Positions 1-64,000 of a stretch of DNA of 64,000 nucleotides are shown here, in pieces (positions within the stretch are counted from its first letter, which is position 1; each line of letters starts with the position of its first letter). The translations under genes and the position numbers were made by a program. Source of the DNA: Desulfatiglandales bacterium (GTDB lineage: Bacteria > Desulfobacterota > DSM-4660 > Desulfatiglandales > Desulfatiglandaceae); NCBI GenBank assembly GCA_963666345.1, contig OY762721.1:384001-448000 (forward strand), in the 5' to 3' direction. Under the pieces are notes generated by a model, which worked only from the letters and a program-made list of their open reading frames with translations, had not been told where the DNA came from and searched no databases.

Positions 1-563
1 CAGGCTTCAATTTAGGTCATGCCCGATGAACTGTCAATCCCAAAAAATATTTCAGCCTCGCAGCATATCCTATTGATTAAAATGCCTAAAATGTTTAGTC
101 TCTTCGCTCCGCTAGTTTTCAGAAAGGCGGAATACTTCAAGCACACCAGGCAAGCCAGCTCGTTTTCATCCCGAAACGGTGCCTCAGCTCGATACCTGAG
201 CCAAGCTCTATTTTGCTTAAACGGGACAAATAATGCCAGGTTGATCAGGTGCTGGATATGAAACTTGTCTGTCCAAGCTCAATATGATATATATGAAATA
301 AATGAATCATCTTTCATAACTGTTCCGTTGTTTTATCTTTCGGATTTCGATTTAACGAATGAATAAACCAGCGTCCGAACTCCTGCCGGAACGCATGAAT
401 CAAACATCAGCTCGACAAATCTTTCTTCCTGTTTTTATTTGAGTCTTTATGACCATGCGTCTTTTATTTTATAGGCTATTTGATGAATCTCACCCCGTTT
501 CAATATTTTGTCCACTGCCGGGCAACTTTGGTAATCACGGTTTTTCAAAAAGGAGAGCAAATC

Positions 564-1136
564 ATGCACTCGGATAAAGAACCTGACAGGAGGTTTAACC
601 TGAGGGAATTTAAGGCCATCACCCATGCCATTGCCACCTATGAGGACCTGAATCTGCTCACAAATCATCTTGCTGAAGGAACCGCCAGGACCTTCAGGGC
701 CAAGGGTTGCAGTATCATGCTCCTTGACGAAAGGGAAAAACAACTCTTCCCCATAAGCAGCTACGGCCTCAGTGACGAGTATATTAAAAAAGGTCCGGTA
801 ATGGTGGATAAGCAATACTGCGCCTTCTGCACGGGAGAGCCGGTATTTATTGAAGACATTCAGAATGATCCACGGATTCAATACCCCAAGGCTGCAGCCA
901 AGGAGGGGCTCATCTCCATGCTCTCCGTTCCGATAAAATACCGGGCCGAAGTAGTCGGCATAATAAGGATCTACCTGCCCGATGGGGCACCTATTCACGA
1001 ATCGGATGTCGATTCCCTGTTAGTTCTGGCCGAGCAGCTTGGTCTGGTCATAGAGATCAACGGGCTGAGGAATTTTCTTGATGCGGTAAAAATGGCCCTT
1101 GAAAATCTCCCCCTGCGAATGCTCGAGGGTCTGTAG
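564..1136 (+). CDS. GAF-domain protein
   Basis: GAF-like sequence (GCSIMLLDE...PVFIEDIQNDPR...SMLSVPIK...VGII). Start moved to ATG 564, which follows AGGAG at 551-555. Confidence 0.8.
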   Translation: MHSDKEPDRRFNLREFKAITHAIATYEDLNLLTNHLAEGTARTFRAKGCSIMLLDEREKQLFPISSYGLSDEYIKKGPVMVDKQYCAFCTGEPVFIEDIQNDPRIQYPKAAAKEGLISMLSVPIKYRAEVVGIIRIYLPDGAPIHESDVDSLLVLAEQLGLVIEINGLRNFLDAVKMALENLPLRMLEGL

Positions 1137-1139
1137 TCT

Positions 1140-2048
1140 GTGAAAAATCGCGTTATTACCGATACTACGGAGATCTTTTCTATCGACTACGGAGACATTA
1201 TCCAACTTGGGGAAAAGCGCTATTCCGTAACAGGCCATGAAAGGGAAAGACGCTTCGGTATGGAGGACCCCAAATTTTGGGTAAAGAGGGTCATAGACCT
1301 GGAGACGGGTGAAAAAAAATTAATAAAGCTCTCTTTCCTGGAATCATTCATGACGAACTTCGGCGGCGCAGGAGTACGATGCTTTAGGAACCCCGAAAAG
1401 GAGGCCCGGATACTTGAACTGGTTAAAGACCATCCATACTTCATGCAGGGAACACCCTTTAAGGACGAAAAAGGCAATATAATCCGGGTCCTTGACATCG
1501 TACCGGGGCAAAATTTCTTTTTGTTCGTTAATTCACTGGAAATGGCATACGGAAGTTATTTCGAGAAGATGCTTCCTCAAATTTTGGGGAATCTTATAAA
1601 ATCCTTTGAGGCGATTCGCTTTCTTCATTTCAACGGCTTTAAGCATGGAGACATCAGAAATGATCATATAATAATTAATAAAAACAATGGAAATTATGTC
1701 TGGATAGATTTTGACTATGACTACGAAACACTTGAAAACCCTTTCGGCCTTGATGTTTTCGGTATGGGAAACATACTCATAAACGCGATCGGAAAAGGGA
1801 TTCACAGCGCCCACACGATATTAAATGATCCTGCAACCTATGGTGATTTAAAAGACAGGCTCGAGCCGGGGGATTTTTCGATCATTCATCGACGCAGATT
1901 TATTAACCTCCGAAAGCTCTACCCCGTAATTCCAAAAATGCTTAATGACATCCTTATGCATTTTTCAAGGGGCTCTAATGTCTATTATGAAACTGCCGAT
2001 GAAATTATCGAGGATCTGAACAGGTGTCTCTATTCAATTTTTGAATGA
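1140..2048 (+). CDS. Protein-kinase-like protein (atypical Ser/Thr kinase)
   Basis: LIK lysine motif, E-helix (EKEARIL), HGDIRNDH catalytic-loop-like and WIDFD Mg-binding-like motifs, DVFGMG subdomain IX. Confidence 0.75.
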   Translation: MKNRVITDTTEIFSIDYGDIIQLGEKRYSVTGHERERRFGMEDPKFWVKRVIDLETGEKKLIKLSFLESFMTNFGGAGVRCFRNPEKEARILELVKDHPYFMQGTPFKDEKGNIIRVLDIVPGQNFFLFVNSLEMAYGSYFEKMLPQILGNLIKSFEAIRFLHFNGFKHGDIRNDHIIINKNNGNYVWIDFDYDYETLENPFGLDVFGMGNILINAIGKGIHSAHTILNDPATYGDLKDRLEPGDFSIIHRRRFINLRKLYPVIPKMLNDILMHFSRGSNVYYETADEIIEDLNRCLYSIFE

Positions 2049-2508
2049 TAGGAGGTCTTCTTTGACAACTTCAATACTTGTTCCATTAACCGATTCCGTA
2101 AGTTCACGCGCTGTTGTAGACTATCTTTCAAGCCTTTCCTTCTGCCCCGAGGACTGGCGAATCACCCTGCTTCATCTTTTTAGAAAGCCGTCGGCGAGTG
2201 AAGAATTAATGGGTAAAAAATTCACTCAGGCGCTCCCCACCCGGTACAGTTTACTCCTTGACAAGGCATCTGAAACGCTTATTGAAAACGGATTCGACCC
2301 CAATCATATCAAGATACAAATGGTTACCGAGCCTTATCAAACCATTGCAGACGGCATTATCGATCAGTTCAAAAAAGGCGATTATGACATGGTCGTTATC
2401 GGAAGAAAAAGGATGTCCAAGGCAGAGGAATTCGTCCTGGGAGATGTAAGCGTAAGATTGGTACGGGCGCTCGAAGGGGCGGCCGTTCTTGTAGTAAAAT
2501 CGACCTGA
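2041..2508 (+). CDS. Universal stress protein (UspA family)
   Basis: ILVPLTDS start, ITLLH, DMVVIGRK, FVLGDVS, AVLVVK motifs; overlaps the kinase stop. Confidence 0.85.
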   Translation: MNDRRSSLTTSILVPLTDSVSSRAVVDYLSSLSFCPEDWRITLLHLFRKPSASEELMGKKFTQALPTRYSLLLDKASETLIENGFDPNHIKIQMVTEPYQTIADGIIDQFKKGDYDMVVIGRKRMSKAEEFVLGDVSVRLVRALEGAAVLVVKST

Positions 2509-2681
2509 ATAAATCCTGTTTCATCTGAATCGTCCCGTTTTTTGATACACATTATGTGTGGGGGACCGCCCTGCCCTGTAACGCACCACCGTAAAAAATT
2601 TCCTTCCATTAAATTTTCCCTTTCCATAATAACCAAAAAGTGAAAAAAAGAGATACCAGATCAATCAAAGGAGTTTATTGT

Positions 2682-2987
2682 ATGTCAGGAACATTAGGAG
2701 TTTTGGTAAGCAGTGACAGGCACATGGATCTTATAATAGGACTTTGCAGATCCGCCAGGAAAAAAGGGCTCGGACTTTCGATATTCTTCACCCATACCGG
2801 CACCAAACTGACCCGTCACCCACGCTTTCCGGAACTGGCAGGACTTGCCAGGATGAGCATATGCAAGGTCGGTTTCGAAGACAATCGCCTTACCGCCCCG
2901 GTTCCGGGTATTAAGGAAAAGGATTACTCAACCCAGGCAAGGAATGCCGAACTCATCGAAGAATGCGACCGTTACGTGGCGTTTTAG
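2682..2987 (+). CDS. DsrE/TusD-like sulfur-relay subunit
   Basis: About 100 aa with IFFTHTG, a central Cys (MSICKVG) and DRYVAF ending, typical of the DsrE/F fold. RBS AAGGAG precedes ATG 2682. Confidence 0.65.
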
Positions 2988-3000
2988 GAGAATCGCAGGC

Positions 3001-3294
3001 ATGAAAGATATCAAACATATCGCTTTTCTAATAAGAAAGGCTGAAGATCTCTGGGAGGGTTCGCGATCCACCCTCGGTCTTGCAGTAGAAAATTACTATA
3101 TGCACATGTTTGTGCTCGATTTCGAGGTGAAAATGACTGAAAAGATAAAGGACAATCTGGAATGGTTTGAAGACATGGAGGCAAGATATTATTCCAATGT
3201 CAAGGCAAACGCTGAAAGGCATGGTTTCACCTATATGAGCACAGAGGAAATCGGGGACAGGCTCAAGGAGATGGACCTGGTCATCCCCTTTTAG
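3001..3294 (+). CDS. DsrF/TusC-like protein
   Basis: KHIAFLIRK start, [15 protein letters not shown] ending; RBS AGGAG before ATG 3001; second gene of the triad. Confidence 0.6.
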
Positions 3295-3303
3295 GAGGTA
3301 TTT

Positions 3304-3477
3304 GTGAAGATCCTGCATATCCTGAAAACAGAACCTGACGCGACCACAAAAAGGCTCATAGAGACGATCTCCCGGGAAAATGAAAGCACCATCTTTGCGC
3401 TTTATGAGCAGGAGGCGGATTATGACAGATTGATCGACCTCATCTTCGCACATGAATCAAATATCTCCTGGTGGTAA
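3304..3477 (+). CDS. DsrH/TusB-like small protein (57 aa, missing from the ORF track)
   Basis: AGGAGG then GTG 3304. Translates MKILHILKTEPD...DYDRLIDLIFAHESNISWW; the LHIL start and DY..LIDL...W ending are DsrH-like. Confidence 0.7.
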   Translation: MKILHILKTEPDATTKRLIETISRENESTIFALYEQEADYDRLIDLIFAHESNISWW

Positions 3478-3631
3478 AAACCAATTCCGGTTTCAGATGC
3501 ACAGAAAAGCCCTTGAATATAATCGATTCGTATTTGACAAGGCCGTTTGTCTTCCGGCAGTCTTTAGTCGGTACCAAAAAACCCTCTTTTTTCAATATAA
3601 TGATTTTTCATTCAGCTTTTGATATGTCTTT

Positions 3632-3676
3632 AAAAGCTCAAAATTGAGGCGGCACGGTAAAAACTTCAAATAGAAG
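3632..3676. repeat. Fragment of the MITE-like repeat seen at 55819-55971
   Basis: aaaagctcaaaattgaggcggcacggtaaaaacttcaaatagaag aligns with aaaagtcaaaattcagacggcacagtagaaagttcaaatgcaag. Confidence 0.5.
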
Positions 3677-3739
3677 TCCAGGCTCACCAAATCCTCAAGT
3701 TTTTTCAACAACCGATGCCCGTTTGTGAAAGGACAGGCC

Positions 3740-4666
3740 ATGAGAAAATTCAAGAGATGCTGGATAATCGGCGCAGGTGCCGTGGGTTCGGTAATAGCGG
3801 CATGCCTTCAGATGGCGGAAAAGGTAGATACGCACCTTGTAGGAGAAAGTGAGCACGCGAAAAAGATTCAAACGCACGGTCTTCATCTTGAAATAATCGG
3901 TAAGGCCTCACAGACCGTCCAGGTTTCATCTGTTACACCCCCCCAAGTGCCTGTCCTCAATAAAGAAGACCTGGTTCTTCTTACAGGTAAAATACACGGC
4001 CTTGAGCAAACGACATCATGGCTCAGGGAAAAATGCGGGTCCGAAACAGGCGTAATAGCCCTTCAAAACGGAATCGGTCCCGAAGCGATAATAGAAAAAT
4101 CTCTCAAAAGGGCCGTAGACAGGGGGCTGGTATTTTTCGGGGCCCACTCAAATGCCATTGGAAACTGCCACTATTTTCCGGGAGGGATCAGGCTGAAGCG
4201 CTCCGAGGTAACCGAAGGCTTTTGCGCATTGCTGGATGACACTGCAATTCAGGGAGAGATTTCTTCCGATTTCAACAAAATATCTTGGCAGAAGGCCGCA
4301 ATCAACTGCATCGCCAACCCATTTACAGGCATCTTGAGGACAAACAACCGTGAAGTAACCGATGTGGTACTGAACCCTGCAAAAGAGGCGGTATTAAAAG
4401 AGGTCATAAAAGTCGCAAAGGCAGAGGGGGTTGATCTTGGAATAACGGTAAATGACATCAACCGCTATCTGGATCAGGATAATATCCCTTCCCTCAGGAC
4501 AGACCTTGAAAGGGGCATGCCCACCGAGATAGATTTCATAAACGGCGCTGTCGCCGCAATAGGCGCCAAACATGGCATAAAGACCCCGGCAAATGATCTG
4601 ATAGTAAGCATGGTGAAATATATTGAAACAAAAGGCCTATTCTTGATTCAGCCAATGAGGTCATAG
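3740..4666 (+). CDS. panE: 2-dehydropantoate 2-reductase (ketopantoate reductase family)
   Basis: IIGAGAVG Rossmann motif, LQNGIG, WQKAAINCIAN, SLRTDLERGMPTEIDFING. Confidence 0.85.
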   Translation: MRKFKRCWIIGAGAVGSVIAACLQMAEKVDTHLVGESEHAKKIQTHGLHLEIIGKASQTVQVSSVTPPQVPVLNKEDLVLLTGKIHGLEQTTSWLREKCGSETGVIALQNGIGPEAIIEKSLKRAVDRGLVFFGAHSNAIGNCHYFPGGIRLKRSEVTEGFCALLDDTAIQGEISSDFNKISWQKAAINCIANPFTGILRTNNREVTDVVLNPAKEAVLKEVIKVAKAEGVDLGITVNDINRYLDQDNIPSLRTDLERGMPTEIDFINGAVAAIGAKHGIKTPANDLIVSMVKYIETKGLFLIQPMRS

Positions 4667-5094
4667 GTAAAGCGTTTTCATGAAATTAATCATTTAATCA
4701 GATAAATCTAAAATTTTTTAAAGGCATTTATAATGATTGATTATCATTTCCTTTTCAATATAGATTTAAGGGGCATTATTTGAATAGGAATCACTTGAAT
4801 CAACCTATCCACAGCCAAAGGGCACGTTCTGACCCCGCCCTCCCCCAAAGGGTGGGGTTTCCTCAAGGTTAAATAAAGGCCTCTTATCTTCTTAAAGGAA
4901 ACAAAACATCGTCAGGATTATCAAAATACAAGATCAAAAAAAATAAAAAAAGCTATAATATAATTACATGTTGCCAAATCAAGACGTATCGTTTATAGAT
5001 TTAGCCTGTATGAGCTCAGATAAATTGAAAAGGACTGTTTTTGTGTCAGACGCTGTTTTGTCTGTTTCTTTAATTTGCCAAAGGAGGTGTTCCA

Positions 5095-6258
5095 ATGGAT
5101 TTTGCCCTGAGTGATGAACTTCAAATGTTAAGAGAGATGGCGCGTGATTTTGCAGCAGAGAAGATTGCCCCCTACGCCGACGAATGGGATGAAAGCCACT
5201 ACTACCCCTATGAAGAAGTCATAAAACCTATGGCGGAGCTAGGATTCTTCGGTACGGTTATCCCTGAGGAATACGGCGGAAACGAAATGGGCTGGCTTGC
5301 CGCGATGATACTCACGGAGGAAATAGCACATGCATCCAGTTCCGTCAGGGTGCAGATAAACATGCAGACACTCGGATGCGCATATACCATCTACAGGTAC
5401 GGCTCAGAGGAATTGAAAAAAAAATACATACCAAAGCTGGTAAGTGCCGAATATATCGGAGGCTTCGGCATTACCGAGCCGAACGCGGGATCCGATGTCA
5501 TGGGCCTCAAATCCACGGCGGTTGACAAGGGCGACCACTGGCTCATAAACGGCTCAAAGACGTGGATATCAAACGCCTCTGCAGCAGATGCGATCATATA
5601 CTATGCATATACCGACAGGGAGGCAAAAGGAAGGGGACTTTCCGCCTTTGTCATTGAACCCAAGAATTTCAACGGTATAAGCACTACCGATCTCGACAAG
5701 CTCGGCACAAGGAGCACTCCTACCGGGGAGATCTACCTGGAAGACACCAAGGTGCCCAAGGAAAACATACTCGGCGCCCCGGGAGACGGCGCCAAGATAG
5801 TCTTCGGTTCTTTGAACCAGTCGCGCCTATCAGCCGCGGCAGGCGGGGTCGGGCTGGCTCAGGCATGTCTGGATGTGGTCACCGATTACTGCAAGGAAAG
5901 GGAACAGTTCGGAAAATCGATCGGCACCTTTCAGATGAACCAAGACTTGATAGCCCAGGTTGCGGCGGAGACGCAATCCGCAAGGCTGATGGTCTACAAG
6001 GCCGCGTGGCAGAAGGACCAGGGCCAGCTCGGAAACACCCTTGAAGTGGCTCATGCAAAGTATCTCGCGGGTGAAATAGCTGTCAAGGCATCTCAGATGG
6101 CCATGCGCATAATGGGCGCTTACGGGTATTCCACCGAATACCCCGTGGCCAGATACTACCGTGACGCACCCCCCTATTATATGGTGGAAGGCTCCGCCAA
6201 CATATGCAAATGGATAATCGCCCTTGACCAGCTGGGGATAAGAAAGGCGAACAGATAA
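5095..6258 (+). CDS. acd: Glutaryl-CoA dehydrogenase, glutaconyl-CoA-forming (non-decarboxylating)
   Basis: Acyl-CoA dehydrogenase motifs (ITEPNAGSD, R-x-QFG, GAYGY, MVEGSANI). Resembles the Desulfococcus enzyme as I recall it, and is adjacent to gcdA. Confidence 0.85.
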   Translation: MDFALSDELQMLREMARDFAAEKIAPYADEWDESHYYPYEEVIKPMAELGFFGTVIPEEYGGNEMGWLAAMILTEEIAHASSSVRVQINMQTLGCAYTIYRYGSEELKKKYIPKLVSAEYIGGFGITEPNAGSDVMGLKSTAVDKGDHWLINGSKTWISNASAADAIIYYAYTDREAKGRGLSAFVIEPKNFNGISTTDLDKLGTRSTPTGEIYLEDTKVPKENILGAPGDGAKIVFGSLNQSRLSAAAGGVGLAQACLDVVTDYCKEREQFGKSIGTFQMNQDLIAQVAAETQSARLMVYKAAWQKDQGQLGNTLEVAHAKYLAGEIAVKASQMAMRIMGAYGYSTEYPVARYYRDAPPYYMVEGSANICKWIIALDQLGIRKANR

Positions 6259-6342
6259 CTTTCATCCTGAAATCAATTTGTTGTTAGAGCGGTCGGCGCC
6301 GGGAGCTTACCGCTCTGCAATCGTAAAAATCGGAGGCAGAAA

Positions 6343-8076
6343 ATGAAACCATATTTTGAAAAGATGGATCCTATAGGAAAGGCGCTTAATGACAAACAAA
6401 GGCTGGGCGGAAAGGAAAACGTCGACCAGATAAGGCAGGTGGAAAACGAGGTCCTCAAGGCCGTTGAAGCGGTGAAAAACGCGGGCATACCTGCAGAGAA
6501 GATAAAGAGCAGAGGCCAGTTGACCATATGGGAAAGGATCGAATACCTTGTGGATCCGGGCACATGGTGTCCCTTACACACCCTTTACAACCCGATGTTC
6601 AATGAGGAAGGCACCACCGGAGTTATTGACGGTCTTGCCAGGATAAACGGCAAGTGGGCCGTTGTAATAGGCTTTGACAACAAGGTGATGGCGGGAGCAT
6701 GGATAGCCGGACAGTCGGAAAATCAACTGAGGGTAACAGACATTGCCAAGAGACTTCATATACCCCTTGTCTGGCTGGTCAACTGCAGCGGAGTCAAGCT
6801 TCCTGAGCAGGAAAAGGTATATGCGAACAGAAGGGGTAATGGAACGACTTTTTTTCGTCATGCCGAACTTGAAAAAAGCGGGATTCCTGTGCTCGCAGGA
6901 ATTTACGGCACCAACCCTGCGGGAGGTGGCTACCAGGGAATCAGTCCCACCATCCTTCTGGCGCATAAGGATGCCAATATTGCCGTGGGAGGAGGAGGAA
7001 TCGTGAGCGGAATGAGCCCCAAGGGTTCATTTGACGAAGAGGGTGCCGAACAGATAATCGAGGCCACCAGACATTTCAAACAGGTTCCTCCAGGCAGTGT
7101 CCCCATTCATTACAATGAAACAGGTTTCTTCAAGGAAGTCTACGACACCGAGCAGGAGGTCCTTGACGCGCTAAAGAGATATGTGGACATGTGCCCGGCA
7201 TATGATCCCTCATTTTTCCGTGTTGCAGAACCCAAGGAGCCGAAGTTCTCAGGTGAAGACATAGATTATCTGATAGCCTTTAATCAGAAGAGGAGCTACA
7301 ACTTCGACGAGATACTGGCAAGGATATTTGACGACAGTGAACATATGGAATTCAGGCCTGACTACGGCCCTGAAGTCTACACTGGGCTTGCCAAAATCGA
7401 TGGTTTTCTCATGGGATTCATAGGCAACCGGCAGGGCTTTCTGGGTGCCGAATATCCCGAATACGCCCCCTACCCCGGCATAGGCGGCAAGCTCTACAGG
7501 CAGGGACTTATCAAGATGAACGAATTCGTAACCCTGTGCGGTCGGGACAGGGTACCGATAGTCTGGTTCCAGGATACCTCAGGCATCGACGTTGGGGATA
7601 TTGCAGAAAAGGCCGAACTTCTCGGACTGGGCCAGTCTCTTATATATTCAATCGAACAGACGGACGTCCCGCAGATATGCATTGTGATGAGGAAGGGGAC
7701 GGCTGCCGCCCATTACATAATGGGAGGCCCGACCGCCAACAATCATAACGCCTTTACACTTGGAACTCCCACCACCGAGATATACGTGATGCACGGAGAG
7801 ACCGCAGCAGCCGCATCTTTTGCCCGAAGGCTGGTAAAGGAAAAGGACGCGGGCCGCCCGATCCAACCGGTCATAGACAAGATGAACAGACTGGCACAGG
7901 AATACCACGACAAGTCAAGGCCGGTCTACTGTGCCAAATCGGGCTTTGTAGACGAAATTGTATCCTTCGGCGATCTGAGAAGATATATCGCTTCTTTTGC
8001 CGGATGTGCGTATCAGAATCCGGTATCCATATGCCCTCAGCACCATATGATGATACCGAGGATAATAAAGGGTTAG
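6343..8076 (+). CDS. gcdA: Glutaconyl-CoA decarboxylase alpha subunit (carboxyltransferase)
   Basis: Carboxyltransferase motifs GAWIAGQ, NCSGVKL, GTNPAGGGY, QDTSGIDVG, AAAHYIMGGP; C-terminal SICPQHHMMIPRII. Confidence 0.9.
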   Translation: MKPYFEKMDPIGKALNDKQRLGGKENVDQIRQVENEVLKAVEAVKNAGIPAEKIKSRGQLTIWERIEYLVDPGTWCPLHTLYNPMFNEEGTTGVIDGLARINGKWAVVIGFDNKVMAGAWIAGQSENQLRVTDIAKRLHIPLVWLVNCSGVKLPEQEKVYANRRGNGTTFFRHAELEKSGIPVLAGIYGTNPAGGGYQGISPTILLAHKDANIAVGGGGIVSGMSPKGSFDEEGAEQIIEATRHFKQVPPGSVPIHYNETGFFKEVYDTEQEVLDALKRYVDMCPAYDPSFFRVAEPKEPKFSGEDIDYLIAFNQKRSYNFDEILARIFDDSEHMEFRPDYGPEVYTGLAKIDGFLMGFIGNRQGFLGAEYPEYAPYPGIGGKLYRQGLIKMNEFVTLCGRDRVPIVWFQDTSGIDVGDIAEKAELLGLGQSLIYSIEQTDVPQICIVMRKGTAAAHYIMGGPTANNHNAFTLGTPTTEIYVMHGETAAAASFARRLVKEKDAGRPIQPVIDKMNRLAQEYHDKSRPVYCAKSGFVDEIVSFGDLRRYIASFAGCAYQNPVSICPQHHMMIPRIIKG

Positions 8077-8116
8077 AAAAAAGGGGCGGGCCCCCTTCCG
8101 GGAGGTCCGTCCCTTT
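8077..8116. terminator. Bidirectional rho-independent terminator
   Basis: GC-rich hairpin aaaggggcgggcc...ggtccgtcccttt between convergent genes. Confidence 0.65.
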
Positions 8117-8138
8117 ATGCCTTCAAGATATCCTGCCT

Positions 8139-8360
8139 CTACTTTTCCACCTTTTCTTCGACCGGAATTCCCCACCACTTTTCATTACCTGATTTTTGAT
8201 AACTATCGTCCGTGGGATTTTTGTACCCGCACCAGCTGTATTTCATATGATCATAGTTCTTGTACAAAGTGTCATGCTCATAAAACTCGGAAAGCTGGGC
8301 GCCGGTGCCACAACCGGAAATAAAACATCCTGCGATCAGCAAAAGGAATAACCTGTACAT
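8139..8360 (-). CDS. Small lipoprotein
   Basis: Hydrophobic signal with lipobox-like ISGC; RBS GGAGG upstream. Confidence 0.65.
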   Translation of the reverse strand: MYRLFLLLIAGCFISGCGTGAQLSEFYEHDTLYKNYDHMKYSWCGYKNPTDDSYQKSGNEKWWGIPVEEKVEK

Positions 8361-8460
8361 TAGTCACTTACCTCCCTTCATCTTTTACATGGGTTTAGAT
8401 ATCTAAAGGAATCTGTTTGTACTAATATACCTGAACACCCGCCTTGGATCAAGGCAAAAC

Positions 8461-8615
8461 CCTGATCCACTATCAAGGAAAGCCGTTCCGCCTAAGCCTT
8501 GCGGCGTATCACTTATACGCCTCAGGCATCGCTCCCCGCCGTCTTGCCGGTGTCCGGGGTATCTTCCAAATTCATTGATTTACATCCCTGTCCTAAAATT
8601 AGATGGTGGATCTGG
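8461..8615. repeat. MITE-like intergenic repeat, type A
   Basis: Terminal inverted repeats cctgatccactatc / gatggtggatctgg (12 of 14 match); internal core ttgcggcgta-N7-tacgcctc; related copies at 12673 and 14643. Confidence 0.65.
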
Positions 8616-8671
8616 GGCAAAAAGGGGGATTAACCGGCTTCTGCGATATGCGTCGGCATAAAAAAGGGACC

Positions 8672-10039
8672 TCACGCCGTGAATCTCAGGAACAGAGTGA
8701 CCAGACCGAGATAGATGGAAAGGGCGAGTATGTCATTCGAAGTGGTTACGAAAGGCCCGGTTGCGAGGGCCGGGTCGATATTAAGCCTTTTCAGGGCTAT
8801 CGGTACTGCGGAGCCTATGAAACCGGAACTCAGGATAATCAATATCAATGAAAACGCTACAACAATGCCGAGTCCGTAACTCGACAGCCAAAAACCGACA
8901 ATCACCCCAAGTATTATTCCGCAGATAACTCCGTTGATGAGTGCGACCCTCAGTTCCATCAAGAGTCTCTTTCCTATGTTCACAAGACCTATATCACCGG
9001 TTGCCAGCCCCCTCACTACCACGGTCGATGCCTGAGTCCCCGTGTTTCCACCCATCGCCATTATAACCGGAAAGAAAAATGAAAGAGCCAGTATCTGCTC
9101 AAGAGGCGCCTCGAACAGATTTATCAGGGCCGCAGCCAGTATTCCCCCCATGAGCCCGGCTATGAGCCATGGAAGCCTCGCCCTTGAAATCTTGACGGTG
9201 GAGTCTTCGGTAATTTCCTGGTCGATAACGCCCGCCATCCTGGAGATGTCTTCATCCACCTCTTCTTCGATGACATCTATGATGTCGTCGTGCGTGATCC
9301 TTCCGACAAGCCTGTGCTGGACATCGACCACCGGGATGGTTACCAGATCGTACTTCTTTACCAGTTGAATTACCTCTTCCTGATCCGCATCGGCATCGAC
9401 CGATATGACTTCAGGGTTCATGATGCCGCTCACCTTGCTTTCAGGAGTGGCAAGGACCAGATCCTTCAACGATATCACGCCTGCGAGCTTTTCAAATTCA
9501 TCCACAACCCAGAGATAATAAAGGTTTTCGACCTCTGACTGTTTTTCACGTATACTCTCTATGGCCTCTTTCACACTGCTGTCGGCCCTCACCGACACAT
9601 ACTCGAGCGCCATTATCCCGCCGGCCGTGTCCTCAGGGTATGGAAGCAACTTTTCCAGTTCTTCTGAAACATCATCCCCGAGGGAGCGAATAATTTCTCT
9701 CGCCCTCTCCTCCGGAAGGTCACCCACGACATCCGCGGCATCGTCCGAGTCCAGTTCCTCGACGATTTCAGAGATTGCACTGTTATCCAGTTCCTTTAAG
9801 ATCCGCCCTTGGACAGGAGCTTCCATTTCAACAAGCACCTCTCCCGCCCCTTCAGGCTCAAGCAGGCTGAAGATAAACATCCTCTCTTCAGGGTCAAGGT
9901 GCTCTATGATGTCGGCCAGATCCGCGGCCCTCAATTCATCAATGGTCTTTCTGAGGGAATCGGAGTCATTCTCGGCCACGGCACTCCTGACATCTTCTAT
10001 AAGTTTTCCGTCAATCGCCCTTGTGGTATAAGATGCCAA
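8672..10039 (-). CDS. mgtE: Magnesium transporter MgtE
   Basis: N-terminal domain, CBS pair (TAGGIM), RLPWL, MGGNTGTQ, DPALATGPFVTT. Confidence 0.95.
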   Translation of the reverse strand: MASYTTRAIDGKLIEDVRSAVAENDSDSLRKTIDELRAADLADIIEHLDPEERMFIFSLLEPEGAGEVLVEMEAPVQGRILKELDNSAISEIVEELDSDDAADVVGDLPEERAREIIRSLGDDVSEELEKLLPYPEDTAGGIMALEYVSVRADSSVKEAIESIREKQSEVENLYYLWVVDEFEKLAGVISLKDLVLATPESKVSGIMNPEVISVDADADQEEVIQLVKKYDLVTIPVVDVQHRLVGRITHDDIIDVIEEEVDEDISRMAGVIDQEITEDSTVKISRARLPWLIAGLMGGILAAALINLFEAPLEQILALSFFFPVIMAMGGNTGTQASTVVVRGLATGDIGLVNIGKRLLMELRVALINGVICGIILGVIVGFWLSSYGLGIVVAFSLILIILSSGFIGSAVPIALKRLNIDPALATGPFVTTSNDILALSIYLGLVTLFLRFTA

Positions 10040-10122
10040 GGTAGACCTCCTCTGGTATTCTTCTGGTTTTCCGATCTATTTCAATTGTACAAAAAACACC
10101 AAACGCGCCTGAAATTCACGAC

Positions 10123-11127
10123 TCATTTTTTAAACGACCTGATCGTTTTTAAGAGATATCCTTTGATATCCCCTACGGCCTTTGGCGGCATGTTTTCAAT
10201 CGGTATTTCCGCCCTGGCCGCGCTCTTGTGTCCACCAGCTGTTCCCAGATGCCCGAAGAGCCGTTCCGCCGCCCTGCCTGCGTCTCCCCTGAAACCAGCG
10301 TTTCTGATTATGACTATAATCTTGCCGTTGTACACTCCGCTTGCGAAACTCCAGGTCGCCTCCGCGAGTCTCATGAAAAAATCCGCTATTATCACAAGAC
10401 TGTCGGGGTTGTCTATACCCCCCATATGCACAATTGCGGTTTCTTTTACAATCTCGAGCCTCTCCATGGCAAGCCGATAGCTTGCAAGGGTATTTGTGGT
10501 CATCTCGGAAGATTCTATCTTCTTGATGATATTCATGTTGGTGAACGTGTAAAGATACCTGAATGCGTCCATATCGTTTGAAAGGGAACCTCTCACGAAA
10601 TTATCCGTATCGGTCTTGATTCCGTAAAACAGGGCCGTGGCAAGTCTGGGGGACGGTTTTATCTTCGCCGCGCGAAGGTATTCGGTCATCACCGTTGAAA
10701 GCGCCCCGAAATTCTCCCTGATGTCCACGAAAGCCGCCCTTGAGCTCTCCTGCACAGGATGGTGGTCGATTATTATATCAAAGCATCGCCCCTTAAAATC
10801 CTCACTATGATCCGGTTGAGAATCAAGAATAGCCCATTTTGATATGAGCGAAGGCTTCATATATCTTATGTGCTGCTGTTCAATCTTGAGAAGCCTTATC
10901 AGTGAAAGGTTGTCCGCTCTTTGAATGGTGTTGATATGATAGACAAAGGCCTTTTTGACCTTTCTCCAGAAAAGCCGCTTAAGGGCCATTGAACTGGCCA
11001 TGGCATCAGGGTCGGCGTTTATTATTATTCCCAGGGTATCGTCCGGACTCACCGTCTCCAAAAGCCTGCCATATCTTTCGTTCACGGAAACGGATTTTGC
11101 AAAGGGATGTTTCATTATACTGTTCAT
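10123..11127 (-). CDS. DHH family phosphoesterase
   Basis: ADPDA, IIIDHH, GIKTDT, AGGHKSAA motifs; start 11127 forms an ATGA overlap with the thiE stop. Confidence 0.9.
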   Translation of the reverse strand: MNSIMKHPFAKSVSVNERYGRLLETVSPDDTLGIIINADPDAMASSMALKRLFWRKVKKAFVYHINTIQRADNLSLIRLLKIEQQHIRYMKPSLISKWAILDSQPDHSEDFKGRCFDIIIDHHPVQESSRAAFVDIRENFGALSTVMTEYLRAAKIKPSPRLATALFYGIKTDTDNFVRGSLSNDMDAFRYLYTFTNMNIIKKIESSEMTTNTLASYRLAMERLEIVKETAIVHMGGIDNPDSLVIIADFFMRLAEATWSFASGVYNGKIIVIIRNAGFRGDAGRAAERLFGHLGTAGGHKSAARAEIPIENMPPKAVGDIKGYLLKTIRSFKK

Positions 11128-11747
11128 GAAAGCACCTTCTTGAGTCGCCTGCAACGTGCTTCAGTATCCCGCGCCATCATTATGTCCGATATGACGGCGG
11201 TCCTCCTGCACCCGGTGGAAACCACGGACCCGATGTTGTCCAGCCCTATCCCGCCTATTGCCACTACCGGAACAGGGCACATCCTTTCAACATCGCCGAT
11301 CAGTTCCAGGCCAACCAGAGGCTCCGGGTCCTTTTTTGTCCCTGTCGCGAAAACCGGTCCAATGCCTATGTAATCCGCGCCTGCCTTTACGGCCGCTTTT
11401 GCCTGTGCAAGGTTATGTGTCGATATGCCTATGATCCTGTCCTTCAGAAGCGGCCTGGCATATTCTATCGGTATGTCTTTCTGCCCCAGATGAACACCGT
11501 CCGCATCAAGCATGACGGTAAGGTCCACATCGTCATCCACGATGAAAAGGACCCCTTCCCTGCCCGTTATCTGTCTCAGCTTGAGTCCCAGTTCCAGGCG
11601 CTCCCTTTTCTCCATATCCTTTTCTCTTAACTGAATAGCGTCGGCGCCGCCCCTTATCTGCGCCTTTACAAGGTCAAGAGGATCCCGGCCTCTCAAAAAA
11701 GGGCCGGGAGAAAAACAGTAGAGCCGAATATCAGCCGGGACCCGCAT
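11124..11747 (-). CDS. thiE: Thiamine-phosphate synthase, paralog 1
   Basis: IQLREK, DDDVDL, DGVHLGQ, STH, GPVFATGTK, VAIGGI. Confidence 0.92.
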   Translation of the reverse strand: MRVPADIRLYCFSPGPFLRGRDPLDLVKAQIRGGADAIQLREKDMEKRERLELGLKLRQITGREGVLFIVDDDVDLTVMLDADGVHLGQKDIPIEYARPLLKDRIIGISTHNLAQAKAAVKAGADYIGIGPVFATGTKKDPEPLVGLELIGDVERMCPVPVVAIGGIGLDNIGSVVSTGCRRTAVISDIMMARDTEARCRRLKKVLS

Positions 11748-11750
11748 TTT

Positions 11751-12542
11751 TTATCCCTTAAGCCTGTTCACGATAATATCAGACACCTTTCTGCCTGAGC
11801 GCATCATTCCGCCGAAGATGGGTCCCATCCTTGGACCGCCGAAGGCGTTGTTTGCCGCCATCCCGGTTACATAGAGCCCCGGAAATACCTCACCCGTGTT
11901 TTCCACGGTAAAATGCTCTCCCCTGGTTGCCCAGAGAGGCATCTCCCCCACCACATCACCGGTGCTGGTATTGAGCCTGACATTCAGTTTCCGGGCCACA
12001 TTGCGGCATATCTCAGCCGGATGACCTGTTCCGTCCACAACAAATGATGCCCTGATCCCCAGGGGATCAACCGGAAGCTCCAGCTTTTCCACTGTGGACC
12101 AGCTCAGCACAAGGCCCGATACCTTGGTATTGCCGTCTTCTTCCCTGAAAAGCACGTCCGTCGCCCTGATGAGATTAAAGATCAGGGTACCCTCCTTAAC
12201 GCATCTTGAGGCCAGGGTCGCAGTCGCCTCGATGCTGTCCATGGTGAAATAACCATTTCCCTTGTCCGCGCACTTTATTCCAAGCTCCTCGACAATGCCG
12301 AGGGCGTCTTCCTGGATCACTATCTCGTTAAACATCATGCCGCCGCCCCACATGCCCCCTCCAGGGGCAAGCTTGGCCTCGAATATCGCAGCCTTCACCC
12401 CGGCCTTCCCCAGGTAATAACCTGCCACCATGTTGGCAGGTCCCGCGCCGACCAGTGCGACATCCAGCTCAAGGTTATCGAGCAGTTTATCCTTGTACGA
12501 TTCAATAATAGATCTTGATATAATGACATCATCTATTTCCAT
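11751..12542 (-). CDS. thi4: Thi4-type thiazole synthase (non-Cys, probably sulfide-dependent)
   Basis: VGAGPA, GGGMWGGGM, VDGTGH, GPRMGPIFGGM; co-transcribed with thiE. Confidence 0.92.
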   Translation of the reverse strand: MEIDDVIISRSIIESYKDKLLDNLELDVALVGAGPANMVAGYYLGKAGVKAAIFEAKLAPGGGMWGGGMMFNEIVIQEDALGIVEELGIKCADKGNGYFTMDSIEATATLASRCVKEGTLIFNLIRATDVLFREEDGNTKVSGLVLSWSTVEKLELPVDPLGIRASFVVDGTGHPAEICRNVARKLNVRLNTSTGDVVGEMPLWATRGEHFTVENTGEVFPGLYVTGMAANNAFGGPRMGPIFGGMMRSGRKVSDIIVNRLKG

Positions 12543-12672
12543 TAAAAACCCTCCGTAAACAATAGTTCCCTTTTTTCACTCTGTTCAAATGCGCATGAGA
12601 TTGTGTTTTATAGTCGACAAGGTTTCTTAAATAACACATTATCCCATAACGGTTCAACGTGAAAGGGGACAT

Positions 12673-12820
12673 CCTGATCAGACATCAAGAGGTAATGCGC
12701 GATGTATAAGTCTCAGTCGTTGCTCCTTGGCGCCTTACATATCATACCCCGCCGGTAGCCGGGGCTTCGTCCAAATCCATTGGTCTTCAGACCGATATTT
12801 GAATTAGACGGTGGATTCGC
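12673..12820. repeat. Degenerate MITE-like repeat, type A
   Basis: Shares the cctgatc start, ccaaatccattg and aattagacggtggat end with the 8461-8615 copy. Confidence 0.5.
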
Positions 12821-12832
12821 TTGTCCCCTGAT

Positions 12833-13621
12833 CTACCAGGGCCAGATCTTTTCAAGGTATTCCAGGCCCGGCCAGAGGTCTTCCTCTTTATGAGGCTCAA
12901 GAGTCACATCCGGCGGGGCATCACGGGTTTCCCTCATGCCCAGGAACAGCCCTTTAAAATCGATTACTCCTTTTCCAGGTGCCAGGTGTTCATCTTTTAC
13001 CCCGAAATTGTCATGAAGATGAACCTTGTCCAGGTAGGCACCGAGTGATTCCAGCCATGTACGATCGCTTATACCGCTGAACGCCCGCTGATGACCCGTG
13101 TCAAAACAAAAACCTGTATCGTTCCTGTCAAGTGATTCCAGGACCATCCTTATCTCCCGAGGATCATGCTCATACACGTTTTCAAGCATCAGTCTGCAAC
13201 CCTGACCCTTCAAAAGGCCGCAAAGCCGGGACCAGGTACCTATGCTTCTCTTTATCCACTCCGCTTTTTCAAAGCCGTACCTTTTTTCATCGTAACCTGC
13301 ATGAAACACGATATTTTCCGCCTTGAATATGGATACCGCTCTTACTGTCTGCTCAAGACGCATCCAGGTAACCTTTAAAATTTCCCGATCCAGGGAGCCG
13401 GGGGAAAGATCAAAAAAAGGGCCGTGCAGCGTGACTCTCAAGCCATGCCTTTCAAGCCTGCTGGATATTCCAGCGGCCTCACCCGGGTCCAGTTCATCCA
13501 GTGAAGAGGCGTCAAGGCCTATCTCAGGGTTCAGGCCCTGCCTGATGAAAAGATCCAGATACCTGTCCCTGAGCATCTTAAACGGCACGCTTATCTGGAT
13601 CTTTTCTTTTATTCTGGACAT
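12833..13621 (-). CDS. Sugar phosphate isomerase/epimerase family (AP-endonuclease-2 TIM barrel)
   Basis: LHGPF, LMLEN, CFDTGH, VHLHDN, HLAPGKG, TLE motifs. Confidence 0.85.
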   Translation of the reverse strand: MSRIKEKIQISVPFKMLRDRYLDLFIRQGLNPEIGLDASSLDELDPGEAAGISSRLERHGLRVTLHGPFFDLSPGSLDREILKVTWMRLEQTVRAVSIFKAENIVFHAGYDEKRYGFEKAEWIKRSIGTWSRLCGLLKGQGCRLMLENVYEHDPREIRMVLESLDRNDTGFCFDTGHQRAFSGISDRTWLESLGAYLDKVHLHDNFGVKDEHLAPGKGVIDFKGLFLGMRETRDAPPDVTLEPHKEEDLWPGLEYLEKIWPW

Positions 13622-13705
13622 AATGTAAAATCCCTTTTAGTAAAGAATTCTTAAGACAGGGAGGCCCGTTGCAGGTAATCCTGAAAATCAGCAGGTAGAG
13701 AAAAG

Positions 13706-14038
13706 ATGAAATCTTATTACATCGATGAAATATCGGAAAAGGATATGCAGACTGTCGGGGAATATCTCAAGACAGAAGGTTTTTCCTCCTCACTTGAAAA
13801 GATCTTCTGGATCCCCTTGCCTGACGAATTGCTGTCTCCTCTGCAGTCTGAGCATAAACAATGCCAACCCCATGTCTTTGCCCTAGAGCTGGGAAAAGGG
13901 TGGATAAAGGCGGAAATGTTCGTTCGCAGCCTCAAAAACATGAGATGTACCTGCCCCGGGTACTGTGAGGAGGGGCAAAGGGGCTATGTTATGTCCTTTG
14001 TTGAAAATCTGATCGGAAGGCTGGGTATCGGCACATGA
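13706..14038 (+). CDS. Hypothetical protein
   Basis: 110 aa ORF filling the gap between genes, with HxxC and CxC motifs; no family recognised. Confidence 0.65.
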   Translation: MKSYYIDEISEKDMQTVGEYLKTEGFSSSLEKIFWIPLPDELLSPLQSEHKQCQPHVFALELGKGWIKAEMFVRSLKNMRCTCPGYCEEGQRGYVMSFVENLIGRLGIGT

Positions 14039-14101
14039 ACGGGCACGCCTTTTTCCACCGATTGCCCCTTTAGCTAAAAAACTTAAAGGCTCAAACAGGG
14101 T

Positions 14102-14500
14102 CTATTCCGCTATTAGCGCCTTTCTGATTTCCTCCTTGATAGCCATGGAGGCGTTCTTGTCCCCCAGATATCCTACTCTTATTGATACCTCGGTTTCTTC
14201 CGACGATTTGTAGTTCACCTTGATGGTAACGGGCTTATGATCGACCCTTTTTGCATAAATTTTTCCGGTTGTTACATCATGTTCTTCAAGCTCTACCCTG
14301 AAGTTCATATCCTTCATGGCCTTTACGGTTGTATCCCAGGTTTTCGTAAAAGGAGCCTTGTAAGTCACCAGGAGCGACCCCTGATAATACTTGAAACCGG
14401 CTACGCCTGCGGCTCCGCCCGCCAGAAAGACTGCAGGGGCGCAGCTTACCATGAATAAAAACAGGCTTAGGACGGTTAAAAGGCCTTTCAATTTTCGCAT
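14102..14500 (-). CDS. Lipoprotein, DUF3568-like
   Basis: Lipobox MVSC, Gly/Ala-rich segment, VSIRVGYLGD near the C-terminus. Confidence 0.7.
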   Translation of the reverse strand: MRKLKGLLTVLSLFLFMVSCAPAVFLAGGAAGVAGFKYYQGSLLVTYKAPFTKTWDTTVKAMKDMNFRVELEEHDVTTGKIYAKRVDHKPVTIKVNYKSSEETEVSIRVGYLGDKNASMAIKEEIRKALIAE

Positions 14501-14642
14501 AACAAAACCTCCGTTTTTTTACTGTAACAGGTCCTGCCCTAAAAAAACCCTCATATAAAAGAGATGAAAATATCTTATGAACCTGATCAGCTTTGAGAAT
14601 TTTTAATACTGCTTATTTATACTCCTGTCAATAGAGGATTAC

Positions 14643-14833
14643 CCCAAATCCAGCTTCTAATTCGGTATCGGCATTAAAATCAATGGTTTTGGCGCACCTG
14701 GGTACCGTCAAGGTGCCGGATGTCAAACGCCGATGAACAATGCCTGAGGTGTATGAATGATACGCCGCAAGGCTGAGCAATCAAAGGCAATCCCGCTTAA
14801 GCGGGTGAGATGATACCTCGATGGTGGATCGGG
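14643..14833. repeat. MITE-like repeat, type A (inverted relative to 8461)
   Basis: atgcctgaggtgtatgaatgatacgccgcaaggc is the near reverse complement of gccttgcggcgtatcacttatacgcctcaggcat; ends in gatggtggatcggg. Confidence 0.65.
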
Positions 14834-14990
14834 GATTATGGGTTTGACTTGAGCTCCGCTATTTGATAGCTTTTCTTCTTCTTGTTTAAAGAATTCATAA
14901 CCTTGTAAAATAAGGATTTTTTGATATAGCTGATCCCACCGAAGGCGGCAGGAACTGATAAGACCGTCAATTTTTATGGAGGCACTTTTC

Positions 14991-17798
14991 ATGGATTACA
15001 AGCAGACGCTGAATCTCCCGAAAACCGAATTCCCTATGAAGGCAAATCTGGTAAAGAAAGAACCGGAGATGCTCGCAAAATGGGATGAAATCGATCTGTA
15101 CCAGTTGATACGAAAGGCTTCCGATGGAAGGAAACCTTACATGCTGCATGACGGCCCCCCCTATGCGAACGGCAACATACACATGGGAACCGCCTTTAAC
15201 AAGATATTAAAGGACATAATCGTCAAATCAAGACAGATGGCGGGCTTTGATGTCCCTTACGTACCAGGCTGGGACTGCCACGGTCTTCCTATCGAACACA
15301 AGGTGGACGAGCAGCTCGGGGAAAAAAAGAAGAGCATGTCCCAGGCCGAAATCAGGGGGGTGTGCCGAAAATATGCTGAAAGCTTCATCGACATTCAGCG
15401 CGATGAATTCAAACGTCTCGGTGTTATGGGTGAATGGAACCGTCCCTATCTCACCATGAATTATCCCTATGAAGCCACGATAGTAAGGGAATTCGGAAAA
15501 TTCGCCTTGAACGGCAATCTGGTGAGGAGCAAAAAGCCGATATACTGGTGTATATCGTGCGAGACCGCCCTGGCCGAAGCGGAGGTGGAGTATGCAGATC
15601 ACTCCTCACCTTCCATCTTTGTCAAGTTTCCCATGATTTCAGATCTTGGCGACAAATTTCCTTCTCTCAAGGGGAAAGACGTTTCGGTGGTCATATGGAC
15701 CACCACGCCCTGGACCATGCCTGCCAATCTTGCCATAGCGCTTCATCCCGTTCTGGAATATGTCGCGGTGGAAATCCCGACCGGCGAGATCCTGATCCTT
15801 GCCGAGGGCCTGCTGAGGGTCTGCATGGATACTTTCGGCATATCCGGATACAAGGTGCTTGAGCGATTTAACGGCCCCGAACTTGAGCATATGCAGGCGA
15901 GGCATCCGATATATGACAGGCCTTCGTTGATAGTGCTGGCCCCTTACGTGACCCTGGAGGCGGGTACTGGCTGCGTGCATACCGCCCCCGGTCACGGCAG
16001 AGAGGACTATGAGACGGGGCTGCTGTATAATCTGGACGTATACTCGCCGGTTGACGCGGAAGGCAGGTTTACGCCTGACGTGGAATTTTTTGCGGGCATG
16101 AATGTGTTTGAGGCAAACAGGGCGGTAATCGACAAACTGGATGAACTGGGCGCCCTTTTAAAGGAGCAGAAGATCACTCATGAATACCCCCACTGCTGGC
16201 GGTGTAAAAAACCTGTCATATTCCGATCCACCGAGCAGTGGTTCATCTCCATGGAGAAAAACGAACTCAGGAAAAAGGCGCTTGATGCGATCGATACGGT
16301 CCGGTGGTTCCCATCCTGGGGCAAAGACCGTATATACAGCATGATAGAGAAAAGACCCGATTGGTGCATCTCCAGACAAAGGGCCTGGGGTGTTCCGATC
16401 ACCATGTTTTTCTGCAAGGAGTGCGGCGAAATGATCATCTCACAGGAGATTATCGATTTCATAGCCGACAAGGTGGAAAAAAAGGGTGTGGACATATGGT
16501 TCACAGACAACGAAAAGGACCTGCTTCCTCCCGGCACCAGATGTACCGCCTGCGGAAGTGATAATTTTCAGAAAGAAACGGACATCCTCGATGTATGGTT
16601 TGACTCGGGTGTCAGCTACGCGGCCGTAATGGAAAAGCGCGACTACCTCCAAAGCCCGGCTGATCTGTATCTCGAGGGAAGCGACCAGCACAGAGGCTGG
16701 TTTCACAGCTCCCTTCTATGCTCTGTCGGCACCAGGGGTGAGGCCCCTTACAGGGCCGTTCTGACCCATGGTTTTGTGGTGGACGGCACCGGCAAGGCCA
16801 TGCATAAGTCTGCGGGAAACGTCATAGCCCCAGCTGACATGATCAAGCAGTACGGGGCGGAGATCCTGAGGCTGTGGGTGGCGGGTGAAGACTACAGGGA
16901 CAATATCCGCCTTTCAAAAGAGATACTTCAGAGGCTCACGGAGGCATACAGAAGGATAAGAAACACCTGCCGCTACATGCTGGGAAACCTGAGCGATTTT
17001 GACCCTGAAACGGACAGTGTTCCGTACCGGGACATGCAGGAGCTTGACCGATGGGCGCTCAACCGGCTGCAGGAGCTCAGCGAACGGGTGCTGAACGCCT
17101 ATGATAAATTCGACTTTCATGTGGTCTATCACAGCCTTCATAACTTCTGCGTGCTCGATCTGTCTTCCTTCTACCTGGACATAATAAAGGACAGGCTTTA
17201 CACCTCTCCCCCCAAATCATCACAGAGAAGATCCGCCCAAACCGCCATGCAGGAGATCCTGGATGTGCTTGTAAGGCTAATGGCACCTGTCCTGGCCTTT
17301 ACGGCGGAGGAAATCTGGCAGTACATGAAGGTCGAAAACAGGCCTTTGAGCGTTCACGCGGACCTCTTCGTGCCTGTCCGGGAAGAGTACAGGGACACCG
17401 AACTTGCCGATAAGTGGGAGGAGATAATATCGGTCAGAAGAGAGGTCACCAGGGCTCTTGAAATAGCGAGGAAGGAAAAACAGATCGGCCACTCTCTCGA
17501 TGCAAGCGTGACCCTGGGGCTTGCCCCCGCCCTCATGGAAAAGATAGCCCCCTACAGGGAGCAGCTCAGATCGATATTTATCGTATCCTCTGTGGAACTG
17601 GTGGATATCGAACGGCTTGAAGGGAGCGAAGAAAGCGAATCGGTTCCGGGACTCAAGATAAAGGTCGGAAGCTGTTCCGATACCAAGTGCGAGCGCTGCT
17701 GGGTTCACGACCCCACCGTAGGCGATAACGGCGCTCATCCTAAAATATGCCGGCGCTGTCTTTCCGCCCTGGCCCAGATGGAGCTGATTGAGGATTGA
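14991..17798 (+). CDS. ileS: Isoleucine--tRNA ligase
   Basis: [12 protein letters not shown] (HIGH-like), [22 protein letters not shown] (KMSKS-like), C-terminal Zn finger; RBS GGAGG before ATG 14991. Confidence 0.97.
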
Positions 17799-18274
17799 AG
17801 AAAAAATACCACCTCCTGATATGGCCTTTTATTGCGGTAGTTGTTCTGGATCAGATTTCAAAGGCGGCCGTTATAAAGACCATTGAGATCCACGGATCGG
17901 TTAGTGTCATCCACGGTTTTTTTCAGATGGTGCATGTAAGAAACCGTGGCATGGCCTTCGGTCTCATGAACAGGGCCGATTCCCGGATAGGTCCCTACCT
18001 GCTGGCCGCGGCAAGCATCGTAACCATAGTCTTACTGATCTACTGGTTCATGAGGAGAAAAGATCACGGCCATGCAATCACCCTGGCTCTTTCTTTAATA
18101 TTGGGGGGGGCCGTCGGAAACCTGATAGACCGGGTGAGATTCAACGAAGTGGTCGACTTTCTGGACTTTTACATAGGAAGCTATCACTGGCCCGCCTTCA
18201 ATATCGCGGACGCAACCATCACCGCAGGGACTTTCCTCCTGGCATTCTGTATATTATTTCAAAAAAAGGAGTAA
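17795..18274 (+). CDS. lspA: Lipoprotein signal peptidase
   Basis: [34 protein letters not shown]. Confidence 0.96.
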
Positions 18275-18292
18275 AAAGTAAATTCGCTTGTC

Positions 18293-19093
18293 ATGAAAAA
18301 TATATCTGAATCAATCCTGACGGACATCGAAAAAATCAGGGACCTGGCGCCCCTGGTCCACAACATAACAAATTACGTGGTAATGAACTCCACGGCAAAT
18401 GCACTTCTGTCACTCGGCGCGTCCCCGGTCATGGCCCACGCGCTAGAAGAGGTCGAGGATATGACCTCCATCGCCGGCGCCCTTGTGATAAACATAGGCA
18501 CCCTTAGCCCCGGCTGGGTATCCGCCATGCACAAGGCGGCAGAAAAGGCGTCTCAACTCAAAAAACCGATCGTGCTCGACCCTGTCGGCGCGGGTGCTAC
18601 CGGCTACAGGACCTCTTCGGTAAACGAGCTTATAGAGACCGCCGTTCCCGCCGTCATAAGGGGAAACGCCTCTGAGATAATCGCGCTTGCCGGAACGGAT
18701 AGCAATACAAAGGGAGTAGACAGCACTCAGTCATCCGAGGCGGCCGTTGACGTGGCAAAGGCACTTTCAAGGCGGCTCGGCTCCGTCATAGTGGTAAGCG
18801 GTGCCGTAGATTTCATTATCCGTGATGATGAATCGGCAAAGGTCCTTAACGGAGACCCTCTCATGGGAAGAGTCACCGGCATGGGCTGCACTGCCACGGC
18901 CCTTATAGGCGCATTTCTCGCGGTAAACCCCGATCCGTTCAATGCGGCCGCCAACGCCATGGCCGTGATGGGCATGGCAGGTGAAACGGCGGCATTAGGC
19001 GCCGAAGGCCCCGGCACCTTTCAGGCACGGTTTCTTGACGCCCTCTACCGACTTGAAGAACAGGATGTCACGGAACGGATAAGGGTTGAATAA
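18293..19093 (+). CDS. thiM: Hydroxyethylthiazole kinase
   Basis: [39 protein letters not shown]. Confidence 0.95.
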
Positions 19094-19716
19094 TGGATTC
19101 ACCTCTCCCCAGGCTCTATCTTGTAACCGACCGGAACCTGTGTAATTCAAGGCCGCTTGATGAGGTTGTCGCGCTTGCCGTAAAAGGAGGCGCAGGCATG
19201 GTTCAGCTGCGTGAAAAGGCGATTTCCACCAGAGACTTTGTGGAGCTTGCCCTTAAAATAAAAAGGATTACCTACCCCCTCGGCATCCCCCTTATAATCA
19301 ACGATCGTATCGACGTGGCCCTTGCCGCAAAAGCGGACGGCGTCCATATAGGCCAGAGCGACATGCCGTACGGGATGGCAAGAAAATTGATGGGACCAGA
19401 TGCCGTAATAGGCCTTTCGGTGGAATCAATGGATGAGGTCATGGAGGCACAGGACTTTGCAGTCGACTACCTGGGGGTAAGCCCCGTGTTTGCCACTCCC
19501 ACAAAGACCGACACAAAGGTGGAGTGGGGGCTTGAAGGGATTACAAAGATTAAGGAGATATCCAGACACCCACTGGTTGCCATAGGCGGAATCAATTCGC
19601 GAAACGCGGTTCGGGTGGTTGCAGCCGGAGCCGATTGTGTGGCTGTTGTCTCGGATATCTGTTCCGCCTCTGATCCTGAAAAATCCGCAGCAAACCTTAT
19701 TGATGCATTTAAATAG
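19093..19716 (+). CDS. thiE: Thiamine-phosphate synthase, paralog 2
   Basis: LYLVTD, VQLREK, INDRID, DGVHIGQSD, TPTK, VAIGGI. Confidence 0.95.
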   Translation: MDSPLPRLYLVTDRNLCNSRPLDEVVALAVKGGAGMVQLREKAISTRDFVELALKIKRITYPLGIPLIINDRIDVALAAKADGVHIGQSDMPYGMARKLMGPDAVIGLSVESMDEVMEAQDFAVDYLGVSPVFATPTKTDTKVEWGLEGITKIKEISRHPLVAIGGINSRNAVRVVAAGADCVAVVSDICSASDPEKSAANLIDAFK

Positions 19717-19733
19717 GCCTTTGGAGAATTGAC

Positions 19734-20561
19734 ATGGGAACAAGATACCTCCGCGCCCTTTCCATAGCAGGCTCGGACTCGGGCGGGGGCGCTGGCATAC
19801 AGGCGGACCTGAAGACCTTTTCCGCCCTCGGATGCTACGGCATGACCGTCATAACGGCCCTGACCGCCCAGAACACGACCGGAGTGAGCGGCATACACCC
19901 GGTACCTCCCGAATTTGTGGAAAAACAGCTGGACGCGGTCTTCAGCGATATCGGGGCGGACGCGGTAAAAATCGGCATGCTCTACTCGGCGGAACTGATT
20001 GAAAAGGTGGCCTTTAAACTGAGGCGATATAACGCGCAAAACATCGTGCTCGACCCGGTCATGGTCGCGACAAGCGGAGACAAACTGCTTCAGGACGACG
20101 CGGTAGAGGCCATCATAAGATATCTCATGCCCCTTGCCGCGGTGGTGACCCCGAACCTTCCCGAGGCCTCCATACTGGTAAACAGGGATATAGTCAATCT
20201 TGACCAGATCAGGGAGGCGGCCCGGGAACTTGCGACACATGACAGCAAAGCCGCACTTATAAAAGGAGGGCATCTTGCCGAAGGGGAATCAAGCAGCGAT
20301 CTTCTCTACATAGCGGATGAGAAACGATTCCTGACGCTTGAGGATGAACGGATACGGACCGCCAATACCCATGGAACAGGCTGCACTCTGTCCTCGGCCA
20401 TAGCGGCTTATCTGGCGAGGGGTCTTGATCTTGCGAATGCCGTCAAAAGGGCGAAGACATACGTCACGGAGGCCATCAGGGCCGGGGCGCGATATGAAAT
20501 AGGAAAGGGACACGGACCAGTAAAACATTTCTACAGGCAGTGGGATAATCCCTCAGGATAG
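19734..20561 (+). CDS. thiD: Hydroxymethylpyrimidine/phosphomethylpyrimidine kinase
   Basis: IAGSDSGGGAGIQADLKT, KIGML, DPVM, TPN, HGTGCTLS. Confidence 0.96.
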   Translation: MGTRYLRALSIAGSDSGGGAGIQADLKTFSALGCYGMTVITALTAQNTTGVSGIHPVPPEFVEKQLDAVFSDIGADAVKIGMLYSAELIEKVAFKLRRYNAQNIVLDPVMVATSGDKLLQDDAVEAIIRYLMPLAAVVTPNLPEASILVNRDIVNLDQIREAARELATHDSKAALIKGGHLAEGESSSDLLYIADEKRFLTLEDERIRTANTHGTGCTLSSAIAAYLARGLDLANAVKRAKTYVTEAIRAGARYEIGKGHGPVKHFYRQWDNPSG

Positions 20562-20616
20562 CCTGACCTTTCACGAGATAAGCAGACGGCATGCCAGGGC
20601 ATACAAGATTTTTTTA

Positions 20617-20727
20617 CTACGCCTTTTTAAAAGGTTTTTCCTGTTCCCGCTTTTTGAGATTCTTTTTCCTGCGCCGACGCCTTCTTTCTATCTCTCTTTT
20701 TCTCTCGATTTTCTTATGGCTTGCCAT
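20617..20727 (-). CDS. Small very basic protein (36 aa, missing from the ORF track)
   Basis: RBS AAGGAG then ATG 20727; MASHKKIERKREIERRRRRRKKNLKKREQEKPFKKA; lies directly downstream of nadC on the same strand. Confidence 0.6.
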   Translation of the reverse strand: MASHKKIERKREIERRRRRRKKNLKKREQEKPFKKA

Positions 20728-20765
20728 TTTCTAAAAGCTCCTTTCCGGATCCTTTTCCGGTGAAC

Positions 20766-21605
20766 CTATCCGATGATCTCAAGACTCAGGTCCGCCGCCT
20801 TGACTGAGTGGGTAAGCGCCCCCACGGATATAAAATCAACGCCGGTTTTTGCGACCTCTTCGATATTATCCAGCGTGATGTTGCCGGATGCCTCGATAAC
20901 CGCCCTTTTATCCACAAGCATTACCGCCTCTTTCATCTGATCAATGCCCATGTTATCAAGCATTATTATGTCCGCGCCCCCCTCAAGCGCCTGCCTTACG
21001 CCAGCTATATCAACCACCTCTATTTCCACCTTCAGGGTGTGGGGCGAATTGGCCCTTGCAAGCTCGATCGCCTGTTTTATGGAACCTGCAGCGGCTATAT
21101 GGTTATCCTTTATCAGTATCCCGTCAAACAGACCAAGCCTGTGGTTCCGGCCCCCGCCCGTTTTGACTGCATATTTGTCAAGAAGCCTCAATCCGGGCAC
21201 CGTCTTTCTTGTATCAAGGACCATGGCACCGTACGGAACCGCCTTTTGCACGTAACGCATCGTCTGAGTGGCTATCCCGCTCATCCTCTGGAGGAAATTA
21301 AGCGCTGTCCTTTCAGCCTTCAGGATCGGCATAAGGGGTCCTTCAATCACGCATATCCTTTCATCCGGGCCGATAAGGGCGCCCTCGGGGAAAAGCACTT
21401 CAAATGCCGTCTCTGCGCTCACAAGCTCAAACACCTTTTTGAAGACAGGTATGCCGGCCAGCACGCACTCGCTTCGACTCAGCAGCTCCGCCCTCCCCTT
21501 TGCGTCAGGGGCAAGGATACTCTCGGAGGTCACGTCACCTGCGGCCGCATCCTCTTCAAGGGCCGTCATTATAAGCTTTTCAATAAAGGGATTGTTTTCA
21601 ATCAT
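20766..21605 (-). CDS. nadC: Nicotinate-nucleotide diphosphorylase (QPRTase)
   Basis: LEED..GDVT, ERTALN, DTRKT, HRLGL, IKDNH, MLDN, EASGNI. Confidence 0.96.
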   Translation of the reverse strand: MIENNPFIEKLIMTALEEDAAAGDVTSESILAPDAKGRAELLSRSECVLAGIPVFKKVFELVSAETAFEVLFPEGALIGPDERICVIEGPLMPILKAERTALNFLQRMSGIATQTMRYVQKAVPYGAMVLDTRKTVPGLRLLDKYAVKTGGGRNHRLGLFDGILIKDNHIAAAGSIKQAIELARANSPHTLKVEIEVVDIAGVRQALEGGADIIMLDNMGIDQMKEAVMLVDKRAVIEASGNITLDNIEEVAKTGVDFISVGALTHSVKAADLSLEIIG

Positions 21606-24249
21606 TGATCGACTCGAAAAATTTCAGGTTCTGGTTAAGTTTTTCCAGCTTCAACACCCAGGCCTCCACCTTAGCTTTCACCTCGCGTACTATCTCTTTG
21701 GGCGCTTTTTTCAGGAAACCCTCGTTTGCAAGCTTTTTCTGTGAAAGGGACATCTCCTTTTCAATCTTCGCTATCTCTTTATTGAGCCTTCTCTTTTCCT
21801 CTTCAAAATCGATCAACCCCTTAAGAATCACGTGCGCCTGTATCCTTCCGTAAACCGCAGTTGCGGAGGCATCAGGCTTTGCCATGCCTGATTCTACGGC
21901 AAGCTCCCCGGCCCTGGCCAGTGTTTTTATATGCGATGAATTTCTCTTGATGATCTCCGCCTCAGAGTCGTCCGGCACATCCATTACTACATTCAATTTC
22001 TTGGACGGCGGTATGTTCATCTCACCCCGTATATTTCGAATACCGGTAATGACACCCATCAGAAGAGCCATCTCCTTTTCGGCATCCTCGTCGAGCACGA
22101 ACTCGTCAGCCTCAGGGAACCTGGCGGCCATTATACTGCCTTCGGTCCCAGGCAGTTTCTGCCATATCTCCTCAGTCACAAAGGGCATAAAGGGATGGAG
22201 AAGTTTCAGAGAAGCCTTGAGGACCTCAAGCGAAGTCCTGGCGGCGGAGCGCTTCAGTGCCTCGTCCTGTCCGTACAGATTCTGTTTCGCCATCTCCAGA
22301 TACCAGTCACAAAGTTCATGCCATACGAACTGGTAGCACAGGGCTGATGCCTCGTTGAACCGGTACTCATCGATCGCCTTTGAAATCTCCCCACTCACGC
22401 GCCCAAGCCTCGACAGAATCCATTTTTCCTCAAGAGTACCCGACCTTTCCGACTCCGAAGCGACAAGCTCAGGGTCAAGATTGATGAGCACGAAGCGCGC
22501 GGCGTTCCATATCTTGTTTACGAAGTGGCGGTACCCTATGATCCTTTCCTCTGAAAGCTTTATATCCCTTCCCGGTGCGGCCAGCGCCGAAAGAGTGAAG
22601 CGGAACGCGTCGGTTCCGAATTCGTCCATTACCTCGAGAGGATCGATTACGTTGCCCTTTGACTTGCTCATCTTTTTGCCTTCCGCGTCTCTTACCAGGG
22701 CATGGATATAAACCTCCTTGAACGGGACCTTTCCCATGAAGTGGAGTCCCATCATCATCATCCTGGCCACCCAGAAGAAGAGGATATCAAAACCCGTGAC
22801 CAGGACCGATGTCGGGTAATAAAAATCAAGTTCCTTTGTCTTGTCCGGCCAGCCGAGCGTTGAAAAAGGCCACAGTCCCGAGCTGAACCAGGTATCGAGT
22901 ACATCGGTTTCCTGGACAAGCCGCCGGCTTTTACAGGCCTTACAGGTCACGGGCGCCTCTTTTGCCACATGCACCTCTCCGCACTTTTCGCAGTACCAGG
23001 CGGGTATCCTGTGACCCCACCAGATCTGTCTGGAAACGCACCAGTCCCTGATGTTATCCATCCACTCGAAGTATACTCCTTCCCAGTTCCCCGGAAATAT
23101 GCGGGTATTTCCTTCCTTTACCGCCCTGCTCGCGACCTCGGCAAGCGGCTTAGTCTTAACGAACCACTGTTTGGAAAGAAGAGGCTCAATCATGGTCTTA
23201 CAGCGGTAGCAGTGTCCTACCGCGTTTTGGTAGAGCTCCATTTTAACAAGCTGCCCCGACTCCTTCAGGTCCTCGACTATCTTCTCTCTGCATTCAAACC
23301 GGTCCAGTCCGGTATAGGAACCCGCAAATTCATTCATGCGCCCGTCTTCGTCAAACACCTTTATCCTTTCAAGGCCATGCCTGTTTCCTATCTCAAAGTC
23401 ATTGAGATCATGGGCGGGTGTGATCTTGAGAGCACCGGTACCGAACCCGACATCCACGTATCCGTCATATATCACCGGAATCGGTTTGTTCAATATCGGA
23501 AGAAGCACATGTTTGCCGGAAAGATCGCGGTAACGCTCATCCTCCGGATTGACAGCCACGGCCGTATCACCCAGCATGGTCTCAGGCCTGGTAGTAGCCA
23601 CTATCAGGTGACCGTCGCATTTTTCAAAGGGATATTTTATGTAATAGAGGAAGCTGTCACGATCTTCGTGTTCGACTTCGATATCGGCAAGCGCTGTGTG
23701 GCATCTCGGACACCAGTTTATAATATAATCACCGCGGTAAACGAGTCCTTCTTCGTAAAGCCTTACAAATACCTCCTTTACGGCCCTGGACAAACCCTCA
23801 TCCATGGTAAAGCGCTCCCTGCTCCAGTCACACGCGCAACCAAGCCTCCTGAGCTGGTTAAGGATGAGGCCTCCGTATTTTTTTCTCCACTCCCACACCA
23901 TTTCGATGAATTTGTCACGGCCGACTTCGTGCCTGTCCGTACCCTTTTCCGCCAGTGCTCTTTCCACGACGTTCTGTGTGGCGATACCGGCATGATCCGT
24001 GCCGGGTTGCCATAGCACGTTGAAGCCCTTCATCTTCTTGTACCTGCACAGGACATCCTGCAGGGTATTGTTCAACGCGTGACCCATGTGAAGGGTGCCG
24101 GTTACATTGGGAGGCGGAATGACTATGCAAAACGGGGTGCCCTCACCTTCCACATCCCCCTTGAAATGACCGTTTTCCTCCCAGTATTCATACCATCTCT
24201 TTTCAGCATCGCTGTGCTCATAGGCCTTGGCCATGATCTCGTCGTTCAT
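21598..24249 (-). CDS. valS: Valine--tRNA ligase
   Basis: PPPNVTG, HMGH, DHAGIATQ, WCVSRQIWWGH, KMSKS, C-terminal coiled coil. Confidence 0.97.
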   Translation of the reverse strand: MNDEIMAKAYEHSDAEKRWYEYWEENGHFKGDVEGEGTPFCIVIPPPNVTGTLHMGHALNNTLQDVLCRYKKMKGFNVLWQPGTDHAGIATQNVVERALAEKGTDRHEVGRDKFIEMVWEWRKKYGGLILNQLRRLGCACDWSRERFTMDEGLSRAVKEVFVRLYEEGLVYRGDYIINWCPRCHTALADIEVEHEDRDSFLYYIKYPFEKCDGHLIVATTRPETMLGDTAVAVNPEDERYRDLSGKHVLLPILNKPIPVIYDGYVDVGFGTGALKITPAHDLNDFEIGNRHGLERIKVFDEDGRMNEFAGSYTGLDRFECREKIVEDLKESGQLVKMELYQNAVGHCYRCKTMIEPLLSKQWFVKTKPLAEVASRAVKEGNTRIFPGNWEGVYFEWMDNIRDWCVSRQIWWGHRIPAWYCEKCGEVHVAKEAPVTCKACKSRRLVQETDVLDTWFSSGLWPFSTLGWPDKTKELDFYYPTSVLVTGFDILFFWVARMMMMGLHFMGKVPFKEVYIHALVRDAEGKKMSKSKGNVIDPLEVMDEFGTDAFRFTLSALAAPGRDIKLSEERIIGYRHFVNKIWNAARFVLINLDPELVASESERSGTLEEKWILSRLGRVSGEISKAIDEYRFNEASALCYQFVWHELCDWYLEMAKQNLYGQDEALKRSAARTSLEVLKASLKLLHPFMPFVTEEIWQKLPGTEGSIMAARFPEADEFVLDEDAEKEMALLMGVITGIRNIRGEMNIPPSKKLNVVMDVPDDSEAEIIKRNSSHIKTLARAGELAVESGMAKPDASATAVYGRIQAHVILKGLIDFEEEKRRLNKEIAKIEKEMSLSQKKLANEGFLKKAPKEIVREVKAKVEAWVLKLEKLNQNLKFFESIND

Positions 24250-24416
24250 AAGTAAGTGACTCCTTGCTCTGTAATCCCCCTGCGGGGGACAGGCATTAAA
24301 TTCTCCGCCCCTTGAGGCAAAATTAAATATTTTGCGGGTATTTCATTTTTTAATCGGTTAATCTACCAGTAACATTGAGCTTCATCAACTGCAATAAAGC
24401 CGCGCCCGGAAAAATC

Positions 24417-24446
24417 AAAAAGGGGGTTGCATCCTTCACAACCCCC
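24417..24446 (-). terminator. Rho-independent terminator
   Basis: Minus strand reads gggggttg-loop-caaccccc followed by a T run, downstream of the acidic ORF. Confidence 0.65.
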
Positions 24447-24501
24447 ATATCTATTGCAATATAAACCAGATTAGAATCAGGATGTTCATTAAACCGTAAG
24501 T

Positions 24502-25260
24502 TTATTTCGACTCGGCCTCGATGCTCTCCTTGAGGGCATCGATAGCCTCTCTTATTACTTTCTCAGCAACATCGGAGACTGTTTTACGGACCACCTTTTC
24601 AACGGTTCTTTCAACCGCGGCCGTTATAATCTCTTCAAGCCTCTCCTGAGGGATAACGGCTGAAATCCCCGCCTCCTGCGGGACCTCAAGCTGCTCAGCT
24701 TTTTCAATTTCTTCACTCAGGGGATCAACCGTTTCGCTGAAATCCTCCAGAGGTATTTCAGGGGGCATCTTGTCTTCTTCGTCTTCTTCAAGCTCGATAT
24801 CTTCAAGAAACGACTCCTCCTCGCTTTTGATAAACGCCGGTACAGGAGAAATCACATCTTCAAAGGCCGTGTCAGAAGCGGCTTGCTCATTCGGTTCAAT
24901 CTCATCGAGGTCCTCAAAGGCGGTATCAGCCAGGTCGTTTTCAAGATCAGTAAAATCAAGATCCCCGGGGTCTTTCTCTTCACCAGCTGGGTCGCTTTCA
25001 GGAGCAGCCTCAAGATCATATCCTTCGTCCAGGTCCAGATTCTCTTCAATCATGTCGTCGTCCAGAAGTACTGCGATGTCATCTTCAGCCTCATCAGGTT
25101 CTTTCTCTTCTCCATCTTCTAAAATGATATCGGTAAGTTCTATGACATCATCTTCCATATAATTTTTGTCATCGGAAAGGCCCTCAAATTCAAACTCCGG
25201 AGAATCATCCTCTCCGTTTTTGCTGCCGTCAAAAAGCTCATCATCGGTTTTCATAGACAT
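24502..25260 (-). CDS. Highly acidic, probably disordered protein with a C-terminal helical domain (PopZ/RomR-C-like)
   Basis: D/E-rich body, DDVIELTD motif, C-terminal LEEIITAAVERTVEKVVRKTVSDVAEKVIREAI; lies upstream of valS. Confidence 0.7.
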   Translation of the reverse strand: MSMKTDDELFDGSKNGEDDSPEFEFEGLSDDKNYMEDDVIELTDIILEDGEEKEPDEAEDDIAVLLDDDMIEENLDLDEGYDLEAAPESDPAGEEKDPGDLDFTDLENDLADTAFEDLDEIEPNEQAASDTAFEDVISPVPAFIKSEEESFLEDIELEEDEEDKMPPEIPLEDFSETVDPLSEEIEKAEQLEVPQEAGISAVIPQERLEEIITAAVERTVEKVVRKTVSDVAEKVIREAIDALKESIEAESK

Positions 25261-25523
25261 ACTCCATATGCCGTCAAAAAAACTGTTTTAAGGAACAAAA
25301 TCTGCCCGCTAGATAGCACAGGGCCACTATATTGTCAAGATATTGAAATCTATTCCAAATCTCCATGAATCGAGCTTAAAAGCGAATTTATCCCCAAGGT
25401 CAACAAAAAAACCGCCGTGCGCATGGGAAAACCCCGCCCCAGAAAAAGCAGAGATCAAGGGCATCGCATTCGATCAAGTATCCTTGATTTTGATAAAAGA
25501 ATCTGCTAGCGTCATAATTTTAC

Positions 25524-25600
25524 GGGCGATTAGCTCAGCTGGATAGAGCGTTGGTCTCCGGAACCAGAGGTCGCGCGTTCGAATCGCGCATCGCCCGCCA
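25524..25600 (+). tRNA. tRNA-Arg(CCG)
   Basis: Acceptor stem gggcgat/atcgccc, D arm agctcagctggatagagc, anticodon loop ctCCGga, T loop gttcgaatc, encoded CCA. Confidence 0.97.
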
Positions 25601-25608
25601 GTAAATTC

Positions 25609-25648
25609 AAGGGGTTATATCACTTACAGGATATAGCCCCTTTTTTTA
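25609..25648 (+). terminator. Rho-independent terminator after the tRNA
   Basis: ggggttatat...atatagcccc followed by a T run. Confidence 0.75.
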
Positions 25649-25735
25649 TCCAACCCTATATCCAACCTGCAGGAAAGACTTCAATAGAAAAAATGGCCCC
25701 CTTTGGGGACCAAATTCTGTGATTGATGTTTTAAC

Positions 25736-26506
25736 TTAAGTCGTTTGCGGTTCTGGGCTATTTTCTGCCCAATCTGGCTTGAGGCTGTAATTCCAATATG
25801 TATTCTCAGAGGTTAGGGTGGGAACCCAGCTATTTTTCTGATACTTATAATCATAGCGCACAGGGTAATAGTAAGTAGAAAATCCCCTTTCGTTTTCACA
25901 AAAAATCTCTACATTCATTGAGAGTTCTGGCTTATTTTTGGGGTCGGTCTCTTTTTCAAAGGTTTTTTGAATGTAATCAGATACCCTCAGGCTAATTGTT
26001 TCAATTGTGACACATTTTTTAATTTCATTAAAGTCCTCTTCATTAATGAGACCTAATATTTTATGCAAATCTAGCCACGAGAAATGCCCCGTCTTTTCTT
26101 CCATGTATTGAAGGTTCCAATATTCAGAGCCATTATAGGAAGGAGAAAAATCGAGTTGTACTCCGTCTGCCGTAAAATTACAGTTAACCCGAGCAGCTAA
26201 GGGCAATTCTGAGAGATTTTTTATTTTGAAGCGAGTATCGTAAGTAAATTTTTTATGGGGATATATAGCATAAGCAATTATCGGCCGATATGAATGCTCA
26301 AGTCTATCTCTGCTTATCTGGGCGCTTTCCTGTTCAGCCTTTCTAATCTGGGAGGTCTCCCAAGTGTACCAAAGGACTATAATAGCCGTTAAGGCCAGAA
26401 TTACATTTGATTGAACACTTGCACTAATTGTATATCCACTGCTTATTTGGGAAAAAATGCTGAACGCCACAACAACGAGCAACAAAAATACAAATATGTA
26501 TTTCAT
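25736..26506 (-). CDS. Hypothetical membrane protein (two N-terminal hydrophobic segments), island gene
   Basis: RBS GGAGG before ATG 26506; AT-rich sequence; ILALTAIIVLWYTWET helix. Confidence 0.7.
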   Translation of the reverse strand: MKYIFVFLLLVVVAFSIFSQISSGYTISASVQSNVILALTAIIVLWYTWETSQIRKAEQESAQISRDRLEHSYRPIIAYAIYPHKKFTYDTRFKIKNLSELPLAARVNCNFTADGVQLDFSPSYNGSEYWNLQYMEEKTGHFSWLDLHKILGLINEEDFNEIKKCVTIETISLRVSDYIQKTFEKETDPKNKPELSMNVEIFCENERGFSTYYYPVRYDYKYQKNSWVPTLTSENTYWNYSLKPDWAENSPEPQTT

Positions 26507-27731
26507 AGGAAACAACCTCCCTTCTTGTTTATGGTTTCCTGCCAGCACCAAGAGCAAGCGAAATAAACTCTTCAGGCTGGCTATTTGATTTAACGATTCA
26601 GGTTTTCAGAAAATCGTTTTTCTTCATATAAGAAATCCTTATAGGACATAAAAAAAGTTAAGCATTTGATTCTTTAATATGCTGAACAAGTTTTTTTAGT
26701 TGATTCTCAAGATCAAGGGTTGAAAAATCTGCGGGACGCCTCACAACTTCTCTGGCGACTCTCACCTTATCTATGGGTTTGCCCTTTTTTATCTTTGTCA
26801 CATCATTAACCTCTGACCACCCAATGTGTTTATATGACCTTGGATGAACTGCCTCGACTGCTTCATTAAGCGTGTTTTCTGGGATGTAATTTTCAATTGT
26901 CCTGCCCTTAGTGATCCAAGCGATTGCCCCATTTTCTTTGAAGTTGTCTCTGACCCGTCTTTTCGTTGCGTTAGGCCATCCAAGAGGTTTCTTCTTATCA
27001 CTGTCTATCAATATACAGGAATTCCTATTTAATCTGCAGAGCTGGATAAAATCATCAACCTCTGGATCGTCATAGGTGAGATGGCTGAGCAATCGGCCAC
27101 CATAAAACATAATACTGTAATGAAGGCCTTCAATAAAATGGGGTGCTTTGCCTTTTATCCAATGGTTTAAATATATTCGATCAGAGGGTCCCTCTACCCA
27201 AATGACATAATTTGATTGCAGGATATCGCTTGCCCTAAAGCCAAGATCCAAAAGTACAGTGCTTTTTTGAAGATATGTTGTTGCAAGAATGCATTCTGTG
27301 TGGTCGTCTACAAGTCTGCAATGGTAAATATTAACATCTTCAAGATCAAAAAAGGCGTTTGAATGAGTAGCGATAAAATACTGGTTGTTTGTTTTATCTT
27401 GAATGTATTTTATGAATTTTTTTTGCAGCTCGGGATGTAAATGTATCTCTGGCTCTTCAATACAAAAAACCACACCATCGTATACTGTGACAGATGCTGC
27501 GAGGATAATTAATTCGTGGATTCCCGTTCCAAGAGATTGCAACGGCAAAATTTTGTCCCTAATCGATACATTAACAACATCTTCGGTAGCAGGTATTTGC
27601 AGAAATGTTTCGGGTTCTGTGAATCGGCATGCAAAAATGACCCACCTATAGGGCGAATCGGCGTCCAAAATTGACCCACCCCTGAAAGCCTTCTATTCTG
27701 CTGTGACTATGGTAGAAGGAGGCGGAAAGGG

Positions 27732-29249
27732 ATGCTCACAGTGGAAACAATCCGTAAGATACGATTAGCTGTTCTCAGAGATGGCAAATCCATACGTCAG
27801 ACAGCGAAGGATCTGCGCCTTAGCAAAAATACAGTAAAAAAGGCGATAAGGAGCGGAGAAACATCTTTTCAGTACGAACGAAGCAACCAGCCAAGACCCA
27901 AGCTGGGGCCGTTTATAGACATGCTGAAAGGCTTTCTGGAAGAAGACGAGAAACTGCCCAAAAAACTGCGCAGGACAGCCCAGATACTTTTTGAAGAGCT
28001 GCAACTCAACGGCTACGAAGGTGGCTATGACAGCGTACGGAGATATGTTCAAAGATGGCGCCAGGATCAAAGGAGCTTGCCAAAGGAGGTATTTATACCT
28101 TTGGTATTTGATCCTGCAGAAGCCTTTCAGTTTGACTGGAGTCATGAGTGGGTAGATCTGGACGGAAGCAGAGTAAAGGCAAAGGTTGCACATATAAGGT
28201 TATGTCACAGCCGCTACTTCCTTTGTATTGCCTACCCCAGAGAAACCCAGGAGATGGTGTTTGATGCCCATATCAGGGCCTTTGAGTTTTTTGGGGGAGT
28301 TTGCCGTAAAGGCATCTATGACAATCTCAAAACAGTGGTTAACAAGATCCTGGGAGGAAGGGAAAGACAGTTCAACAGCCGCTTCAGCCAACTGTGTTCC
28401 CATTATTTATTTGAACCGGTAAGCTGCACCCCTGCTGCAGGTTGGGAAAAGGGTCAGGTGGAAAACCAGGTAGGTGTGGTCAGAAGGAGATTTTTCACTC
28501 CCCGAATCAAGGCCAGGGATTTCACACACCTAAACGAGCTGCTTAGAGAACAATGCATCACCTGGGCAAAGACCCGTAAGCATCCAACAATATCTGATAA
28601 GACGGTTTGGCAGGTCTACAGTGAAGAGAGACCCTATCTGATAAATCTACCACCTCTCTTTGATGGATATGCACAACGTCCAGCCAGGGTTACCCCCAGC
28701 TCACTTGTAACCTATGACCGGAACCGATACAGCGTTAATTGCAGCCAGGTGGGTAAAGCGGTCTATATGAGAGTATATGCCGATCGGATAGTGATAGTAA
28801 ATAACGGTTGTATCGTAGGAGAGCATGATAGGCATTTTGGAAAGAACAAGACTATTTTTAATCCCTGGCATTATGTCCCGGTCCTTGAACGTAAGCCCGG
28901 GGCTCTCCGTAATGGAGCCCCCTTTAAAGACTGGCAACTTCCCGATCCTGTCGAAGGCGTCCTAAATGGGCTTCAAAACCGTTTTTCCGACTGGGACCGT
29001 CAGTTTGTGGCCATTCTAAATGCTGTTCCTTTCTACGGACTTGAGGCTGTAAGTAAAGCCTGTAAGGAGGCCCTAAAGATAAGGGCCGTAAGTAAAGAGG
29101 TGGTTCTCAATCTTTTAAACAGGGATCAGGATCAGGATTGCACGCCTGATTTGGGTATCCCCTCCCATCTGATTCTCAAGCAAGAGCCCATAGCAGACTG
29201 CCGCCGCTATGAACGTTTGGTAAGGGAGGGATACCATGCTGCGCAATGA
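27732..29249 (+). CDS. istA: IS21 transposase
   Basis: N-terminal HTH, QFDW, YDNLKT, EKGQVE DDE motifs. Confidence 0.95.
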
Positions 29250-29967
29250 TATCATGGACCAGATGGAAAAACTAAAGTTGCGGGGTATGCAGTCCATTTA
29301 TGATGAAGTTGTCTCCAATGGACGCAAGAGCCATTCAACGCCTGAAAAGGTAATCCTGGAACTGCTCAAGGCTGAAGCTGCCGAAAGATATATAAGGAGT
29401 ATCCGATATCGTATGGGACAGGCCAGGTTTCCTGTCCTTAAAGATATCGATGGCTTTGATTTTAACGGGGCCTGTGTTGATGAAGCCCAGATTAGGTCTA
29501 TTTATCAGGGTGATTTTATAGCCGAACATATCAACCTGATTTTTGTAGGTGGCACCGGTACGGGCAAAACCCATTTAGCCATAACTATAGCGGCCCAGGC
29601 CATAAGGAATGGCAGGAAGTGCAAGTTTTATAACCTGGTGGATCTGGCAAATGAGCTTGAGCAGGAGAAAATGATTGGATTGGCCGGCAAAATCACAGCA
29701 AGACTACTTCGATTTGATCTTGTGGTCCTCGATGAACTGGGTTATCTGCCTTTTTCCAAAAACGGCAGTCAACTGCTCTTTCATCTTATATCAAAACTCT
29801 ACGAACAGACATCCATAGTAATCACCACCAACTTGACCTTCGGTGAATGGCCCCAAGTCTTTGGAGATAAAAAAATGACTACGGCCATGCTTGATCGGTT
29901 GACTCATCATTGTGAAATTATAGAAACAGGTAACGAAAGCTGGAGAATGAAACACGCAGCTTCATAG
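29236..29967 (+). CDS. istB: IS21 helper ATPase
   Basis: GGTGTGKT Walker A, LDELGY Walker B, ITTN, LDRLTHH. Confidence 0.95.
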
Positions 29968-30576
29968 ATAAAGAAGGGATCAACTACTCAACTATTTAAC
30001 CATATTTTTTTCTCAGGGGTGGGTCAATTTTGGACGCCGATGATGGGTCAATTTTCAACGCCTATTGACATCGGGTTCCCCTAAAAGCTCTTTTACAAAC
30101 TCATTTATTTTGTTGAATTTTTCTTTGTTGATGGTGTATTTAGTTAATCGAGGGGATTGCAAGTCTCTTAACTTTTTAATCAAACCCTTTCCACTTAATC
30201 CTTCCCCTTCTTCCTCAGCAGTGATCTGTCTAAAAGCACCTATAAGATAAGCCTCAAATGAGAAGTCTGCTTTATTAAAAATTGCTGCGGCAATAGCATA
30301 GGCCCTCTCTTCTGGGGTCCCTCCAGTAAATTTGCAAAGTTTGCTGGTAATATCGTTAGTAAGATCACTTGGGCAGTTCTTTAAGATTTTCTCTGCTAAA
30401 CCCATTAAAAAGGGTTGCTCTCTAACTTGTTTCCTAAGGAAATTTACAGAAAAATTGAGCCATGTGAATCGGCATGCAAAAATGACCCACCTATAGGGCG
30501 AATCGGCGTCCAAAATTGACCCACCCCTGAAAGCCTTCTATTCTGCTGTGACTATGGTAGAAGGAGGCGGAAAGGG

Positions 30577-32094
30577 ATGCTCACAGTGGAAACAATCCGT
30601 AAGATACGATTAGCTGTTCTCAGAGATGGCAAATCCATACGTCAGACAGCGAAGGATCTGCGCCTTAGCAAAAATACAGTAAAAAAGGCGATAAGGAGCG
30701 GAGAAACATCTTTTCAGTACGAACGAAGCAACCAGCCGAGACCCAAGCTAGGACCGTTTATAGACATGCTGAAAGGCTTTCTGGAAGAAGATGAGAAACT
30801 GCCCAGAAAACTGCGCAGGACAGCCCAGATACTTTTTGAAGAGCTGCAACTCAACGGCTACGAAGGTGGCTATGACAGCGTAAGGAGATATGTTCAAAGA
30901 TGGCACCAGGATCAAAGGAGCTTGCCAAAGGAGGTATTTATACCTTTGGTATTTGATCCTGCAGAAGCCTTTCAGTTTGACTGGAGTCATGAGTGGGTAG
31001 ATCTGGACGGAAGCAGAGTAAAGGCAAAGGTCGCACATATAAGGTTATGTCACAGCCGCTACTTCCTTTGTATTGCCTACCCCAGAGAGACCCAGGAGAT
31101 GGTGTTTGATGCCCATATCAGGGCCTTTGAGTTTTTTGGAGGAGTTTGCCGTAAAGGCATATATGACAATCTCAAAACAGTGGTTAACAAGATCCTGGGA
31201 GGAAGGGAAAGACAGTTCAACAGCCGCTTCAGCCAACTGTGTTCCCATTATTTATTTGAACCGGTAAGCTGCACCCCTGCTGCAGGCTGGGAAAAGGGTC
31301 AGGTGGAAAACCAGGTAGGTGTGGTCAGAAGGAGATTTTTCACTCCCCGAATCAAGGCCAGGGATTTCACACACCTAAACGAGCTGCTTAGAGAACAATG
31401 CATCACCTGGGCAAAGACCCGTAAGCATCCAACAATATCTGATAAGACGGTTTGGCAGGTCTACAGTGAAGAGAGACCCTATCTGATAAATCTACCACCT
31501 CCCTTTGATGGATATGCACAACGTCCAGCCAGGGTTACCCCCAGCTCACTTGTAACCTATGACCGGAACCGATACAGCGTTAATTGCAGCCAGGTGGGTA
31601 AAGCGGTCTATATGAGAGTATATGCCGATCGGATAGTGATAGTAAATAACGGTTGTATCGTAGGAGAGCATGATAGGCATTTTGGAAAGAACAAGACTAT
31701 TTTTAATCCCTGGCATTATGTCCCGGTCCTTGAACGTAAGCCCGGGGCTCTCCGTAATGGAGCACCCTTTAAAGACTGGCAACTTCCTCATCCTGTGCAA
31801 GGCGTCCTTAATGGGCTTCAAAACCGTTTTTCCGACTGGGACCGTCAGTTTGTGGCCATTCTAAATGCTGTCCCTTTCTACGGACTTGAGGCTGTAAGTA
31901 AAGCCTGTAAGGAGGCCCTAGAGATCAGGGCCGTAAGTAAAGAGGTGGTTCTCAATCTTTTAAACAGGGATCAGGATCAGGATTGCACGCCTGATTTGGG
32001 TATCCCCTCCCATCTGATTCTCAAGCAAGAGCCCATAGCAGACTGCCACCGCTATGAACGTTTGGTAAGGGAGGGATACCATGCTGCGCAATGA
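30577..32094 (+). CDS. istA: IS21 transposase
   Basis: 505 aa, 7 substitutions relative to copy 1. Confidence 0.95.
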
Positions 32095-32812
32095 TATCAT
32101 GGACCATATGGAAAAACTAAAGTTGCGGGGTATGCAGTCCATTTATGATGAAGTTGTCTCCAATGGACGCAAGACCCATTCAACTCCTGAAAAGGTAATC
32201 CTGGAACTGCTCAAGGCTGAAGCTGCCGAAAGATATATAAGGAGTATCCGATATCGTATGGGACAGGCCAGGTTTCCTGTCCTTAAAGATATCGATGGCT
32301 TTGATTTTAACGGGGCCTGTGTTGATGAAGCCCAGATTAGGTCTATTTATCAGGGTGATTTTATAGCCGAACATATCAACCTGATTTTTGTAGGTGGCAC
32401 CGGTACGGGCAAAACCCATTTAGCCATAACTATAGCGGCCCAGGCCATAAGGAATGGCAGGAAGTGCAAGTTTTATAACCTGGTGGATCTGGCAAATGAG
32501 CTTGAGCAGGAAAAAATGATTGGATTGGCCGGCAAAATCACAGCAAGACTACTTCGATTTGATCTTGTGGTCCTCGATGAACTGGGTTATCTGCCTTTTT
32601 CCAAAAACGGCAGTCAACTGCTCTTTCATCTTATATCAAAACTCTACGAACAGACATCCATAGTGATTACCACCAACTTGACCTTCGGTGAATGGCCCCA
32701 AGTCTTTGGAGATAAAAAGATGACTACGGCCATGCTTGATCGATTGACTCATCATTGTGAAATTATAGAAACAGGTAACGAAAGCTGGAGAATGAAACAC
32801 GCAGCTTCATAG
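32081..32812 (+). CDS. istB: IS21 helper ATPase
   Basis: 243 aa, 2 substitutions relative to copy 1. Confidence 0.95.
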
Positions 32813-32967
32813 ATAAAGAAGGGATCAACTACTCAACTATTTAACCATATTTTTTTCTCAGGGGTGGGTCAATTTTGGACGCCGATGATGGGTCAATTTT
32901 CAACGCCTATTGACAATTTTCGACCCTGCTTCCAACCTGACTCAAAAATTTCCCGGCGTGTAGATTA

Positions 32968-33678
32968 TCATCTCTTAAATGCGTTGCCCCCCATAACCCT
33001 TCCAATCGCTATAGGGCACGTCCGCGGTTTTTTCTTTCGACTGGACCAGTAAACCGCGACAGGGGCACCCGACTTATCGACCCTGAGCCAGACGGTTCCA
33101 ACGCCCACACCGCTATCGCCTTTCCTCCGCGTATCGCGTGCGTGCCCGCTGCGGGATGAATCAAGTATAACCACACGAACAGCCCCGTCTTTTTCCTTAA
33201 CAGGCCTTTTCATAACAATAGCAACATGCCCTGTACTCCCTTTCCGGGGGCAGGGCTCCCTTTTCCAGGCAATGAAATCACCCGGCTCCGCCTCCACCAG
33301 CTTAAGGACGCGCTGCCAGCCTTTACGGGTATCTTTGGTCGGCGCCTCTAAAAAGGTGTCGTAAAAATTTGCCGCGCGTGCGTGCGTACGGTTTGCATCA
33401 GCCGTCACAAGGGAAAGGGATGCGGGTGCGGCCCTTTTGAGGATGTAGCAGGCAAGAGAAGAGCAATCCAGGATATAGGTCCCTGATTTTTCATCCACCC
33501 TGGCCTTATGGCTGTACCGGCTAGATCTGAGGTTGGAAACTATCCGCCTTGCCTCATTAAAGACCCGGGATGAAGAAGATGGGGAAACTGAGGTAATTTT
33601 TTGTTCCGAAGGGCAAGATCCTGAAGGGAAAAACAGGAAAAGAAAGATGAGGGCTATTTGAATAATGCATTTTTTCAT
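32968..33678 (-). CDS. Exported NlpC/P60-like (papain-fold) cysteine hydrolase
   Basis: Signal peptide MKKCIIQIALIFLFLFF; DCSS catalytic Cys motif, PGDFIAW, GHVAIV. Confidence 0.65.
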   Translation of the reverse strand: MKKCIIQIALIFLFLFFPSGSCPSEQKITSVSPSSSSRVFNEARRIVSNLRSSRYSHKARVDEKSGTYILDCSSLACYILKRAAPASLSLVTADANRTHARAANFYDTFLEAPTKDTRKGWQRVLKLVEAEPGDFIAWKREPCPRKGSTGHVAIVMKRPVKEKDGAVRVVILDSSRSGHARDTRRKGDSGVGVGTVWLRVDKSGAPVAVYWSSRKKKPRTCPIAIGRVMGGNAFKR

Positions 33679-33761
33679 ATGACATTTAACCTGGAGCCCA
33701 GCCACCTTGACCCCCTATTCAGCGCGATTCAAGACGATCTGATCGGGATATGAACTTTAAA

Positions 33762-34220
33762 TTACAGCGACTTTCCGCTTATAATGCTATCGTATTTTTC
33801 CTTTTTAAGTACATGGTAAGTGCCGGTGGCGGTGGTGCACGCGGCCTTTTCACTGTTTAGGAGTTCGGCAAGCATTTTCACCTTTGCCCCCTTCCTTGAC
33901 AGTACGCGGCATGTAACTCTTATCTTCTCCCCTGATACATAAACGGGCATCAGGAACCTAACCTCAAGGCCTGAGGTGACGGCCATCTCCTTTGTGAAGA
34001 CATAACAGGTCCATCCCATTATCTCGTCAAGAAGACCCATCTGGATTCCGCCATGAAGGATCTTCCCCTGGCCTACAAAATATTGAGACGGCCGGTATTC
34101 AGTTGATACCTCCTTCTGTTTTTCATCACAGTAAAATTTCAGCTTGAGTCCATTTTCGTTGTCTCTTCCGCAGAAAAAACAGCTATTATCAGGATATGGA
34201 TCAGCTATTAGCTTTTTCAT
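33762..34220 (-). CDS. PaaI-family (hotdog) thioesterase
   Basis: CFFCG..N..GL, LHGGIQMGLLDE, VTSGLEVRF. Confidence 0.85.
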   Translation of the reverse strand: MKKLIADPYPDNSCFFCGRDNENGLKLKFYCDEKQKEVSTEYRPSQYFVGQGKILHGGIQMGLLDEIMGWTCYVFTKEMAVTSGLEVRFLMPVYVSGEKIRVTCRVLSRKGAKVKMLAELLNSEKAACTTATGTYHVLKKEKYDSIISGKSL

Positions 34221-34230
34221 AGAATCTCCA

Positions 34231-34875
34231 TTACGTTTTCAAGAGGAAAATCTCAACCCGCTCCTTTCCTTTCCCGATATTCTTTCTTTTCAATCTTATG
34301 TCTCCCACTTCGCCAGTCTTTTTAAGGTGCGTGCCGCCGCACGCAACTTGGGCAAAACCATCTACTTCCCAGCACCGCCTCTCATTCTCCTCATTAATGA
34401 AAAAACTTCTGATGACGCGGTTTGATTCAACGATCCTGTCCACACCGACCGCGATTTCAGGCAGCAAAGAAGAAATGCTTTCAGGCCATCTGAAATCAAT
34501 TCTCGCCTTGTTTTCCCCTATGTGAGCACCTATCTTTTGTACTCCCTGCAGGCTCTTATACATAAGTTCAAGTACAATTTCCGCTGCAAAGTGAAGGCGC
34601 ATGAGCCTGTATCTCCGCCCCCATTCTATGCGAACCGTTACAGTATCGCCTTGCTTGAGCAAATGATCTTCGCTAAGTCGATACTCGATTTTCCTTCCGA
34701 GCCTGGAAGCCGAGACTACCTGATAACTTCCGATCGTTCCTCTGTCGCTTTCCTGCCCGCCGGAAAACGCGTAGAACACGGTTTCTTCAACCGAAACATC
34801 CGGGCCTTTAACAGATGTTATAAAGGTCTCATTGCTCGTCTGATATGGATCTTTCCAGAATAGTTTCTTTGTCAT
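34231..34875 (-). CDS. Alanyl-tRNA editing protein, AlaX-like
   Basis: LFWKDPY, FYAFSGGQESD, RLMRLHFAAE, ARIDF, ACGGTH. Confidence 0.85.
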   Translation of the reverse strand: MTKKLFWKDPYQTSNETFITSVKGPDVSVEETVFYAFSGGQESDRGTIGSYQVVSASRLGRKIEYRLSEDHLLKQGDTVTVRIEWGRRYRLMRLHFAAEIVLELMYKSLQGVQKIGAHIGENKARIDFRWPESISSLLPEIAVGVDRIVESNRVIRSFFINEENERRCWEVDGFAQVACGGTHLKKTGEVGDIRLKRKNIGKGKERVEIFLLKT

Positions 34876-35172
34876 CAGATTAACCGTTTTATATCAGAAA
34901 ATCATTAGTTGAGTGGAGGCCGACCCGACCGTCAGGACTCTTTGCCGCTCACCCAATTTTTTACAGGCGGCTGAAGGTCATTGTGATCTTTCAGCCGATT
35001 TATTAAGCGCTCCTTTTGTTGCCTAACTTGACATCTACCTGGATTGTATAGCAATCTATAAAAATAAAGCTTGGAGAACAGACGTCTTACCGAAATTTTC
35101 AGCATTGTGATTTTCATCAGCGTATCATGGAGACACCCGGACCTTGGTCCTTAAGTGAAAGGAGACCATTAA

Positions 35173-35493
35173 ATGATGAAGAAAATCGAGACCTGTGAGA
35201 AAAACGGTTTTAATGAAGAAAGAATGTCAAATTTTCTGGTGCATGACTCCCCCTACATGAAGGTCTTAAGCTTCAATTTCAGGGGTGGACAGGACCTGCC
35301 GATCCACTCGCATGACATAGACGGGCAGTTGTGCCTGGTTGTAATTGAAGGCAAAGGGCAGTTTCTGGGAAAAGACGGCAGCACTAGTTCCGCAAAGCCT
35401 GGAGACGTTCTCATATCAGATATCAGCGAGCCGCACGGCCTGCGAGCGTCCACCGACATGCGCGTGCTGGTCACGATAGCTCCGCCCATATGA
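35173..35493 (+). CDS. Cupin-domain protein
   Basis: LPIHSH, VIEGKG, GDVLI..PHGL; RBS AAGGAG. Confidence 0.85.
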   Translation: MMKKIETCEKNGFNEERMSNFLVHDSPYMKVLSFNFRGGQDLPIHSHDIDGQLCLVVIEGKGQFLGKDGSTSSAKPGDVLISDISEPHGLRASTDMRVLVTIAPPI

Positions 35494-35529
35494 TTCTTCT
35501 CATAAGGAACCACGGGAGATGAAACGGAT

Positions 35530-35841
35530 CTAAAAGGTAACCACCTTATCCGCCTCCATTGACAGTTCATACAGGTCGTCCATCCACCCGATAGGACATG
35601 AACTCGATCCCACCAGACCGTGGGATTTCATGCAGACGCCTCAGACGTAAAAGTCACCTTCAAATTGATTCATCTGTCCAAGCACATCGAACTGTTCCGT
35701 GCCCGCGGTCTCGAATTTAACCCCTTTTCCGAGCATAAAGACGCTTGTTTCATCACCCTTTTTTACGGCCACATTGGCAAGTCTCATGGCATTGTAGATC
35801 GTCTCGCCGTCATCCGTTGAAATGATAAAAAGGACGTTCAT
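35530..35841 (-). CDS. DsrE-family selenoprotein (103 aa, Sec67, UxxC)
   Basis: The TGA at 35643-35641 sits at the first Cys position of the DsrE CxxC. The frame continues GVCMKSHGLVGSSSCPIGWMDDLYELSMEADKVVTF to TAG, completing the fold. A SECIS-like hairpin follows the TGA. Confidence 0.85.
35597..35640 (-). promoter_or_regulatory. Bacterial SECIS-like hairpin (DsrE gene)
   Basis: catgaa-atcccac-GGTCTG-gtgggat-cgag-ttcatg; the G-led apical loop begins 22 nt after the TGA. Confidence 0.75.
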
Positions 35842-36112
35842 AGGGTTTCCCCTGTTTCAGAAAATTCCTGTCTTTTCAATTTTTAATTTTCTCCATTTCC
35901 TACTGTCCCTGTCGCTCTACCCTCCGGAAGTTCCACCCGACCCTGTACCTGGTTTTTCCCTCCTCTTTCGGCTTTTTTTTCATCCTCGGAGTCATCTTGT
36001 CTATCTTGATCACGATCGAGCCGGGGATACCCTCCTTTTCCCATGAATGACTCCAGCTGGTCCAGGGTCTCTAAAAACAGCACAGGCGAAGATTCAATGT
36101 TTTCCAGACATG

Positions 36113-39100
36113 CTATTTCTGCATGAGCACCATGTTTACCATGGATTTTTGCCCGGTCCCCGTTGCCTTGATCATTATCTGGGACGCGCCCTTTTTAAGC
36201 TGAATCACTGCGAGAGGCCCTTGGGCCATGGACATCCCTGGCTTCCATCCCTTGGCGCTCAAGGCCTTCTTATAGAAATTGATCACATCTTCAGGGCCTG
36301 CCGGTGCCTCCAGATCGGCCGTACTGTTGGGGCCGAATGTCTTCTCCTTTAACACCTTGGCGCCCGGATAAAGCGGAGCCTCACCGTTTAACAGTTCACC
36401 ACCGCCGGTCTCCTGTTCGGACGTCCCTACTGATGCGCCTTTATCACCGCCAGTTTTGGGTAAGGGAGCAACCTTCGGCTGGGCCACAGGCGCAGGTGCG
36501 GCAGGTTCTTTTTCCACAGGGAACTTTGCATTGACCGTAAGAGTCTTGCCCGATTCCAACTGAATATCCCTGATCTCCCGCACTGACCCCTCCTTTCGGT
36601 CTTCGACCTTGACGTAGTAGACACCGGGAAGAAGTCTGTATTCAGCAGGCCTTCCGTCCGCCCGGGCCCAGCCGTCTCCCATGTACTTGTCATCCTTTTG
36701 CTGGTAGAGCTTGACATAAGCCTTGTAAGACACACCGTTTTTGGTGGCCTTGACATTGAGAACTCCCCCTGCAACAAAGCTTGCAAACCTTTCAACCGTC
36801 TTATCCGGCTTGACCTCCACGTTTTCTATAATGACCTCAGGCCGCTGTTTAACGCTTGTGTCCTGGATCAAGATCTTGTAGATACCCGGCAGAAGTTTGT
36901 ATTCTACTGGACTACCATCTTCCTTTGTCCAGCCGTCTCCCATGTATTTATTGTCTTCCTGACGAAAGACCTTCACGTAGGCCTTCATTGGTGCGTTATC
37001 TTTGATCGCCTTGACATGAAGGATGCCTCCAGCACCAAAGGTTGCAACTCGTTCCACCGTCTGGCCCGGCTTGACCTCCACGTTTTCAATAGTGACAACA
37101 GGACGCTCCGTCACGCTTGTATCCTGAACCTTTACCTTGTAGAGGCCGGGCAGGAACTTGAACTCCGCAGGCGTGCCGTCCTCCTTAGCCCAGCCGTCTC
37201 TCATATACTTGTTGTCTTCCTGACGAAAGACCTTTACATAGGCTTTCATAGGCGCATTTTTCTTTACAGCCTTTACGTGAAGGATGCCCCCCTCACCAAA
37301 GGTTGCAACTCGTTCAACAGTCTCACCCGGTTTTACCTCTACATTTTCAATAGTGACAACAGGACGCTCCGTCACGCTTGTATCCTGAACCTTTACCTTG
37401 TAGAGGCCGGGCAGGAACTTGAACTCCGCAGGCGTGCCGTCCTCCTTAGCCCAGCCGTCTCTCATATACTTGTTGTCTTCCTGACGAAAGACCTTTACAT
37501 AGGCTTTCATAGGCGCATTTTTCTTTACAGCCTTTACGTGAAGGATGCCCCCCTCACCAAAGGTTGCAACTCGTTCAACAGTCTCACCCGGTTTTACCTC
37601 TACATTTTCAATAGTGACAACAGGACGCTCCGTCACGCTTGTATCCTGAACCTTTACCTTGTAGAGGCCGGACAGGAACTTGAACTCCGCAGGCGTGCCG
37701 TCCTCCTTAGCCCAGCCGTCTCTCATATACTTGTTGTCTTCCTGACGAAAGACCTTTACATAGGCTTTCATAGGTGCATTTTTCTTTACAGCCTTTACGT
37801 GAAGGATGCCTTCGGTAGCAAAATTGGCCACGATCTCAGTGGTCCGGCCCTCAACCACTTCCACATCCTTTATATTCACAGTGGGTCTCTGAATGACACT
37901 CGTATCCTGGGCACAAATATCGTACATCCCCGGGGGAAGACGGAAGGCAGCTGGTTTCTCAGTGCTTGTCCATCCTTCCGCGACCCGTTTTTCCCCACCC
38001 TTGGTCAGAACCTGCACGTAGGCCTTGATAGGTTTTTCGTCTTTGATACATGTCACCTTTAAGCTTATCGGCGGTTTTTCCGCCGCCTTTTTCACTACAG
38101 CCTTTGCCGCCATCTGAAAGTCTTTGGCCGTCTTTGCCGTGAAATACTCACCGCCACCTGCCTTGGCCATGCACTCAAGCTGTGCCTTTTCTTCTTCTGT
38201 GACGTCAAATCCGATGACATGCATTACGAAATTTATCCCTGCCTCCTTGAGATCCTTGACCAGGCCGCAGGGGTCCGGATCACAGGTCTCTTTGCCGTCC
38301 GAAACAAGGATAATGGTGGTTTCGTCCTCCATCTGTTTGATACGCTCAGCCGTCATCCGAACCGACCGGGATATCGGGGTCTTTCCTTTGGGGCTCAGAC
38401 CCTGAACTGTCTTTATAAGTTTCTTCTTGTCTATTTTGCCCAGAGGAACCAGTTCTTCCACGTCGTTGCAGTCACCCTTGCGCCTGTGCCCGTAGGCCAC
38501 CAGGCCCACGACGGAATCATCCGGCAGGTCTTTGATGAGACCGCTCATGACCTCCTTGGCAATGGCGATCTTGGCCTTTCCTTCCACCCGCCCCCACATG
38601 GAGCCTGAGGCATCCAGGATAAACATTATATTGCCGGTAGAGGCCGTCTCTGGTGCTGCCTTTTGAGCGGCCTGGGCAGGTCTTGCAGGAGTGGGAGTTG
38701 TTGTTTTTTGAGCCTGAACTGTTTTTACATCTCCGGTCTCGCTCTTACCCTGGCACGCAAACTGCTCGATCTTGAAGACAATCCTGCCAGCTTCTCCTGA
38801 AAGAGAAAGGGTCCAGGGTTCCATTTCAGGCGGTATCTCCCAGGAGCGGTTCTGGTTATTTTTCAGCGCAAAACGGGCCGATTCGATGGCGTTCTTGTTC
38901 TTGTCCTGAACTATCAGGTTTGCCTTTGATATTGTTCCCGCTGGATTGTCCCCGGTGGCCGTGATCACGATACGTCTGTCAGGATCAAGGGATCGCCCTC
39001 TGCCTGAGCCCTTCTTTACCTCGATTATCTCGACCTTCGGCTTTCCCGGCCTCTTCTTCTTGGTAACCGTCGTTTGATGCCCAATGGCCTTTACCTCTTT

Positions 39101-40045
39101 GCTCCCTTCTCCGAACTGCTCCATTTTCAGACGGATCTGCCCGGACATACCGCTTACGGAAAGTGTCCAGGGCTCTTTTTCGGCAGGGATATCCCAGGTT
39201 CTGGTCTGTTCGTTTTTCAGGGTAAAAACCGCGCCTTCAATTTTTTTGTTCCTTTTATCCTGGACGGTCAGGCCCGCCTCGGACAGATCGCCTTTTGGGT
39301 TATCGCCTGTGGCAGTGATAACGATACTGCGATCAGGATCAAGGGAAATTCCCATCGCAGAGGTCTTCTTGATGACCAGGGTCTTCACGCTGGGCTTCCC
39401 TGATACGTATTTTTCCCGGGACGAGGTTCCGGAGGTAGGTTGGGGGGGACCTGCCGCCATTTCCAGTTTTGTAAAGCCTGCCGGGATCTTGAAAAGATCT
39501 GATTTTACAGTCCCTTCCTTGATATCTTTAAGCTCCATGACAGCGTTTTTGTTCAGTCCGAAGCGTTCCTCCCGGATGAGATGATTGAGCTTTTTTGCGA
39601 TCCAGACCTTGGAGGCAGGTTTTGATTTTCCCGCCTCAATGTACATCACTGTTTTGCATTCATAACCGTTAACAGTTTCGACCGGGCCGGGCTTTTCCGT
39701 CATCCCCTTGCGGGTCATGGTCCATCCGACCAGAGGATTTGTCATCATGGTCTTTTTGATATCGGCAATTTCAACGTATTTTTTCATCTGGGGATTAAGT
39801 CCCCATGTCACACCGGTATCACGGTTTACAATGCTCGGATAGGGAGGCACGTTCATCGGCCCCTTTATCTTCTGGAGTCGGTACATACGGTCTTTGACAT
39901 AGAGCTTATAGAGATATTCTCCTCCCGGTCCGGTTATAGCCATATCGGCCGTGAACTGGACTGCCTGTGCATGCGTAACTGAAAAGAACATGATTGAAAC
40001 GACAAAAAATGCAACCAGGAAACCGAGAAGTCTTTTCTGTACCAT
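36113..40045 (-). CDS. Large exported VWA-domain protein with an N-terminal DUF4412-like domain and beta-rich tandem repeats
   Basis: Signal peptide; MIDAS DASGS, GKTPI, LVSDG; six ~87-aa repeats; two further ~110-aa repeats before the VWA domain. Confidence 0.85.
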   Translation of the reverse strand: MVQKRLLGFLVAFFVVSIMFFSVTHAQAVQFTADMAITGPGGEYLYKLYVKDRMYRLQKIKGPMNVPPYPSIVNRDTGVTWGLNPQMKKYVEIADIKKTMMTNPLVGWTMTRKGMTEKPGPVETVNGYECKTVMYIEAGKSKPASKVWIAKKLNHLIREERFGLNKNAVMELKDIKEGTVKSDLFKIPAGFTKLEMAAGPPQPTSGTSSREKYVSGKPSVKTLVIKKTSAMGISLDPDRSIVITATGDNPKGDLSEAGLTVQDKRNKKIEGAVFTLKNEQTRTWDIPAEKEPWTLSVSGMSGQIRLKMEQFGEGSKEVKAIGHQTTVTKKKRPGKPKVEIIEVKKGSGRGRSLDPDRRIVITATGDNPAGTISKANLIVQDKNKNAIESARFALKNNQNRSWEIPPEMEPWTLSLSGEAGRIVFKIEQFACQGKSETGDVKTVQAQKTTTPTPARPAQAAQKAAPETASTGNIMFILDASGSMWGRVEGKAKIAIAKEVMSGLIKDLPDDSVVGLVAYGHRRKGDCNDVEELVPLGKIDKKKLIKTVQGLSPKGKTPISRSVRMTAERIKQMEDETTIILVSDGKETCDPDPCGLVKDLKEAGINFVMHVIGFDVTEEEKAQLECMAKAGGGEYFTAKTAKDFQMAAKAVVKKAAEKPPISLKVTCIKDEKPIKAYVQVLTKGGEKRVAEGWTSTEKPAAFRLPPGMYDICAQDTSVIQRPTVNIKDVEVVEGRTTEIVANFATEGILHVKAVKKNAPMKAYVKVFRQEDNKYMRDGWAKEDGTPAEFKFLSGLYKVKVQDTSVTERPVVTIENVEVKPGETVERVATFGEGGILHVKAVKKNAPMKAYVKVFRQEDNKYMRDGWAKEDGTPAEFKFLPGLYKVKVQDTSVTERPVVTIENVEVKPGETVERVATFGEGGILHVKAVKKNAPMKAYVKVFRQEDNKYMRDGWAKEDGTPAEFKFLPGLYKVKVQDTSVTERPVVTIENVEVKPGQTVERVATFGAGGILHVKAIKDNAPMKAYVKVFRQEDNKYMGDGWTKEDGSPVEYKLLPGIYKILIQDTSVKQRPEVIIENVEVKPDKTVERFASFVAGGVLNVKATKNGVSYKAYVKLYQQKDDKYMGDGWARADGRPAEYRLLPGVYYVKVEDRKEGSVREIRDIQLESGKTLTVNAKFPVEKEPAAPAPVAQPKVAPLPKTGGDKGASVGTSEQETGGGELLNGEAPLYPGAKVLKEKTFGPNSTADLEAPAGPEDVINFYKKALSAKGWKPGMSMAQGPLAVIQLKKGASQIMIKATGTGQKSMVNMVLMQK
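37030..37810 (-). repeat. Three near-identical 261-bp intragenic tandem repeats (plus three diverged copies, ~36510-38070)
   Basis: aggttgcaactcgtt recurs at 37039, 37300 and 37561 (period 261 bp = 87 aa). Confidence 0.95.
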
Positions 40046-40639
40046 TATTTCCTCCTATAGCCGTTGGTATTTCACATTTCCTATAAGCAGTGGACCCGCG
40101 CTATCGCTGAAAAGGGTTATGAAAGCCCCTCACCCCTACCCTTCTTCACAAATGGGGATAAGGGGTGAAGGTATGAGGGGTTATCGATTAAAAAAAACAG
40201 CCCTTGACATATGGCAAGCAAAAAAACCGCAGGCGGGTATTTCATTTCTCCGTACATATAGAATAGTTCGATTTGTTATATAATAAGGACTGGTTCATAA
40301 AAAGGCATTAAAAATGATCCGTAGTACAAGTTAGCGACCATGATAATGCAATAAATTTAATCATTTTTCAATAAACTCTTTTCCTTATAAATAATTTATT
40401 TAATAAAACAAACCATGGAAACATATACCGATTTAATACATTTGAGTTCATACTAAAAACTCATTCAGGACAAACAGATTTTCCAGTTAGAGACATCACT
40501 AATAAAAATGCCCGAACCGATGAAAATACTATCGGCACGGGCCATTTAAAGAATCTTATCTATTTGATATAACTATTTAAATGCTGTTACTCTAGAAGAC
40601 ACCGTCGTTAACGCTGAGAAAGCCGTTCTAAATTTTTTC

Positions 40640-41047
40640 TTACTTATAACAAGCCTTTTTCCACGCCTTTATTCCACCCAAAAGGGCCTTTACATTATTG
40701 TAGCCTTTATTGATATACTCTCCTGCCAGACCGGCAGATGTGGCCTCATTGGCTCACTTGCAATAAAAGATTATCTCGCTGTCCGTTGAAAGCCGTGGAA
40801 GCCTTTCTTCCAGTTCAGAGCGAAATATCGCGCCTTCAAGGATCTTTCCCTCACAAGCCTTGTCATCATATGCACAGACAAAAAGCGCCTCGCCCGAAAC
40901 GACCTTCCGGTGCGCCTCCTCAACTCCTATTCGCTCAACCACAAGACCTTTCTTGGTCTGACTTGTCCAACCTGTTGATGAAGCAATAAACAGGGCAAAC
41001 ATTACGGAAACCACCAACACCACGGTGAAACCATAATTTTTTTTCAT
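40640..41047 (-). CDS. Exported rhodanese-like selenoprotein (135 aa, C-K-U, Sec98)
   Basis: AGGAGG RBS, ATG 41047, signal peptide. IIFYCK-TGA(40756-40754) continues ANEATSAGLAGEYINKGYNNVKALLGGIKAWKKACYK to TAA, the canonical rhodanese C-terminal signature. Confidence 0.85.
40722..40753 (-). promoter_or_regulatory. Bacterial SECIS-like hairpin (rhodanese gene)
   Basis: ctgcc-GGTCT-ggcag; the loop begins 22 nt after the TGA, the same offset and loop as in the DsrE gene. Confidence 0.75.
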
Positions 41048-41112
41048 ATATTGACCTCCTTTCCTGATATGACATATCCTGGGTTTATGATTCTCGAAAA
41101 GGAGCCCTGCCT

Positions 41113-42318
41113 TTGTCACCTAAACAAGACACGAACAACTGCCCCGCCCCGGAACCGCTCAGAAATCATCTGGGTGTTGTCATATTTCTGACCCTCCTTT
41201 TTCTGATATCATTTCTTGCCAGATTTATATTTTCTCCCCTCATGCCCTCTATTGAAAAGGACCTGGGCGTCACACACGCGCAGGCAGGCTCGCTTTTCAT
41301 GGTCCTTTCGATCGGGTTCCTGACAGCTCAGCTGAGCTCCGGTTTTCTTACATCCCGGATACTTCACAGGGGCTCAATAATTACATCAGCCATTGCCATG
41401 GGGTTTTTCCTGATTCTCTTTTCTTTCCTCAGCTCCCTGAACCAGATTCGCCTGGTCATGGTGCTGCTCGGCATGGCCGCCGGGCTTCATCTTCCTTCCG
41501 CGGTAGCCACGATAACGGCCATGATAGATCGTCAGGACTGGGGCAAGGCCCTCGGGGTTCATCAAACCGCCCCAAGCATTGCCCTGGTAATGGGACCGCT
41601 TCTGGTTGTGGCACTGCCGCTTTCCTGGAGGACACTCCTTCTGCTGATAGGGATTTTATCCATTGCAGGAGGGATATCCTTTTTTATCTTTAACGGATCA
41701 GGAAGATTCCCCGGCCAGCAGCCCAGGCCTGCCAACGTGAAAGCGCTCCTTTCCTTGAAATCGTTCTGGATAATGGTCGCCCTGTTTTCCATGGGTATCG
41801 CTTCAAGTGCAGGGCTTTACACAATGATCCCGCTGTATCTTGCCTCGGAAAAGGGTTTTGATCCTGACACGGCCAATTTTCTTCTCGGTCTGTCCAGGGT
41901 TTCAGGTCTTTTCATAGTCATTGTTGCGGGATGGGTTGTCGACAGAATCGGTGAAAAAAAGACATTGTCAGGGGTCCTTTTTTTCTCCGGCCTGGGAACC
42001 ATCCTCCTTGGCCTTGCTTCCTCAAAATGGATCGTTCCGGCGCTTTTTCTTCAGCCTCTTATTGCATCCGGTTTTTTCCCTCCCGGATTCGCGGCCCTTT
42101 CACGGATAGTCTCACCAAGTTTCAGAAGTCTTGCTACTTCGCTTGTAGTTTCGATCGGCTTTCTTTTTGGAGGTGGTATGGTGCCTATGTTCCTTGGGTT
42201 GATGGGTGAAAAGGGGAACTTCGGTCTCGGGATTGTGCTACTGGGAGCTTTTACCGGCTTGATCCCGGTACTTTCCCTTTTTCTCAGGTTAAAACAGATG
42301 GAGGAACCCGGCTGCTGA
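41113..42318 (+). CDS. MFS transporter
   Basis: About 12 hydrophobic segments; GWVVDRIGEKK MFS loop motif. Confidence 0.9.
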   Translation: MSPKQDTNNCPAPEPLRNHLGVVIFLTLLFLISFLARFIFSPLMPSIEKDLGVTHAQAGSLFMVLSIGFLTAQLSSGFLTSRILHRGSIITSAIAMGFFLILFSFLSSLNQIRLVMVLLGMAAGLHLPSAVATITAMIDRQDWGKALGVHQTAPSIALVMGPLLVVALPLSWRTLLLLIGILSIAGGISFFIFNGSGRFPGQQPRPANVKALLSLKSFWIMVALFSMGIASSAGLYTMIPLYLASEKGFDPDTANFLLGLSRVSGLFIVIVAGWVVDRIGEKKTLSGVLFFSGLGTILLGLASSKWIVPALFLQPLIASGFFPPGFAALSRIVSPSFRSLATSLVVSIGFLFGGGMVPMFLGLMGEKGNFGLGIVLLGAFTGLIPVLSLFLRLKQMEEPGC

Positions 42319-42387
42319 CCAGGTCCCGGGGCAGATTCGACAACAGGAATGGACATTCATCAGCGGATGGAGGATTTTCAGTATTTT

Positions 42388-42537
42388 CTAACCCCTTCCG
42401 TCGTCACACGGTTCATCATCGTTTGTTGCCCTGGCATGTTCGGCACTGGGAGCAGTGGTACAATATTCAAGGTCCTCTTCAGAATCCTTTTTTATTGCCT
42501 CTTTTTTCTTTTTTTCTTCATTCTTTTTATCATCCAT
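42388..42537 (-). CDS. Small charged protein with two Cys (49 aa)
   Basis: RBS AAGGAG before ATG 42537; CTTAPSAEHAR...EPCDDGR. Confidence 0.6.
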   Translation of the reverse strand: MDDKKNEEKKKKEAIKKDSEEDLEYCTTAPSAEHARATNDDEPCDDGRG

Positions 42538-42592
42538 TTCTATCTTTCTCCTTGAAAAGGACCAAAAAAAATGCAACCCAGACAGACGGGGC

Positions 42593-42841
42593 CTATTTTG
42601 CAAGGTCCTTTATGTACTGGGCTATTATTATACCAAGATATATGCAGGCGTTACCCTCGATACATCGGTCGGCATCGCCTTTGTCCAAAAAGGCGTGCCG
42701 CTCCAGATCATCCTTTTTGAATGTTATGACCCATGCATCTTTGGCTTCATCAAATTCCAGGGCCATAGACAGATCATAAGTTCCGATTTCCGGATACATT
42801 TCAAAGAGCTTTTTCCTTAAGTCTTCCTCAGCATAACTCAT
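42593..42841 (-). CDS. Hypothetical protein
   Basis: RBS GAGGAGG; 82 aa, MYPEI...DADRCIEGNACIYLG. Confidence 0.7.
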   Translation of the reverse strand: MSYAEEDLRKKLFEMYPEIGTYDLSMALEFDEAKDAWVITFKKDDLERHAFLDKGDADRCIEGNACIYLGIIIAQYIKDLAK

Positions 42842-43064
42842 GGACAACCTCCTCGATACGGTTAACAGGTATGATCATAGAATCCGTGTCCCCTGGGCAT
42901 TAAAACTTCGGTTTACAAAATAAGATATGTATTAAAAGGGATAAATCAACGAAACCTTCCGGATCGACTGACCCGTTTTTTACATCAATATTAATTATCA
43001 ACCCCTTCCCAATCCGTCCGGATATAGGTTTCCGATAATTGAACGGTTCAGCCGGCATCCTTTT

Positions 43065-43550
43065 CTAAAGAGATGCCTTCTCAAGGATATAAATATCCTC
43101 TCTATCGGCCTTGCCGGGGTTAACCGGATAACGGGTATGGGCTATGACACTTAATCCTCCCTCAGGGACAAGGGAGATCTCCTGCTCCGTGTCCTCGGAA
43201 TCGTTGTGCCATGAAACAAGAATGACCCCGTCGTCACAGTCGGACACATGGGTCTCCCTGTAGCCCCAGTAGCAGTCATCAGGGCTGCATTTGCTCCACA
43301 CATGGATTTGAATCGTGGTAAGTTTTCTTTCGATCTTGACGGTTGTTATCCCTTGGGGCCTTACGGTATCCTTATTGACCCATGTGCCAGCAAACTCCGT
43401 GGCCTTTGCACCTGGCTGACCTAGCTTTTCCTCAGGCCCCTTACCCTTGCTGTAGAAATAAAACATGGCTACCAGCGCGGCAGCTATACTGATGACCGCA
43501 AAACTTACGCTTATTGCCTTTCTTATATCCATTCCATCACCATCACTCAT
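43065..43550 (-). CDS. Membrane-anchored hypothetical protein
   Basis: N-terminal TM helix; FAGTWVN beta-barrel-like start; CSPDDCYWG. Confidence 0.65.
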   Translation of the reverse strand: MSDGDGMDIRKAISVSFAVISIAAALVAMFYFYSKGKGPEEKLGQPGAKATEFAGTWVNKDTVRPQGITTVKIERKLTTIQIHVWSKCSPDDCYWGYRETHVSDCDDGVILVSWHNDSEDTEQEISLVPEGGLSVIAHTRYPVNPGKADREDIYILEKASL

Positions 43551-43917
43551 AAAAATTTAGGCGCCTTGCGACCTCTTTACCTCATTTTCAAAATATTCAG
43601 AAAGAAGGATAAACGGCCTGTTTTTTTGATATAAGGGAGCCATACAATCTATTATCCTTTTAATTCCATAAATGCAACCGGCTGACGGGACGCTAAATTG
43701 GCATCAAGAAGTAACATTTCCGTGCCTTATACGTTTGGAGTTGATCAGATGAAGGCAGGAAAAATTTTGTTCAGGTTTTCTACACATATCAAACTCTACC
43801 TTTTGACATGAAATTCAAATTTAACAACCAGAACAACGAATAACAAAACGGTGACAGAAATAATTCCTGCCGATAGGGCGGGACAACTGCGCTTTTTACG
43901 AAACCGTCAGGGTTGCA

Positions 43918-44415
43918 TCAGTCAAGCCTGTAACACTTAAGTATCTCCCCGAAATAGAGCGTATGGTAGTCTTTCTCAGGATAAAGCTTTTCATATTCCG
44001 CTATTAGATTATTTCTGTCCATGGGTGCCTTAAAAACGATCCTGCACTCAAAATGAATTCCCTTTGTCTTTATAACCGGGGATATGACACTCTTTGCAGG
44101 TACTGTCTCAAGGTTCAGCTCTTTTAACTTGTCATGATCGCGACCGGATTTCGTGCCGCAGAACATTATGGCATCCTTCATGTCCGACTCCGGCACCGTG
44201 ACCGTAAAATCCTCCGCCTTTTCCATTATGCCGAAGGTATGGCGTGAGTCCCTTACAGCCACCATAAATACTGGTTTTCTCCATACATAACCTATGAGGG
44301 CCCAACCGATGGTCATGGTGTTGAGGTTATTACCTGTCTTAACGGTCAAAAAGGCACCGCTCTTAATCCGTTCCATCGCCTCTTCGGCAATCTCCATGTA
44401 ATCGATATCTTTCAT
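43918..44415 (-). CDS. Flavin reductase-like FMN-binding protein
   Basis: NTMTIGW, RHTF, CGTKSGRDHDK, ECR, YHTLYFGEI. Confidence 0.9.
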   Translation of the reverse strand: MKDIDYMEIAEEAMERIKSGAFLTVKTGNNLNTMTIGWALIGYVWRKPVFMVAVRDSRHTFGIMEKAEDFTVTVPESDMKDAIMFCGTKSGRDHDKLKELNLETVPAKSVISPVIKTKGIHFECRIVFKAPMDRNNLIAEYEKLYPEKDYHTLYFGEILKCYRLD

Positions 44416-44722
44416 AACCGATGTCTCCTTTCATTTACTGTTTTAACCGCAGAAACTCATTTACGCCGCAAAAGGATATTTACCGCCTGATTATGGGCTG
44501 AAAGCTTTAGTTCAGGTTTGCGGGATTAAAGCCGGCTGCCTGTAAAAAACAATTCCATCCGGAAAGCGCTTTAAAATTGGCATTATAGTAGAATAGATCT
44601 CTTCAAAAATAAACCATGAACAGGGATCAGGTGCCCAAATGAGCCCTTGAAAAGCTGCAATGCAGGGGGTATAAAGTCCCATTAGTTTAAAGCCCGTCAG
44701 GTTTAAAGGAGGGTAAAAAATC

Positions 44723-45331
44723 ATGCCTGTTTCATTATCGGAAAAATTGCGTATACCCTTTACAAGGATCGCGGTACTTATCCTGTGCGCATCCATCATT
44801 TTATCGACAAGCAGATGGGAGCATATCTCGATTTTAAGCGATATATTGTTTTTAACAGGATGCGTGCTCGCAGGAGTCGCATCATTGGGCCGTCTTTGGT
44901 GTTCCCTATATATCGCAGGATATAAAAACGCTACTCTTGTAACAGAAGGGCCCTATTCTATCACAAGAAACCCTCTTTATTTCTTCAGCCTCATAGGAGC
45001 GGTAGGTGTTGGACTCGCTACAGAGACATTGTTTATTCCTTTAGCGATCATAATTCTCTTCTCCATCTATTACCCGAGCGTGATCAAGAGCGAGGAGGAC
45101 AGGTTGTCGGACACCCATGGAAGAGCCTTTGATGCTTATTCAAAAAAGACTCCTGCCTTTTTCCCGAATTTATTTCTATTGAAAGAGCCGAACACATATA
45201 TTGTAAATCCGAAGATTTTCAGGAAAAACCTGATGGGAGCGCTTTGGTTTGTATGGTTCATAGGGATTTTAGAGCTTGTAGAGGCGTTTCATGAAGCGAA
45301 TATAATACCAGTTGTTCTGGAGATATATTAG
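44723..45331 (+). CDS. Isoprenylcysteine carboxylmethyltransferase family membrane protein
   Basis: LVTEGPYSITRNPLY, EEDRL, Y..KTPAFFP. Confidence 0.88.
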   Translation: MPVSLSEKLRIPFTRIAVLILCASIILSTSRWEHISILSDILFLTGCVLAGVASLGRLWCSLYIAGYKNATLVTEGPYSITRNPLYFFSLIGAVGVGLATETLFIPLAIIILFSIYYPSVIKSEEDRLSDTHGRAFDAYSKKTPAFFPNLFLLKEPNTYIVNPKIFRKNLMGALWFVWFIGILELVEAFHEANIIPVVLEIY

Positions 45332-45408
45332 TCTTCTTTTGAGAAGAGACCTATAAATTGAAGGCCGTTTAAAGACAACCCCCAAAAGGATTTCAGGAAA
45401 GAAATATA

Positions 45409-46473
45409 ATGGGAATAAAATTCAGGCATATCAGTACACAGAACAGTCTCATAAACCCTTTAAAGGGCTTCACTCCGGATGAGATACCGCTTGAGATACG
45501 ATTCGACCCGCTCACGGGGCAGACCGGGAGGGTATTCGATCTTCCCTACAGACCCCCTGAAAGACCCGACCTTCAGAAAGTGGTAGAAAAATCAAGAGAG
45601 ATCTTCTGCCCCTTCTGCCCTGATACGCTGGCAAATTCGACACCTCTTTTCCCGGAGGAGCTTATCCCGGAGGGAAGAATAACGGTTGGAAAGGCCACTT
45701 TGATCCCCAACCTGCTCCCGCTTGACACCTACGCGGCCGTGACGGTGATCTCCGATGAGCACTATATAGCAATGGAAGACCTTGTCCCCGAAAGGATCAC
45801 GGATGCCTTTATAGCGGCTCACAGATTTATAAAGAGGGTCCTTAATGCCGATCCCGCCATGAATTATTTCTATATAAACTGGAACTACATGCCGCCTGCC
45901 GGTTCCAGCATGGTTCACCCCCACATTCAGGTGAACTGCGGAAGCGTGCCCACCAACCAGCACAGGCTCCAGATCGAGGCATGCAGGAGCTATCGTGAGG
46001 CTAATGGAAGCGACTTCTGGGCCGACTACATGGAGGCGGAAAAAATAGAAAAAGAGCGTTATCTTGGAGAATCGGGCGAAGGCACTTTCTGGGTCATGAA
46101 CTATGTACCCCAGAGCTTTATCCCTGATGTGTGGTGCGTATTCAAAGGGCATGACTCGCTTGAATTCATTTCCGAAGGAGAGATTTTCTCCTTTGTCGAG
46201 GGGCTTTCAAGGATATTGAAATACTACCACAGTCAAAATATCTACAGCTTCAACATGGGGCTTTTCTCCGTAAGGCAAGACGATGACTTCAGAATCAATG
46301 CAAAAATCTGCCCGAGGCTTCTGCCGAGGGACATAGGCAACAGCGATCAGACCTACTTCCAGACGGTGCACAAAGAACCATGCAGCGTCTGGAGACCCGA
46401 GTCAATATGTCCCATGGTAAGGGATTTTTTCAATGATGGTCAGGCCACTATAGATGGTCGCGAACGACCTTGA
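45409..46473 (+). CDS. GalT-like nucleotidylyltransferase (HIT superfamily)
   Basis: RFDPLTG, CPFCP, AGSSMVHPHIQ (HxHxQ). Confidence 0.8.
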   Translation: MGIKFRHISTQNSLINPLKGFTPDEIPLEIRFDPLTGQTGRVFDLPYRPPERPDLQKVVEKSREIFCPFCPDTLANSTPLFPEELIPEGRITVGKATLIPNLLPLDTYAAVTVISDEHYIAMEDLVPERITDAFIAAHRFIKRVLNADPAMNYFYINWNYMPPAGSSMVHPHIQVNCGSVPTNQHRLQIEACRSYREANGSDFWADYMEAEKIEKERYLGESGEGTFWVMNYVPQSFIPDVWCVFKGHDSLEFISEGEIFSFVEGLSRILKYYHSQNIYSFNMGLFSVRQDDDFRINAKICPRLLPRDIGNSDQTYFQTVHKEPCSVWRPESICPMVRDFFNDGQATIDGRERP

Positions 46474-46972
46474 GCAGCTTTTCTATGTCCCCTGCACCCA
46501 GTTTTCCATCCTTTCTGAAGATAAGCCGCCCCTCGCGGTCAAAGGCGAGCACATCGCTGGTGTCGTCTGACAGGCCCCATTTTTCAACAAGCGCCTTTTT
46601 GTAATCCCTCACATAGGTCGTTCTGGGGTATTGTTTCTGTTTTTTCTTGAGCGAGGAGGATATGGCAAAATTGGGGAGCCATGTGGCGGCCATATTTATT
46701 ATGGCCACGGACTGGTACTTCTCATCCGGGAAGTTTTCTTTTTTGAGTGCCTCACTGGCATCGTTATTCAAATCCTTTTCATCAGGGTCCACATAAAAGA
46801 GCACAAACACCCTGCCCCGCATTTCATCGCTGCTCCATGCCGCGCCGTCAAGGCGTCCTCCCAGATCCTCCTTAAGCTCAATTCTTTCAGGGATCTCCCC
46901 CGGTTTGACCTCTGCATAGGCAAAAGAGGCAACAAAAAACATAGACACCAGGATAAAAAGAATGCGCTTCAT
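46448..46972 (-). CDS. YtfJ-family exported thioredoxin-like protein
   Basis: Signal peptide, WSSDEMRGRV, KYQSVAIIN, DREGRLIFRKDGKL. Confidence 0.75.
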   Translation of the reverse strand: MKRILFILVSMFFVASFAYAEVKPGEIPERIELKEDLGGRLDGAAWSSDEMRGRVFVLFYVDPDEKDLNNDASEALKKENFPDEKYQSVAIINMAATWLPNFAISSSLKKKQKQYPRTTYVRDYKKALVEKWGLSDDTSDVLAFDREGRLIFRKDGKLGAGDIEKLLKVVRDHL

Positions 46973-47182
46973 ATCTGACCTCCTTTTTTGACCCCCATAT
47001 TACAATCATTGAAGCGAAGAATCTTGCCCTCCAGGACCCGGGTTTATCCGCACGAAAACATCTTCTCCCGAATACAGTCATAAAAAGTTCTTGAAATGAG
47101 ATTAAAGGCATGCGATCAGAGGATATAATAGCATGTGATGCTGTTCTTTTAAACATCAATATAAAGACACCACCGCCCGCAC

Positions 47183-47364
47183 GACCAGGCACCGATCTGT
47201 CCCTGAAAGGGGCTTGGTTGCCATAACGGTAATCAGGATGCCTGAAGTGAGCCGAGACATCCGGAATGAATCCGACTAATCTTTCACAGATAACAGGAGT
47301 CCGTCCTGGTCCGGCTCACAGAGCCGGTGACACTCAGGTGAAACATGAGATTCTCAAGGAGAAT
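47183..47364 (+). ncRNA. Candidate structured 5' leader RNA (no known family recognised)
   Basis: Nested stems gaccagg/cctggtc and atctgt/acagat enclose several hairpins; alternative pairings of cggctc; a hairpin covers the RBS. Confidence 0.35.
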
Positions 47365-47370
47365 AGGACA

Positions 47371-48342
47371 TTGAAAATAGTAGTACTTGACGGATACACA
47401 TTAAATCCGGGGGATAACCCCTGGGACGAGATCTCCGGGATGGGTGATCTGAAAGTCTATGAGCGCTCTCACAGAGATCAGATCCCAGCAAGGGCTCAAT
47501 CCGCGCAGATCGTCCTTACAAACAAGGCACCCATCAGCGGCGATAACATCCGTGATCTACCGGATCTCAGATTTATATCCGTGCTTGCAACAGGCTACGA
47601 CATCGTTGACATCAAAGAGGCCGGCAAGAGGGGGATTCCGGTTTCAAACGTGCCAGAGTATGGTACGGACTCTGTGGCGCAGTTTGTAATGGCACTCCTC
47701 CTGGAGTTATGTCATAATGCGGGAAGTCACTCCATGAGCGTACGCGCGGGCAAATGGTGCCTTAGCCATGACTGGTGCTTCTGGAACTCCCCCCAGATGC
47801 TTCTGAAAAATAAGAGAATGGGGATAGTCGGATTCGGTCGGATCGGCAGAAGGCTCGGAGAACTAGCTCATGCCTTCGGCATGGGGGTGTATGCCTGTGA
47901 CCCTGTCCATGAACACACGCCCGATTACAGCGGCTTTCAGTGGAAATCTCTTGAAGAACTGTTCAGCCGTTCGGATGTGGTAAGCCTCCACTGCCCTCAG
48001 ACCCCGGAAAATACCGGATTCGTCAACTCCCGGCTGCTTGACAAAATGAAGCCGGGGGCCTTTTTCATAAATGCCGCAAGGGGTGGACTGGTAAGGGAAA
48101 ACGATCTTGCATATGCCCTTGACAATGGGATCATAGGAGGAGCGGCTCTCGACGTTGTTTCATCCGAACCCCCTGAAGTGAATAACCCGCTTTTAGCCGC
48201 TAGAAACTGCATCATCACCCCGCATATGGCATGGGCATCCCTTGACGCCCGAATAAAACTGATGAAGATGACAGTGAAAAATATCAAGGCCTTTCTAGAA
48301 AACAGGCCTGAAAACGTAGTAAACAGCAGGTATTTGAGTTAA
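47371..48342 (+). CDS. D-2-hydroxyacid dehydrogenase (glycerate dehydrogenase/hydroxypyruvate reductase-like)
   Basis: KIVVLDGYTLNPGD start (TTG 47371 after AAGGAG), GFGRIG, LHCP, NAARG, LDV, TPHMAW. Confidence 0.9.
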   Translation: MKIVVLDGYTLNPGDNPWDEISGMGDLKVYERSHRDQIPARAQSAQIVLTNKAPISGDNIRDLPDLRFISVLATGYDIVDIKEAGKRGIPVSNVPEYGTDSVAQFVMALLLELCHNAGSHSMSVRAGKWCLSHDWCFWNSPQMLLKNKRMGIVGFGRIGRRLGELAHAFGMGVYACDPVHEHTPDYSGFQWKSLEELFSRSDVVSLHCPQTPENTGFVNSRLLDKMKPGAFFINAARGGLVRENDLAYALDNGIIGGAALDVVSSEPPEVNNPLLAARNCIITPHMAWASLDARIKLMKMTVKNIKAFLENRPENVVNSRYLS

Positions 48343-48355
48343 TAAGGGATGGAAG

Positions 48356-49933
48356 CTATCCATCAACCTTATGCCGCCTGATCATATTCAAGACCGTTTT
48401 GGCCTCTGAACAGCCGATAGCAAGGGCAGTGACAAAATATATAAGCGCCCCTGAAATGACAAGGGCAGTCAACTCGAAAATCATCTTTGCAAGCCCGGAA
48501 TCGGCAGATATCTCAAACCAGTTACTGCCGAGGAAATATACACACATACCCATAAGCAGGGCTGCCGCGCCGCTCTTAGCCACGGATAAAAGCACGGGTC
48601 TCAAAAATCCCGCCCCCGCCTTTCGCCCCATGATATACACAAGCATGCAGAATTGTATGGATGAAGCAATCGACAGGGCGAAGGCGAGTCCGCCATGTTT
48701 CAGCGGTCCCATCATTGCGAGGCTTAAAAGCACATTCATGACCAGGGCCACTACCGCTACCTTCACAGGAGTCTTTGTGTCCTGAAGCGCGTAAAAGGCC
48801 GCCACCATAACCCTTATGCCTGAAAAGGCCCAGAGTCCGACAGCGTAAAAAAACAGGGCCCTGCCGGTCATCATGGTGGAATAGCCGTCAAATGCCCCTC
48901 TTTCGAAAAAGAGCATGATAATCGGTCTGCCGATTATCATTAATCCCGCCATAGAAGGAAGTGTAAGAAAAAACACCAGCCGAAGCGAGTGACTCAGGGT
49001 ATCGCTGAAGCGGTTCAGGTCATTTTCCGCCGCATGCGTGGACAGAGACGGAAGCACGGCGGTACTCACGGCAATTGCAAATACTCCAAGAGGAAACTGT
49101 ACCAGCCGGTCCGCGTAATACAGCCATGACACACTTCCTTCAGGTAGAAAGGAGGCAAGCAGCGTCCCCATGAACTGGTTGAACTGGTACACGGCCGAAC
49201 CAAAGACAGCCGGAAGCATCAGTACCCCTATTCTCTTAACCGCCGGATGCCGTGGCCGCCAGCTTGGAAACAGCCTGAAACCCTCTTTTAATGCAGCCGG
49301 TATCTGGATCACTGTCTGAAGAAAACCACCTATAAGCACACCGATTGCCAGGCCTACAATAGGCTCGCTTAGATGAGGGGAAATCAAAAAGGCGGCCCCT
49401 ATTATCCCGAGGTTTAAAAATATCGGAGCGGCGGCCGGTTCCGCAAAACGCCTGAGGGAATTGAGGAGTCCCATGAAAAACGCCACAATGCTTATAAAAA
49501 AAATATATGGAAAGGTAATCATGGTAAGAAGCACTGTAAGGTCGTATTTAACTCCTGCACCACCGAAACCGAACGCCTGTATCCTTACGATCCATGGGGA
49601 AAACAGGATACCCGCCAAAGTCACCACAACAAGGATCGCCGACAGGATCGTCAGCACGACCCGTGCCAGATCAAAGGCCTCTTTTTTCCCCTTTTTTGAA
49701 AGGTATTCAGTGAACACCGGTATAAACGATATTGTGAGAGATCCTTCTGCAAAGAGCCTCCTCAGCAGATTCGGAATCCGGAATGCGACAAAAAACGCAT
49801 CGGCCGCCATGCCCGATCCAAACAGTGCCGCCACAACAATGTCTCTCACAAGTCCCAGTATTCTACTCAGGAGCGTAAAAAACCCTACTACTCCAGCCGC
49901 CCTGCTCACCCTGCTTTTCTCGGAATATGGCAA
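48356..49933 (-). CDS. murJ: Lipid II flippase MurJ
   Basis: SRILGLVRD, FRIPNLLRRLFAEG, LYYADRLVQFPLG, FYALQDTKTP. Confidence 0.96.
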   Translation of the reverse strand: MPYSEKSRVSRAAGVVGFFTLLSRILGLVRDIVVAALFGSGMAADAFFVAFRIPNLLRRLFAEGSLTISFIPVFTEYLSKKGKKEAFDLARVVLTILSAILVVVTLAGILFSPWIVRIQAFGFGGAGVKYDLTVLLTMITFPYIFFISIVAFFMGLLNSLRRFAEPAAAPIFLNLGIIGAAFLISPHLSEPIVGLAIGVLIGGFLQTVIQIPAALKEGFRLFPSWRPRHPAVKRIGVLMLPAVFGSAVYQFNQFMGTLLASFLPEGSVSWLYYADRLVQFPLGVFAIAVSTAVLPSLSTHAAENDLNRFSDTLSHSLRLVFFLTLPSMAGLMIIGRPIIMLFFERGAFDGYSTMMTGRALFFYAVGLWAFSGIRVMVAAFYALQDTKTPVKVAVVALVMNVLLSLAMMGPLKHGGLAFALSIASSIQFCMLVYIMGRKAGAGFLRPVLLSVAKSGAAALLMGMCVYFLGSNWFEISADSGLAKMIFELTALVISGALIYFVTALAIGCSEAKTVLNMIRRHKVDG

Positions 49934-49953
49934 GTCTTTCTCCTAAAAATACC

Positions 49954-49983
49954 TTGACACTGAAACGATCTTTATACTAGACT
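49954..49983 (+). promoter_or_regulatory. Probable sigma70 promoter of rpsT
   Basis: TTGACA-N18-TAGACT upstream of the AGGAGG RBS. Confidence 0.45.
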
Positions 49984-50018
49984 TACAGATTCAAATTTCT
50001 TAACTAGGAGGCATGCTC

Positions 50019-50288
50019 TTGGCAAACCATAGGTCAGCCCTTAAGAGGGCTCGTCAAAATGAAGTAAGAAGGCTGCGCAACAAAGGTTATAAAAGCAAAA
50101 CCAAAAAGGCCATCAAGGCAGTGAGAGCGGCCATAGCTGAAAATTCTCCGGAACAGGCACAGGAAAGGCTGATAAACGCCGTTTCGATCCTTCAGAAAAC
50201 CGCTTCCAAGGGCGTGATCCACAAAAATCAGGCCTCAAAGAAGATTTCGCGCCTTACTCGCCAGATCAATCAGCTCGAAGCCTCCTGA
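50019..50288 (+). CDS. rpsT: 30S ribosomal protein S20
   Basis: ANHRSALKRARQ...KGVIHKNQASKKISRL; start is TTG 50019 or ATG 50013. Confidence 0.95.
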   Translation: MANHRSALKRARQNEVRRLRNKGYKSKTKKAIKAVRAAIAENSPEQAQERLINAVSILQKTASKGVIHKNQASKKISRLTRQINQLEAS

Positions 50289-50294
50289 TTGATA

Positions 50295-51305
50295 TCAGGA
50301 GCATATGGACAATATTATATTTTCGAGAACAAAATTCGCTCGAAAGCCTGACTTAAGAAGCCCGTCAGCCTGGTAGAGCAGGTGAATAGTGCCCTCAAGA
50401 TCCTCGGCAGTCCAGTTCCTTGATTGCGTGAGGAGTTTTTTTGCGATAAAAGGCTGGATCTTCAGTTTTTTGGCTATGTCCCCTGCCCTTCCACCCCCCT
50501 TAATAATCTCCACTGATCCCATCAGCAAAACCATCTGCCTGTTAATCATGGAAAGGACCCTGCCGAGCGCCCCTTCCTCCCTTTCCTCCTCCAGAAATCT
50601 CCTCAAAGCGGAGAGTGATTCAGCGCAGCGTTTCTCTGATATGCTGTCTATCAATTCAAATATAGTATATATCCTGCTGTAGATGGCACTATCCCTGACC
50701 TGCTTTATACCAACCCCTTGATCAAGAAAAAGCAGGGAGAGCTTTTCAAGCTCCGAGTACAGTTCCATGGATCTGTTTCCCACAACCTGCTGCAGGAGGT
50801 GGCAGGCATCGGGTTCCAGCCTGAAACCCAGTTCCTCGGACCTTTTCATCAGCCAGGGGAATACCTGGTTCTGGGTTATCTCACTGAAATTAACGGAAAG
50901 CCCTTTGTCCCTTATACCCTTGTAGAACCTGTTCCTGAAATCCGCCTTTGACGTCACAAAAAGGAGGCAGGTAGATTCAACCGGATTTTCCATATAGGGT
51001 AAAAAAGCTTCCAGTCTGGAAGCGCTCAACTTATCCGTTCTTCGGAGAATTATGAGCCGGTTTTCAGACATGAAAGGCATGGTCCTGGCAAGATCCAGGA
51101 CCTGAGCGGGCGCGAAATCTCTGTCATCGGCATAGAAAAGGTGGGAATTGAAATCTTTTGTCTCAGGCGGTATAAATTCCTTTCTTATTCTCTCCAGCAC
51201 CCGTTCCCGCCTGAATTCATTTGCCCCGTAAAAGAGATAATATGGGTCAAGGACCCCATTTTTCAATTTCTTCAAGACCTTCTCGGGTGAAAGCTCTGGG
51301 GCCAT
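50295..51305 (-). CDS. holA: DNA polymerase III delta subunit
   Basis: YLFYG, TMPFMSENRL, ELEKL, IFELID; leuS-lptE-holA synteny. Confidence 0.88.
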   Translation of the reverse strand: MAPELSPEKVLKKLKNGVLDPYYLFYGANEFRRERVLERIRKEFIPPETKDFNSHLFYADDRDFAPAQVLDLARTMPFMSENRLIILRRTDKLSASRLEAFLPYMENPVESTCLLFVTSKADFRNRFYKGIRDKGLSVNFSEITQNQVFPWLMKRSEELGFRLEPDACHLLQQVVGNRSMELYSELEKLSLLFLDQGVGIKQVRDSAIYSRIYTIFELIDSISEKRCAESLSALRRFLEEEREEGALGRVLSMINRQMVLLMGSVEIIKGGGRAGDIAKKLKIQPFIAKKLLTQSRNWTAEDLEGTIHLLYQADGLLKSGFRANFVLENIILSICS

Positions 51306-51883
51306 TAAAATCTTTCCATTGTCTTTGCATATATTTTTCTGGAAAGCTTCCTGGAGATCTCCCGTATCGCCTCTTTCTTTTCATGCATGTTCTGCAGGGG
51401 GTCGGCGCCAACCGCGTAAGAGGCCTTTTCCTCCATCCGGCTGTCACGCCAGATCACCTTTCCGGTTTCCCGCTCAACCAGCTTCATATCAAGAGTGATC
51501 CTGATACGGCGGGAAGAGGTCGTTGCATAGTTTGTTTCAGTGCCCTGGACAATATTTTTTGTGACGTCGTAACTGAGAGCCTCTGTGCTTATCCTGTAAA
51601 CATTCCCCTTAAGCACTGCATATGCTCCGCTTTCGGAGACAAGAGGCACCCTGGAATGCCCTATGAATTCATTTCTCAACTGCCTTGTGAATTCAGACTC
51701 AAAACCAAGCGTTGAGGAACTGCTTGATATCATCGGTATGGCGAGGCTCTGGATCTGGATGCCCACTGGCGTTCCAGCCTCACGGATCTGATACCCGCAC
51801 CCGCTCAACAGAAAGGTCATCAGGACAATCAGGAGGAAAAACCTATTTTTTTGAGTAACAGCACCTTTTCGCATAATAATCAC
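51305..51883 (-). CDS. lptE: LptE-family lipoprotein
   Basis: Lipobox LSGCGY; position between leuS and holA. Confidence 0.8.
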
Positions 51884-54456
51884 ACCACGACGTTTACAAG
51901 TTTATTTTTTATAACTATCACCTTTTTCACAGGCTTTCCATTCACAAACGACTGAACCCTTTCGTCCTTAAGCGCCTTCGCCTCAAGTTCCTTCCCGCTG
52001 CAGGATGCAGGGACCTCTATCCTGTTTCTCACCTTTCCATTTACCTGAAGAACTACGAGCACCTTCTGTACCTCAAGGGCTTCTTCCTTGAAACAGGGCC
52101 AAGCTTTATCGATAAGCCGTTCTTCTTTCCCCATCCGCTCCCACAGCTCTTCCGCGATATGGGGGACAACAGGTGAAAGCAGAACTATGGTTGCCTCTAT
52201 GGCCTCTTTCAGCACGCCCGGCGCCTGGGCTTCTTTTTCACGGCCTCCCTTAATAAAATGATTTATATCATTTACCAATTCCATTACGGCAGCTATCGCA
52301 GTATTGAAATGAAAGCGATTCTCTATATCCTCCGTGACCTTTTTCACGGTCTGATGCGTCTTTCTGTGAAGAGCAAGCAAGGGTTCGGAAAGGGATGCCG
52401 TATCAACCGCCCCTGATTCCCCGTTAAGGTCCTCCAGATTATCGGCGACCAGCCTCCACATCCGGTTCAGGAACCTGTAGGAGCCCTCCACTCCCTGATC
52501 GCTCCACTCAAGACCCCTTTCGGGAGGAGAGGCAAAAAGGCAGAACATCCTCACCGTATCGGCCCCATACCTGTCGATGAGCGTCTGAGGATCCACCACG
52601 TTTTTCTTCGACTTGGACATCTTTACGGTATTGCCAGTTATTACCTCACTGCCGCATATGCTGCATCTGTCATCCTTCACCTCGGTCGGGTATAGATAGC
52701 CGTGGGTCGGGCATTCCTGGGTTTCCTTACAGACCATCCCCTGGGTAAGAAGATTCTTAAACGGTTCTTTTATCCGGAGGTATCCGAAATCCTCCAGCAC
52801 CCTCGTGTAAAATCTCGAATAGAGGAGGTGCAGGATCGCGTGTTCGATTCCACCTATATACTGGTCAACCGGCAACCAGTAATCGACTTTCTCAGGATCC
52901 AGAGGTCCCTTGTCATATCCGGGGCATGCATATCTGTCAAAGTACCAGGATGACTCCACGAATGTATCCATTGTATCTGTCTCCCGCCTGGCCTTTCCGC
53001 CGCACAGGGGGCATTTCACCTCATAGAAGGATGGCTCAAAAGGCAGGGGGGATCCCCCGTTAGGCCTCATATCCAGATCAAGAGGCAGTACAACCGGCAG
53101 ATCCTCTTCAGGAACGGGAACAGTTCCGCATTTTTCGCAGTAAAGTATCGGTATGGGAGCGCCCCAGTAGCGCTGCCTTGAGATCCCCCAATCCCTGATT
53201 CTGTAATTTATCGTCTTGTGGCCCATTCCTTTTTCCTGGAGATAATCGGCGATGCTGTCCAGCGCCTCAAGATTTCTTTTTCCGTTAAACGGGCCTGAGT
53301 TTACGAGGATTCCCTCATCAACATACGCCTCTGTCATTGTCTCCGGATCCAGTTGATGATCAGGCGGACTTATCACCACCTTCAACTTAAGGCCGTATTT
53401 CCTGGCAAAATCAAAATCCCTCTGATCATGAGTGGGAACCGCCATAATGGCACCGGTGCCATAGTCAAACAAAACGAAATTGGCGACATATATAGGGATT
53501 TCATCCCCTGTAACAGGATTGATGCAGTATCTTCCCGTAAAGACCCCTTCCTTGACCGTATAGTCCGCGGTCCTCATGTAGCTGTCCATCTTAAGTGTGC
53601 GATCAATGAATTCAAGCACATCATTTTCTTCGGGCAGACCCTTGACCATCTCCTTGACCATCGGATGTTCAGGGGCGAAACAGAGGAAGGTGGCGCCGTA
53701 AATCGTGTCCTGCCTTGTGGTAAACACCTCTATGATCTCTCCTGAACCTGCCAGCGGAAAACAAAGAATCGCGCCATAACTCTTCCCGATCCAGTTTTTC
53801 TGCATGGTAAGTACGCTTTCAGGCCATCCGGGAAGTTTTTCACAATATTCCAGGATCTCTTCCGCATAATCGGTTATCTTGAGAAACCAGCTGTCCATCT
53901 CCTTTATCTTAACTTCCTGGTCGGTATGCCGCCAGCAGCAACCGTTTTCCACCTGCTCGTTTGCCAGCACACTCTGGCATTTCTCACACCAGTTGACAAA
54001 GGTCCTCTTCTTATATGCGATTCCTTTTTCAAACATCTTAAGGAAGACAAGCTGCTCCCATCGATAATATTCAGGATCGCAGGTCGCCAGTTCACGATTC
54101 CAGTCATAGCTGAATCCCATCCTCTTCAGTTGGGTCTTCATTGCATTGATGTTATCGTATGTCCAGCGTGCTGGATGTGTATTGTTTTCTATGGCCGCAT
54201 TTTCCGCAGGCATGCCAAAGGCATCCCAACCCATCGGATGAAGCACGTTCATGCCCTGCATACGCTTGTACCTGGCAACCACATCGCCTATGGTATAGTT
54301 TCTCACATGCCCCATGTGGATCTTGCCTGAAGGATATGGGAACATCTCGAGCAGGTAATATTTCTCCCTGTCTTTATCTTCAGTGACCTTGAAGGCCTCC
54401 TCTTTCTCCCATGTGGATTGCCATTTTATTTCTATTTCCCGCGGATCGTATCGCAT
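51880..54456 (-). CDS. leuS: Leucine--tRNA ligase
   Basis: [32 protein letters not shown]. Confidence 0.97.
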
Positions 54457-54483
54457 GATAGGATGTTCCTTCCCTGAATTTCC

Positions 54484-54930
54484 CTATTCTACAGAGCCTT
54501 TGACACCTTCATCAAAGCGCCCTTCATTTAACAGTCTGTTGAACACGTTGTCCAATACTCCGTTTATAAAGGCCGCGGAATCTTCTCCACCGAAGCCCTT
54601 TCCCAGTTCAACCGCCTCATCTATGGAGACCTTCGGAGGTATATCATCCATGTACAGCATCTCCATTACGGCAAGTCGCAATATGCTCCTGTCAAGGACA
54701 GGCATCCTCTCAATACGCCAGTTCTTGGATGCCTTTCCTATGTGGCTGTCCAGTTCACCCTTTTTTTCCCACACACCCTTAACCATCTGTCTGGCGTAAG
54801 CCATCGAAGACTTGGGTGCTTCAAAGTTGTTGCAAACCAGTTCAAAGGCCTCATCGGCATCCCCGTCACTGAAGCTGAGATGGAAAAGGACCTTTATGCA
54901 TAATTCCCGAGCTTTTCGTCTTGAACCCAT
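54484..54930 (-). CDS. nusB: Transcription antitermination factor NusB
   Basis: RRKARE, DRSILR, EAVEL, FINGVLD. Confidence 0.95.
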   Translation of the reverse strand: MGSRRKARELCIKVLFHLSFSDGDADEAFELVCNNFEAPKSSMAYARQMVKGVWEKKGELDSHIGKASKNWRIERMPVLDRSILRLAVMEMLYMDDIPPKVSIDEAVELGKGFGGEDSAAFINGVLDNVFNRLLNEGRFDEGVKGSVE

Positions 54931-54932
54931 TT

Positions 54933-55105
54933 TTGACGGACCCGTAAAAGTCAAAATTTAGACGTAACAGTAAAAAACTCCAAATACAAGGCCTGCCGCT
55001 TCAGGAAATCATCCCCGAGCCTCTCAAGAGGGGCAGGCATAGCTACTCGGCTTGACTCAGGACAGTAAACCCGGCGAACGGCACTTGGATTTTTTACGAC
55101 GCTGA
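54933..55105. repeat. Degenerate MITE-like repeat, type B
   Basis: Starts ttgacggacccgtaaaagtcaaaatttagacg and ends ttttttacgacgctga; aligns with 55819-55971. Confidence 0.55.
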
Positions 55106-55225
55106 TTTTTAAAGGCAAAATCTTTCTATAAGGCCTCAGAGGCCTTATAGGAATAAAAACAGGGCCGCTCCCATTTTATTAATATACCGGTGATGTATTA
55201 TCCGGGCCTGTGTTGAGAAACCATA

Positions 55226-55693
55226 TCAACCTAATTCCTTGAAAAGATTGGCCATCTCCATAGCGGCCATGGCAGCTTCATAGCCCTTGTTTCCCGATTT
55301 AGATCCGGCCCTTTCAATGGCCTGCTCGATATTTTCAGTCGTAATCACACCAAATATTATAGGCAGATTCGTCTCAAGGGAAACATTTGCGATACCTTTG
55401 GACACCTCCGCCGCCACATAATCGAAATGAGGCGTGGCACCTCTTATGACCGCTCCAAGACAGATTACCGCATCGTAATCGCCTGTAAGGGCAATTTTCT
55501 TTGCGGCCAGAGGCAATTCAAATGCCCCGGGAACCTTTACGACCGGTATCGTATCTTCCTTTGCGCCATGCCTCTTTAAGGCATCCAGGGCACCATCGAC
55601 CAGTCTTGAACATATGAAATCGTTAAAACGGCTGACTACCAGGGCAAACCTCATTCCTTCAGCAGACAGCCGCCCCTCCATTATCTTGGCCAT
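55226..55693 (-). CDS. ribH: 6,7-dimethyl-8-ribityllumazine synthase
   Basis: [34 protein letters not shown]. Confidence 0.97.
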
Positions 55694-55818
55694 GACATTC
55701 CCCCGCAATTAAAAGTTTTAGTTTATCTATATCGTTTAACTTATCTTATTATAAAGTCTTATCTTCACCTAGGCATTGCATCAAGAGCCCTTTTTTGATC
55801 CGCCCCGTAAGGCACTAT

Positions 55819-55971
55819 TTATGCATTCGCAAAAAGTCAAAATTCAGACGGCACAGTAGAAAGTTCAAATGCAAGGCTTGCGAATCTTGAGGAATGAGGC
55901 GTACTTAAAGTACGTCGCAATGACGAAAGATGAAGCATAACGCAGCAGTTGGACTTTTTACGAAGCCGTCA
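55819..55971. repeat. MITE-like repeat, type B
   Basis: Ends ttcgcaaaaagtc and gactttttacgaagccgtca form an inverted repeat; core gaggcgta-N7-tacgtcgcaa. Confidence 0.7.
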
Positions 55972-57183
55972 CTATTTGCCGTTGATGTTTTTCATAAGGT
56001 GCCCCAGTTTTTCACACTTGGTCGTGAGGTACCTGAGATTTTCAGGCCTTGGTTCACATTCTATGGGCACTCGATCCTTTACCTCAAGACCGTAACCCTC
56101 CAGGCCGATCATCTTTTTAGGGTTATTGGTCATGAGCCTCATCTTTCTAACACCCAGTTCAACCAGAATCTGGGCGCCGACACCGTAATCCCTGAGGTCT
56201 GCGGCAAATCCGAGTTCCTCATTCGCCTCAACCGTATCGAAACCCTGGTCCTGCAGCCTGTATGCCTTGAGTTTGTTGGCCAGTCCTATGCCTCGTCCTT
56301 CCTGCTGAAGATATAGTATGACTCCCAGCCCCTCTTCCTGAACCATTGCCATCGCCTTTTTGAGCTGTTCCCCACAGTCGCAGCGATATGAGCCGAAGAC
56401 ATCACCCGTAAGGCACTCCGAATGGACCCTCACAAGCACATCCTTATCAGGGGTAATATCACCCTTTACCAGCGCAAGATGCTCATAATCGTCGATATCG
56501 TTTACAAAGGCAACCGCCTTGAACTCACCGAATGGAGTAGGCAAAACCGTTTCAGCGGCCGAATGTACAAAAGACTCGGTCCTCATCCTGTAGGCGATAA
56601 CATCGGCAACCGAGGCGATCTTAATGCCATGCTTTTCTGAGAACTCTTCCAGGTCGGGAAGCCTGGCCATGGTTCCGTCATCTTTCATTATTTCGCAGAT
56701 TACAGCGGCCCCCCTGCAACCGGCCAACCTTGCCAGATCCACCGATCCCTCTGTCTGGCCTGTTCTGAAAAGAACACCCCCCCTTCTTGCCCTAAGGGGA
56801 AATACGTGACCCGGCTGGACAAGGTCGTCAGGTTTTGCATCCTCCGCTACTGCCGTCAAAACCGTTCGGGCCCTGTCCGCGGCAGATATTCCCGTGGTAA
56901 CGCCACAACGGGCCTCGATTGATTTTGTAAAGGCGGTATTGTAGGGAGACTTGTTTTCATAGACCATCTGGCTCAATTTTAACTGCTCCACTATTTCCGG
57001 ATCCAGGGCCAGGCAGATGAGGCCCCGGCCGTATCTGGCCATAAAATTGATCGCCTCCGGGGTTATCTTTTCCGCTGCCATGGTGAGGTCTCCCTCATTT
57101 TCCCTGTCCTCGTCATCCACAAGGATTATCATCTTACCCTGTCTTAAATCCTCAATTACCTCTTTAATATCTGATATAGACAT
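55972..57183 (-). CDS. ribBA: Bifunctional DHBP synthase / GTP cyclohydrolase II
   Basis: [41 protein letters not shown]. Confidence 0.97.
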
Positions 57184-57184
57184 A

Positions 57185-57847
57185 TTATTCACCAAATCCA
57201 TGTTTTGTTAACATCTCAAGGTCGATGGAAGAGCCCCTTTTTTCTTCCTCCCCGGAACTCCGCCCCTTGAATAATTTCTCCACATACTTTCCAATAATAT
57301 CGGTCTCGATGTTTACATTTTCTCCGACACCTTTGTTCAGGAGACAGGTATCCTTTCCGGTCTGAGGAATTATGTTCACCTCAAAGGCCCCCTGTCCACA
57401 CTCATTAACCGTAAGGCTTATTCCATCAACGGCGATAGAGCCCTTTGTTATTATGTAGCGTGAAAGTGTCTGATCGATGCCTATTCTGATCACCCAGGAG
57501 TTCTGTCTGTTCTCCTTCTTTTCTATTCTGCCGGTCCCATCTATGTGTCCTGAGACGATATGCCCCCCCAGGCGATCGGAAAGCCGCAGAGCCCTTTCAA
57601 GATTCACATGGTCACCGTTACGCCTCAAACCAAGGGTGGTAAGGGAAACGGTCTCCTGAGACGCGTCCATTGAAAAACTTTTCCCGGTCACACCGGTCAC
57701 GGTCAGGCATACACCGTCGACAGAAATACTGTCTCCGATCCCGCACCCCGATATATCAAAGGAGGGCTCTATCGTAAGCCTTATCTCTCCTGCCCTGCGA
57801 TCAATTGACCTTATCTTTCCTCTTCCCTCAACAAGTCCTGTGAACAT
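57185..57847 (-). CDS. ribE: Riboflavin synthase (alpha chain)
   Basis: MFTGLV, GVCLT, VNLERAL, GGHIVSGH, GISLTV. Confidence 0.96.
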   Translation of the reverse strand: MFTGLVEGRGKIRSIDRRAGEIRLTIEPSFDISGCGIGDSISVDGVCLTVTGVTGKSFSMDASQETVSLTTLGLRRNGDHVNLERALRLSDRLGGHIVSGHIDGTGRIEKKENRQNSWVIRIGIDQTLSRYIITKGSIAVDGISLTVNECGQGAFEVNIIPQTGKDTCLLNKGVGENVNIETDIIGKYVEKLFKGRSSGEEEKRGSSIDLEMLTKHGFGE

Positions 57848-58050
57848 AGGTTCAAACACCTCTTTGCCGGGACATTTTTTGACCGGAGCCGGAAAAGCAC
57901 CTTGCTATCCAGACCATAGAACCCCGGTTTTGTTTATTCAAAAACACACCTGCCCATTCTCCCGTACCGCTGACTGCAGGCCTGCAAGCGGAGGTGCCGT
58001 AGCGCCTGTACTCTAAATTTCAGAGTTTATATCTCTTCCTGACACGGCTC

Positions 58051-59181
58051 TTAATTTATACGGTCGACCGGAGGATACACGGGATATCCGACAGTTAGAA
58101 GATCTTCTCCAAAATGTCTGATCGAAATATCTCTCAGTTGCACACACCTGTCCATCCTCAAGGCGCCATGTCCATGGGCCATTGGAATACCGTCATTACC
58201 CCCCAGCAGTTTAGGGGATCTGAAGACATAGAATTTGTCAGCCAAGCACTCCCTCATTATGGAACCTATCACTTTTGAGCCTCCTTCCACAAGGATACTC
58301 ATAATGTCCATTTTTGCCAGCGTTTCCATCAACCAGGGGATATCGAGTCCGGCTTCTCTCTCCGGGCACCTAATGATCCTGGCCCCTTTATCTTCATACA
58401 CCTTAACCCTGTCACCCGCAATACCCGAACCAACGGCTATTATGTTTTCAGCCTTTGAATTCTGATTGAGGAGTCTGCTGTTGAGAGGAGTTCTCAGGCG
58501 GGTGTCAAGTACAATGCGGATCGGGTCTTTTCCAGCCTTCCTGCGGCATGTAAGCATTGGATCATCCGCTATCACGGTCCCCACTCCTACCATGACCGCA
58601 TCGGATCGATCTCTTAGGAGGTGGACAAAACTCCGCGATTTTTCATTGGTGATCCACTTGGAGTGACCTGTGGATGAACCTGCCCATCCATCAAGAGTAA
58701 GGGCCGACTTTACCGTTATAAAAGGCCTGCCTTCAGTTGAATGTCCGATGAAGGCCTCTATGAGCTCTTTACATTCCGGCTCCAGTACCCCTGTTACGAC
58801 CTCGACCCCCCTGCCGCTGAGATAATCACAACCACCGCCGTCCACATTTGGATTCATATCCCTTGCGCCCACCACGACGCGCACGATTCCGGCCCTCACA
58901 ATAGCCTTGGTGCAGGGAGGGGTTTTGCCATAGTGATTACAAGGTTCAAGGGTCACATAGAGGGTAGCGCCCCTCGCATTTTCCGAAACCTTGTTGAGAG
59001 CCTCAATTTCAGCGTGCGGCATACCCGATTTTCGATGGTAACCCGAGGCGATTATCCTGTCATCCCTGACGATTACCGCCCCGACAGGCGGATTGGGGGA
59101 GGTTCGCCCCAGCCCGTTTCGCGCCTGTCTCAACGCCGCCCGCATAAATCTTCTATCTCTATCTTTTAAAACCTGAGACAT
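58051..59181 (-). CDS. ribD: Riboflavin biosynthesis deaminase/reductase
   Basis: PNPPVG, HAE, TLEPCNHYGKTPPC, SKWIT, VEGG; start may be 59226. Confidence 0.95.
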   Translation of the reverse strand: MSQVLKDRDRRFMRAALRQARNGLGRTSPNPPVGAVIVRDDRIIASGYHRKSGMPHAEIEALNKVSENARGATLYVTLEPCNHYGKTPPCTKAIVRAGIVRVVVGARDMNPNVDGGGCDYLSGRGVEVVTGVLEPECKELIEAFIGHSTEGRPFITVKSALTLDGWAGSSTGHSKWITNEKSRSFVHLLRDRSDAVMVGVGTVIADDPMLTCRRKAGKDPIRIVLDTRLRTPLNSRLLNQNSKAENIIAVGSGIAGDRVKVYEDKGARIIRCPEREAGLDIPWLMETLAKMDIMSILVEGGSKVIGSIMRECLADKFYVFRSPKLLGGNDGIPMAHGHGALRMDRCVQLRDISIRHFGEDLLTVGYPVYPPVDRIN

Positions 59182-59222
59182 GCCCTTCCACTGGAATAAA
59201 CATGGGATGTCAAAAGGGGACA

Positions 59223-59690
59223 TCAACCCTTTTCATTCTTGGTCTCTAGTATATCCTGAAGCTCCGCCATGAATTCATTTATATCCCTGAATTGCCTGTA
59301 AACAGATGCGAACCTCACATAGGCCACTTCATCCCATTCCTTGAGAATGCTTATTACCCGTTCGCCGATCTCGGAACTATCGATTTCTTTCTTTCCAAGC
59401 TCCTGGAAAAAGACCTCGAGAGAATCCACAAACTCGTCGATAGTGGTCATACTCACAGACCTTTTTCTACAGGCAAGCCGGATTCCCTTGGTGATTTTTT
59501 CCCTGTCGAACGGCTCCCTCCTTCCATCCTTTTTGACCACCATGGGAAGAAGCTCTTCCAGCTTCTCGTAGGTAGTGAATCTCCTTCCGCACTCCAGGCA
59601 TTCCCTGCGCCTTCTAATGGATCTGCCATCTTTTCCGAGTCGGGAATCTATCACCTTATTGTTTATCTTTGTGCAATAGGGGCATTTCAC
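59223..59690 (-). CDS. nrdR: Transcriptional repressor NrdR
   Basis: CPYC, VIDSR, RRRREC, ATP cone, [10 protein letters not shown]. Confidence 0.97.
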
Positions 59691-60133
59691 GATTCGAACC
59701 TCTCAATCTCTATTCCTGCCTCCAGAAGCATACCGTCGGCCAAGGAGTCATTATATCCATCTTCAAAAACGACCCTGTTAATACCCGCATTTATTATCAT
59801 CTTTGAGCATATTACACATGGTTTGTTTGTACAATAAAGGGTCGATCCGGAGATGGAAATGCCGTGGTAGGCCGCCTGAATAATAGCGTTCTGCTCTGCG
59901 TGAAGGCCCCGGCACAGTTCATGCCTCTCCCCGGACGGAATTCCCGCGTCTTTTCGAAGGCACCCCACCTCCTCGCAATGCCTCAAGCCTGAGGGAGCGC
60001 CGTTGTACCCGGTTGCAAGGATTCTTTTGTCCTTTACGATAATAGCTCCTACCTGACGTCTCAGACAGGTAGATCTTCTGGCCACCATCTTGGTAATGGC
60101 CATGAAGTATTCAGGCCAGGAAGGTCTTGCCAC
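59687..60133 (-). CDS. dCMP deaminase-like (ComEB family)
   Basis: RPSW..YFM, RSTC, TGYNG, HAEQNA, PCVIC. Confidence 0.92.
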
Positions 60134-61396
60134 TTAATTACCCTCTCCCATTTGTCCGTATACGGGAAAACTGCTGCAGAGTTCGGACACCTTTTGCTTC
60201 ACATGTGATATTACCGTTTCGGAATCCGGATTTGACAGTGCATCCCTTATGAGGCCCGCGATAAGCCTCATTTCCCCTTCCAGCATTCCCCTTGTTGTAA
60301 GTGCCGGGGTACCCAGTCTGAGTCCGCTTGTTATCTTGGGACCATTTTTATCAAAGGGCACCGAATTTTTGTTTGCGGCTATACCGGCCATTGCCAGCGT
60401 GTTTTCAGCCTTTTGTCCGGTGATACCCCTGGAGCTCAGATCGAGCAAAAGAAGATGCGTATCGGTTCCTCCCGAAACTATATCAAAGCCGTAACCCTTC
60501 AGTTCATCGGCAAGGGTCCCGGCATTTTTCACGACCTGCTTCTGGTATTCGGTGAATTGCGGTCTGAGCGCCTCTCCGAAGGCAACCGCCTTGGCCGCGA
60601 TTATATGCATAAGAGGGCCGCCCTGTATACCCGGAAAGACCCCTTTTGCAATCCTGGGGCCTAATTCCTCCCCGCACAGGATAAGCCCGCCTCTGGGGCC
60701 TCTAAGCGTCTTATGGGTGGAGGAGGTGACAAAATCCGCCAATCCTACCGGTGACGGATGCAGTCCGGTGGCAACAAGGCCCGCTATGTGGGCCATGTCC
60801 GCCATCAGGTAGGAACCTGTTTCCCTGGCTATATCCTTGAATGCGTGAAAATCGATAATCCTTGAATAGGCACTCGCACCAGCGATTATCATTTTGGGTC
60901 TGTGTTCTTTAGCCAGCTCCCTGACCTGATTATAATCGATTCGTTGCGAATCCTTATCCACACCGTAGGACACGGATCTGAATATCTTGCCTGAAAAGCT
61001 TACAGAACTTCCATGTGTCAGATGCCCTCCCTGGGAAAGCTCCATTCCCAAAATGGTGTCACCCGGATTCAGCATGCTCATGTATACGGCCATGTTTGCC
61101 TGGGAACCGGAGTGCGGCTGGACATTCACATATTCCGAGTTGAAAAGTCTCTTGCCACGCTCTGAGGCAAGTCTTTCCACCTTGTCTACGAATTCACAGC
61201 CCCCGTAGTACCTTGCGCCGGGGTAACCCTCCGCGTATTTATTGGTCATTACATTGGCCTGTGCCTCAATAACCGCAGGGCTGGCATAGTTCTCAGAGGC
61301 AATCATGATCAGATTGGCCTGTTCCCTTCGCACCTCGTCCTGAATCGCGGCAAATACTTCCGGATCCAGGGTCTCTAAACTCTTGTCTTTGGACAT
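60134..61396 (-). CDS. glyA: Serine hydroxymethyltransferase
   Basis: [32 protein letters not shown]. Confidence 0.97.
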
Positions 61397-61403
61397 AACA
61401 CCC

Positions 61404-61832
61404 TCAATCAATTTTAATAATTCTTTTCTGATGACGACCGCCTTCGAAGGGAGTTTCAAGAAATACGTCAAGAATCTCTATTGCAAGTCCGGAACCGAGG
61501 ACCCTTTCACCCATGGCAAGTATATTCGCGTCATTGTGTAAACGGCTCATCCTTGCTGCATAGGAATTGTAACATAAGGCCGCCCTTATATTTCTGTGCC
61601 TGTTAGCGGTCATGCTCATCCCGAGTCCGGTTCCGCAGATCAAGATGCCCCTGTCGAACTCGCCCGACTCGACGGCCTTTGCCACCGCATGCGCTATATC
61701 AGGGTAATCTGCGGATTTCTTATCGTGCACCCCGGCATCTTTTACAGTATGCGGGGTTTTTTCCTCAAGATACTTCCTGCATATCATCTTCAAGTCGAAA
61801 CCGGCATGGTCGGAACCCAAGATTATATCCAT
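61404..61832 (-). CDS. rpiB: Ribose-5-phosphate isomerase B
   Basis: GSDHAG, DYPD, CGTGLG, HNDAN, FEGGRH. Confidence 0.96.
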
Positions 61833-61995
61833 AAATGGAACCCCTTTCCTGGTAGAGGAGGGCAAAACAGCCCTGTGTTAAAGAAATGAAGCAGACAGGC
61901 TGAACTCCCTGAAAGGCTGGAGCGCTTGACTCGGCGTCTTCCAGGGTAGATCAAAAAGGGAGGAACTTTGCTGACTTATTGTCTCAATCCAAAAA

Positions 61996-63237
61996 TTACT
62001 GCTCACAGCTTTTAAAGACAAGGCTGGCATTTGTACCGCCAAAGCCGAAGGAGTTTGACATCGCCACACTTACCCCGGCCTTTCTCGCAGTGTTCGGGAC
62101 ATAATCAAGATCGCATTCCGGATCAGGGTTATCATAATTTATTGTGGGAGGGATAACCCCATGTTTTATTGTCAGTGCCGTAAAAATGGCCTCAACACCT
62201 CCAGCTCCTCCGAGAAGGTGCCCGGTCATCGATTTGGTGGAACTGACAGCAAGTTTATAGGCATGTTCCCCAAATACCGCCTTTATGGCCTTGTTCTCCG
62301 AAAGGTCATTAAGCTTTGTGGAAGTCCCGTGGGCATTGATATAATCCACATCTTGAGGGACCATCCCGGCATAGTCCAGGGCCATTTTCATGCAGTTTAC
62401 GGCCCCTTCACCATTTGGCTCCGGAGCAGTCACATGATGGGCGTCCCCTGTCAGCCCGTAACCGACTATTTCGGCGTAGATAGGGGCGTTTCTTGCCTTT
62501 GCCCTTTCCAGTTCCTCCAGAATAAGCATGCCTGAACCCTCAGCCATAACAAAACCGTCCCGGTCCATTTCAAAGGGCCTCGATGATCTTTCAGGATCAT
62601 CGTTTCTTGTTGAAAGGGCCCTCATGGAACAGAAACCGCCCAGCGCAAGAGGGGTTATAACCGCCTCTGCTCCACCGGTTATCATCGCGTCGGAAATACC
62701 TTCCCTGACTAGCCTGAAGCTTTCACCCACGGCGTGCGAACTGGCAGCACACGCGGTTTCTATGGACATATTAGGCCCTTTTGCACCTGATTCGATGGCA
62801 ATCTGGCCTGGAACCATATTGGCTATTATACCGGGGATAAAAAAAGGGCTGACCCGACGGGGTCCTTTATCAATAAGGACCTTGTGAAAGTGTTCAAGCA
62901 TTGTCAGCCCGCCGAGCCCCGTGCCGGTTATGCATCCGACACGGGTGGAATTCGAATCGTCGATCTTGAGCCCTGAATCTTCTATCGCCATCCTCGCAGC
63001 GGCAACACCGTAATGAATAAAGACATCAAAACGGCGAACCTGCTGTTTGTCCATAAAATCTTCAGAACGGAAATCTGTCACCTCCCCGGCAATCTGTGAT
63101 GAAAACTGGGAGGCGTCGAACTTCGTAATGGGACCCAGACCTGAAACACCTGCACAGGCATTCTTCCAATTTTTTTCAACCCCGGTTCCCAGGGGCGTCA
63201 CCATACCCAGACCTGTAATGACAACCCTTCTGGTCAT
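61996..63237 (-). CDS. fabF: Beta-ketoacyl-ACP synthase II
   Basis: [35 protein letters not shown]. Confidence 0.97.
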
Positions 63238-63302
63238 ATCTGCCGCCCCTTTATCATTCTTTCTTTTCTGCACATACCTGTTTCCCTTTAACAAAATGGG
63301 AC

Positions 63303-63542
63303 TTATCCCTCGATAGCCTTCTTGATATAATCGATAGCATCCTTGAGGGTGGCGATCTTCTCTGCGTCCTCATCAGGTATGGATATATCAAACTCCTCTT
63401 CCATTGCCATTATTAATTCCACCTGATCAAGCGAATCAGCGCCCAGATCATCAACAAATGACGCGTCGGGAACGACATTCTTTTCATCCACATCAAGCTG
63501 ATCACAAATTATCTTTTTAATCTTTTCCTCAACAGATGCCAT
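63303..63542 (-). CDS. acpP: Acyl carrier protein
   Basis: DLGADSLD phosphopantetheine motif. Confidence 0.97.
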
Positions 63543-63605
63543 AAAACTTATCCTCCTGTTTTTTCTCTTCTGTTCAAAAATATTCCATAAGGGGCTTAAT
63601 ACCTC

Positions 63606-64000
63606 TTACATATACATACCACCGCTTACATGTATGACTTGTCCTGTTATATAGCTGGCTCCATTTGAGCACAGCCAGTATACCGCCTCAGCCACGTCAT
63701 CGGGCTCACCGATCCTGCCTAACGGAATCTGCCTCATGAATTCATCCTTTGCCTGCTCCGGAAGCACGCTTGTCATGTCGGTGTTTATGTAACCCGGAGC
63801 GACTGCATTGACGGTTACGCCCCGAGACGCCACCTCTCTGGCAACGGATTTTGTAAAACCGAGGATTCCTGCCTTGCTTGCCGAATAGTTTGCCTGCCCC
63901 GCATTTCCTATTTGTCCGACCACAGAGGAGATGTTCACGATACAACCGGCCCTCTGCTTCAGCATGGTCCTTACGGCCCTCTGAGTGCAGTTAAAAACGC
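63606..64000 (-). CDS. fabG: 3-oxoacyl-ACP reductase (3' part; truncated by the window edge)
   Basis: [26 protein letters not shown]; upstream of acpP. Confidence 0.93.

Follow-up and report, generated by a model that had tools for sequence, protein, structure and literature searches.

Two unrelated genes in the window analysed here, a 64,000-nucleotide stretch of DNA from a Desulfatiglandales bacterium, are each interrupted by an in-frame TGA, and in both the octamer CGGTCTGG follows at nt +21 within a hairpin whose stems differ in sequence. A preliminary description drew attention to these features, all of which are present, and took the octamer and its offset to be a SECIS code particular to this organism. 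The question raised by the locus is thus whether the shared motif defines such a code, or whether the two genes are selenoprotein genes of a kind already familiar from other bacteria. We are confident in the latter: these are very probably two ordinary bacterial selenoprotein genes with canonical SECIS elements, and not the expression of an organism-specific code. The positions of the genes, the TGAs and the hairpins are collected in Table 1.

Table 1. Genes, in-frame TGAs and core hairpins, in window numbering except where genome coordinates are indicated.
Feature	Position	Strand	Details
DsrE-like selenoprotein gene (gene 1)	35841..35530	minus	103 aa; stop 35532-35530; translated with TGA=U
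In-frame TGA, predicted Sec67 of DsrE-like gene	35643-35641	minus	read in sequence and translation
SECIS core hairpin, DsrE-like gene	35626-35607	minus	7-bp stem; loop GGUCUG (35619-35614); UGA-loop 21 nt
Rhodanese-like selenoprotein gene (gene 2)	41047..40643	minus	135 aa; stop TAA 40642-40640; hydrophobic N-terminus
In-frame TGA, predicted Sec98 of rhodanese-like gene	40756-40754	minus	read in sequence and translation
SECIS core hairpin, rhodanese-like gene	40738-40722	minus	6-bp stem; loop GGUCU (40732-40728); UGA-loop 21 nt
SNase-like CxxU gene, outside the window	genome 40261-40818		GGUCU loop at N21

The two hairpins share little beyond the octamer. In the DsrE-like gene the TGA is followed by 20 nt and then CGGTCTGG at 35620-35613, with stem arms ATCCCAC (35626-35620) and GTGGGAT (35613-35607). 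In the rhodanese-like gene there are again 20 nt before the octamer (40733-40726), and the arms are UCUGCC (40738-40733) and GGCAGG (40727-40722), with one U-G pair. In each gene codons +8/+9 encode Gly-Leu, and identity between the two ends at the octamer borders. The octamer had been described as the apical loop, and there is indeed a hairpin at this position in each gene, but the octamer's first C and its last G(s) belong to the closing stem pairs and not to the loop. Both core hairpins are present in the minimum-free-energy folds, with energies of -10.9 kcal/mol (DsrE-like) and -7.7 kcal/mol (rhodanese-like); the 56-nt fold of the latter is no more stable than its shuffles (z = -0.41). An Rfam scan of window positions 35300-41300 (E up to 10) returned no SECIS family, and its three matches were at chance level and to unrelated families.

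The bacterial SECIS consensus attributed to bSECISearch (Zhang and Gladyshev 2005), as it is summarised in PMC13188914 and PMC10778597, includes a loop of 3-9 nt with a G in the first two loop positions and then a G or U, an upper stem of 4-16 bp, a spacing of 16-37 nt, and a minimum free energy of -7.5 kcal/mol or lower. Each of the two hairpins has all of these properties, with the energy of the rhodanese-like one falling just inside the limit. There is no difference of substance between them and this model, of which the proposed code is a narrow special case. We consider it very likely that the hairpins are SelB-type SECIS elements to which SelB would bind. SelB carrying Sec-tRNA(Sec) would recognise the hairpin that immediately follows the UGA on its 3' side, with selenocysteine being inserted at the UGA, as we predict for both genes.

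The fdhF gene of E. coli K-12, with a SelB-binding hairpin just 3' of UGA-140 and the arrangement TGA-N18-GGTCTG, resembles both genes in that GGUCU(G) sits atop an in-frame hairpin and is read as Gly-Leu, and it differs in that the spacing is 18 nt rather than 21 nt and the stems are unrelated. Function of the E. coli element requires a bulged U and specific bases in the loop. The GGUCU loop shared by the two genes, 21 nt past the UGA, is the canonical fdhF-type loop, predicted to bind SelB, at a typical spacing.

The genome is equipped to use such elements, and the four Sec genes whose presence the preliminary description left to be confirmed are all there, with protein matches above the curated cut-offs. 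The complete set comprises selA (608.9 bits; cut-off 268), selB (393.8 bits; cut-off 242), selD (372 bits; cut-off 125), which itself has one in-frame TGA, and selC, the tRNA-SeC with anticodon tca at genome 216718-216815. A dicodon scan yielded 1,881 TGA sites, of which 245 passed a six-frame filter and were inspected by eye, with 20 then sent to Pfam. We recognise 18 supported Sec sites, which is a lower bound and not a census, as the scan kept sites with positive coding scores that were flanked on both sides by 15 codons or more. Four TGAs were rejected as Sec codons, being judged true stops or unsupported: one at the gcvPB-lipB junction (genome 4064143), two located past a Flavoprotein domain (3683778) and an HSP20 domain (2401288), and one with no family that failed the six-frame coding test (815833). 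Possible TGAs were also located in genes for a MerB-like protein, an LDCC-like protein, a small membrane protein and an adenylate cyclase, none with GGTCT at N21, and no candidate Sec TGA site was found in the octaheme cytochrome.

A GGUCU loop at N21 occurs at three of the 18 supported sites, in the DsrE-like and rhodanese-like genes and in an SNase-like gene, which encodes an SNase-fold protein with Sec in a CxxU loop that is an insertion; the three proteins are small and unrelated to each other. Most of the other Sec sites use different loops and spacings. In the two fdhA genes GGUCU is at N18, as in E. coli fdhF, five hdrA-like genes have the loop AGGU or AGGC at 22, and selD has GGA at 20. 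Sixteen of the 18 hairpins begin 17-23 nt past the UGA. A general hairpin rule matches 14 of the 18 sites versus 1,710 of all 165,383 TGA triplets (1.03%); under this rule there is no clear hairpin at four sites (Prx-Bcp, MvhD, DUF1573/OS_HP2 and, at the -6 kcal/mol threshold, SNase-like), so that the general SECIS model is also incomplete in this genome. The commonest single loop is GGUCU, at five of the 18 sites, which leaves room for some preference of this SelB for it. One could go further and suppose that GGUCU at exactly +21 is a high-affinity SECIS subclass on which lineage-restricted or recently evolved selenoproteins of this bacterial class converge, although we regard this as improbable.

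It is less likely still that CGGTCTGG or GGTCT exactly 21 nt past the UGA, on freely varying stems, is the SECIS code of this organism and can be used for mining. The sharing of the N21 loop by three unrelated Sec genes and the prevalence of GGUCU speak for such a code, but 15 of the 18 Sec sites lack GGUCU at N21, including both fdhA genes, the five hdrA-like genes and selD, the families in which the preliminary description proposed to look for the motif; its absence from known Sec genes was among the outcomes named there as refuting the proposal. The pentamer is, moreover, also found in E. coli fdhF, and the sixth and eighth bases of the octamer vary among orthologues (GGTCTG, GGTCTT, GGTCTC and GGTCTA). 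Genome-wide counts point the same way. TGA-N21-GGTCT has 154 matches on both strands, where offsets 0-60 average 171 (sd 31), and TGA-N20-CGGTCTGG has four, where the mean is 3.8; the bare N21 motif is thus no commoner than chance across the genome, a result that the preliminary description had itself named as contrary to its proposal. When the match must lie on a stem of 4 bp or more, 10 of the 154 remain, compared with 5-13 at the eight other TGA offsets tested (N15-N27) and 0-11 after other triplets, and three of the 10 are coding on both sides. The suggestion that TGA-N21-GGTCT would mine the selenoproteome does not hold up either, because its 154 matches recover three Sec genes where the genome has 18 or more. 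A search for 'fossil SECIS' elements, with a GGTCT hairpin at N18 or N21 after the Cys codons TGC and TGT, gave 26 matches, nearly all in non-coding frames and none convincing.

This notwithstanding, the occurrence of the motif in the two genes themselves is not a matter of chance, because GGTCT at N21 is kept in 30/30 DsrE-like loci (its own included) and the hairpin is kept in 24/24 TGA-bearing rhodanese-like loci. In the DsrE-like gene the constraint is evident at the codon level, with Gly codon 8 being GGT in all 30 loci and Gly codons 1 and 18 varying freely. There is no conserved neighbourhood around the 30 loci, and no neighbour is kept in more than nine of them; an ArsR-like gene, identified by eye, is the neighbour in nine. 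Matches to the DsrE-like protein are found in 70 of 209 genomes of the class, most of the matches listed having one TGA. The best 63 of the 86 places listed in the class have one TGA each (one also has a TAG), at 72-99% identity, and are near full length, aligning with query residues 1-103, 2-103 or 4-103.

The DsrE-like protein has the UxxC motif U67-G-V-C70 within the peptide FYV-U-GVCMK, and Pfam DsrE (PF02635) matches it at 39.4 bits (cut-off 22.7) over residues 1-103, with the domain spanning the TGA. The Sec column is Cys in 3/3 stop-free homologues (C-G-x-C), and the homologue P0016 has C at this position; the earlier placing of the TGA at a Cys position is correct for this gene. DsrE-like proteins (PF02635, UxxC) are a catalogued selenoprotein family in the tables of PMC1794560 and in Table 1 of PMC13188914, and gene 1 agrees with that family in its Pfam match above the cut-off, its U-G-V-C motif and the Cys of its stop-free homologues. 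We suggest that it is likely to be a sulfur/selenium relay or redox protein.

It could be argued that the TGAs are true stops, or that the genes are decayed, with products of 66 aa and 97 aa and hairpins that are coincidental or have another role, for example in transcript stability. This agrees with public annotation, in which 86 of the best 120 listed DsrE-like relatives are exactly 66 aa long and end at the TGA; ORF callers do truncate the DsrE-like protein, as had been predicted. We give the idea very little credence, as it does not account for a Pfam domain that aligns through the TGA, for the conservation of the 36 codons downstream, the first 20 of which show 190 synonymous versus 40 non-synonymous codon differences among 29 relatives, for the retention of the TGA across many genera, for the existence of Cys homologues, or for the full Sec machinery in this genome. 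With this machinery, the protein-level selection past the TGA, and the TGA and hairpin kept in relatives, it is very likely that each TGA encodes Sec.

The rhodanese-like gene has AGGAGG upstream of its ATG and encodes a C96-K-U98 (CxU) motif in the active-site loop, within the peptide FYCK-U-ANEATSAGLAGEYINK. Sec98 lies two residues past the rhodanese catalytic Cys and not at it, and in the alignment the Sec98 column is S or T in 4/4 stop-free homologues (loop YCK[S/T]GGR), so that for this gene the TGA is not at the redox Cys position. Pfam Rhodanese matches at 31.1 bits (cut-off 22.2), and the best NCBIfam match is NF041203, 'rhodanese-related (seleno)protein', over residues 63-134 at 55.6 bits, below the cut-off of 115, so that it is the CxU motif and the Pfam domain that place the protein in its family. 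Rhodanese form 3 (NF041203, CxU) is listed among the catalogued selenoprotein families in a 2026 review (PMC13188914). Gene 2 resembles this form ('rhodanese_LYCAU') in having C-x-U in the active-site loop (FYCKU), and departs from it in its score and in its hydrophobic N-terminal extension; we therefore treat it as a rhodanese-like selenoprotein with a CxU motif that is similar to form 3, and do not file it as a member of the NF041203 equivalog. The protein is likely to be an exported one of the sulfurtransferase type, with Sec in the active-site loop adjoining the catalytic Cys.

C-x-TGA is kept in 23 relatives of the rhodanese-like gene, and in all 24 TGA-bearing loci (its own and the 23) the hairpin is at the same columns, with compensatory changes. 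In these loci 89% of stem cells pair, versus 28-53% with the partner slid, and pair 20-34 is C-G in 11 distinct rows and G-C in 10. The covariation score is 0.287 versus 0.142 in shuffles, none of 500 of which reach it, and is at most 0.104 with the partner slid. The loop varies between genomes, with nine sequences among the 24 loci and an invariant G at loop position 2, and GGTCT is present in just two, with stem and position kept. It is scarcely credible, then, that the octamer reflects a shared origin, with a SECIS cassette copied between the genes by recombination rather than selected independently for SelB binding: eight identical bases at an identical offset, in genes that share a strand and are separated by 5 kb, with two IS21-family copies nearby, might suggest it, but there is no identity outside the octamer, the stems differ, each family has a hairpin of its own that stays at the same codons in many genomes, GGTCT is rare among the rhodanese-like loops, and the shared offset is not improbable, because an in-frame GGU-CUG limits offsets to multiples of three and 16 of the 18 hairpins start at 17-23 nt.

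Interpreting the two loci as ordinary selenoprotein genes carries little mechanistic weight, since it arrives again at a bacterial SECIS rule already known, by way of two members of catalogued families. A short sequence motif alone cannot mine a selenoproteome, and as 1% of all TGA triplets satisfy even the general hairpin rule, filtering by coding signal and homology is indispensable for doing so. The practical value lies in annotation, because the DsrE-like protein is mostly stored in truncated form, and some public entries have Trp at the Sec position, apparently with a TGA=W code assumed. Should the improbable +21 subclass nonetheless prove real, new selenoproteins could arise when a gene gains a UGA seven codons before an in-frame Gly-Leu (GGU-CUG) hairpin.

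It is very likely that the two genes described here, one DsrE-like (gene 1) and one rhodanese-like (gene 2), encode true selenoproteins and that their hairpins are SECIS elements of the canonical SelB type; we infer Sec insertion, SelB binding and the roles of both proteins. The in-frame TGAs, shared octamer, common offset and differing stems reported in the preliminary description are all present in both genes. Each has CGGTCTGG after a gap of exactly 20 nt from the TGA, with GGT CTG as codons +8/+9. The stems are ATCCCAC/GTGGGAT in gene 1 and (T)CTGCC/GGCAG(G) in gene 2, and since the octamer's outermost bases pair as part of the stem, the unpaired loops are reduced to GGUCUG and GGUCU respectively. 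The MFE folds contain both hairpins, with core energies of -10.9 kcal/mol (gene 1) and -7.7 kcal/mol (gene 2). Both satisfy every criterion of the bacterial SECIS model in those parts of a 2026 review (PMC13188914) that describe it: a loop of 3-9 nt, a stem of 4-16 bp, G among the first two loop bases, mostly then G or U, an MFE of -7.5 kcal/mol or lower, and a spacing of 16-37 nt, a range also given in a section of PMC10778597. No matching family was found in Rfam. A T-run preceded by a hairpin was seen by eye near 40505-40545, after the rhodanese gene.

Positions of genes, codons and elements (window numbering unless marked genome)
Feature	Position	Strand	Description
Gene 1, DsrE-like	35841..35530	minus	103 aa with TGA read as U
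In-frame TGA, gene 1	35643-35641	minus	residue 67
Gene 2, rhodanese-like	41047..40643; stop TAA 40642-40640	minus	135 aa with TGA read as U
In-frame TGA, gene 2	40756-40754	minus	residue 98
VWA-domain gene between genes 1 and 2	40045..36113	minus	1,310 aa; VWA, DUF4412, DUF4406 matches
IS21-type element, two tandem copies	27732-29967 and 30577-32812	+	each: 505-aa integrase-core/Mu-transposase-C protein, then 243-aa IstB-like ATPase
PrdB-like selenoprotein	genome 2736891-2737697	minus	TIGR04483 125 bits, under cut-off 300; UPKC motif
SNase (thermonuclease)-fold protein	genome 40261-40818	+	in-frame TGA in CLPU; GGUCU loop at N21

The gene 1 product is DsrE/DsrF-like (Pfam PF02635, 39.4 bits, cut-off 22.7), with an alignment over residues 1-103 that crosses the TGA, and also matches the C-terminal part of YedF weakly. 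That of gene 2 is rhodanese-like (Pfam, 31.1 bits versus a cut-off of 22.2), its N-terminus is hydrophobic and AGGAGG precedes its ATG; among NCBIfam models it matches NF041203, 'rhodanese-related (seleno)protein', best, with 55.6 bits, under the cut-off of 115. The table of selenoprotein families in PMC13188914 includes DsrE-like (PF02635, UxxC) and rhodanese form 3 (NF041203, CxU), as well as DUF1573 (UGC), an Fe-S oxidoreductase-like family (UGH) and a dual CXXC small protein, and a passage of PMC1794560 already placed DsrE-like proteins among selenoproteins in 2006 and noted Deltaproteobacteria as selenoprotein-rich. The two genes share no operon, and an MFS transporter and the two IS21-type copies lie in their neighbourhood. 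All four Sec components are found in the 4.16-Mb genome, namely tRNA-SeC, selB (393.8 bits), selA (608.9 bits) and selD (372 bits), the last itself with one in-frame TGA.

Relatives of both genes are conserved past the TGA. A search of 209 genomes from the same class gave matches to the DsrE-like gene in 70, and the top 63 of the 86 places listed have a single TGA (one also with a TAG) at near-full query length and 72-99% identity; compared with the window gene, the 20 codons past the TGA show 190 synonymous versus 40 non-synonymous changes among 29 relatives. Cys occupies the Sec column, as C-G-x-C, in three stop-free homologues (33-41% identity), and also in a database protein 75% identical to the product. 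Sec and Cys forms make up a classic pair here, and the motif is UxxC. The rhodanese-like gene was matched in 43 of the 209 genomes, with [LIVF][FYL][YF]-C-x-TGA at 24 loci, its own included. Four stop-free homologues carry the ordinary rhodanese loop YCK[S/T]GGRAS, and since its conserved Cys aligns with C96 and the Sec column is Ser or Thr, Sec would lie two residues past the catalytic Cys (CxU). The proposal that each TGA occupies a redox Cys position thus holds for the DsrE-like protein and fails for the rhodanese-like one.

Both hairpins are conserved among relatives. GGTCT stands at N21 (21 nt after the TGA) in all 30 DsrE-like loci, and Gly codons 8 and 11 are GGT and GGA in 30/30 while Gly codon 1 occurs as three synonymous triplets and Gly codon 18 as four, a pattern of codon usage that shows constraint at the RNA level; any base is tolerated at the sixth loop position (CTG 16, CTT 11, CTC 2, CTA 1). 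The rhodanese-like hairpin occupies identical columns in 24/24 loci, and its loops vary (CGTGT 9, AGGTT 4, two each of GGTCT, AGTTT, GGTCA and GGGAC, and one each of GGTCG, GGTAC and GGGCT) around an invariant G at position 2. Among 23 distinct rows, 89.1% of cells are paired, versus 27.5-52.9% with the partner slid, and pair 20-34 is C-G in 11 and G-C in 10. The covariation score is 0.287 versus 0.142 for shuffled alignments, with 0 of 500 shuffles reaching it, in a control inflated by relatedness.

We next consider the suggestion that the shared loop and offset define the organism's own SECIS code, with TGA-N21-GGTCT as a mining motif. Genome-wide on both strands this motif has 154 matches versus a mean of 171 (sd 31, offsets 0-60), TGA-N20-CGGTCT has 27 versus 44, and the octamer after TGA has 4 versus 3.8. 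When the loop must be enclosed by a stem of 4 bp or more, 10 matches remain at N21, compared with 5-13 for TGA at eight other offsets (N15-N27) and 0-11 for other triplets, and only three have in-frame coding sequence on either flank of the TGA: genes 1 and 2 and genome +40447. A more general rule (loop of 3-6 nt starting 17-23 nt past the triplet, G among the first two loop bases, 4 bp or more, -6 kcal/mol or lower) fires at 14 of 18 Sec sites, and at 1,710 of 165,383 TGA triplets (1.03%), no different from the rate at TAA, TAG and TGG (0.91-1.02%), so that the selenoproteome cannot be mined by structure alone.

Those Sec sites came from a motif-independent scan, in which both flanks of every TGA were scored by dicodon log-likelihood trained on 1,791 long ORFs. 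It gave 1,881 TGA sites, 245 after a six-frame test; these were inspected by eye, 20 were taken to Pfam and 7 to NCBIfam, and at least 18 are supported. Loops and spacings from the UGA are GGUCU at 18 nt in two FdhA; GGUCU(G) at 21 nt in the DsrE-like, rhodanese-like and SNase-like proteins; AGGU or AGGC at 22 nt in five HdrA-like proteins; GGA at 20 nt in SelD and at 23 nt in MvhD (MvhD/FlpD) and an HdrD-like protein (HdrD/HmcF-like Fe-S protein, UGH); GGUC at 17 nt in the peroxiredoxin Prx-AhpC; and GGUCG at 22 nt in a dual-CXXC small protein (NF041197, 35.7 bits, under the cut-off of 40). The best hairpins of the peroxiredoxin Prx-Bcp and of the DUF1573/OS_HP2 protein (NF041425, 104.5 bits, over the cut-off of 100) are not convincing. 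At the PrdB-like site the loop is GUG at 18 nt, capping an 8-bp stem whose 3' arm holds GGUCU at 21 nt; the motif agrees in sequence and the structure differs. In five other genomes the SNase-like TGA lies inside an xxCxxU insertion absent from stop-free homologues; no NCBIfam selenoprotein model matched this protein, and the main text of PMC13188914 does not mention nuclease, SNase or PF00565. Sites near genome 102737 and 1282929 (+) share the sequence around the TGA and the same open flanks (428 and 273 codons), and apparently represent a gene duplication or a repeat.

A GGUCU loop at N21 thus occurs at 3 of 18 Sec sites and at none of fdhA, hdrA and selD, the genes that the preliminary description named for the test, and the proposed mining motif lacks both sensitivity (3 of at least 18 sites) and specificity (3 of 154 matches). 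The pentamer is also found in E. coli K-12 fdhF (TGA, 18 nt, GGTCTG), where it likewise encodes Gly-Leu, and we reject an organism-specific code. The loop and spacing common to the two genes very likely reflect shared SelB/ribosome geometry and an fdhF-type loop instead.

The expectation that gene callers truncate such genes is borne out for the DsrE-like family, since, among the 120 top-ranked database relatives, 86 have a length of exactly 66 aa, ending at the TGA, and include NCBI records titled 'DsrE family protein'. The Sec column of six full-length entries inspected is Trp in five and Cys in one, and the Trp suggests gene calls on short contigs by a code in which TGA is W. The truncation of DsrE-like proteins is thus a matter of annotation, not of biology.
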